From the IMG/VR virus record IMGVR_UViG_3300005747_000265: 34,650 nt of DNA; one strand, given 5' to 3'. The stretch's first letter is position 1; the number at the start of each line of letters is the position of its first letter. This DNA is from a virus. Below the pieces are notes generated by a model. It was given only the letters and a program-made list of their open reading frames with translations, was not told the origin of the DNA and made no database searches. This document shows, in pieces, positions 1 through 34,650 of the stretch. The translations under genes and the position numbers were made by a program.

Positions 1-51
1 GCTTCCCTGATGATTATGTTTCTATGGTTAGCAATACGCAAGGCTACAAAG
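1..51. repeat. Terminal direct repeat copy 1 (circular-assembly overlap)
   Basis: Exact 51/51 identity with 34600..34650 (gcttccctgatgattatg...ggctacaaag), read directly from the sequence. Confidence 0.9.
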
Positions 52-110
52 GGCTAGGCAATAGTTTTACTGTGCCAGTAATTAAACACTTAATTCAATC
101 AATAAAATGA
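1..110 (+). CDS. C-terminal end of DNA (cytosine-5)-methyltransferase; same ORF as 33537..34650 read across the circular junction
   Basis: The frame of 33537..34650 continues into codons starting at base 3: FPDDYVSMVSNTQGYKGLGNSFTVPVIKHLIQSIK*. GNSFTVPV is C5-MTase motif X. Stop is TGA 108..110. Confidence 0.85.
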   Translation, partial: FPDDYVSMVSNTQGYKGLGNSFTVPVIKHLIQSIK

Positions 111-367
111 CAAATAAAAACAAAGTATTAAAAGACTTATTAGTAAGTTATGAGGGGTTTTTATGTTTCTTACATAATAATCAATATAGACTTAAAAAAC
201 ATAAAGATTATAGAGATTTTGTATTAGATCAGTGCAAAATAAGAATTGACGAATTAGAGAATTTTTATAGTGAAATCATTGAAGAAGATGATATAACGGA
301 TGAATTTTGGGATAGGTTTCATTTATTCTTAAAAAAAGAAGATGACTATGAAGAAAAAGACAAGTAA
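107..367 (+). CDS. hypothetical protein (86 aa)
   Basis: ORF whose ATG overlaps the MTase stop (ATGA). No recognisable motif. Confidence 0.5.
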   Translation: MTNKNKVLKDLLVSYEGFLCFLHNNQYRLKKHKDYRDFVLDQCKIRIDELENFYSEIIEEDDITDEFWDRFHLFLKKEDDYEEKDK

Positions 368-722
368 ACAAGAGCGGGCTTATATGGGGCTTGTAGCTGA
401 ATTAGGCTGTATAATCTGTGGAGGAATACCAGAGATACACCACAACACTAAAAACAGGGGTTACGGTGCTAAATCTAGCAATTATGATATAATACCTTTG
501 TGTGTTCGTCACCACCGAGGTGAAGAGGGCATCCACCATATAGGAGTTAAAACTTGGCAAGAAAAATATAAAGATCAAGATGATTTAGTAAAGGTGGTTA
601 AAAGAAGTATTTATGAGTATATAGACTACAATGATTATCGAGAATACGAGGCGAAAAGAATTGGAAAGAGTATCGAAGAGATAGAAAATTATTTATTAAA
701 TAACCCAGCAGAAGAAAAATGA
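342..722 (+). CDS. Ref-like (DUF968-type) HNH nuclease
   Basis: The Cys/His pattern LGCIICGG-x5-HH ... K-x4-D-x2-PLC-x2-HH-x6-IHH resembles phage P1 Ref-family HNH nucleases (from memory). Confidence 0.55.
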   Translation: MTMKKKTSKQERAYMGLVAELGCIICGGIPEIHHNTKNRGYGAKSSNYDIIPLCVRHHRGEEGIHHIGVKTWQEKYKDQDDLVKVVKRSIYEYIDYNDYREYEAKRIGKSIEEIENYLLNNPAEEK

Positions 723-925
723 AAACAGCAAAAGAAAAGAATCAAGAAATAAATAATATTCAAAAAGAAAAAGATAAAATGGCTTCTAATGATAAATTAT
801 ATAATGAAAGTATGTCAAAAGATTCTGGAAAAGATGCTACAGTGCCAAACACCATAATATCAAGATTTAAAATTCAAGGTATAATGCCTCTTGTGGAAAC
901 TCAAAAGGCTAGATATTGGTATTAA
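719..925 (+). CDS. hypothetical protein (68 aa)
   Basis: ORF with a 4-nt overlap with the preceding stop. Lys-rich, no motif. Confidence 0.4.
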   Translation: MKTAKEKNQEINNIQKEKDKMASNDKLYNESMSKDSGKDATVPNTIISRFKIQGIMPLVETQKARYWY

Positions 926-939
926 TCAATAAGTTCAAA

Positions 940-1914
940 ATGAAATATGATTTACTGGGAAATATAATAATTCCAAAAGATATAAAAAACTTTAGAATCC
1001 CTTATATGGGATCTAAAAACAAAATAGCGGTTAATTTATTAAAAGAGATGCTGAAGGTAAAGCCTAATGCGAAATATTTCTATGATCTTTGCGGTGGAGG
1101 TGGCTCAATGTCTTTTACTGCTTCACAATTGGGATTAAAAACTCATTACAACGAATTGCAAACAAGTTTAGTTAAATTCATAGATTATATATTTAATAGG
1201 CTTGAAAAGGGCTTAAAAGGGCAGTATGGATTATTTCCAGATGATTTTTATAAATTTATAGATAGGGATGAGTTTAAGAAGTTAAAAAATGAAGATAGTA
1301 TTAAAGGTCAATTTGCTAGAATATGCTATACCTTTGGCAATAATCAGAAATCTTATTTATTTGGAGATATAGAAAAAACAAGGCATTTAGCTCATGATAT
1401 AGTAATGTTTCAATGTGAAAAGTCTTTGAAAGAGTTTAATAAGCTAAACAAAGTTAATTATACAATTAGTAATGCTAAAACTTGGAATGAAAGAAGGTTG
1501 CATCATAAAACTGAATGGCGTCAACATATGAAAATAAAAGATTGTAAACAACTGAAACAACTGGAACAACTGCAACGACTGGTACAACTGGAACAACTAC
1601 AACAACTGGAACAACTGCAACCTATATTTACAACCTCTAGTCTATCATATAAAGATGTTAAGATCAATACCCCTATTGATGAGACTATAATTTATTTAGA
1701 TCCACCATATAGAAATACTGCTAAATATATTGAGGGTAAAGACTTTAATTATAAAGAATTAGACCAATGGTTTGTAGATAATAAATATACTTGTTTTATG
1801 AGTGAATATAATGCACCGCATAAAGTATTATTTGAAATAGATAAATTAAGCTTGATGGATAATTCAAAAGAAAAAAGGAGAGTGGTAAAAGAAAAATTAT
1901 ATATTAATCAATAA
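940..1914 (+). CDS. D12-class (Dam-like) N6-adenine DNA methyltransferase with internal (Q-L-x)8 repeat
   Basis: PYMGSKNK plus DLCGGGGS (AdoMet motif I) and IIYLDPPY (motif IV) occur in alpha-class order. The ORF track starts at TTG 916; the first in-frame ATG is 940. Confidence 0.8.
   Translation: MKYDLLGNIIIPKDIKNFRIPYMGSKNKIAVNLLKEMLKVKPNAKYFYDLCGGGGSMSFTASQLGLKTHYNELQTSLVKFIDYIFNRLEKGLKGQYGLFPDDFYKFIDRDEFKKLKNEDSIKGQFARICYTFGNNQKSYLFGDIEKTRHLAHDIVMFQCEKSLKEFNKLNKVNYTISNAKTWNERRLHHKTEWRQHMKIKDCKQLKQLEQLQRLVQLEQLQQLEQLQPIFTTSSLSYKDVKINTPIDETIIYLDPPYRNTAKYIEGKDFNYKELDQWFVDNKYTCFMSEYNAPHKVLFEIDKLSLMDNSKEKRRVVKEKLYINQ
1549..1620 (+). repeat. 8 x 9-bp tandem repeat inside the N6A-MTase gene
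   Basis: Units: caactgaaa caactggaa caactgcaa cgactggta caactggaa caactacaa caactggaa caactgcaa. They encode QLKQLEQLQRLVQLEQLQQLEQLQ. Confidence 0.9.
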
Positions 1915-2317
1915 TTTCAAAGTGTGGTAAATCGTTAAATGTTTGATCTTTCATGATATTATCTGAATCCCAATCACCACCCCAACGGATTTTAATATTC
2001 ATCTGGCTTGCTATCCCTTTAACATAACCAGCAAGTAAAATATATCTTTTGTGATTGTTCCAATCTATTGGATAAGGGCAAACATCTACAGCCTGACTAG
2101 GTTGTAAATTATGTTTACTTTTGCCTTTACTAAGCTTTGTTAAACCTTTTTTAAAATAATAGTCTTGTTCGCTGTCTGATCTATACCCACCAATAATAGA
2201 GCAGTCAAAATGTTTTATGACTTCATTAAATAACTTTTGTAATCTCTTATCGCAAGTTTTTAAATTAGCTAAAGATTGTTTAGAAAATTCATATTTAGGC
2301 TTTTTGTTCCAGAACAT
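1904..2317 (-). CDS. endolysin, M15-family peptidase (VanY / L-alanyl-D-glutamate peptidase type)
   Basis: GGYRS-x2-EQ, SKH-x8-D and the C-terminal DLPHFE match Zn-peptidase M15 motifs. It is the last gene of the lysis block. Confidence 0.75.
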   Translation of the reverse strand: MFWNKKPKYEFSKQSLANLKTCDKRLQKLFNEVIKHFDCSIIGGYRSDSEQDYYFKKGLTKLSKGKSKHNLQPSQAVDVCPYPIDWNNHKRYILLAGYVKGIASQMNIKIRWGGDWDSDNIMKDQTFNDLPHFEIID

Positions 2318-2318
2318 A

Positions 2319-2708
2319 TTAGTTTAAGTTTTCTATTGTGTCTACTGTTATTTTTAAGTTGTAATATTTAATTGTATCTTCAATTCTTTTTATATATTTA
2401 AAATCTTTTTTAGATTCGATAATTAATGAGCAAATACCGTGCTTGCCTGTAATTCTGCTATAGTATAATGCTTGAGATAAACACTCATGATGTTTTTTGG
2501 CAAAATCATATTCTATTACTGAATATTTTGTCTCACAATCCACCCTGCCACCATCGACCAGAGTTTCTATACTTCCCCCAATTCTGCCACAATCGACTAC
2601 CTGATAGTCTCTTTCTTTTAATTTAGTCTTGGCGTGTGATAAGTTTGTAAAAAGGAAAAAGCTGGTAAATATTAAAATAATAGAAATAGATTTTTTAATT
2701 ATTTGCAT
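2319..2708 (-). CDS. secreted protein, possible PD-(D/E)XK-like core
   Basis: Signal peptide MQIIKKSISIILIFTSFFLFTNLSHA. The mature part has D..VDCETK...QALYY, weakly reminiscent of restriction-endonuclease-fold motifs. Confidence 0.5.
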   Translation of the reverse strand: MQIIKKSISIILIFTSFFLFTNLSHAKTKLKERDYQVVDCGRIGGSIETLVDGGRVDCETKYSVIEYDFAKKHHECLSQALYYSRITGKHGICSLIIESKKDFKYIKRIEDTIKYYNLKITVDTIENLN

Positions 2709-2710
2709 TT

Positions 2711-3034
2711 TTATTTATTAATTTTTTTTATCCAACCCATTTTATCGAACAAGAATATCATTATATTGACAAAAGATGCAATTAATAATACTTGACTTAT
2801 CAATCCTCCAAAAATATTAGCAATAAATCCAAAAAGCAATGTATTAAAAAATAAGACAATCGCAGGGCTTTCTAACAAGATTCTAATTCTGCTATCGTTT
2901 TCAAAAACCTTTCGCCAGAAAAAAGTTAATTCTGTTAAAGTATTAATATAAAAAGTATAACACAAATTAATTGTTTTTTTAAGAAAAGATTTAGCTTTAC
3001 TTTTTTTTATTACTATTAAGTTATCGTCTGTCAT
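2711..3034 (-). CDS. small membrane protein (lysis block; holin/antiholin-like candidate)
   Basis: 107 aa with long hydrophobic segments (ESPAIVLFFNTLLFGFIANIFGGLISQVLLIASFVNIMIFLF). Confidence 0.5.
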   Translation of the reverse strand: MTDDNLIVIKKSKAKSFLKKTINLCYTFYINTLTELTFFWRKVFENDSRIRILLESPAIVLFFNTLLFGFIANIFGGLISQVLLIASFVNIMIFLFDKMGWIKKINK

Positions 3035-3058
3035 ATTAAAAAATTAATTCATCGTCCA

Positions 3059-3622
3059 TTAAAAATATTTATTATATACTATACCAAAAGCATTTTTAAT
3101 ATTAAACTCATTATTACGATCAAACCAATACAATCCATAATAATTATTATCTTTAAATAATCCAAACCCAAGACCAACTAAAACTGCTGATTTTTTAGTT
3201 ATGACTCCTTGGTAGTTATCATATATATTGGCGTTAGATATTATTATGGCTGGTGATATATTGCCAACAGGGGAGATAAAAGTGTAACCTGTTGAACAAC
3301 TATCGTTTAAAATTTTTCTTTCTATTTTTCCACCTGAAAATCTAATTTTTACTGGCTGTTGAAATACTCTATTAGTTGAACAACTTATAAAAGCTTTTTC
3401 TTTAAATGTAGTTATTCCTACATGAGCAGATTTTAATTGATCTTTTAATCTTCCAAGATGTTCATTTTTGTTTATTTGACTACCTTCACTATTGTAATAT
3501 GTAATTGATTTACCAATAAAAGCTTTGTATTTTATTTCGCTTGCATCTGAATTTTCAATTATTACTAGCAAAATAATTAAGATTATGCAATAAAGCATTG
3601 TGTTTAATACCATATTTTTCAT
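3059..3622 (-). CDS. exported beta-rich protein with aromatic C-terminus (OMP-like?)
   Basis: Start taken at ATG 3622 (TAATG overlap with the holin stop; the ORF track extends to 3643). It has an N-terminal hydrophobic signal or anchor and a Gly/Tyr/Asn-rich body, and ends ...GIVYNKYF. Confidence 0.5.
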   Translation of the reverse strand: MKNMVLNTMLYCIILIILLVIIENSDASEIKYKAFIGKSITYYNSEGSQINKNEHLGRLKDQLKSAHVGITTFKEKAFISCSTNRVFQQPVKIRFSGGKIERKILNDSCSTGYTFISPVGNISPAIIISNANIYDNYQGVITKKSAVLVGLGFGLFKDNNYYGLYWFDRNNEFNIKNAFGIVYNKYF

Positions 3623-4038
3623 TATTCTTTTATTTTTTTCCACTCTCTTATACCCTTTTCTGCTGATCTGCCAATAACATAACCACCTAAGCCAATTTTG
3701 ACAATACTAAATAGTTCTTCTACAATATCTGGATTGTTTATTAAATATTCAGGAGCTAATCCAAAGAAGTAACTGACCACCAACCCCACTAAAGTTAGCA
3801 TTACTAAAGGTCGCCAATTTCTTTGTAGCCAAGACTCGCCCTGTGCTTCGGCTGTTATGATTTTAGATTGTGCTTGTATTAGCTCTTTTTGATAATCTAA
3901 TAATTTAAAAGATAATTCTGCCTCTATCTTTTTAATATCTTTTTGCAGTTCTAGCTTTTCTTCGTCTGATGTGTGTACTTTATCTATAAGTCCTGTTATC
4001 GGCTTTATAACATCGCTTACTATATTAAATAAGTTCAT
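3622..4038 (-). CDS. holin, GTA-type 3TM family
   Basis: An N-terminal coiled region is followed by AEAQGESWLQRNWRP and TM segments. This resembles the 'holin of 3TMs for gene-transfer release' family (from memory). Confidence 0.55.
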   Translation of the reverse strand: MNLFNIVSDVIKPITGLIDKVHTSDEEKLELQKDIKKIEAELSFKLLDYQKELIQAQSKIITAEAQGESWLQRNWRPLVMLTLVGLVVSYFFGLAPEYLINNPDIVEELFSIVKIGLGGYVIGRSAEKGIREWKKIKE

Positions 4039-4064
4039 AAATAAATTATTGATTTATAATTATA

Positions 4065-4346
4065 TTATTTTTTATCGCTTAATAATTCAAGTAATAAGTT
4101 TTCTACATGTTTTTGATTGTTTTTATCATGTCTTTTTACTCCTTCAATTGCATTGTCAAGCTGTTTTTTTAATCGTTCGATCTCTTGCTCCTGATTTTTT
4201 TGATTGTGATTTTTTAACTCTTCAATCTCTTTTTTATTTTGTTCTGATTGCATATTTAATTTATATACAAAAAACAAGACTATTATTATAAAAGGAGTCA
4301 GTTCAGAGTTTGTGATTAATGATGCAATTTTTATTATAATGTCCAC
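4065..4346 (-). CDS. type-II membrane protein with coiled coil (i-spanin-like candidate)
   Basis: GTG start. An N-terminal TM (LTPFIIIVLFFVY) is followed by the charged coil EIEELKNHNQKNQEQEIERLKKQLD. Confidence 0.4.
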   Translation of the reverse strand: MDIIIKIASLITNSELTPFIIIVLFFVYKLNMQSEQNKKEIEELKNHNQKNQEQEIERLKKQLDNAIEGVKRHDKNNQKHVENLLLELLSDKK

Positions 4347-4906
4347 AGCATTTCATCTTTAATGTTATTGCTCAAATTTTCTAAAAGTTTTTTTATTTTT
4401 TCATTACTACATTTTTTTTCTTTGTTTGTGTTTGTTAAAATATAAACAATTATTGTGCCTCTATAATTTTTTATTACAGTAAAGCCTAAATTTTTTATTT
4501 TTCTATTTGTTGCGACTATCATATTTTGTATTGTCTTACAATTTGGTAATTGATTAATATTATCAAATATTCTAGCTTTTTTGTCTTGTGTTGCGTTTAT
4601 AAAGGAATATGTGCATTTATCTATTTCTTTTTTTTCTTTGTATGCAATATTGCCCTGCTTAACATCATTAATAAAATTATCATCTATAAGTGTGAATAGT
4701 TTTGAGTAAGTGTATGTTTTAGTGAAAAATCCCTCTACAGGAATTACTGATAAATAATATCCTGAACCGCACTGTTTTAATACTTTTGTTATTTCTTTTT
4801 GCTCGTAATCATAAAAAGCTCTAATATTAGATCTGTTATAATCTAAATACAGTAAGCAAAATAAGACAAAAATTAATGAAAAAGAAAAGCAAGGTATTTT
4901 TCTCAT
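4334..4906 (-). CDS. exported hypothetical protein (190 aa)
   Basis: N-terminal hydrophobic signal (FSFSLIFVLFCLLYL). No canonical lipobox and no motif. Confidence 0.5.
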   Translation of the reverse strand: MRKIPCFSFSLIFVLFCLLYLDYNRSNIRAFYDYEQKEITKVLKQCGSGYYLSVIPVEGFFTKTYTYSKLFTLIDDNFINDVKQGNIAYKEKKEIDKCTYSFINATQDKKARIFDNINQLPNCKTIQNMIVATNRKIKNLGFTVIKNYRGTIIVYILTNTNKEKKCSNEKIKKLLENLSNNIKDEMLWTL

Positions 4907-4910
4907 GTTG

Positions 4911-5477
4911 TTATAATTCGATTATATCTGCACCCATATTTAACAATATAGAAGCAAGCTCGTTAGGAGTTAAAGTCTTTGGTAGTTCTTTTATTTTTCC
5001 TATTTTGTAATCTGGATAAGCAGCATATTTAGAACAAAAGAAATCTTTTATTTTAGATTTTTTTAAAAATGCAACTTTTAATCTTGATGGAAAAAAGTTT
5101 TCAAAATAACTAATAATCGCCTGTAATGCGTTATATTTTTTACCTAACTGATCTTCCAAAGATTTGTTTATATAGGTTGCTATAGTCTCTGAATAAGCTA
5201 CATTCAGCCTAATAATAAAAACCCTTGTATAACTTTTATTATATTTTATTCTTTCGTTTGCTAGAGTCTTTATGCAACCCTTTCTTTTCCTATCCCAAAA
5301 TGCACTACCTAAGCACTCGTAAATATAACCTTTGCTATATCTTGCACAATGCTCAAATTTATACTTCCTTTCTTTTATGTTTATCTCAACCCCAGTAAAT
5401 CTTTGTATAATCGATCTAAACAAATATTTAAATCTAAATCTTGATTGAAAAAATATAAAATCGTTTTCCTCAAACAT
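4911..5477 (-). CDS. YiiX/YaeF-like permuted papain-fold (NlpC/P60-related) amidase candidate
   Basis: The ordered motifs FEHCARY, IYEC, RVFIIRL, LGKKYN and FFCSKYAAY resemble the C92 family (from memory). Confidence 0.4.
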   Translation of the reverse strand: MFEENDFIFFQSRFRFKYLFRSIIQRFTGVEINIKERKYKFEHCARYSKGYIYECLGSAFWDRKRKGCIKTLANERIKYNKSYTRVFIIRLNVAYSETIATYINKSLEDQLGKKYNALQAIISYFENFFPSRLKVAFLKKSKIKDFFCSKYAAYPDYKIGKIKELPKTLTPNELASILLNMGADIIEL

Positions 5478-5479
5478 AA

Positions 5480-5743
5480 TTAAGAAGTAAGTTCATTTAA
5501 AAAATCTGCAAATTCTTGCTTTTCTTCTACAGTTGCGTTTTCTATGTAAAACTCGTCGCTTTGAATATCTTGTATCATATTAATTAAGTTTTCTTTTTTT
5601 CGCTTTATTTCTTCTGGCAAAGTTTCTTTATAATCTTTTTTTGCTAAATTAAAGTTAGTTAATTTGTTTATTAGTTCGTTTTTATTTGTTAAATTTTTTA
5701 GTGTCATTTTATTTTTTATTTTTATATTCAATACCATACTCAT
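5480..5743 (-). CDS. hypothetical protein (87 aa)
   Basis: ORF directly after the long fiber gene. Charged and coiled-coil-like. Confidence 0.45.
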   Translation of the reverse strand: MSMVLNIKIKNKMTLKNLTNKNELINKLTNFNLAKKDYKETLPEEIKRKKENLINMIQDIQSDEFYIENATVEEKQEFADFLNELTS

Positions 5744-8162
5744 TAAAATCTTTCATAGCCGTTTCGTCTTTACGATCACCAAAGATTAAAATATTATAAA
5801 TTCCTTTTTTATCAGTTACTATTTTTACTTTTTTTCCATTCTTAGTAACCTCTCCCCAAGCCCTTCCAAAATGCTTAACAGGATTTACCCATACTAAACT
5901 ATCTTTATTTAAATATTTAAAATAATCTGGTAAGTCAATATAATTTTTACCTTTTTTGCATTTTATTTGATATTTATATATATTTCCTCCTGCACTTGGA
6001 GTTTCTACAAAGTAATGTCTTAGTCGGTGAGTTTCTTTCTTTTTAGGATCAGGGTGTGCAATATCAAACGATCCTGAACCTTTGGATATTGAGCCAGTAA
6101 CTTGCAAGTTTCCATAAATGTAAGTAGTTTTATTGCCGTAGCCTTGGTTGTTCATCCGTATCATTAAGTTATCGTTGTTCCAACCCTGCTCGCAGGTAAT
6201 ATCAATAGCTCCGTGCACAGTGTTATAATTGGGGCTGCTGTTATAAGCATATTGATAATATCGTATCATACTATAATCCCCGCCTCTAAACCCTGTTCTG
6301 CGTGCAATTAAGTTGCCATTAAAAGTAATTCCTTCAAGTTGCGATTGACCAGATGCGTCAATGTATCTATTTGTGTTTTGGTTATCTACAAACCTATTTC
6401 CCCTAATGTCATTCGCTGTATAAATAAGTTTATTTCCGTAACATCTCATATAGGTTGAATCTTCCATATTCCAACCGCCCCCATGATTATCCCAATATAT
6501 ACCGCTATTTCCATTGACTCTGAACCAATCGCCCATAACCTTAAAACCGTTGCTTGCCTCAACTCTACCATTGTCAGTTACCAATAATCCTGAATTACCA
6601 GCGTCATTATATAGTTTTAATCCGTTGCCATCTACTGCTCTAATTTGTGAGCTAGCAATATACTTGCTAGCATTTTGTGTCCAGTCATTTTTTACATTAA
6701 TATTTTGAACGGCTGATAAGCCAACATTACCTTTCGTAATATTCATCGCTGTTTTTAGTGCTGCGACAGTTACATCTTCTACATCTCCTGAATTTGCTGA
6801 TAATCTGCCCTTTACCGTGCTTGTTGAGATATGAGCTAGTTTAGAGTTAGTTACTGACTCATCTGCTATTGATGAACTAGAATTATTATCTACATAAGTT
6901 TTAATTGCCTTGGCACTAGCTAAAGTATCATCATTGGAACTAACTGTTGTTAAATCTGTGTCAATAACAATATTTTCTACTGCTCCCGCGCCCGCTGTCG
7001 TTCTTCCTTTGACCGTCCCAGTTGCAACATGAGATAATTTAGCATCAGTTACAGCTTGATCCGTTATTGTTAAAGCTGTTGAGCCTGTAACATCGCCTGT
7101 ATGTGTTGCATTAGATATTTTTAAGTTGTTTATAGCTACATTAAATAAAACTGTGTCTAAATCTATTGCTTGATTTAAAGTAATATTATTTAATTTTGTA
7201 TTGTTTGTAGCTGTTAATAATTTATATGTCGCTGTTTGTGATACATCATCTAGTGTAAGCCCCCTAGCAACCGCTTGATTGCTTGAATTTCCTATAAAGA
7301 CATTACCTAGATTTAAATTTGGAACATCGTTTGTTCTTCCTGCACCACCCACCTTAATTGATCCATTAGACCCATGCACTCGCTGCACCTTACCAATATT
7401 CTGTATTTTTGCTGACTCGCCAGCAGGTTTAATATTTGTTAAAGCTCCAGAAGTTGAGATATATAAAATATCACCTAGAGTAAAACTGCTTGTGTTTAAT
7501 CCTGGTAAAGTTCCAAAAGTAACTACATTGACATTGCTATTATTGGAAGCTGTGTCTTTTGCCAATCCAAAGCATGGCATTTTATTTAAATCGTCCGCAT
7601 CTGCTATTCCTACAATCGGCTTATTGCCTGAAACATCAAAAGTTGATATATATAATGGGTCACCTTTCGTTATATCTTCTCCTGCCTTCGCTTGAAATTC
7701 TGTCGCTCCTCGTAAATCTCCTATTAAAGTGTTAGCTTCAATTTCTCCGTTAATATTTATATTACCTGTGCCACTAATATCATTAGAGTTTAAATCTAAA
7801 TTACCTCCCAGTTGCGGGGTTATATCTTCTATTACATCTGCTAATTTTGTATCTTGCAATAATTTACCTTGATTTGCTGATAGTGGTTTGTCTATGTTAG
7901 TTGAAACTAAATCATTAATTACATCAGTTGACTTTAACATATTTGTTAAATCTCCTAACCTTAACCAGCTTGACCCATCGCTATAATAGACCCCTGCGTG
8001 TTTTTTATTAATAAAAGCAACTCCAGAGTCTTTTAAAACAATATAAATATCGTTTGTGCTATTTATAGCAGGGGGTAATTGGGAAAAATATTCTACCTCA
8101 CCACTAATTAAAATCTGTGCTGATAATTGCGATTCTGTAATTCCTTTGCTTAATATTCCCAT
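5709..8162 (-). CDS. tail fiber / tail spike protein (817 aa)
   Basis: Ser/Thr/Asn/Gly-rich, with internal ~33-aa repeats (xSVTxxKLxHxxTxTVKGRxxxxxGxVE) and a globular C-terminal domain. It lies in the distal structural block. Confidence 0.7.
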   Translation of the reverse strand: MGILSKGITESQLSAQILISGEVEYFSQLPPAINSTNDIYIVLKDSGVAFINKKHAGVYYSDGSSWLRLGDLTNMLKSTDVINDLVSTNIDKPLSANQGKLLQDTKLADVIEDITPQLGGNLDLNSNDISGTGNININGEIEANTLIGDLRGATEFQAKAGEDITKGDPLYISTFDVSGNKPIVGIADADDLNKMPCFGLAKDTASNNSNVNVVTFGTLPGLNTSSFTLGDILYISTSGALTNIKPAGESAKIQNIGKVQRVHGSNGSIKVGGAGRTNDVPNLNLGNVFIGNSSNQAVARGLTLDDVSQTATYKLLTATNNTKLNNITLNQAIDLDTVLFNVAINNLKISNATHTGDVTGSTALTITDQAVTDAKLSHVATGTVKGRTTAGAGAVENIVIDTDLTTVSSNDDTLASAKAIKTYVDNNSSSSIADESVTNSKLAHISTSTVKGRLSANSGDVEDVTVAALKTAMNITKGNVGLSAVQNINVKNDWTQNASKYIASSQIRAVDGNGLKLYNDAGNSGLLVTDNGRVEASNGFKVMGDWFRVNGNSGIYWDNHGGGWNMEDSTYMRCYGNKLIYTANDIRGNRFVDNQNTNRYIDASGQSQLEGITFNGNLIARRTGFRGGDYSMIRYYQYAYNSSPNYNTVHGAIDITCEQGWNNDNLMIRMNNQGYGNKTTYIYGNLQVTGSISKGSGSFDIAHPDPKKKETHRLRHYFVETPSAGGNIYKYQIKCKKGKNYIDLPDYFKYLNKDSLVWVNPVKHFGRAWGEVTKNGKKVKIVTDKKGIYNILIFGDRKDETAMKDFNEYGIEYKNKK

Positions 8163-8163
8163 T

Positions 8164-8463
8164 TTAAAATAATATTGTTGCTACTTCATCTTTAGTAAAG
8201 ACATCGCCAGTATTACTGTAATCATCGTCTAAGTGATTTGTTTTAAATTGTATAGCAACAGACGCACCATTCCAGTTTGAACACATTGCTTTTATTCTCA
8301 TAGTTGGGTCTTTATCAACCGTGTTAGTATCTTGAATAAATAATTTTATATTAGAAGACGGAGTACCAACTATTTTAAATTTTAATTTTTCATTTTTATT
8401 ACTGTTAAATAAAAACTCTGCTCCAGATTCTGCACTGTCTATAACTTTTTTATATGTACTCAT
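8164..8463 (-). CDS. hypothetical structural-module protein (99 aa)
   Basis: ORF between the two fiber genes. No motif. Confidence 0.45.
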   Translation of the reverse strand: MSTYKKVIDSAESGAEFLFNSNKNEKLKFKIVGTPSSNIKLFIQDTNTVDKDPTMRIKAMCSNWNGASVAIQFKTNHLDDDYSNTGDVFTKDEVATILF

Positions 8464-8491
8464 CCTTATTTATTCAAATTTAACCAAATTA

Positions 8492-8998
8492 TTACGAATC
8501 TATTACACCACTAACAAAGCCAGGGCTAGTAGCAAAAGACAAATTCCAATCTATTAGATTGACTTCTTCTGTTGTCTGTGCGTCATTTATTTCTTTTATT
8601 TTAGTAGCTTCTTTGTTATACACTAAACTTCTTTGTGTTGCAATTATACCTACAAGGCTTCTTAAATCATTTACTGTCATTGTAACTGAATTACCATAAG
8701 CGTCTAACCAACTATAACTATCTTGATCTAATATTATTGCTCCAGTCATATTACTTACTGCTTTTTCGCTAGATATAAAATCTTTATTGTTATAGCTAAC
8801 ATTTAAATATAAATCTATTTCTTTAGCTGTTTGTATTTCTGTTGTTTTACTATTTTTAGCTTCTTGCAATAAATAAGTATCAATTTCTTTTTGAGTTGCC
8901 TCAACATATTGATCTCTAATGTTTTTACTTAATTGTAGATAATTATCTACTTCAAAAGTCTTAATGTCATTTGTTTGTTTGTTTTTTAAGTATATCAT
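8492..8998 (-). CDS. fiber-associated protein (DUF4376-like, weak)
   Basis: Start taken at ATG 8998, 2 nt after the upstream stop (the ORF track uses TTG 9019). The SWLDAYGNSVTMTVNDLRSL pattern resembles fiber-associated domains. Confidence 0.4.
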   Translation of the reverse strand: MIYLKNKQTNDIKTFEVDNYLQLSKNIRDQYVEATQKEIDTYLLQEAKNSKTTEIQTAKEIDLYLNVSYNNKDFISSEKAVSNMTGAIILDQDSYSWLDAYGNSVTMTVNDLRSLVGIIATQRSLVYNKEATKIKEINDAQTTEEVNLIDWNLSFATSPGFVSGVIDS

Positions 8999-9000
8999 AA

Positions 9001-10290
9001 TTATAAATATTCGATCCAACCGTCTAAATCCAAATCAACCGATGAAGGGCCACTGCCAGCAACATAGCCATGTTGGATATTAGAGCTAGAATCAGCCAAT
9101 ATTGGAAAAGGTGGAGTAATTGAAGATCTTGTAGCAAAAGCATTGCCAATAGCACCGCTTACAACTAGCCCACCCTCCAATTTTGACTTTACAGAATACC
9201 AAGAAAAAGCCCCACTATGAGCCATGGAACCAGAAAGTAGTGCGAAAGTATTTGGTGGGCAGTCTAAATTTAAATCTGTGCCTGCAGCAGGAGATGCCGC
9301 TGTGAAAGCTGCTATTTTAGTGGTATATATAAATCTGTAACCGCCACCAAAAAATGTATAATTACCGCTTCTAATATTTCCTGCTCCATCAGTAAGTATC
9401 GCTCCTCTATAATCTTTTTTAGTATATCCGCTAGGAAGTGTAGGACTTGAAAAACTAGGATCAAATCCTGCGTCTACAACTCCAGTGCTTAAATTTTCAA
9501 TAACAAAGCAATAGTAAAATGTATCCGCCGCAACTGAGCCAGTAAATAAACCCCCTGCATTATCTCCTTCCACCCAAGCCGCATCAATCTGCTTTGTTAA
9601 TGCTGTTGCTACCGCTTGACCTGAACCATCATCAAAATTAAAATTACCAGCCGTAAAATCAATATCATGATCTGCATCTGTACCATTTGAAATTGTTATT
9701 GAATTTGGTAATAATGATTGACCAGCTGTTGATGTTGTTGATGTTGTTACTGGATTCTTACCTATTAAAACAAAATCAGTTCCATCATAAATAACTTTAT
9801 AATATTGATCTTGCTGTAAATCTCCTGCTTCTAAGTCTATCTTAGAACCTGCTCCATCATATTTTTTAATGTTTTTAGCTGCTACCGCACTAACATTTAA
9901 AGTTGATGCTCCTGTATTATCTACATTAACTTTTAGGTTAAATTCTGATCCTGTAGCGTAGGCTTTGATAGCAGGTAATGGCGTTGCTGTGTAGGTGTCC
10001 GCTGAACCTCCAAGAGTTCCTAAAGTTCCAAATGAGTTATCTTGCACTTGACCTAAAGCAATTGAATCAGTCCTTGCTGAACCGTTAGCTAATGTTGTTA
10101 TTTTCTTACTATTAAAAGGTATGTTGGCTGTGATTGTTGTTTGACCGTCTTTTGCTATTGAGTTTGATAAACCTGTTGCAAGTCCGTCAAATTCTCCGTC
10201 CATTCTTGAGGCTTCGATGTCAATTCCATTTCCTGCATCTGTTGCCCAATTGTAAATTCTATTAAATGTTCCTGATCCGTTTCTTGGCAT
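9001..10290 (-). CDS. tail fiber protein (429 aa)
   Basis: The N-terminus MPRNGSGTFNRIYNWATDAGNGIDIEASRMDGEFDGLATGLSNS is the conserved virion-attachment type seen in podovirus fibers (from memory). The distal part is Gly/Thr/Ala-rich. Confidence 0.65.
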   Translation of the reverse strand: MPRNGSGTFNRIYNWATDAGNGIDIEASRMDGEFDGLATGLSNSIAKDGQTTITANIPFNSKKITTLANGSARTDSIALGQVQDNSFGTLGTLGGSADTYTATPLPAIKAYATGSEFNLKVNVDNTGASTLNVSAVAAKNIKKYDGAGSKIDLEAGDLQQDQYYKVIYDGTDFVLIGKNPVTTSTTSTAGQSLLPNSITISNGTDADHDIDFTAGNFNFDDGSGQAVATALTKQIDAAWVEGDNAGGLFTGSVAADTFYYCFVIENLSTGVVDAGFDPSFSSPTLPSGYTKKDYRGAILTDGAGNIRSGNYTFFGGGYRFIYTTKIAAFTAASPAAGTDLNLDCPPNTFALLSGSMAHSGAFSWYSVKSKLEGGLVVSGAIGNAFATRSSITPPFPILADSSSNIQHGYVAGSGPSSVDLDLDGWIEYL

Positions 10291-10310
10291 AATTTTATAA
10301 TTTATTTTCT

Positions 10311-10326
10311 AGGTTATGTAAAATTA
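10311..10326 (-). promoter_or_regulatory. late-gene motif copy (TAATTTTACATAACCT on - strand), with TTGACT 17 nt upstream of TAACCT
   Basis: One of four 16/16-identical copies. It lies 20 nt upstream of the fiber ATG (10290). Confidence 0.5.
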
Positions 10327-10335
10327 GTTTAAAAG

Positions 10336-10605
10336 TCAATTACAATCCCACCTTTTTAAAGCTAATCCTTTTCTAGTTAGTTTTCCATTTTTAGAAGTTG
10401 CTCCTTTCATTCCTGACATTCTGGCACAAAAAGACTTTCTTCTTCCGGCTGCTGTTTTACTTTTGCTTGCTTGCTTAGCAGTAACAGGTGCTTTTAAATT
10501 GCTTCCAGTTGCTTTGTTATACTTTGCTCTACCTTTGGCTGTCAATCCTCCTTTCTTAGATTTCTCTCCTCTTCCTACTGACAAATTAACTGATTTCTTT
10601 CTCAT
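10336..10605 (-). CDS. small lysine/arginine-rich protein (89 aa)
   Basis: About 26 of 89 residues are K/R (by eye), including GGLTAKGRAKYNKATGSNLKAPV...RRKSFCARM. It lies in the structural module. Confidence 0.55.
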   Translation of the reverse strand: MRKKSVNLSVGRGEKSKKGGLTAKGRAKYNKATGSNLKAPVTAKQASKSKTAAGRRKSFCARMSGMKGATSKNGKLTRKGLALKRWDCN

Positions 10606-10757
10606 TTCTTTTTGTATGGCTTAGCTGTTTTTTTAGCTTGTTTAAATGCTTTCGCTGTTGGTGCACCTTTAGCACCCTTTTTTCTCATAGTTTCGCCGCT
10701 ACCAGCTTTTATTCTTTTCTTTTTTGCGTGTATGTTTGCGTATAATCCTTTTGGCAT
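10602..10757 (-). CDS. small lysine-rich protein (51 aa), not in the ORF track
   Basis: Hand translation: MPKGLYANIHAKKKRIKAGSGETMRKKGAKGAPTAKAFKQAKKTAKPYKKK*. ATG is at 10755..10757. The TGA stop overlaps the next ATG (ATGA). Confidence 0.55.
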   Translation of the reverse strand: MPKGLYANIHAKKKRIKAGSGETMRKKGAKGAPTAKAFKQAKKTAKPYKKK

Positions 10758-10764
10758 AATTTAA

Positions 10765-12300
10765 TTAATTGTTGTTTAAAATAGGCGCTTGTATTAAAGG
10801 AGCTAAACCTATTTTATTATTTTTTTGTTTTGTCGTCTTTACTCCTTTAACTATTTCATTCATAAGTTTATCCGTTTTACGAGTTTGTATTTTCTCAGCA
10901 ATTTTTCGTGCTGTTTGAGTTGTAGCTATACCTGCAGCAGCTCCAGGAATACCACCGCCTGCAAAACCTAAACCACCCCCTATAAATCTATTTCCTAAAA
11001 TATTAAATATATTTTGCACTGCCCCAGTTTTAGCAACATCTTCTATAATCTTTTTTTCTTGAGAAGAAAACCCTCGAAGTTTTTTGTCATTATTTAAAAA
11101 TGTACTAAATTGTCTCTGTAAAGATTTTGCGGAGTTTTCAGCATCTAACCCCTTTCTTACCATTTTTTCTACTTGTTTCAGTTTTAATGATTTTGACCAT
11201 AGTTTTGTTGCATCTCTATAAGTTTCAAAACCCTTCCCCCTTCCTATTAAGTCTTGCGGTTTCGCTTCTTCGATAGAGCTTCTAATTACTTTTTGTATAT
11301 CCTGAAGGGCTTTACCGTTAGAGTCCACCTTACCAGTTGCCATATTAAAAGAATCGGCAATGTCATCAGTTAATCCTTGATCTAGTTCTTCTACTTGTTT
11401 TAATGTAAGTTTTTGATCTTTAAAAACTTTAGAAATGTCTTTTATTCTTTTGCTAGAAGATTTTTCTCCAAATATCTTATTAACAAGTGGATCTTTTTTT
11501 CCTAACTTTGATATTTTATCTATTAACTTATTGGTAAATTTAGAAGATAAGACCCCCCCTTCTTTTTCTGCTGTTTTATAAGATAAGCTTGCTAACTGTT
11601 TTAACTCATCGAAGTTAATTTTATTTAAATTTTTATTAGCTATAATTTTTAAGTCTTTTTTTGGTAAGATTTTTTGTATAGTTTTACCTGCAACATTTAT
11701 TGCCTTTTGACCTACTACCCCACCAACTGCTCCAGTTACAACACCAACTCCAGCTCCTTTAATTTTCTCTCCTTGTTCAGCAGTTCCTGCTCCATACAAA
11801 GCACCTGCTCCTGCTCCTGCACTTGCTACTGATAATTTCTTAGGTAAGTTTTGTAGTTTTTTTACCCCCATTGCCGCTTTTCCTGTTCCAATTGCACCAG
11901 CTATTTCCCCTGATAAAAATGTCTTTGGATAAGATTCTTTTGCTAAATTTAACTCTTTTTGAGATTTATCTTGCTCCATTTGATAAATTTCTTTTAAAGA
12001 TTTATCTGCTAGTCCTTTTGTATCGTAGCCTAACTGTTCAGCTAATTTTGAAGCTCCATAAATAAAAGGAGTTGTAATCCCAGATATTATTTCATCACCA
12101 AATCCAAAGGTAGCTCCCTGTCCAGCTCCTGCTATAGCCGCTTCTGGTTGAGTTATTGTTTTTTTATTAATTACTTTTTTTTGAGGTTGGTCAAATTGTT
12201 GTTGTGAAGCAAATTTCATTACTTGATCTTGTGTAGTACCTTCTGGTACTTCAAATTTTGCTATCCTTCCGTCTGGTAACTGTATTCTTGCTATTGGCAT
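10765..12300 (-). CDS. internal virion (ejection) protein candidate, 511 aa
   Basis: Gly/Ala-rich hydrophobic segments (GAGVGVVTGAVGGVVG, GGGLGFAGGGIPGAAAGIA) plus Lys-rich coils. It is the third of three large ORFs between the nozzle-like gene and the fibers. Confidence 0.45.
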   Translation of the reverse strand: MPIARIQLPDGRIAKFEVPEGTTQDQVMKFASQQQFDQPQKKVINKKTITQPEAAIAGAGQGATFGFGDEIISGITTPFIYGASKLAEQLGYDTKGLADKSLKEIYQMEQDKSQKELNLAKESYPKTFLSGEIAGAIGTGKAAMGVKKLQNLPKKLSVASAGAGAGALYGAGTAEQGEKIKGAGVGVVTGAVGGVVGQKAINVAGKTIQKILPKKDLKIIANKNLNKINFDELKQLASLSYKTAEKEGGVLSSKFTNKLIDKISKLGKKDPLVNKIFGEKSSSKRIKDISKVFKDQKLTLKQVEELDQGLTDDIADSFNMATGKVDSNGKALQDIQKVIRSSIEEAKPQDLIGRGKGFETYRDATKLWSKSLKLKQVEKMVRKGLDAENSAKSLQRQFSTFLNNDKKLRGFSSQEKKIIEDVAKTGAVQNIFNILGNRFIGGGLGFAGGGIPGAAAGIATTQTARKIAEKIQTRKTDKLMNEIVKGVKTTKQKNNKIGLAPLIQAPILNNN

Positions 12301-13412
12301 TATTCAATTCCTAAAAATTTGATTCCTGTTGCTGGAGTTTGTTTTGTTGTTTTTTTATTACTTAAAAACATTTTAACATCTTTTGCGATAGATTGTCTTT
12401 CATTTTTTTCTATCTCTGGTTTTTTTATCGCACCACCTTCTTTTTTCCATCTTTCTTCTTGGTATTTTCTCCAAGATTTTGCAAAACTCTCATTTGCTTT
12501 GTTTTTTTCTAATATTGATCCGTTTTCATTAAGCCAAGAAGATTGAAAATCTGGTTTTGATCTTAAAATATCAGAAGCTACCATCTTTCTTTTTATAATA
12601 TTTAGATTAGTTTCATTTTTCTTATCAGCACTAACATTTGTCTCTATTGCCACCAACAACTCTCTATTACTATCATTACCCCCAAATAAATCAAGCGTTC
12701 TTGCACCAAATTCTTTAGATATAGATTCTAATTCTTGATAATATTTTAAAGTGTCGGGATCAAACGCACCTGCTGTTAAAATGTTACCAAACTTACTAGC
12801 TTTAAATGCTACATTTTCAAAAGGTCCAGTTTTTAACTTATTGACCAACTCTTTTGCCCTACCTAGTAAAGGAGTTAAAGCTTCACTCGCTGCAGCATCT
12901 TCAAAAGATTTTTCTATTATTTTTTCGTCTAATTTAGTTCGTTTATCTCCAATATTTACAACGGTTTCAGGGCTTTTTATTTTACTCTTTAATTGTTCGC
13001 CTTGTGCAGTCTTTATTGGTTCTGCTGTTCCAGTTTGTGGATCAATCCTTACAAAACCCCCTTCGCCCTCTCTTATATCATATTTTGGTGCGGCAGGTGT
13101 AGTTAGTTTAGATTTAACAATTTGTTGAACAAAAGCATCTTGAGTTGCAGGAGACATTAAGCCAGCTAAGTCAGGAGATAAGCCTTGGCTTTCTAGCATT
13201 GCCCCCATCTTCTGCTTTCTCAATTCCTCTTGTTGCATTAGTTTATCTCTAGCTTTCTTTTCAGCAAAAGCACCTATTGCAGCAGTTCCTAGTTGTGCCG
13301 CTAATACTCCATAACCACCTCGAGGATCAAAACCTTCTCCACTTGTGGCAGATTGTCTTATTTGTCCTGCTCTCGCTAATTCTTGCTCTAGTAGTTTTCT
13401 ATTTATCGCCAT
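12300..13412 (-). CDS. internal virion protein candidate, 370 aa
   Basis: Called from position in the T7-like order. TAATG coupling to the neighbouring gene. No enzymatic motif seen. Confidence 0.4.
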   Translation of the reverse strand: MAINRKLLEQELARAGQIRQSATSGEGFDPRGGYGVLAAQLGTAAIGAFAEKKARDKLMQQEELRKQKMGAMLESQGLSPDLAGLMSPATQDAFVQQIVKSKLTTPAAPKYDIREGEGGFVRIDPQTGTAEPIKTAQGEQLKSKIKSPETVVNIGDKRTKLDEKIIEKSFEDAAASEALTPLLGRAKELVNKLKTGPFENVAFKASKFGNILTAGAFDPDTLKYYQELESISKEFGARTLDLFGGNDSNRELLVAIETNVSADKKNETNLNIIKRKMVASDILRSKPDFQSSWLNENGSILEKNKANESFAKSWRKYQEERWKKEGGAIKKPEIEKNERQSIAKDVKMFLSNKKTTKQTPATGIKFLGIE

Positions 13413-13425
13413 ATTCTTTTTTATT

Positions 13426-14232
13426 TTATAATGTTCCTATACCAGCACTTCCCATCTTTCCTAAAGCACCAATCATTGCATTTCTTTGGTCTGCTTTTCT
13501 TTGTTTTCTCAACTGTTCGCCTTCAAAAGCTCTATTTAATCCAGCTTGTTCTGCTCCAAATAAATCTAACCCACTAAAATTAGATTGAAATTGTTCAAAA
13601 CCTACTCCACCCACTTGTGCATTACCAAGTAAGGATGCTAATTCGTTAAACCTCGCTGATCTTTGAGCCTCTGCTGTCTGTACTGATTCAAAAGATAGTT
13701 GTTGCAACTGCCTACCTTGTGAAGATTCTAATCTGTTCAATTCTCTTGCGTATGCCTCACTGCCTGATGGTAAGCCTCTATCTGCCAAAGATTGCTCTAG
13801 TTGCTCTCTTTGTTCTGTAAAAGCTGGCTCTAGTAGTTGCCTGCCTTGTTCAAATCTTGCCTCAGGATCTGTATCAGATAATTCTACACCTTGTAATTGT
13901 TCTGATAAACTTCTTGCCAAACTTTCTTGCCTTCCTCTTTGTCCTGCTTGAAATTCTGATTCTTCGATTCTTACAGTATTTGTTAAGGGGTCGTAGATTT
14001 GTCTTCCTCCAGGACCTTCGATATTAGGATTATTTAATAATAAATCTTTTTGCTGTTCTGGTGATAAGTTTCTAAATAAATTAGCTGTCGCTATTTGTTC
14101 TGGAGTTGAGTTTGGTCTGCCCATACTAGCCATCCTGTCTCTTGTGTAGCTTGAATCAATGCCTAAAGCACCGCCGAGACTGCTTCCTATAGTTTTTCTA
14201 AATGTTTTTTTAAAACTACTACCAATTCCCAT
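13426..14232 (-). CDS. internal virion protein candidate, 268 aa
   Basis: Called from position. Gln/Glu/Arg-rich coiled sequence. Confidence 0.4.
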   Translation of the reverse strand: MGIGSSFKKTFRKTIGSSLGGALGIDSSYTRDRMASMGRPNSTPEQIATANLFRNLSPEQQKDLLLNNPNIEGPGGRQIYDPLTNTVRIEESEFQAGQRGRQESLARSLSEQLQGVELSDTDPEARFEQGRQLLEPAFTEQREQLEQSLADRGLPSGSEAYARELNRLESSQGRQLQQLSFESVQTAEAQRSARFNELASLLGNAQVGGVGFEQFQSNFSGLDLFGAEQAGLNRAFEGEQLRKQRKADQRNAMIGALGKMGSAGIGTL

Positions 14233-15764
14233 TATAAAATATTATTAACTGTTACGCTATAGTCAGTTCTATACCAACTAAGCTGTTGACCATTTAAGGC
14301 AACAAAAATTTTCATACCTAAAGCTACACCTTCACCAGAAGTTACAACTAATTCGTTCCTAATTGCACTTACAGGAGACCAAGGAGACCCCCAAGGAGAC
14401 CCCCAAGGAACGCCAGAGGAAACACTGCTTACATCTTGAGTTACTGCTCTTGCTCCATAATCAAAACTAATAGATGTGTTTAAAACAACATTACCATCAA
14501 CATTAATTATATTTCTAAATTCATTCACTACTTTTTCTTGTGGTGAACCTAAATCAGAATAAGCCGCCTGCACTGTGCAAGGGATATTATTACCATTATC
14601 ACTTAAGCCATCATCTGCTTTCATTATAGATCCATCTTCTCCAAAATACAAACTACTATTATACAATCCCCAAGTTCTTGCATTCATATTTGAAAACTCA
14701 AATCCTGCTCCTGTAATTGTATTTAGACCATATTGTTTGTAAGTTGAATTAGTCGCAACTGGTACATTGAAAAACAACCAACCACCTATTGAAGCCTTTG
14801 CATATAAAACAACCTCCCAACCATAATTAGAAGAATAAAAATTAGCAGAGTCTAAAGCTACACCTGATAACTTAGTTTGAGAAGTTACTGCCCCACCATT
14901 CTTAAATACTTCTGAAAAGAATACAAAGTCTGGACTTGTCATTATTGCAACATCTCCACCTACTTTTACAACTGATCTAACACTCAATGGAGATCCTATT
15001 TTATATATACCTATTAAATTCCAGTTGTTAGCATCAGAAGGGTCAGATCCATCATATAATATAGCAGTGCCACTAGACATGATAAATAAAGCATAGTCAT
15101 CAACTCCGTCTCCTCCATCGTGATTCCAAGTTGCCATAGCAATTAAATTACCCCCATAAGGAGCTATACCAGCAAGATCAAATTTAGTAAAAGATCCTTG
15201 TATTGCGTTTGTTGCTCCGTAAAAAAAACAAGAATCATCAGTTGACCAAGTATAAAGCCTATTTTTATGAACATTGCAACCATCTAATTCTGTTGCTGTT
15301 AATCCTGTACCGTTTATAGTTGAATTGCTTAAACTTGTGCCATTATATACTTGAGGAGTGTCCACTCCATTAAATAATAATAAATTGCCATTCATACTTA
15401 CTGTTTGCCATCTGGCATTTGCAAATCCTGATCCTAAGTTGGTTATTGAGGAGGGGTTTGTGACATCGTTTATTTCATCTGAATTTGCACAAATAAATTT
15501 CTTAATTGTACCATCTCTTAATTCTGCTAAAGTTTCTACATTGCCATTTAATCCTGTTGCGTATTCTGAATATCCTTTTCTTGTTACTAATTTACCTTGT
15601 GAAGGAAACCAATTTCTCATTTCTGGAGCGTCTGTAGCTTCCATTTGCGACAAAGAATCTCTACTATTAAGACCACCAGTTGGTGCGGCAACATTAGTTC
15701 TTAATGCCTGCCCTACTCGTTCTTGTTGTAATCCTGGATATTGTCTTAATATTTCTAATACCAT
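14232..15764 (-). CDS. tail tubular protein B / nozzle-like protein, 510 aa
   Basis: A beta-rich protein following the adaptor-like gene with a TAATG overlap. Called from position and size. It has a WGSPWGSPWSP mini-repeat near the C-terminus. Confidence 0.4.
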   Translation of the reverse strand: MVLEILRQYPGLQQERVGQALRTNVAAPTGGLNSRDSLSQMEATDAPEMRNWFPSQGKLVTRKGYSEYATGLNGNVETLAELRDGTIKKFICANSDEINDVTNPSSITNLGSGFANARWQTVSMNGNLLLFNGVDTPQVYNGTSLSNSTINGTGLTATELDGCNVHKNRLYTWSTDDSCFFYGATNAIQGSFTKFDLAGIAPYGGNLIAMATWNHDGGDGVDDYALFIMSSGTAILYDGSDPSDANNWNLIGIYKIGSPLSVRSVVKVGGDVAIMTSPDFVFFSEVFKNGGAVTSQTKLSGVALDSANFYSSNYGWEVVLYAKASIGGWLFFNVPVATNSTYKQYGLNTITGAGFEFSNMNARTWGLYNSSLYFGEDGSIMKADDGLSDNGNNIPCTVQAAYSDLGSPQEKVVNEFRNIINVDGNVVLNTSISFDYGARAVTQDVSSVSSGVPWGSPWGSPWSPVSAIRNELVVTSGEGVALGMKIFVALNGQQLSWYRTDYSVTVNNIL

Positions 15765-16462
15765 TAAATTGTTATAATTTCTGGATAACCAATTTTACCA
15801 TTTCTTAATCTTGTTGCTTTGTGTCTGACGGTTTGCCTTCCTGCATTAATTGACATTCTTTCAGCTAGTGCTAAATTAGCTGTTCTTTGATCTTCTGCGT
15901 ATGGTCTGCCTTGCACTTTTAACAAGTTCCAAGTTGCATCTAACTTTAATATATATTCATCTATTATAGAAATATCTGTATCAGCAAGCCAGCTAGTTTG
16001 AGCAGCTCCTCCACTACTTTTTACTAGATTATTGCTTACATATTCAAAGACATACCCATTTGTTGAGGTTGGCGTAGGGTATATTAAGATTTCATTACTT
16101 CTGACCCTGTAATACTCTAAAACTGCCCCAGATCCTACTGTACTATTTACCAACTCCCTCCAATCTTGAGGAGTGGTAGATCCAATCATTTCTCGCTTGG
16201 CAGTTGTATTCCAAAAAGAATTATTTACTATCCTGTCAAAATCACTAGGTAAGTTATAATTATTTTGAGATGCAACCGCATTAAAACTGTATTCTTTTAA
16301 CAACTCTTGCCAGTAATAAGATCTAGCAAGGTTGATTATTGATCTTTTAAGCACCTCCAAGACTTGAACAGCAACTGTTTGGTTGTTACCTATAATTGTT
16401 GTTGGCACTGTCGCAGACTTAGTCTGTTGCAGTATTTCTTGCGCGATACTTAAAAGTGTCAT
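15764..16462 (-). CDS. head-tail adaptor / tail tubular protein A-like, 232 aa
   Basis: Called from its position between the head genes and the nozzle-like gene. The ...YYWQELLKEYSF...NYNLPSDFDR pattern is seen in podovirus adaptor-type proteins (from memory). Confidence 0.4.
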   Translation of the reverse strand: MTLLSIAQEILQQTKSATVPTTIIGNNQTVAVQVLEVLKRSIINLARSYYWQELLKEYSFNAVASQNNYNLPSDFDRIVNNSFWNTTAKREMIGSTTPQDWRELVNSTVGSGAVLEYYRVRSNEILIYPTPTSTNGYVFEYVSNNLVKSSGGAAQTSWLADTDISIIDEYILKLDATWNLLKVQGRPYAEDQRTANLALAERMSINAGRQTVRHKATRLRNGKIGYPEIITI

Positions 16463-16770
16463 TATTTTTTATTTAAAAAGTTTCGTAAATCAATAAAAAC
16501 TTGATAAGCCTTTGGAAATCTTTTTTTATCTTCTATAAAAAAACTATCTCCTAATTTATTAGTAAATTTTTGTTCTCCTGTAGGTCTTATTAATTTTGTA
16601 TATTTATCATTATAATTATAAATAGATATATATTCTTTTACAATTTCGTTATTATTCTTTGTTTTTATTGATTTTTCAAAAAACGCTACATTCCACCCGC
16701 TTTCATTGATAAATTCCGCCTTATCTTTACTAACTATAGTTTCGCCTTTTTTTAACTCTCTTTTTGTCAT
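16462..16770 (-). CDS. hypothetical protein (102 aa)
   Basis: ORF with a TAATG-type overlap with the downstream gene. Confidence 0.45.
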   Translation of the reverse strand: MTKRELKKGETIVSKDKAEFINESGWNVAFFEKSIKTKNNNEIVKEYISIYNYNDKYTKLIRPTGEQKFTNKLGDSFFIEDKKRFPKAYQVFIDLRNFLNKK

Positions 16771-16784
16771 ATTTTTTTAATTAA

Positions 16785-16808
16785 GTTAGGGGTTTTTACT
16801 CCCCTAAC
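16785..16808 (-). terminator. GC-rich hairpin after the 167-aa head gene
   Basis: GTTAGGGG-8 nt-CCCCTAAC, a perfect 8-bp stem. There is no clear U-tract on the - strand. Confidence 0.35.
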
Positions 16809-16813
16809 AGGTT

Positions 16814-17317
16814 TTAGTTGTCTTTACCGTCTCTAACAAAAGGTCTTGCAATCTCTAATTCTGCTAAACCAGTCGATGGAGTGTCAATAGCAGAAGCTCC
16901 CTTGCAATTACTTATGTAATCACCAGCAACATCAGCATCGTCAACAGTACCTGCTGTTGAGGTCAAATAGCAATCAGCATTATCAGCAAAAGAAGCTGCT
17001 ACTTTACCAACTGCTTTACCGCTAATCTGATACCAACCATATTGGTTAGCTATATTAATAGATAATGCAAAAGCTACTGAACCGATTGCATTTGCAGAGG
17101 CTAAAGTTGTTGAATAATCATCAGGATTATATACAACTGCTGAACCAACAACTGTTGATGCAACACCTTTTAAATAAATAAACTCACCAGTACCATAATC
17201 AGTATCTGCTTTATCTACTGCTTTAATAATAGTTCCTAAAGGAAGATTTTTAACTGTTGAAGTTTCATCTATCTTTTGTGGATTTATTGTGTTTTCTATA
17301 CTTTTAAAATTTGACAT
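16814..17317 (-). CDS. head decoration/cement-like protein (167 aa)
   Basis: A Gly/Ala/Val-rich beta protein immediately after the capsid gene and flanked by hairpins. Weak resemblance to DUF2190-type decoration proteins. Confidence 0.35.
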   Translation of the reverse strand: MSNFKSIENTINPQKIDETSTVKNLPLGTIIKAVDKADTDYGTGEFIYLKGVASTVVGSAVVYNPDDYSTTLASANAIGSVAFALSINIANQYGWYQISGKAVGKVAASFADNADCYLTSTAGTVDDADVAGDYISNCKGASAIDTPSTGLAELEIARPFVRDGKDN

Positions 17318-17332
17318 TATTTGAAATATTGC

Positions 17333-17350
17333 GAGGGGGATTGCCCCCTC
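17333..17350 (-). terminator. GC-rich hairpin (attenuator/terminator) after the major capsid gene
   Basis: GAGGGGG-ATTG-CCCCCTC, a perfect 7-bp G/C stem, 8 nt after the capsid stop. On the - strand it is followed by gcaatatttc. Confidence 0.5.
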
Positions 17351-17357
17351 TTGTTAA

Positions 17358-18317
17358 TTAGTCTATCATTACACCATGTACTCTTGCATTATCAATAGTT
17401 AGGTTCATTAAACCTGTCATTGGTAATACATAAACATCTTGGTTTACTGGTCTAGTTACTTCCCCTTTTTCCAAGAAGTCTCCTAAATGTTTTAACTTAA
17501 TATGTTGAGAATTTAAGAAATACATATGATTAGCAGGACATTCTGGATCATAGTAAACATCAGCTCCTTTGTATTGTAATACATCGAAACCTGCGTCAGC
17601 TAATTTACTGCTAGCTACTCTTTGGATAGTCTGTAAAGAATCTTCATAAAATCCAAAGTTTATATCATCAGCAGTTATCAAATCAATCTGTTTACCAGCT
17701 TGAGCTTGACATCTTCTGTAAAGGCTATTCATTGCTTTTCGAATAGTTGTTGCGTCTTTAGTTACTGACTCTACTGAAAAATCATAGATTTTGTTTCTAA
17801 AAAAAGCACCTTCTGTCGAAGATCTATCGATACCGCCTACCGTTCCAGATGTTGGGTCATCAGCAACTAATAATTGCAAACCGCCAATTTCTTGACCACC
17901 TGTTCCAGTGCCATCTGAATAAATAGCAGATCCAAGTGTATTTTTAATTGAGCTTTCTAAGTTTTTAATTTTCTCCTCCATTAAATTTGCAATTCTCTCT
18001 TTACCAGAGTTTTGCTTCATTTCCTTGCCAGACATTGAAATAGTACCAGTAATGATTTTTTGTTCAAAATCTGCTGCAGTAATGACATCTTGGATAGTAG
18101 TGTCAAAAGTATCAAATTCACCCTGAAATTGTACTGTTCCATTTGAAGAATAAGTTAGATTTTCTCTAAAAGCTACACCACCAGATTCTTTAATTACATT
18201 TCCCTTTTCTTTTAGTCTTATAAATAAAGGGTGAAAATTTTCGATATTGTCAATAACTTCTTTTCTATAGTTATGTAATGTCGTTGTCAATATCTCCGAA
18301 ATATTAGGATTAGTCAT
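17358..18317 (-). CDS. major capsid protein
   Basis: 319 aa, directly after the scaffold-like gene and before a strong hairpin. Size and position match T7-like HK97-fold capsid genes. Confidence 0.7.
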   Translation of the reverse strand: MTNPNISEILTTTLHNYRKEVIDNIENFHPLFIRLKEKGNVIKESGGVAFRENLTYSSNGTVQFQGEFDTFDTTIQDVITAADFEQKIITGTISMSGKEMKQNSGKERIANLMEEKIKNLESSIKNTLGSAIYSDGTGTGGQEIGGLQLLVADDPTSGTVGGIDRSSTEGAFFRNKIYDFSVESVTKDATTIRKAMNSLYRRCQAQAGKQIDLITADDINFGFYEDSLQTIQRVASSKLADAGFDVLQYKGADVYYDPECPANHMYFLNSQHIKLKHLGDFLEKGEVTRPVNQDVYVLPMTGLMNLTIDNARVHGVMID

Positions 18318-18359
18318 TTTTAAAATTTATTAAAATTATTATTAATAAATGTTTAAAGA

Positions 18360-19217
18360 TTATGCAAAAAGTTCAGAAATAGCCTTATAGTTTAGCTCTT
18401 TAGCGGAAAGGTTTTTATTGCCACTGCCTACGCTAGGAGAATATTTTTTATTTTTCTTCACTTTCTCAAGAGCTTCTTTTTGTTTAATCTTCTCTTTTAA
18501 AAGTAATTCTTGCCTTTGCTCTCCTTCTAATTCATCATCAAGTAACACTGCTTTATTATATGCCTTTTCTAAGGTCATTGTGCCGTTTTGATCTGCCTGG
18601 AATAACAAAGACATATTCTTTCTAACTCTTTCAAAATAAGGATGTTTTAAACTTCCATCTTCATTTTGACTTTGTGCAAAGCTTGTTAATTCTTTTTGCA
18701 CCGTTTGAGCTTGGCTTACCGCCTCCTGTTCCTTTAACTCTTGCAATTGTCTCTCAACATTTTCAAGTTGTTTTTTTTGCTTTAGCTCTTGCTCTGTTAG
18801 ATATTCATCTTCATCTTCTGCAACAGGGTTATTTTGCTTCGAGGTTAACTCCTCTAATTTTGTTCGCATTTCTGCCAACTCTTTCCTAGTATTCCCGAGT
18901 TCAAGACTTCTACGATCAAAATCTACTCTTCTTTTTTTGGTAGCTTCTACTGCTTCTTGTCTTAATTCAGGGTCTTTAATTTTTTTGACGAGTTCTTTTT
19001 CTTCCTTAGTCCAACCGCTGGTTAATCTAATAAATTTAAGTTCCTCCTCCGGATCTTCTGATTCTTCGGTTGGTGCGTTTTCTGCATCAACTTCTGTATC
19101 ATTATTTTCAGTATTGTTTTCTTGAACAGTTTCTTGATTCTCAGTTTCTTGAGTTTCGGTACTCTCTTCCAGAATTTCAGCTAATGAATCGCTGTTTTTT
19201 TCTAATGTATCTGACAT
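18360..19217 (-). CDS. scaffolding protein
   Basis: 285 aa with a very acidic N-terminus and a Glu/Lys/Gln coiled coil, lying between portal and capsid. Confidence 0.6.
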   Translation of the reverse strand: MSDTLEKNSDSLAEILEESTETQETENQETVQENNTENNDTEVDAENAPTEESEDPEEELKFIRLTSGWTKEEKELVKKIKDPELRQEAVEATKKRRVDFDRRSLELGNTRKELAEMRTKLEELTSKQNNPVAEDEDEYLTEQELKQKKQLENVERQLQELKEQEAVSQAQTVQKELTSFAQSQNEDGSLKHPYFERVRKNMSLLFQADQNGTMTLEKAYNKAVLLDDELEGEQRQELLLKEKIKQKEALEKVKKNKKYSPSVGSGNKNLSAKELNYKAISELFA

Positions 19218-19251
19218 AAAAATATTTAAAGATAATTATTTTAATTAGAAT

Positions 19252-19267
19252 AGGTTATGTAAAATTA
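19252..19267 (-). promoter_or_regulatory. late-gene motif copy (TAATTTTACATAACCT)
   Basis: Exact copy, 34 nt upstream of the scaffold ATG (19217). Confidence 0.5.
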
Positions 19268-19274
19268 ATTGTCA

Positions 19275-19290
19275 AGGTTATGTAAAATTA
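19275..19290 (-). promoter_or_regulatory. late-gene motif copy (TAATTTTACATAACCT), tandem to 19252..19267
   Basis: Exact copy, 7 nt from the previous copy. It overlaps the stop codon of the 79-aa ORF. Confidence 0.45.
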
Positions 19291-19527
19291 ATAATCTTTT
19301 ATATGGCAATTATTCACTTTTAAATGATTTAAGTATCCGTTTTTTGTAGTGTAAACTTTATTATCAACATGGCTTTCAATTCCTCCATGCTTAGAGATAT
19401 AACCGTCTATTGTCAAATCTTCTCCAGAAGCAGGCATCTTTCTTTGTTTTGACGCTCCGCCTTTTCCGTATCCATCAAATACCCATTGTTTTTTCCCGTC
19501 TATAGTTTTTAAAACTTTTCTAGTCAT
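19288..19527 (-). CDS. hypothetical protein (79 aa)
   Basis: ORF overlapping the portal stop by 8 nt. Confidence 0.5.
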   Translation of the reverse strand: MTRKVLKTIDGKKQWVFDGYGKGGASKQRKMPASGEDLTIDGYISKHGGIESHVDNKVYTTKNGYLNHLKVNNCHIKDY

Positions 19528-21619
19528 TTTTTATTTGTTCGTTGAGTCTTTGGGTTCTATTTTCAATTACCTGCTCTGCTGTTGGTGCGACCTTTTCCAG
19601 TGTTTTTGCTTGGCGATCTGCTGCTTTGTTTGCGTCTTCAAAATCAATTTTATCGTCAAATTGCCTTTGGTTTTGTAAAACTCTTGCTTTTTCAATATCT
19701 ATCTTTTGTTGTTCTAAATTAATTTTAGCCTTTTCACTTTCTACTTTAAACTGGAACTCTCTTTCTTGTCTTTCGTTTTCTGCTTGTGCCAACACTTCTT
19801 CTTGTGAAGGCTGCTCCTCTTCTTTCGCCTCTTCTGGCTTAGATAGTAAAAACTCCTCCAGATTTCTACCTACTTTAAAAGGTCTTGCTATAAACCCTAA
19901 AAACTCGTTAAAAGCATCTGGCTGTAATATTCCAGCTTGCACCAAAGGGGTAAATTGACTTGCAAAGTTTGTTACACTACTAATAAATTCAAATCTTTCG
20001 GTCTTTTCTCTTTGTTGGTCAACCTCAATAGTGCTGTCAGTTTCAATATCTATTGAAAAAGATCTTAAAACATCATCTTTTAATATTTCATCTATTTTTT
20101 TTACTTGGTCTATCTCCATTGCAAAGCCTTTCAATTCGTTTTGTGCAATTTTCATAGTCTTATCAAATCCTTTTTTGGCTTGTTGTTTTAATAATTCTAC
20201 TTGTTGCACTTTTTCTGCACCTGGCAAATTTTCTGGCAAGTTGTTTACTGCTTCTTGTAATAGCATGTTTTGGTTGTCTTGTGCTGTTTCTGCAATATCT
20301 TTTAAACTTACTATTTGGCAACCAGAAATTTTTGCCAACTCTTCTATTCTGTAGTTTTCGCAAATTAACTCTGCCATAATTTCCATAGTGTCTTTTATCA
20401 TAATGGCGTTAGCTTTCTGTAAAGGTTGGATTCTACTAATAGCAAAATCGCCCTTGAGTCTTTGTGCTGTTGCCGTCTCGCTCGCTATACTTACACCCCT
20501 AACAATATCAGATAAGCCCGTAATTTCTCTTATATTATTAATAATTTGTGCTTTTTGTTGTGTTAAAATGGTTATAGTGTTAGCAATAGGAACTATATCT
20601 TTTATATAAATTTGATTTTTAATATCTACGGTTGCACCTCCAGACATAGGAGCAAAGTCCCCGTCTTCTCCATTAAATAAATTTTGGACATCTTCATTTT
20701 CTGCGACTGAATTATAAACGCCTGTATATTTTATTTGCTCCGTTAAAGACCTTATTCTTTCATCTAAAATATTTAATTCTTCAGCCTGTGATTTATACAT
20801 CCTATATAAAGGTATAGGCAATAATGAACTAGGATCGCTGTCGGTGCCTACTGGTCTGGCTATAGGGAAGAAATTGCTTAAATTATAAGGGTTTTGATCT
20901 ACTTGGATAATCTTTTCTTGTGTGTACCATAATACCTGATCGTTTACCTTGTCCCAGATTTCCCAAATTTCTAAAGTTTCCAGTTTTCCATCATTGTCCG
21001 TTGAATCTGGCTCTAAGTCTTTTGCATCTTCGCCAAACAATTCCAATAATTCTGCTTGTGTTTTATAAGACCTAAAAGCTAACCAATTTAAATCGTCCCA
21101 ACTGGTCGCTGTGTAATCTGTTATAAAATTTTTATATTCTATTCTTTTTAAGAAGATTTTTTTGTTGCTTTCGTCCAGAATTTCTTCTCCCTCTTCGGTT
21201 TTTACAACTTCTCCCTCTTCCATGTAAACACGAACCAAACCACGCCCATTAATTAAAAAGTCTTTTCTTGCTTTACTAAAAATTGTATCTGCTTTTGTTG
21301 TTTCTAAAAAAAAGGTTGTGACTCTTTCTAAAATTTCACTTGCAATTTTAGCCTCCTCATTTTCATCTTTAAATCTTCTTGTTATATTAGGCTTGGGTAG
21401 TTTTGAATACACTAAAGGGGCTAATGTTTCGGTATTGGCATATAATATATTATACCTGTTTACATCTTCCACATTATACTGATCTTTATAAATATTTTCA
21501 TATTTTTTAGATTCTCTAAAATATTTTTCATGAAATATTAAACATTTTTCAATTTCTTTTTTCCAGATCTCGTGTAAATCTGATTTTTGTTTTGATTTCT
21601 TTTGGTCTTCGTTGCTCAT
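19520..21619 (-). CDS. portal protein
   Basis: 699 aa, the largest head gene, immediately downstream of TerL. Charged coiled C-terminus. Confidence 0.7.
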   Translation of the reverse strand: MSNEDQKKSKQKSDLHEIWKKEIEKCLIFHEKYFRESKKYENIYKDQYNVEDVNRYNILYANTETLAPLVYSKLPKPNITRRFKDENEEAKIASEILERVTTFFLETTKADTIFSKARKDFLINGRGLVRVYMEEGEVVKTEEGEEILDESNKKIFLKRIEYKNFITDYTATSWDDLNWLAFRSYKTQAELLELFGEDAKDLEPDSTDNDGKLETLEIWEIWDKVNDQVLWYTQEKIIQVDQNPYNLSNFFPIARPVGTDSDPSSLLPIPLYRMYKSQAEELNILDERIRSLTEQIKYTGVYNSVAENEDVQNLFNGEDGDFAPMSGGATVDIKNQIYIKDIVPIANTITILTQQKAQIINNIREITGLSDIVRGVSIASETATAQRLKGDFAISRIQPLQKANAIMIKDTMEIMAELICENYRIEELAKISGCQIVSLKDIAETAQDNQNMLLQEAVNNLPENLPGAEKVQQVELLKQQAKKGFDKTMKIAQNELKGFAMEIDQVKKIDEILKDDVLRSFSIDIETDSTIEVDQQREKTERFEFISSVTNFASQFTPLVQAGILQPDAFNEFLGFIARPFKVGRNLEEFLLSKPEEAKEEEQPSQEEVLAQAENERQEREFQFKVESEKAKINLEQQKIDIEKARVLQNQRQFDDKIDFEDANKAADRQAKTLEKVAPTAEQVIENRTQRLNEQIKND

Positions 21620-21646
21620 GATTCTTATAGTAAATAACTTTTTTCT

Positions 21647-21662
21647 AGGTTATGTAAAATTA
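21647..21662 (-). promoter_or_regulatory. late-gene motif copy (TAATTTTACATAACCT), with TTGACT 16 nt upstream of TAACCT
   Basis: Exact copy, 27 nt upstream of the portal ATG (21619). Its flanks (ttttct...aaaagtcaa) are shared with the 10311 copy. Confidence 0.5.
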
Positions 21663-21676
21663 GATAAAAGTCAAGT

Positions 21677-23146
21677 TTATTCATAGTTCTTGTTTTTCTT
21701 TCCTTTTCTTACCTGGTGCGGGTTAAAGTTTTCCCAGAAATCTTGTGTTGGATCTGGTAAAGCCTCTTTTATGTCTATTGTTATAGGTCTTGACATTGCT
21801 ATATATCTGGCTACATCCAATAAATGGTCTTCTAGTGCTGTGTCTAAGTCCTCTGGCTTCGTTCTGTCATATTGCATTATCGGCAGTGTTCTTATTAAGT
21901 TTTTACAATCTTCAGTAATATACATTAGTGGTCTACCGTCTTTCCCTGTCAATCTTGTTCTTATTTGTTGCCAACCTGCTACCCTTTTATTGTCGGCTCT
22001 TTCATAAATACAGCCATATTTTGCCAACTCTTCGGCCTGTGTCATTCCCATATTTTTTTTACTTTCATCAAAAATTGCTGGATCTGCTACCTGTCTGTTC
22101 ATCTTTTCTTTTCCTTGTCTTTCCATTGTGTTTTTTGCTATTTCTGGCAACTCCATTTTTAAACCTTTATTGGGCTTCCCTGTCCATCCGTAATATTCAC
22201 GATAAAAAATTAAACTACCACGAGGTAATGAGATTTCTTTTCCTCCAATGTTTATTAAACTTCCATCACTTATAGCCGCCCACAATACACCAAAGGGTGC
22301 AGAATAGCCCCAGTCAAAACCTCGTATTTTAAACCAATCTTTTGGTATTTCAAACCTTGGTATTATATGAGTATCTTTATTAAAGGTATCAAAATAAGCC
22401 CCCTCGATAGCATCCCAATCGCCATCTAGCATTGCCCTGGCTAATGCACCACCTAAGCCTAGCAACTTATGCTTGTAATTAGGGTCACTTTGTGTCATTG
22501 TCGGGTTGTCGTTTAATTTTGCCGGTATAAACTGCCTTGTCATTCCTCCTTCCTCTGGATTCATCTCGTAAATTTTTAAAGGGTCTTTATTGTCTATAAA
22601 TTCACTTTTTACAAATTCATGTCCCACTCCACCAGGGTTTGATCCGCAAATTATTCTTGGTAATGTTCGAGGTAAAAAATCTGGTGTGTTTGCAGGATAT
22701 ACAAGTCCCGCCGTTCTGCATCTTGCTCTAAGAAATTTATATATAAAGTCTGTAAAGTGAGTTAACTCATCTATTAGTAAAATATCTATTTCTGCTCCCT
22801 GATAATTGTAAACATCTTTCTCATGTTGGCAATGACACAAATGAATCATGGAGCCATTTTTAAAAGCAATCTTCCCAGTTGATTCATTAATTTTTACTAT
22901 TCTTTTTTCAATCAGTGGTGATAAAATGTTTAAAAATCCATTTTTACCGTATAAATGATTTTTTTTTAAATCTTCCGTTTTCCTTCTAAATAAATAAATT
23001 TGTATGTTAGGAATAAAGCCTGCATAAGCTATTGCTAAAGTTCTCATGCAGTGAGACTTGCCCCCACCTGCTGCCCCTCCATATAAAATCTCAGTTGCCT
23101 CACTTGTTAAGCATAGCGTTTGTTTATAATGTAAATTAAACTCCAT
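21677..23146 (-). CDS. terL: terminase large subunit
   Basis: Walker A GGAAGGGKS and Walker B-like ILLIDELTH. 489 aa, directly upstream of portal. Confidence 0.85.
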   Translation of the reverse strand: MEFNLHYKQTLCLTSEATEILYGGAAGGGKSHCMRTLAIAYAGFIPNIQIYLFRRKTEDLKKNHLYGKNGFLNILSPLIEKRIVKINESTGKIAFKNGSMIHLCHCQHEKDVYNYQGAEIDILLIDELTHFTDFIYKFLRARCRTAGLVYPANTPDFLPRTLPRIICGSNPGGVGHEFVKSEFIDNKDPLKIYEMNPEEGGMTRQFIPAKLNDNPTMTQSDPNYKHKLLGLGGALARAMLDGDWDAIEGAYFDTFNKDTHIIPRFEIPKDWFKIRGFDWGYSAPFGVLWAAISDGSLINIGGKEISLPRGSLIFYREYYGWTGKPNKGLKMELPEIAKNTMERQGKEKMNRQVADPAIFDESKKNMGMTQAEELAKYGCIYERADNKRVAGWQQIRTRLTGKDGRPLMYITEDCKNLIRTLPIMQYDRTKPEDLDTALEDHLLDVARYIAMSRPITIDIKEALPDPTQDFWENFNPHQVRKGKKNKNYE

Positions 23147-23381
23147 TCACTTTTTTTAATAAACTCTTGACAGATATTAAAATATTGTTTTCTGCTTCTT
23201 TAATTGTTAGCTTGCTATTATCTGTTGTAATGCACGAATAAATATCATCGCTCATATTGTTTATGTACGATTTCGGTAGGGTGTAAATTTTTAAATTAAA
23301 AACTTTATATTTTTTTAGGTGTGTCTTAAAATCTGATATTTTTAAATTATTTATCTTTTTTAATACTTCTAAGTTTTTCAT
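23136..23381 (-). CDS. hypothetical protein (81 aa)
   Basis: ORF between TerS and TerL, overlapping the TerL start by 11 nt. Confidence 0.45.
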   Translation of the reverse strand: MKNLEVLKKINNLKISDFKTHLKKYKVFNLKIYTLPKSYINNMSDDIYSCITTDNSKLTIKEAENNILISVKSLLKKVNGV

Positions 23382-23448
23382 GCAGTTTTATTTGTCTCCA
23401 CCCCGTGGAAGAAGTTGCCTAATCCCTGGTTTATAAGGGTTCAGTTTT

Positions 23449-23907
23449 TTAGTTATTTTCTGTTTTTAGATTAAATATTACTGGAATACCATCATCTGAT
23501 TTAATATTTTGCTCCAGGTCTTGCTTATCAGCCCAAACACAATTGTATCCGTCCCTTTTAAATCTGTTCTTAGTGTTGTAAACAAACGCGCCATTGTTAA
23601 ACCCGTCAATCTCTCCAACTGTCCCTCTGCGTCCTCTTTCTTCCCACCAGACCTGACTTAATATGTTCCCCCTTTTAATTGTGTCTAAAAAATTTATCTC
23701 TATTGGTTCAAGATTTGCCTCGTCTGATCTTAATATTCTATAAAAAGTTTCTCTTGTAATATCCAGTAAAGCAATCGCCACTATATCACTACCACCATTT
23801 TCATAGCTGTCTAATATCTTCTTTTTTAATTCTTCGTTCCATTTTTGCGGTATAACTCTAGGTCTTCCTGACTTTTCTTTGTCTTCTTGCTTTTTGTTTA
23901 CTGCCAT
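23449..23907 (-). CDS. terS: terminase small subunit
   Basis: 152 aa with an N-terminal GRPRVIP... HTH-like segment and WWEERGRRG. It is the first gene of the late block, just before TerL. Confidence 0.55.
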   Translation of the reverse strand: MAVNKKQEDKEKSGRPRVIPQKWNEELKKKILDSYENGGSDIVAIALLDITRETFYRILRSDEANLEPIEINFLDTIKRGNILSQVWWEERGRRGTVGEIDGFNNGAFVYNTKNRFKRDGYNCVWADKQDLEQNIKSDDGIPVIFNLKTENN

Positions 23908-23948
23908 ATTTAATTAATTAAGATTATTATAATAACATAATAAGCTAA

Positions 23949-23964
23949 TTGACTAAATAGTCAA
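23949..23964. promoter_or_regulatory. perfect palindrome TTGACTA-aa-TAGTCAA upstream of terS
   Basis: A 7-bp inverted repeat with a 2-nt spacer. A - strand TATAAT (23926..23931) lies 17 nt downstream of it. Confidence 0.35.
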
Positions 23965-24002
23965 GTTATAGGAGAAATGACTTATTAAGTAATTCTTAAC
24001 AG

Positions 24003-24191
24003 CTATTTATCAAGTAGTAATTTCAAGGTTAAATGCTCCGCGTCACGAAAAAAAATAAACTGTTCTTTATCTCGTTTTATCCAGTAATTTACCGATGTTT
24101 TAATATAGTCTAATTTGTTAGTTAGTCTTTCTTTAGAGTGAGAAGCTTGAATAATAGATTTATGTAATTCTGAATTTGTGAAATCTGTCAT
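24003..24191 (-). CDS. hypothetical early protein (62 aa)
   Basis: ORF preceded by a consensus-type promoter and the conserved leader. Confidence 0.5.
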   Translation of the reverse strand: MTDFTNSELHKSIIQASHSKERLTNKLDYIKTSVNYWIKRDKEQFIFFRDAEHLTLKLLLDK

Positions 24192-24222
24192 TTTATTTTG
24201 ATTTGAGTTAATTACAAAACTA

Positions 24223-24251
24223 AGTATAGTTAACTCTTTTTAAGATGTCAA
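24223..24251 (-). promoter_or_regulatory. sigma70-type early promoter (TTGACA-N17-TATACT)
   Basis: On the + strand, tgtcaa is at 24246..24251 and agtata at 24223..24228. A GTAATTAAC box follows 7 nt after the -10 (24207..24215). Confidence 0.7.
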
Positions 24252-24255
24252 CTAT

Positions 24256-24807
24256 TTATTTTAAGTTTTTTAATTCTGGTAATATATAATGATTTACCGA
24301 GTACATACAATTATTATTCCAAAGCCTCTGCCAACAATTGTTATTTCTTGACCATTTAAAGCCGTGTTTTTTCATTATGTCAATTCCTGCCCTTTCTGGC
24401 TTATCATCAAAAAAGAATTGCACCCTATCGTTCTCTGCGTTTTGCTCATCTGACCTTATCTCGCTTGAGGGGTTATTTTTCTTATCTATTGCTTTTTTTA
24501 CCTTATCAATAAAATCATACATTTCTTGACTTCTTGCCCTCTCTCTATTGTTCATTTTTTCCATCCTAGCAACTGGAAAATTAGATGGTCCAGTAATCAT
24601 TGGAGACATACAATTGCTTTTAGCGTTTAATGAGGCTAGAAATAAGCTCTCAAACTTTGTAAAGGCTCTTTCATCTGCTCCTAATTCTGTAAATTCTTTA
24701 TTTATCTCGTCAAAATAGTTGCATGCGCTTACTGCTCTTTTTTTTGGTGAAAAACTTATAGCATAATAAGCTCTGTAAGCAGTGTCATAGTGTTTATGTT
24801 TAGTCAT
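24256..24807 (-). CDS. hypothetical early protein (183 aa), DUF3560-like C-terminus (weak)
   Basis: C-terminal VQFFFDDKPERAGIDIMKKHGFKWSRNNNCWQR pattern (recalled only from memory). Confidence 0.35.
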   Translation of the reverse strand: MTKHKHYDTAYRAYYAISFSPKKRAVSACNYFDEINKEFTELGADERAFTKFESLFLASLNAKSNCMSPMITGPSNFPVARMEKMNNRERARSQEMYDFIDKVKKAIDKKNNPSSEIRSDEQNAENDRVQFFFDDKPERAGIDIMKKHGFKWSRNNNCWQRLWNNNCMYSVNHYILPELKNLK

Positions 24808-24839
24808 TTTATTTTTAGTTTGAGTTAATTACAAAACTA

Positions 24840-24868
24840 AGTATAACTAACTACTTTTAATATGTCAA
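24840..24868 (-). promoter_or_regulatory. sigma70-type early promoter (TTGACA-N17-TATACT)
   Basis: On the + strand, tgtcaa is at 24863..24868 and agtata at 24840..24845. The GTAATTAAC box is at 24824..24832. About 60 bp is near-identical to the 24195..24262 copy. Confidence 0.7.
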
Positions 24869-24872
24869 CTAT

Positions 24873-25274
24873 TTATTTTAATTTATACCAATTTTTAAAA
24901 TTTAAAACTTTTTTCCTTTTTTCCTCCGAGTCATGCACATAATCATAATAATCAAATATATCTTCAATATTAGCTACTTTTAGCTCTACAGCTTGCTTTA
25001 AGTCTTCCGTTGTTATCCAATACTCTTCATTAATTATCAATGTTTCTCCTATGTTGTTATGCAACCATTCCCCCGTGATTAATCCCTCGTCACTACCGTC
25101 ACTTGCTAAAAAATTTGTACCCTCTGCCGCTTCACAATCTAAAAGTTGCTTGCCGTCATGAAAGCCAAAGATAATATCTTTATAATCTGATCTTAGCAAG
25201 ATTTCAACAAGTAGTTCATTAATTGATTTATTATATGCTTTTAGTAAGTCTTCTGCTTTAGTGTTAATTTTCAT
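24873..25274 (-). CDS. acidic early protein (133 aa)
   Basis: Asp/Glu-rich ORF (EDIFDYYDYVHDSEE etc.). No motif. Confidence 0.45.
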   Translation of the reverse strand: MKINTKAEDLLKAYNKSINELLVEILLRSDYKDIIFGFHDGKQLLDCEAAEGTNFLASDGSDEGLITGEWLHNNIGETLIINEEYWITTEDLKQAVELKVANIEDIFDYYDYVHDSEEKRKKVLNFKNWYKLK

Positions 25275-25465
25275 TATTTTTCATTTAATATATTATATAT
25301 TGCTTGCCTTGAGATTCCTTTCATTTTTGAAATTTTCATTATTGTATAATTTTTTTTTAACTCTTTTATCTCATTTCTGTCAATTTCTCTTGGTCTGCCT
25401 GCCCTTTTGTCTGATTTTGCTTGTCCTTTTTTTATTTTTTCTGAATGATTTTTATATTTTTCCAT
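25274..25465 (-). CDS. small HTH DNA-binding protein (Hin/resolvase-type HTH)
   Basis: GRPREIDRNEIKELKKNYTIMKISKMKGISRQAIYNIL resembles an HTH_7-type domain. Confidence 0.5.
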   Translation of the reverse strand: MEKYKNHSEKIKKGQAKSDKRAGRPREIDRNEIKELKKNYTIMKISKMKGISRQAIYNILNEK

Positions 25466-25467
25466 TT

Positions 25468-26139
25468 TTATTTTAAATTATGTTCGTCAACACATTTATC
25501 ACAACCTACGCAATTATAGCAATCAAAACAATCATCGCAATCTATGCAATCTTGGCAATCTTCACAATATACGCACCCTTTACAATCTTCTAATTTTTCG
25601 CAATTTTTACAATTTTCTGATCTTATACAATCTTGGCAATGCTCGCAACTTGTGCAATCAATGCAATCTTTACAATTATAACAATTAGTGCAATGTTCAC
25701 AATCTTTACAATCTTTACAATCATAACAACCTTGACAATCTTTACAATATACACATTCTTGGCAGTCTTCTGATGTTTGGCATTTTCTGCAATTAGTGCA
25801 AAGTGTACATCTTATACAATCTTGGCAATCTTCGCAGTTAGAACAATCTTTACAATTATAACAATTAGTGCAATTAGTACAATTTTCACAATATGATAAT
25901 CTTCTACAATATATGCAATCTTTACAATTATAACAATTAGTGCAATTAGTACAATTAATGCAACGCGTACAATTTATGCAATTTTTACAATCTTTGCAAT
26001 CAATGCAATTTATGTTTAAATTTTCATCAACTGAAATTATATCATTATTTAATAAATGCTTTTCTTGGTATGGTGTAAGTTTTTTGCTTTTTAAAAAAGG
26101 GTATTTTTTAATTAATTGCTCTATTGTTTCAAATTTCAT
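25468..26139 (-). CDS. period-3 cysteine repeat protein, (x-[D/N]-C)n, unknown family
   Basis: 223 aa. 54 Cys (counted by eye) occupy 54 of 58 consecutive triplet positions. It has its own promoter. Confidence 0.7.
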   Translation of the reverse strand: MKFETIEQLIKKYPFLKSKKLTPYQEKHLLNNDIISVDENLNINCIDCKDCKNCINCTRCINCTNCTNCYNCKDCIYCRRLSYCENCTNCTNCYNCKDCSNCEDCQDCIRCTLCTNCRKCQTSEDCQECVYCKDCQGCYDCKDCKDCEHCTNCYNCKDCIDCTSCEHCQDCIRSENCKNCEKLEDCKGCVYCEDCQDCIDCDDCFDCYNCVGCDKCVDEHNLK

Positions 26140-26169
26140 AATTTTTATTTTTAGTTAATTACTTAACTA

Positions 26170-26197
26170 AGTATAAACTACTCTTTTAATATGTCAA
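26170..26197 (-). promoter_or_regulatory. sigma70-type early promoter (TTGACA-N16-TATACT)
   Basis: On the + strand, tgtcaa is at 26192..26197 and agtata at 26170..26175. The GTAATTAAC box is at 26154..26162. Confidence 0.65.
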
Positions 26198-26205
26198 CTA
26201 ATTAT

Positions 26206-26604
26206 TTAAAAAGGTATGTCATCATCTAGTAAATTTTCAGATTGATACCCATTCGCTTTTGCTTCGTTGTGTTTATCTACTGCTTCAAATTTTGCCTGAT
26301 TAATAACTACTTTTATATAATTAATTGTTTTTCCGCTTTGATCCTGAAAATTATCAGCAATTAAGTTTATTTCTGCTTCGAATAGTTGCCCCTTACTATC
26401 TAGAATAGCCCTCTCTGTGTCTCTGTCTATTTGGCTTTTAAATGCTACAAACGGCAATGTCTTTGATATATATATATCATTTTTTTTTGTAGAAATATTT
26501 ACTTTACCAGAAATAATTTTTTCACTTTCTCTTATTTCAAAAGTGCTTTTTTCATATTGATTACTTTCTTTATTATATACATTTGCTATTCTTAGTTTTT
26601 GCAT
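26206..26604 (-). CDS. ssb: single-stranded DNA-binding protein
   Basis: 132 aa ending ...LLDDDIPF, the acidic SSB C-terminal tip (E. coli SSB ends DDDIPF). The size fits a single OB fold. Confidence 0.65.
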   Translation of the reverse strand: MQKLRIANVYNKESNQYEKSTFEIRESEKIISGKVNISTKKNDIYISKTLPFVAFKSQIDRDTERAILDSKGQLFEAEINLIADNFQDQSGKTINYIKVVINQAKFEAVDKHNEAKANGYQSENLLDDDIPF

Positions 26605-26632
26605 TGTTTTTATATTAAGTTTTTAATTTTAT

Positions 26633-26842
26633 TTATTGGTCTTTATCGTTATCTATGAAGATATTTCTACCAGCCTCAAATTGATTAATTTGTCTTATTA
26701 GCTCATAAGATTCTGATCTTAAAACATTAATCTCAACATCTGTTAATCTTGTCTCTTTAAAATTGGCTAGTGTTGAAGATATTATACTAAAAGATTTAAT
26801 TATTTTTTTGTGTTTATCTTTGTAAAATTGTTTTTTGTTCAT
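26633..26842 (-). CDS. hypothetical protein (69 aa)
   Basis: ORF whose 29-bp leader is shared with the next gene. Confidence 0.45.
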   Translation of the reverse strand: MNKKQFYKDKHKKIIKSFSIISSTLANFKETRLTDVEINVLRSESYELIRQINQFEAGRNIFIDNDKDQ

Positions 26843-26885
26843 AATTTTTATATTAAGTTTTTAGTTTTATTTAGTTGTTTTTTAC

Positions 26886-27095
26886 TTAATTAAAAAATGT
26901 AGGTTTAAATCCAGAATTAAAGAACAACTTTCCAACATCAGCCTTTGTTTCTTCTTTAAGATCGGTAAATTGCCATTCAGCAGTCTTATCTACAAAACTA
27001 GAGAGTCCTCCAAAATTTATATTATCTATTTTTTCAATTTCTTTGTTAAGTTTTCTGACTTGATCGTGTGAAATATTTTTAATTGTTATTTTCAT
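26886..27095 (-). CDS. hypothetical protein (69 aa)
   Basis: ORF with the ATTAATTAC variant of the leader box 16 nt upstream. Confidence 0.45.
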   Translation of the reverse strand: MKITIKNISHDQVRKLNKEIEKIDNINFGGLSSFVDKTAEWQFTDLKEETKADVGKLFFNSGFKPTFFN

Positions 27096-27152
27096 TTTTT
27101 TTTAGTTTAAGATTAATTACATCAATAATAGTAGAATTGTTAATTATAAAAA

Positions 27153-27545
27153 TCAAGCATAAATATTAAAATATTTCCTTTCTACTGCTAATTTATTATT
27201 TTTTATATTTATTATATCTCCAATTTCAACTGTTGTTTTATTTATTTTTAATAATTTTTTTCTGCTATCTCCTTGAAAAATATATGATTTTACATCATAG
27301 ACAGAATTTAGATATTTCGCTATTTGTGATACATTGTTTTCTGTCATCTTTATTGGTAAAGTGATTGATTTATAATTAACTTTTTTGACTCCGCAACAGT
27401 GATCGTGCTTTGCTTGTTTTATTTGTCCAAGCGTCGTTTTTACTTCTGTTCCACACTCACAACAGCGGAATAAGTACTTATCCACCTTTTCACTTTCCTC
27501 CTCTGTTATAATTATAAATTTTCTAATTTTTTCTCCTACTTGCAT
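27153..27545 (-). CDS. hypothetical protein with Cys/His cluster (130 aa)
   Basis: CCECG...HDHCCG suggests a small zinc-binding element. Confidence 0.4.
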   Translation of the reverse strand: MQVGEKIRKFIIITEEESEKVDKYLFRCCECGTEVKTTLGQIKQAKHDHCCGVKKVNYKSITLPIKMTENNVSQIAKYLNSVYDVKSYIFQGDSRKKLLKINKTTVEIGDIINIKNNKLAVERKYFNIYA

Positions 27546-27548
27546 AAT

Positions 27549-28049
27549 TTAATTTAATTCTTTTGTCCAATTTTCCAAGGTTACAGACTTTTGCATTTTT
27601 AGGTTATTAAATGCTTTTTCTATTTGTTTCTTGCTGTATGATCTAAATGTTGCAGCTAATGAGCTAAATAGATAATCTCCATAAATTATATTGAAATATT
27701 CATAAATTTCAGTAATTAATTTTTGCTTTTCGCTTTTAATTAATTCTATTTTTTTTGCATTTTCTTTTGAAATTCTAAATGCTTTCTGATCCTTGCAATA
27801 CTCAATAAATATTTTTACTTGTGGTATTTTATTATAAAAAGTTTCTTTCCTTATAATCTCTAAAGTTGCTTTTTCAAAATCTTCATTTGTAAAATCTTGT
27901 AAAAAGTTTTCAAATAGTATTATTTTACCTTTTAGCAGTTGGTCGCCTTTATCTCCTGAAAATTCTAGTCCTGCATCCAGGCAAATTAATTTTAGTCCTT
28001 TTAAATATATTTCTTTATCTATCATTTGTTTATAATTCGGGGTTTTCAT
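27549..28049 (-). CDS. hypothetical protein, possible G39P-like helicase-loader (weak)
   Basis: FLQDFTNEDFEKATLEIIRKETFYNKIP resembles loader-type N-domains. It lies next to the organizer-like gene. Confidence 0.3.
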   Translation of the reverse strand: MKTPNYKQMIDKEIYLKGLKLICLDAGLEFSGDKGDQLLKGKIILFENFLQDFTNEDFEKATLEIIRKETFYNKIPQVKIFIEYCKDQKAFRISKENAKKIELIKSEKQKLITEIYEYFNIIYGDYLFSSLAATFRSYSKKQIEKAFNNLKMQKSVTLENWTKELN

Positions 28050-28407
28050 AAATATTTCCTACAACTTCGCACTCTGACAGTTCAAACGAAGCTACCACAG
28101 CGATTGAACTCTTAACTCCGTCAGATGTTATTACGCTAGGATATGAATTATTATCTTTAGAAAAAAATTTGAATTGTAAATCCTCTTTATCATAACTAAC
28201 TTCAAGTAAATATTCTTGAGTGCAAGCTTTATATTTTAACAAATCACCCTCAAAAATTAAATTATTATTTTTGTCTCGTTTGTCGATACATTGCATTATT
28301 ACATTATAATCTTCTATGCCTCTATGAATATCAAAGTAAGTCATACAACCTTCGGGAGAATTATAACTAGGTTTATCCCAAGCTCTAAATTTAAATCTAT
28401 CTGCCAT
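28030..28407 (-). CDS. YopX-family protein
   Basis: KFRAWD..., IFEGDLL and the C-terminal VVGNIYENPEL are YopX hallmarks. Confidence 0.7.
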   Translation of the reverse strand: MADRFKFRAWDKPSYNSPEGCMTYFDIHRGIEDYNVIMQCIDKRDKNNNLIFEGDLLKYKACTQEYLLEVSYDKEDLQFKFFSKDNNSYPSVITSDGVKSSIAVVASFELSECEVVGNIYENPEL

Positions 28408-28409
28408 AA

Positions 28410-29039
28410 TTATTTTAATTTAAGTTGATCTGATTGAATTTCTTTTAATACTCTATCAAAAGAATTCTCAGTTGAATTTGATTCTGTATATTCATCTTTC
28501 CAACACTCTTGAGTAAGCCAAGTTGATGGATATTTCCAATACTGGCTGTCGCTTGACCTATTTTTAATGTAGTTGTTTAATCCTGACATAATATTATCAA
28601 AGCTATCTTTTTTTAATGCTGCCTTTAATTTCTTTTCTACATCACTACGACTTTTCTTTTTTCCATATAAATTATAAAACTGTTCAAACTGTTTATTTAT
28701 TAATTCTTTATTTTCATTATTAATTCTACATTTTACATTATCATTTACATTTACATTAGCTTCTGTTTTGCTTTTGTTTTGCTTCTGTTTTGCTTCTGTT
28801 TTGCTTTTTTTCTTTTCTTTTATACCGTTTAAATATCTTTTTCTGTTAGCTTCTAGTTGGGGCTTTATAAGCGTAAAGATGGCATTAGGTATTCCTTCGA
28901 GTTTTACATCTTTAAAATCTAAAGAATAAGAAGAAATAGCTTTATAAATTTGTAATTGCTGATCTTCTGGAAGATGATTTATAGACTCGTAAAACGATCT
29001 ATAAAAGATAAAACTATCTCTAGTATTTTGATTTGTCAT
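28410..29039 (-). CDS. replication initiation / replisome-organizer-like protein (DnaD-like N-domain)
   Basis: The N-terminus DSFIFYRSFYESINHLPEDQQLQIYKAISSY...LIKPQLEANRKRY matches phage organizer-type N-domains (DUF6291/DUF4373-like; numbers from memory). Confidence 0.45.
   Translation of the reverse strand: MTNQNTRDSFIFYRSFYESINHLPEDQQLQIYKAISSYSLDFKDVKLEGIPNAIFTLIKPQLEANRKRYLNGIKEKKKSKTEAKQKQNKSKTEANVNVNDNVKCRINNENKELINKQFEQFYNLYGKKKSRSDVEKKLKAALKKDSFDNIMSGLNNYIKNRSSDSQYWKYPSTWLTQECWKDEYTESNSTENSFDRVLKEIQSDQLKLK
28759..28802 (-). repeat. 4 x 11-bp tandem repeat inside the organizer-like gene
   Basis: + strand: gcttctgtttt gcttttgtttt gcttctgtttt gcttctgtttt. It encodes KSKTEAKQKQNKSKTEA. 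Confidence 0.85.
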
Positions 29040-29217
29040 TGTTTATTTTTTCACTTATTAACTTTTCACTTAAATTGTCCTTAAATTTCCAAAGACATTT
29101 TTTAAAACCTTTTTTATATTGTTCTTGACAATTCATTGCTTCAAGAATTGGCATAATATAACCAATAAGCTTTTGGGCTTCTTCTGTTATTATATTGTCT
29201 ATATTTGATTTGTTCAT
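29020..29217 (-). CDS. hypothetical protein (65 aa), first gene of leftward early operon
   Basis: ORF adjacent to the control region. Confidence 0.45.
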   Translation of the reverse strand: MNKSNIDNIITEEAQKLIGYIMPILEAMNCQEQYKKGFKKCLWKFKDNLSEKLISEKINNDKSKY

Positions 29218-29257
29218 TTTTTTAACTTTGCTTTATTAACTTTTACTTACTATTCGA

Positions 29258-29281
29258 AGAAGAAGAGGTTGATCTTCTTCT
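29258..29281. other. hairpin Z1 (GAAGAAGA-ggttga-TCTTCTTC) in the leftward leader
   Basis: A perfect 8-9-bp stem. 24/25 bp match Z2 at 29552..29576. Confidence 0.5.
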
Positions 29282-29305
29282 CCTAAATTTAACTCTTCGT
29301 TCTTT

Positions 29306-29335
29306 ATTATAACGAATTTAACTAAAATTGTTTAA
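29306..29335 (-). promoter_or_regulatory. candidate leftward early promoter (TTAAAC-N18-TATAAT)
   Basis: - strand TATAAT is at 29306..29311 and a weak -35 at 29330..29335, overlapping palindrome Y1. Confidence 0.3.
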
Positions 29336-29355
29336 TTATGAACCAAATAATTAAA
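29331..29355. promoter_or_regulatory. palindrome Y1: TTTAATTAT-N7-ATAATTAAA (operator candidate)
   Basis: A perfect 9-bp inverted repeat. A second copy is at 29518..29542. Confidence 0.4.
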
Positions 29356-29424
29356 AAATTTCTAGAATTACCTACATCAGATAAAATTATCTGTGCAGTA
29401 GTTCTTTTTATGTTTATAATATAA
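29338..29424 (+). CDS. 28-aa mini-ORF a (MNQIIKKF...), doubtful
   Basis: Its ATG lies inside palindrome Y1. It has the same length and MxQIIK start as mini-ORF b. Confidence 0.2.
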   Translation: MNQIIKKFLELPTSDKIICAVVLFMFII

Positions 29425-29517
29425 ATAAAATGGTTCTGATTCTTCATAAATTAGAGCCATTGACTATAATTTAACACTGTAGATGGTAAATGTCAATTTA
29501 TAATATAAATAAAATAG

Positions 29518-29542
29518 TTTAATTATGCAACAAATAATTAAA
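29518..29542. promoter_or_regulatory. palindrome Y2: TTTAATTAT-N7-ATAATTAAA
   Basis: A perfect 9-bp inverted repeat, preceded by the repeat tttataatataaataaaat (29497..29515, also present at 29413..29431). Confidence 0.4.
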
Positions 29543-29611
29543 ACTATAAATGAAGAAGAGATTGATCTTCTTCTCCATCCTTTTAAAATTTGGTACAAAA
29601 TTTTAATTTGA
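29525..29611 (+). CDS. 28-aa mini-ORF b (MQQIIKTINEEEIDLLL...), doubtful
   Basis: Its ATG lies inside palindrome Y2. Hairpin Z2 would encode EEEIDLLL. Confidence 0.2.
   Translation: MQQIIKTINEEEIDLLLHPFKIWYKILI
29552..29573 (-). terminator. hairpin Z2, likely terminator of the 107-aa membrane gene
   Basis: GAAGAAGA-gattga-TCTTCTTC. On the - strand it is followed by AUUUAUAGUUUU. It lies 70 nt after the stop at 29643. Confidence 0.45.
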
Positions 29612-29642
29612 TTATAAATTATTTATTTTTAAAAGTCAAATA

Positions 29643-29966
29643 TTATTCTTTTTCTAATTCTGTTCTTGAGTTAATCGAAGCAGAACTTGGTGAGTTGCTT
29701 GGCGTTTCTATGTCAGGTTGTATTGCTGCTAATCGTGAGTTATTTACTGAAATATAAAAATTACACATAACTACGCCCAATATCCCCACGCCATTCAATG
29801 GCCATGCTACAGCACCTGCTACTGCTGAACTTTCTGTAATTTGGTTAGTATCTCTAGCGTAAGAAGCATAGCCAAAACCAGAATTAGCCGCAACTACTGA
29901 AAATATAGCTAAATTTCTTGCTGTAGTTAAATTTGAGTTTGATCTTAAAAGCTGTTCTCTGTTCAT
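29643..29966 (-). CDS. small membrane protein (107 aa), moron-like stand-alone gene
   Basis: Two hydrophobic segments (LAIFSVVAANSGFGYASYA and AVAGAVAWPLNGVGILGVVMCNFYI). It has its own promoter, a structured leader and a hairpin terminator. Confidence 0.6.
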   Translation of the reverse strand: MNREQLLRSNSNLTTARNLAIFSVVAANSGFGYASYARDTNQITESSAVAGAVAWPLNGVGILGVVMCNFYISVNNSRLAAIQPDIETPSNSPSSASINSRTELEKE

Positions 29967-29998
29967 GATTTTTTTAATTTAAGTTAATTACATAATTG

Positions 29999-30056
29999 TT
30001 GTGGAGGTGGCGTAATTAACCAAACCAAAAAAAGAGATATGAGTTCACCCCCACAA
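29999..30056 (-). other. 5-prime leader stem-loop of the membrane-gene transcript
   Basis: 11-bp arms: TTGTGGAGGTG (29999..30009) and CACCCCCACAA (30046..30056). The single mismatch is a G-U wobble only in the - strand RNA. The stem starts at about +1 of the 30062..30090 promoter. Confidence 0.45.
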
Positions 30057-30061
30057 AAAAG

Positions 30062-30090
30062 ATTATAATATATATAAAATTAAATTGCAA
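30062..30090 (-). promoter_or_regulatory. sigma70-type promoter (TTGCAA-N17-TATAAT) for the membrane gene
   Basis: TTGCAA is at 30085..30090 and - strand TATAAT at 30062..30067. It is back-to-back with the rightward promoter. Confidence 0.6.
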
Positions 30091-30097
30091 GAAAAGA

Positions 30098-30126
30098 TTG
30101 ACTTTTATAATTAGTGATTATATAAT
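30098..30126 (+). promoter_or_regulatory. rightward early promoter PR1 (TTGACT-N17-TATAAT)
   Basis: Consensus hexamers. It belongs to a 35-bp exact repeat (30092..30126 = 30322..30356). The GTAATTAAC box is at 30134..30142. Confidence 0.75.
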
Positions 30127-30157
30127 ATATTTAGTAATTAACTAAATTAACAAAAAA

Positions 30158-30319
30158 ATGTCAAACAAAGTAATAAAAAAAATTCTCAAAAGAGAAGATA
30201 AATTTTTAGATTATTATATTTATAAAGTCGATATTCATGGAGAATATTATTTAACAAAATTAGCAAATCTTAATCGGTTTAAAACTTTTTTAGTAAAAAT
30301 ATTAGTTAAATTTGTGTAA
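30158..30319 (+). CDS. 53-aa ORF between the duplicated promoters (not in the ORF track)
   Basis: Hand translation: MSNKVIKKILKREDKFLDYYIYKVDIHGEYYLTKLANLNRFKTFLVKILVKFV*. The ATG is 15 nt after the leader box. Confidence 0.45.
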   Translation: MSNKVIKKILKREDKFLDYYIYKVDIHGEYYLTKLANLNRFKTFLVKILVKFV

Positions 30320-30327
30320 TAAAAAGA

Positions 30328-30356
30328 TTGACTTTTATAATTAGTGATTATATAAT
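30328..30356 (+). promoter_or_regulatory. rightward early promoter PR2 (TTGACT-N17-TATAAT)
   Basis: Identical to PR1. The GTAATTAAC box is at 30364..30372, 16 nt before ATG 30389. Confidence 0.75.
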
Positions 30357-30388
30357 TGATTTTGTAATTAACCTAAACTAAAAAAATC

Positions 30389-30580
30389 ATGGCGTTAAAC
30401 AAATATACTAAATCGCAAGAAAAAGAATTAAACAAATTAATTCATGAAATGTCTTTTGATAATACTGATATAGAAAATGTTACTAAAAAAATTAGTGATA
30501 TAATACAACAATCTAGTAATGACGCAAAAGAACATTATCGCAAAGCAGAAATAGAATTAAACAATTTAATTAATAAATAA
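30389..30580 (+). CDS. hypothetical protein (63 aa)
   Basis: First ORF after PR2. Confidence 0.5.
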   Translation: MALNKYTKSQEKELNKLIHEMSFDNTDIENVTKKISDIIQQSSNDAKEHYRKAEIELNNLINK

Positions 30581-30581
30581 A

Positions 30582-31271
30582 ATGACAGAAGAGAAAAAAT
30601 TAAACTATTTTGAAGAGTTAAACAATATTAATGTTCAAGACAAAATAGAAAAAAAGAACAATCTATCGTATTTATCATGGGCGTTCGCATGGGAGCAGTT
30701 AAAAATTAAGCATCCTAAAGCAAAATATAAAGTCTATGAGAGAGAGAACGGAATAAATTATTGGACGGACGATAGAACAGCATGGGTTAAAGTATCTGTC
30801 ACGGTTGACGATATAGAACATATAGAGTATTTGCCAATTATGGATTATAGAAATAAATCAATTCCAGTTAATCAAGTCAGTTCTTTTAATGTTAATACAT
30901 CTATTCAAAGAGCAATAACAAAGGCGATCGCACGACACGGACTAGGTTTATATATCTATGCTGGCGAAGATATACCCTCAGCGGAAAAAGATGATATTTT
31001 AGAAGAGGAAAAGAAAGAAAAAAAAGAAAAGCAAATTACTAAAAAACTTAGTAAAGTTTTTGATGATGATATGAAGCAGGTTATGCAAGATGTTAATAAA
31101 AACACGGCAGAAGAAATAAAAAATGCAATTAGCGAGTGTAAATCAAGAGATGCAGTTGATGAGAAATATCTAGAATATAAATCAGATATGACAAAATTAT
31201 ATAAATATAATACATCTTTATTTAACGAAGTTAAAGAATTTAAAGAAAATATTAAATCTTTATTACAATAA
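30582..31271 (+). CDS. Rad52-like single-strand annealing protein (Sak/DUF1071 type)
   Basis: LSYLSWAFAWEQLK...YLPIMDYRNKSI...IQRAITKAIARHGLGLYIYAGEDIP matches the DUF1071/Sak signature (from memory). Confidence 0.6.
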   Translation: MTEEKKLNYFEELNNINVQDKIEKKNNLSYLSWAFAWEQLKIKHPKAKYKVYERENGINYWTDDRTAWVKVSVTVDDIEHIEYLPIMDYRNKSIPVNQVSSFNVNTSIQRAITKAIARHGLGLYIYAGEDIPSAEKDDILEEEKKEKKEKQITKKLSKVFDDDMKQVMQDVNKNTAEEIKNAISECKSRDAVDEKYLEYKSDMTKLYKYNTSLFNEVKEFKENIKSLLQ

Positions 31272-31272
31272 T

Positions 31273-31455
31273 ATGATAGTAAATTATTTTAAATCAAAAT
31301 CGGATCTTTTAGAAGAGATTGACATATTAAAAACAAAACTCCTAATTAATAAAAATTTGGTTGGTAGGTTTGAAGATTGTTATGAGAATAAAAAAACTAT
31401 TCCAACAAAAACCACTAGAAAATTTATTAAAAACTTAAAATCACAATTAAGATGA
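31273..31455 (+). CDS. hypothetical protein (60 aa)
   Basis: Tightly packed ORF. Confidence 0.4.
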   Translation: MIVNYFKSKSDLLEEIDILKTKLLINKNLVGRFEDCYENKKTIPTKTTRKFIKNLKSQLR

Positions 31456-31691
31456 ACTCAAAAGAAATTAATAAAATTCTCGGCAGCAATATAAAAGAAA
31501 TAAGAAAAAAACATAAAAAGACTAGAAGAGAAATAGCGAAAAATCTTAATGTTAGTACAAAAAGTGTTGAGCAATGGGAGCGGGGTGAGGTAATGATAAA
31601 ATTTTCTTGGATAGTTTTAATTGCCAACATTTTAAAAATTTGTGTTACTGATTTAATACCTAACCAACTAAAATTAAAACATGAACTATAA
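31452..31691 (+). CDS. XRE-family HTH transcriptional regulator
   Basis: LGSNIKEIRKKHKKTRREIAKNLNVSTKSVEQWERGE is a classic Cro/CI-type HTH. Confidence 0.7.
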   Translation: MNSKEINKILGSNIKEIRKKHKKTRREIAKNLNVSTKSVEQWERGEVMIKFSWIVLIANILKICVTDLIPNQLKLKHEL

Positions 31692-32181
31692 GTCTATAAT
31701 AGAAAATATAAAATTTTCTAAATATCAATTTAGATATATTGAAATTCGAGGAATAAAACAGTATGATAAAAATTGTGATTTTGAGAAAAATTTTGCAGTT
31801 ATAAAAAATCACTTTAAAAAATTATTAGAAAATAGTAAAGGTGATTTATATTTACAAATTTCTTCTAGTAAAAAAACATTGCCGCAGCTAAGAGCTTTTT
31901 ATGAAGCTAGGAAGCAGTTGTTACCGCAGTATAATGCAAAACAGGAAGAGTTGGGCGACATGATATTTAATAAAGATGAATTCAAATTTATTCTTAAATT
32001 TGCTGGTGGTTGGTATAAAGAAATTAAGAATAAAAATGACGATGTAATACCTATAGAGAAAAGTTTTAAAGGTATTACTAAGGATGAAATGACACTAGTT
32101 TTAAAAAAAATTGATCGGTGGTCAATGATGAGGGGCTTTTCACTGTCTATTGATAAAGAATTGATGGATTTAATTAAATAA
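31681..32181 (+). CDS. NinB/Orf-like recombination mediator (weak)
   Basis: KTLPQLRAFYEA aligns by eye with lambda NinB RSLDQNRKLWA. SFKGITKDEMTLVLKKIDRWSMMRGFSLS aligns with STSRMRVGEFAELLELIQAFGTERGVKWS. Confidence 0.4.
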   Translation: MNYKSIIENIKFSKYQFRYIEIRGIKQYDKNCDFEKNFAVIKNHFKKLLENSKGDLYLQISSSKKTLPQLRAFYEARKQLLPQYNAKQEELGDMIFNKDEFKFILKFAGGWYKEIKNKNDDVIPIEKSFKGITKDEMTLVLKKIDRWSMMRGFSLSIDKELMDLIK

Positions 32182-32183
32182 TT

Positions 32184-32519
32184 ATGAGAAAAGCAAAGAT
32201 AATAATAATACTTATAGCAATAAGTTTAAGTGGTTGTATGCAAGATGAGTCAGGAGTAGAAATACCAGGAGGTTATTGGTGTAAAAGATTTAACAAAATA
32301 TATGATTTCGGTTTTATAAGGAATAGCGGTGATTTATGTTTTAATAAATCTTATTTATATAAGATTAGTTGTGATACAGAAGCAAGAGCAAAGTTTATTA
32401 TAGATTGTGCTAGAGCTGCGAATCCAATGAGCGATGAAGAAGGGGAGGATTTAGTGAAGGAATGCGGGAGGCAGTCAGAAATGTTTTGTGTAAACGAATA
32501 TTTTACAGAATTTAATTAA
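32184..32519 (+). CDS. lipoprotein (111 aa)
   Basis: Signal peptide with the lipobox LSGC (MRKAKIIIILIAISLSGC). The mature part is Cys-rich. Confidence 0.7.
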   Translation: MRKAKIIIILIAISLSGCMQDESGVEIPGGYWCKRFNKIYDFGFIRNSGDLCFNKSYLYKISCDTEARAKFIIDCARAANPMSDEEGEDLVKECGRQSEMFCVNEYFTEFN

Positions 32520-32535
32520 ATAAAATCAAAAGACA

Positions 32536-33162
32536 ATGAATATACCATTTAAAGTAAAACTACTAACAGATACAGCAAAAGCACCCGCTAAGGAGAATCA
32601 GGGAGATTTATGGGACATATATGCTGATGATTTTAGTTTTAATCATTTAAAAGATAGAAATTTTACTATGTATAAATCGGCAGATGGCAAGTATGTGGAT
32701 TTATGTCCTATGGGACGAGTCCTTGTGAAAACAGGAATTAGCCTTGAGTTGCCTAAGCAATATCAAGTTAGTGTCACTAATACATCAAAACTATGTGATA
32801 AGTGGTTTTTAGTTAGTGTCACTAATACATCAAAACTATGTGATAAGTGGTTTTTTAAAGAGCCTAAATCTGATATTGGATTCTTCAACTTAAAATCTTA
32901 TGCAGTAGCTGATTTACGCCCACGCTCTGGACTCGCTTTAAAACATGGAATTACAGTTTTAAACTCACCTGCAACAATAGATAATTTATATAGAAAAGAA
33001 ATAGGAGTTATTCTATATAATGCAGGACACGAACCTTACACTATTACAAAAGGGGATAAAATCGCTCAAATGCTAATAAGACCACTATATCCAAGTAAAA
33101 TGGAAATAGTGAAAAGTATTGAGGACACTCAAAGGGGTGGTTATGGCTCAACAGGTAAATAA
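32536..33162 (+). CDS. dut: trimeric-type dUTPase with a ~50-aa insertion
   Basis: Motifs RPRSGLALKHGI (II), ATIDNLYRKEIGVIL (III), GDKIAQM (IV) and RGGYGSTGK (V). An insertion precedes motif II. Confidence 0.8.
   Translation: MNIPFKVKLLTDTAKAPAKENQGDLWDIYADDFSFNHLKDRNFTMYKSADGKYVDLCPMGRVLVKTGISLELPKQYQVSVTNTSKLCDKWFLVSVTNTSKLCDKWFFKEPKSDIGFFNLKSYAVADLRPRSGLALKHGITVLNSPATIDNLYRKEIGVILYNAGHEPYTITKGDKIAQMLIRPLYPSKMEIVKSIEDTQRGGYGSTGK
32766..32855 (+). repeat. perfect 2 x 45-bp tandem duplication inside dut
   Basis: agttagtgtcactaatacatcaaaactatgtgataagtggttttt occurs at 32766..32810 and again at 32811..32855. It encodes VSVTNTSKLCDKWF(L/F) twice. Confidence 0.9.
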
Positions 33163-33168
33163 ATAATT

Positions 33169-33540
33169 ATGAGAAAACGATTAAAATATAGAAATATACC
33201 TATAACAGTTAATGGTATAAAATTTGACTCTAAAGCTGAATATAAAAGATTTGTAGAATTAGAATTACTGCAAAAAGCAGGAAAAATATCTAATCTTCAG
33301 ATGCAAAAAGATTTTGAATTGCAACCGTCTTTTCAAGATAATCAAGGTGAAAAAAGGAGATCAATAAAATATATTGCTGATTTTGTTTATAAAGAAAATG
33401 GAGCCATTATTGTAGAAGATTTAAAAAGTAAAATTACTGCTAAAGATTCTACATACATAATAAAGAAAAAAATGTTGCTATGGCTTTTTAAAAGAGAGGA
33501 GGAATATGTTAATTATCAATTTAAAGAAGTAATAAAATGA
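33169..33540 (+). CDS. DUF1064 protein (RecU/resolvase-like PD-(D/E)XK nuclease candidate)
   Basis: NGIKFDSKAEYKRFVELELLQKAGKISNLQMQ...YIADFVY...VEDLKSK fits the DUF1064 pattern (from memory). Confidence 0.6.
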   Translation: MRKRLKYRNIPITVNGIKFDSKAEYKRFVELELLQKAGKISNLQMQKDFELQPSFQDNQGEKRRSIKYIADFVYKENGAIIVEDLKSKITAKDSTYIIKKKMLLWLFKREEEYVNYQFKEVIK

Positions 33541-34650
33541 AAATATTAAGTTTATTTGATGGAGTTTCAGGCTGTAGGCAAGCATTGAAAGAATTAAATA
33601 TTGATTGCCAATATTATGCTAGTGAGATTGATAAATATGCTATACAAGTTGCTAAGGCTAATCATTCTGATATTGTGCATATTGGAGATGTTAAACAAGT
33701 TAAATCTGATAAATATAGCCTTGGATGGGTAGAGGGTGAAAAAAGGTGTAGATTAAGTTTTAAGAAAAAAAGTTATAACGGATTTGATCTTTTAATAGGC
33801 GGAAGTCCTTGCCAAGATTTATCTATTGCTAAAAAAGATCGAAAAGGATTACAGGGTGATAGATCAAGTCTATTTTATGAATATCTGAGGATATTAAATG
33901 AAGTGAAGCCTAAGTATTTTATACTTGAGAATGTTTATTCAATGGGTAAAGAAAATGCCAAAATAATAAGTAAAGAATTATTTGATATAGAGCCTATAAT
34001 GATTAATAGTGCTTTATTAACTGCTCAAAACAGGAAAAGATTATATTGGGTTGGTAAGTTGGTTGATGGCAAGTATGAACAAGTGAAGATAGAACAACCA
34101 GAAGATCAAGAAATTTACCTCAAAGACATAGTTGAAGAAAATGTTGATGAAAAATATTATATTAGTGAAAAAGCCTTAAAAACATATACTAAAAATAACA
34201 AAGTAAAAAACCTAAAAAAACTAGATGAAAAAAGTATCTGCCTTACTGCCACAACCCATAAGGGTTTTGGAAATGATGGTTGTACAGTTATCAAAGTAGG
34301 ACACTTTAACAAAGGGGGGCAAGGGGACAGAATATATTCAGTTGATGGTAAAAGTGTTTGCCTCTCTGCTAATGGTGGAGGTAGAGGTGCTAAAACAGGT
34401 CTATACGCCATAGCACAAAGGGGCAGAAATATCGTAGATAGTAGAAGAAAAGATATAAAAGGAGCTAAAACAGAGCAACGATTTGAGACAAGCTATTCAG
34501 AAAAAGCTAATACCTTAACCACCGTTCAAAAAGATAGTATGCTTTTAGAAGATTACAGAATAAGAAAACTAACCCCTACCGAATGTTGCAGGCTTCAAGG
34601 CTTCCCTGATGATTATGTTTCTATGGTTAGCAATACGCAAGGCTACAAAG
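33537..34650 (+). CDS. DNA (cytosine-5)-methyltransferase (runs off the window end; continues at 1..110)
   Basis: Hand translation shows motif I LSLFDGVSG, IV GGSPCQDLS, VI FILENV and VIII QNRKR, with no stop up to 34650. The ATG overlaps the preceding stop (ATGA). It is absent from the ORF track because no stop lies within the window. Confidence 0.9.
   Translation, partial: MKILSLFDGVSGCRQALKELNIDCQYYASEIDKYAIQVAKANHSDIVHIGDVKQVKSDKYSLGWVEGEKRCRLSFKKKSYNGFDLLIGGSPCQDLSIAKKDRKGLQGDRSSLFYEYLRILNEVKPKYFILENVYSMGKENAKIISKELFDIEPIMINSALLTAQNRKRLYWVGKLVDGKYEQVKIEQPEDQEIYLKDIVEENVDEKYYISEKALKTYTKNNKVKNLKKLDEKSICLTATTHKGFGNDGCTVIKVGHFNKGGQGDRIYSVDGKSVCLSANGGGRGAKTGLYAIAQRGRNIVDSRRKDIKGAKTEQRFETSYSEKANTLTTVQKDSMLLEDYRIRKLTPTECCRLQGFPDDYVSMVSNTQGYK
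34600..34650. repeat. Terminal direct repeat copy 2 (circular-assembly overlap)
   Basis: Identical to 1..51. Confidence 0.9.

Follow-up and report, generated by a model that had tools for sequence, protein, structure and literature searches.

The Tenebrio antifreeze protein TmAFP (PDB 1EZG/1L1I; PF02420; IPR016133) is a thin beta-solenoid of 12 residues per turn with small core residues. Its repeat, TCTxSxxCxxAx, places a Cys at every sixth residue, the four inward positions of each turn are Cys, Ser, Cys and Ala, and the protein is secreted and disulfide-bonded, with one cross-coil disulfide per turn. Pentapeptide-repeat proteins (Qnr, MfpA and AlbG; A[D/N]LXX, Rfr fold) form right-handed beta-helices with four sides out of very short repeat units. 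Their period is five, their core is hydrophobic (Leu/Phe) and D or N lies beside the inward-facing residue; they are acidic rods, some of which act as DNA mimics. High Cys density, in spacings that wrap Zn or Fe-S centres, is found in metallothioneins, which are small, irregular (CxC/CxxC/CC clusters) and aromatic-poor, and at CxxC sites such as those of zinc fingers and ferredoxins (CxxCxxC), where eight or four Cys occupy a fixed motif. Heterocycloanthracin-type TOMM precursors have a non-repetitive N-terminus followed by Cys at every third residue: the Bacillus precursors, with strain-variable numbers of repeated Cys-Xaa-Xaa, are encoded far from their maturation operon (Haft 2009; PMC2674419), measure 50-90 aa with Gly/Ser-rich spacers, and need cyclodehydratase, dehydrogenase and docking genes (PMC2674419).

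The locus described here lies in a 34,650-nt stretch of viral DNA, which we call the window. Its minus strand encodes a 223-aa protein that, as judged by sequence relationships, is not an orphan: it represents, in stand-alone form, a repeat module that is widespread and uncurated. The parts of the gene are as follows.

25468..26139, minus strand: whole ORF, 223 aa plus stop, consisting of an N-terminal cap, an (x-x-C)58 array and a 7-aa tail.
26014..26139, minus strand: N-terminal cap (aa 1-42), with two predicted helices, ending in the lead-in 'DENLNIN-C'.
25492..26013, minus strand: array of 58 x-[D/N]-C triplets (aa 43-216) with 54 Cys, by scripted count.
25897..25899, minus strand: Leu81, first of the four residues other than Cys in the register, by scripted count.
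25771-25773, minus strand: Ser123, non-Cys register occupant, by scripted count.
25618-25620, minus strand: Ser174, non-Cys register occupant, by scripted count.
25591-25593, minus strand: Leu183, non-Cys register occupant, by scripted count.
25471..25491, minus strand: C-terminal tail VDEHNLK, different in two other IMG/VR contigs (L001 and L002).

The 54 Cys span residues 45 to 216 in a single period-3 register of 58 triplets, interrupted in order by L81, S123, S174 and L183, with unbroken runs of 12, 13, 16, 2 and 11 Cys along the array. The script count agrees with the earlier note, which by eye had found 54 Cys in one register with Leu or Ser as the exceptions, and with its estimate that Asp or Asn precedes Cys in about two thirds of the triplets (D in 20 and N in 18, or 38 of 58; 66%). 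The computed chance of finding 54 Cys in one of three registers is ~5e-26. Cys makes up 24% of the protein and 31% of the array, amounting to 54 thiols per chain and 40% of all Cys encoded in the window, and accounts for 0.89% of residues in the window's other 41 ORFs. The protein has a net charge of -13 and a pI of 4.75.

Three stretches of the array DNA are internal duplicates.

25844..25884, no strand: first copy of a 41-bp perfect direct repeat.
25916..25956, no strand: second copy of the 41-bp perfect direct repeat, offset by 72 bp (24 aa).
25664..25694, no strand: third copy, 31 bp long, offset by 180 bp (60 aa) from the first.

All matches are exact, as the earlier note had reported, and the offsets of 72 and 180 bp are multiples both of the 9 bp that it gave and of 36 bp (12 aa). 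Repeat copies across the array are ~60-70% identical at the DNA level. Nucleotides 1-664 of the ORF are identical in the independent contigs L001 and L002, where an insertion of ~120 bp at the C-terminal tail produces the other tail. With an identical array in these two contigs, and so in three independent assemblies, it is not an assembly artefact. A syntenic (xxC)n ORF with another repeat number, of the sort that the earlier note proposed to look for, is present in a sister phage (L003/L004): this ortholog has 161 aa, 37 triplets as against 58, and 42% identity, and the genes that flank it are 80-97% identical to their window counterparts. By these sequence comparisons the array gene diverges far faster than its neighbours with its register preserved, a pace of evolution typical of genes engaging host factors.

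A search of metagenomic protein clusters gave 147 matches with a word index and 1007 when run exhaustively at E<=1e-3; ~1000 clusters (50% identity) carry (x-[N/D/G]-C)n arrays, in phages, giant viruses, bacteria and eukaryotes. Since so many related clusters exist, we regard the gene as a member of a large uncurated family rather than a one-off. To count as a family member a protein needed a cap or a lead-in such as N-x-N-C and, after it, 13 or more x-x-C triplets in one register in which N, D or G comes before Cys; the 223-aa protein has both the cap with lead-in and the in-register triplets. It is matched by PHROG 15341 (E 4e-25); a search of genome contigs with this single protein returned only 3 MAG loci. 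Pfam and NCBIfam have no model for the module and no match for the protein, a Pfam hmmscan gave nothing even at E<=10, PF02420 included, and the PADLOC defence library gave no match for it. Among relatives run against PADLOC, the IrrE-like domain of P0102 matched CapP/RmrA models, and P0004 had no more than a marginal match, to 'control protein' (E 0.013). A full-text literature search found no functional or experimental study of module proteins. The earlier verdict that the protein cannot be placed in any family was overstated, given these ~1000 clusters, homologues labelled PF02420 and a profile match to 1EZG (both described below).

Across 78 family proteins and 2185 triplets, Cys fills position 3 in 97%, N, D and G make up 35%, 26% and 8% of position 2, and position 1 is mixed (K, T, I, E). 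N, D and G are the residues most at home in left-handed turn conformations. In the family, 6221 Cys-Cys spacings are 3, 348 are 6 and 218 are 9, and few break the register; where another residue takes the place of Cys it is, family-wide, mostly Ser or Leu, and spacings stay at 3, 6, 9 or 12. These statistics bear out that the Cys register is conserved in homologues. The cap is shared with P0001, P0131, P0132, P0153 and the L004 ortholog (subfamily consensus ..YP.L....T..Q...LLNN.I..ID..YNINC). The module occurs alone, in tandem in proteins of up to 1426 aa, or fused to unrelated domains (RING, U-box+SAM, IrrE/CapP-like protease, dATP/dGTP diphosphohydrolase-N, DUF7448, DUF7222 and DUF6378). 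When the C-terminal domain of P0004 was used to look for other solenoid repeats in place of (xxC)n, 4 close matches were all that was returned.

Homologues in cultured phages include CPt10_1641 of a Campylobacter phage, NVP1238A_68 of Vibrio phage 1.238.A and a protein of Flavobacterium phage FL-1. As here, they carry (x-x-C)n after a short cap and lie in DNA-metabolism or early regions; they differ in cap type ('Y..D..GN.W...EA...S.TL.NC' or 'NG.S.EF....D....N.TN.GCWNC') and have shorter arrays (~27 Cys in CPt10_1641 and ~22 in NVP1238A_68 versus 54 here, counted from translations). Eucampyvirinae related to CPt10 have the module in up to 8 places per genome. The CPt10 and 1.238.A homologues are auto-labelled "insect antifreeze protein" (PF02420 / IPR016133), older pipelines having scored PF02420 on the CPt10 homologue; this and the other automatic labels, 'TNFR-Cys' and 'CaiB/BaiF family', are misleading. 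The equivalent region of FL-1 is annotated in another reading frame. One T4-like phage has a relative adjoining its major capsid gene, and some eukaryotic relatives, such as P0019 on an animal-type contig, have signal-peptide-like N-termini.

The only meaningful PDB sequence match is 1EZG, which is matched in register by the family profile (E 4.7e-5) and by the single sequence (E 1e-3), in ungapped pairwise alignments of ~30% identity; TmAFP Cys fall on alternate Cys columns of the profile. Both proteins have a Cys-rich repeat in a period-3 register and share the triplets TDC, KDC and TNC. They differ in that Cys recurs here at every third rather than every sixth residue, so that all four inward positions of the putative turn would be Cys, and in that the array is about twice as long as that of TmAFP and preceded by a helical cap. 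The protein also lacks the T-C-T ice-binding face (0 TCT and 0 TxT in its 223 aa) and, unlike secreted TmAFP, is phage-encoded and cytoplasmic, with no signal peptide or hydrophobic segment seen on inspection of aa 1-44. The similarity is largely one of Cys spacing and could have a compositional origin.

Two AlphaFold2 models are poor overall (mean pLDDT 62-63, pTM 0.38-0.42). They predict isolated beta-bridges spaced three residues apart within aa 85-109 and 127-178, with pLDDT 79-88 at aa 134-173, the longest unbroken Cys run, and a cap at pLDDT 79-86 with helices at 6-12 and 23-30. Foldseek found no match with the first, full-length model and no significant PDB match with the second, TmAFP not being returned; the weak PDB matches of the second model were all beta-helices, Qnr and AlbG among them. 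Homologues in BFVD came from the choanoflagellate giant virus ChoanoV1 (Mimiviridae; E 3e-4) and Campylobacter phage IBB35 (E 3.4e-3). Over the whole family, the two variable positions show a weak 12-residue autocorrelation: identity of residues is highest four triplets apart (lag 4; z +5.7, or +5.1 when the largest subfamily is left out), with nothing comparable at the other lags between 2 and 10. The multiples of 36 bp that separate the recent DNA duplicates agree with this spacing. In the 223-aa protein alone the lag-4 signal is absent and only lag 8 appears, an EM phase search for a superperiod did not single out 4 triplets over 5, and the lengths of the Cys runs do not favour multiples of 4.

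The beta-bridges at every third residue, the turn-formers at position 2 and the 12-residue autocorrelation all agree with a solenoid that has four sides of 3 residues each and four inward Cys per turn. We infer a 12-residue turn, and the models and the profile match together suggest that the array probably folds as a beta-solenoid, the thin, small-cored kind seen in TmAFP. Of two ideas in the earlier note, that of a metal- or disulfide-laddered solenoid scaffold is the one better supported by the evidence. Two other folds were set aside. A polyproline-II bundle like that of the snow-flea antifreeze protein is at variance with the predicted beta-bridges, and was rejected because Cys runs that continue for 36-48 residues without a break offer no space for the turns it would need. 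A collagen-like triple helix was likewise rejected: the whole protein has 3 Gly and its periodic residue is Cys, in line with the earlier remark that collagen-type Gly is missing. Pentapeptide-repeat proteins have period 5 and a Leu/Phe core, as against period 3 and a Cys core here, and there is no Pfam match to PF00805, no sequence relationship and no Foldseek E-value below 1 (all >1); their likeness is an analogy for how such a rod might work, not a sign of membership.

The reading we tentatively favour, with confidence a little short of even, is a capped, acidic cytoplasmic rod with a putatively metal-bound Cys core that serves as a binding or decoy scaffold. A two-helix cap would lead into a TmAFP-type beta-solenoid, right-handed and very thin, each turn taking 12 residues on four 3-residue sides; in each triplet position 1 would face outward, position 2 (Asn, Asp or Gly) would form the corner and Cys would point inward. 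The 58 triplets would make ~14.5 turns and, on TmAFP geometry, a rod of ~7 nm. Its all-thiol core would most likely be held by metal rather than by 27 disulfides, since the protein lacks a signal peptide and is produced in the cytoplasm of the bacterium; Zn2+ is the default guess, with an upper limit of about one ion per turn. That the core is metal-bound at all is plausible, if somewhat less than an even prospect, and the burial of much negative charge by stacked Zn(Cys)4 sites ~4.8 Å apart would count against it. The rod would engage a host factor in the replication phase of infection, as a scaffold and not an enzyme. We propose this binding or decoy role because the surface is acidic and hypervariable and repeat number shifts quickly between sister phages; it is the more doubtful part of the reading.

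A giant metallothionein-like, largely unstructured polythiol, in which capacity and not shape matters, would soak up Zn, Cu, Cd, Fe or oxidants and alter host metal or redox homeostasis. Its 54 thiols per chain, the 24% Cys overall and 31% in the array, the classic metal-ligand spacing of CxxC, the low overall AlphaFold confidence and the free variation in repeat number, as expected if only capacity is selected, are what such a sponge would produce, and we nonetheless think it unlikely. The register is strictly period-3 with a turn-forming N, D or G at position 2, the cap is conserved and predicted to fold, beta-bridges are predicted, and fusion as a discrete module to enzymes and E3-ligase domains implies a defined fold. 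Metallothioneins are poor in aromatic residues and irregular in Cys spacing, whereas this protein is 223 aa long and strictly periodic, with 18 aromatics (3 F, 11 Y and 4 H) and only 3 Gly; no metallothionein family matches it in Pfam, Pfam and NCBIfam scans gave no significant match to a metal-site family, and CXXC-type fingers, with their fixed motifs in place of an open-ended array, are matched only weakly by the family profile (E 0.065-3). The sponge thus fits a regular, capped, modular architecture less well, and it partly overlaps with the metal-cored solenoid, which would also bind many ions. A truly TmAFP-like extracellular or virion protein, in which a disulfide ladder forms after release or in the particle to give a structural or surface-binding rod (for ice or another lattice), appears improbable. 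The closest solved relative is indeed a secreted, disulfide-bonded antifreeze protein, some eukaryotic relatives (P0019, for example) begin with signal-peptide-like sequences, and the T4-like relative adjoins a major capsid gene; the gene here, by contrast, lies in a replication module and not among virion genes, aa 1-44 hold no signal peptide or hydrophobic segment, the TCT and TxT ice-binding motifs are missing, and a reducing cytoplasm makes 27 disulfides implausible.

A heterocycloanthracin/TOMM RiPP precursor, with a 44-aa leader and a Cys-Xaa-Xaa core converted to thiazoles by enzymes encoded elsewhere, would superficially share the leader-plus-repeat layout and the variation in repeat number, and is very improbable. 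The protein has 223 aa and bulky, charged spacers (K, T, I, E; N, D) rather than 50-90 aa and Gly/Ser, and NCBIfam, which we take to include TIGR03601 (heterocycloanthracin / TOMM precursor), gives no match. The earlier note had seen no RiPP maturation enzymes nearby, and a scan with PHROGs and/or Pfam of 30 window ORFs, which took in all those of 200 aa or more, likewise found no cyclodehydratase, dehydrogenase or docking protein among them; such enzymes could still be encoded by the host. A cleaved core peptide is also incompatible with the many relatives whose array sits between folded domains or precedes them. Lastly, a 9-bp periodic repeat inside a replication module, together with the annotation of the FL-1 region in another frame, might suggest that the DNA is what matters, as an origin or iteron-like element or an assembly artefact with an incidental ORF. 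This we consider negligible in likelihood: the minus-strand frame alone is open (the remaining frames reach at most 72 aa), both Cys codons are used (TGT 29, TGC 25) in repeat copies of only ~60-70% DNA identity, the cap is conserved at the protein level, the protein family of ~1000 clusters spans unrelated genomes, and the array is identical in three independent assemblies.

Returning to the metal-cored rod, a bolder version would make it a new metalloprotein architecture, with a solenoid core that is a continuous thiolate column around a linear file of metal ions, and a polyanionic decoy; we rate this whole as unlikely. At about one ion per 12-residue turn at most, the column would hold some 13-14 ions, and thiolate plus acidic surface charge would make the ~7-nm rod about as charged and as long as 20 bp of DNA. 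Phages could use it as a decoy against a DNA-binding host factor, and cells and giant viruses would attach it, for binding, to E3 ligases, proteases and nucleotide hydrolases. If the solenoid fold is right, the protein would be an extreme form of the smallest known beta-solenoid, its core solely cysteine, and would raise the question whether metal ions, Fe-S-like chains or free thiols hold such a core together where the cytoplasm is reducing. More generally, the module is common and has no curated database model, such that a family model and one biochemical characterisation would allow many proteins to be re-annotated; a characterised module could also yield a new metal-templating scaffold.

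The gene is preceded by its own promoter-like cassette.

26140..26215, minus strand: promoter cassette upstream of the ORF, with -35, spacer and -10, then the conserved leader TTAGTTnnGTAATTAACT.

The TTGACA-N16-TATACT promoter claimed in the earlier note is present, in sigma70-like form (-35 TTGACA at 26197-26192, a 16-nt spacer and -10 TATACT at 26175-26170, minus strand); the cassette contains no Shine-Dalgarno motif. The ~60-nt cassette occurs three times in the phage's replication module, with near-identical copies at 24808-24885 and 24190-24270, and L004 also has a near-identical cassette. The array gene sits between the replication genes and terminase, and homologues occupy similar positions in other phages. 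From this position and the consensus promoter we infer early expression. The gene had been described as lying between ssb and an HTH regulator: the adjacent 63-aa ORF does encode an HTH protein (PF02796, E 2e-5), and the 132-aa 'ssb' found no confirmation, giving no match in Pfam, PHROG or PDB sequences. When 11 kb of the window was compared with cultured phages by megablast, nothing matched; at the protein level, portal, terminase and capsid have relatives of 25-46% identity in Brucella, Rhizobium, Acinetobacter and Myxococcus phages.

The minus-strand ORF at 25468..26139 encodes a 223-aa protein in which a script counted 54 Cys in a single period-3 register (residues 45, 48, ... 216) spanning 58 x-x-C triplets. 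The four other occupants of the register are Leu81, Ser123, Ser174 and Leu183, and the residue preceding Cys is Asp (20) or Asn (18) in 66% of triplets, in agreement with an earlier note on this DNA, which had put the Asp/Asn share at about two thirds. The probability of 54 Cys in one register by chance is ~5e-26, and the other 41 window ORFs have a mean Cys content of 0.89%. A 41-bp perfect repeat and a 31-bp third copy, both described in that note, are exact in the window sequence, and the offsets of these recent duplications (72 and 180 bp) are each a multiple of 36 bp. Because two independent IMG/VR contigs of the same phage (L001 and L002) contain an array identical over nt 1-664, it is not an assembly artefact; their gene differs solely by a ~120-bp insertion at the extreme 3' end that alters the last residues. 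In L001 (1172-1864) and L002, this insertion comes between the Cys-repeat gene and the HTH gene and swaps the tail ...HNLK for ...HNSNFLNLIFW, giving a protein of 230 aa. The Cys-repeat protein has no signal peptide and is acidic (net -13, pI 4.75); it is a capped, regular repeat protein.

The window, a segment of a phage genome, has a G+C content of 31% and carries nearly all of its portal, terminase, head, adaptor, tail and replication genes on the minus strand, with the Cys-repeat gene in the replication module.

Window genes with assigned functions:
916-1914, plus strand, D12-class N6-adenine DNA methyltransferase
17358-18317, major head protein
19520-21619, portal
21677-23146, large terminase
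28030-28407, minus strand, YopX-family protein
30582-31271, plus strand, Sak-type single-strand annealing protein
32536-33162, plus strand, dUTPase

Transcription of the plus-strand genes past ~30.5 kb diverges from that of the replication and structural genes. The nearest cultured-phage proteins are only 25-46% identical to those of the window. A Shine-Dalgarno-like motif precedes only 4 of the 42 window ORFs and leaders are A/T-rich, which, with the low G+C, hints at a host not reliant on SD-led initiation. Of the two neighbours named previously, the downstream HTH protein stands (63 aa; PF02796, E 2e-5), whereas ssb is a putative label for the upstream 132-aa ORF, which has no match in Pfam, PHROG or PDB sequences.

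The promoter proposed for the gene, TTGACA-N16-TATACT, is present at 26197..26170, within a ~60-nt cassette (AATAGTTGACAT.TTAAAAG...TTATACTTAGTTnnGTAATTAACT) that occurs three times in the window and again in a sister phage, L004.

Promoter cassettes:
26140-26215, minus strand, upstream of the Cys-repeat gene
24885..24808, minus strand, near-identical, upstream of another minus-strand gene
24270..24190, minus strand, near-identical, upstream of another minus-strand gene
5923-6012 and 7070-7143 in L004, copies in the sister phage

Conservation runs beyond the -10 element into the leader. The sequences suggest a phage-specific promoter/operator or 5'-UTR element common to several replication-module genes. 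Because the site belongs to a cassette recurring in the window and L004, a dedicated promoter for the Cys-repeat gene, read by host RNA polymerase, is plausible; the timing of its expression we can only infer.

The earlier note could place the protein in no known family, and Pfam and NCBIfam scans likewise gave no match, but it matches PHROG 15341 ('unknown function', E 4e-25). A word-indexed search returned 147 relatives. When 1.84 billion representatives were searched exhaustively with HMMER, 1007 clusters passed E<=1e-3 and 52 passed E<=1e-10; the source names all read 'hypothetical protein'. Nearly all proteins from the word-indexed search contain x-x-C triplets arrayed in register, from 7 up to 58 per array, and 58 is also reached by 2 of the 120 proteins listed, P0002 (53 Cys) and the near-identical P0130. 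Across 2185 triplets from 78 proteins, Cys fills position 3 in 97%, the commonest residues at position 2 are Asn (35%), Asp (26%) and Gly (8%), and position 1 varies (K, T, I, E, V). Cys-Cys spacings of 3 (6221 cases), 6 (348), 9 (218) and 12 (45), with few others, indicate that the register survives interruptions. A short cap or lead-in, of which there are a few types, precedes the array.

Caps and lead-ins:
'DENGN[IV]NC'
'Y..D..GN.W....EA...S.TL.NC'
'NG.S.EF......N.TN.GCWNC'
'YP.L....T..Q...LLNN.I..ID..YNINC', that of the Cys-repeat protein itself, common to relatives P0001, P0131, P0132 and P0153 and the sister-phage (L003/L004) ortholog

The module occurs in three settings: stand-alone, in tandem (proteins up to 1426 aa), and joined to unrelated domains (RING, U-box+SAM, IrrE/CapP-like metalloprotease, dATP/dGTP diphosphohydrolase-N, DUF7448, DUF7222 and DUF6378), and is reused as a plug-in domain beside enzymes and E3-ligase domains. 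Arrays are coupled to U-box, SAM or RING domains in relatives P0061, P0045, P0094 and P0103. In three very large, Asn-rich metagenomic relatives (P0121, P0122 and P0127; 424-1426 aa), probably from a eukaryote or giant virus, several Cys arrays led by 'DENGN[IV][NR]C' alternate with non-Cys domains of ~150 aa. One relative is encoded next to sodium-channel genes in an animal-type contig, and others lie in T4-like and siphovirus-like phage contigs and a giant-virus MAG. The finding is real and striking, but the protein is neither a singleton nor a categorical novelty; it belongs, as an extreme and stand-alone case, to a family that is widespread and unstudied.

Among cultured phages, tblastn against 50,697 phage records matched 17 Campylobacter phage records (CP220, CPt10, CP21 and IBB35 types), three N4-like Vibrio breoganii phage records and Flavobacterium phage FL-1. 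Genomes of Campylobacter jumbo phages (e.g. OP654737.1, HE815464.1) have the module in as many as 8 places, which suggests paralogue expansion. The phage arrays had already been tied to the beetle antifreeze repeat, by automatic pipelines only: the depositors' note on CPt10_1641 reads 'HMMPfam hit to PF02420, Insect antifreeze protein', and NVP1238A_68 is labelled 'insect antifreeze protein' via IPR016133. BFVD names for relatives include 'TNFR-Cys domain-containing' and 'CaiB/BaiF family', and a full-text literature search found no paper discussing or testing (x-x-C)n proteins. In FL-1 (KY421186.2, 2850-3420), the GenBank CDS APZ82901.1 is set in a frame reading (IAPVAP)n. The deposited frame is probably wrong, because another same-strand frame is open over all 570 nt, reaches past both CDS ends and encodes a capped (x-x-C)n protein ('NGVSKDFAELHPDFEKQNETNYGCWNCSRC...') resembling Vibrio phage NVP1238A_68.

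Among PDB sequences, only the Tenebrio molitor antifreeze protein TmAFP (1EZG) gave a real match, at E 1e-3 when the protein was the query and 4.7e-5 for the family profile. The Cys of TmAFP align to alternate Cys columns, and its Ser, Ala and Thr align to the columns between; pairwise BLAST is ungapped, at ~30% identity, at any place along the array. TmAFP forms a right-handed beta-helix with 12 residues per turn (TCTxSxxCxxAx), in which positions 2, 5, 8 and 11 face inward and every turn contains a Cys2-Cys8 disulfide, whereas the phage protein, read as such a coil, has Cys at all four inward positions. Since N, D and G best tolerate left-handed turn geometry, their dominance at position 2 would be expected of triplets that each make up one side plus one corner. 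Family-wide, of the lags from 2 to 10 triplets, only 4 gives a prominent peak in residue identity at the variable positions (z +5.7, or z +5.1 when the largest subfamily is left out); a phase-finding test did not favour 4 triplets over 5, and the lengths of Cys runs were not biased towards multiples of 4. AlphaFold2 models from two different alignments had a mean pLDDT of only 62-63, with a confident two-helix cap (79-86) and isolated beta-bridges at each third residue over long stretches; the longest Cys run without a break, aa 134-173, has a local pLDDT of 79-88. Foldseek against PDB returned no significant match, TmAFP not being among those returned; the weak matches were all beta-helices (TBCC/RP2, Qnr/AlbG, pectate-lyase-like proteins, tailspikes). 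The position-2 residues, lag-4 signal, 36-bp-multiple duplications, beta-bridges and beta-helix matches fit a TmAFP-type coil, and we consider it probable, though well short of certain, that the array folds as a solenoid, the family being an all-cysteine variant of the TmAFP-type mini-solenoid. An antifreeze function was rejected, as the T-C-T motif is absent.

Such an array would form a rod of ~14.5 turns, roughly 7 nm long, which may serve as a binding or decoy scaffold rather than as an enzyme. Because 27 disulfides are implausible in the cytoplasm, the thiol column would most likely bind metal, with Zn as the default guess; Zn and Fe-S centres are known to be wrapped by Cys at CxxC and CxxCxxC spacings. 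That the protein is purely a metal or thiol sponge seems unlikely; this role accounts less well for the cap, turn residues and modular fusions. A RiPP precursor of the type in Haft 2009 (PMC2674419) fails on size, spacer chemistry and missing maturation enzymes: the earlier note saw none nearby, and PHROGs and/or Pfam scans of 30 window ORFs, including all of at least 200 aa, found no cyclodehydratase, dehydrogenase or radical-SAM enzyme. Whether the Cys are metal-bound, disulfide-bonded or free thiols, and what biological role the protein plays, can be tested directly.

The sister phage L003/L004 is syntenic with the window, and its flanking proteins are 80-97% identical (132-aa protein 95%, HTH protein 97%, large terminase 97%). 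Its Cys-repeat ortholog, however, is a 161-aa protein of 37 triplets with 42% identity, cap included; array indels are whole triplets that leave the Cys register unbroken, and arrays in the shared-cap subfamily range from 13 to 58 triplets. The gene is therefore hypervariable in surface positions and length, with Cys and the turn residue conserved, a pattern typical of scaffolds that face shifting selection on their surface or of often-exchanged cassettes. Where the window has its 69-aa ORF (26633-26842), L004 has a different gene (5065-5523), so the module contains a second swapped cassette; the gene's 152-aa product consists of ~21-aa tandem repeats (GHALQ.VKEQTPEICLEAVKQN).
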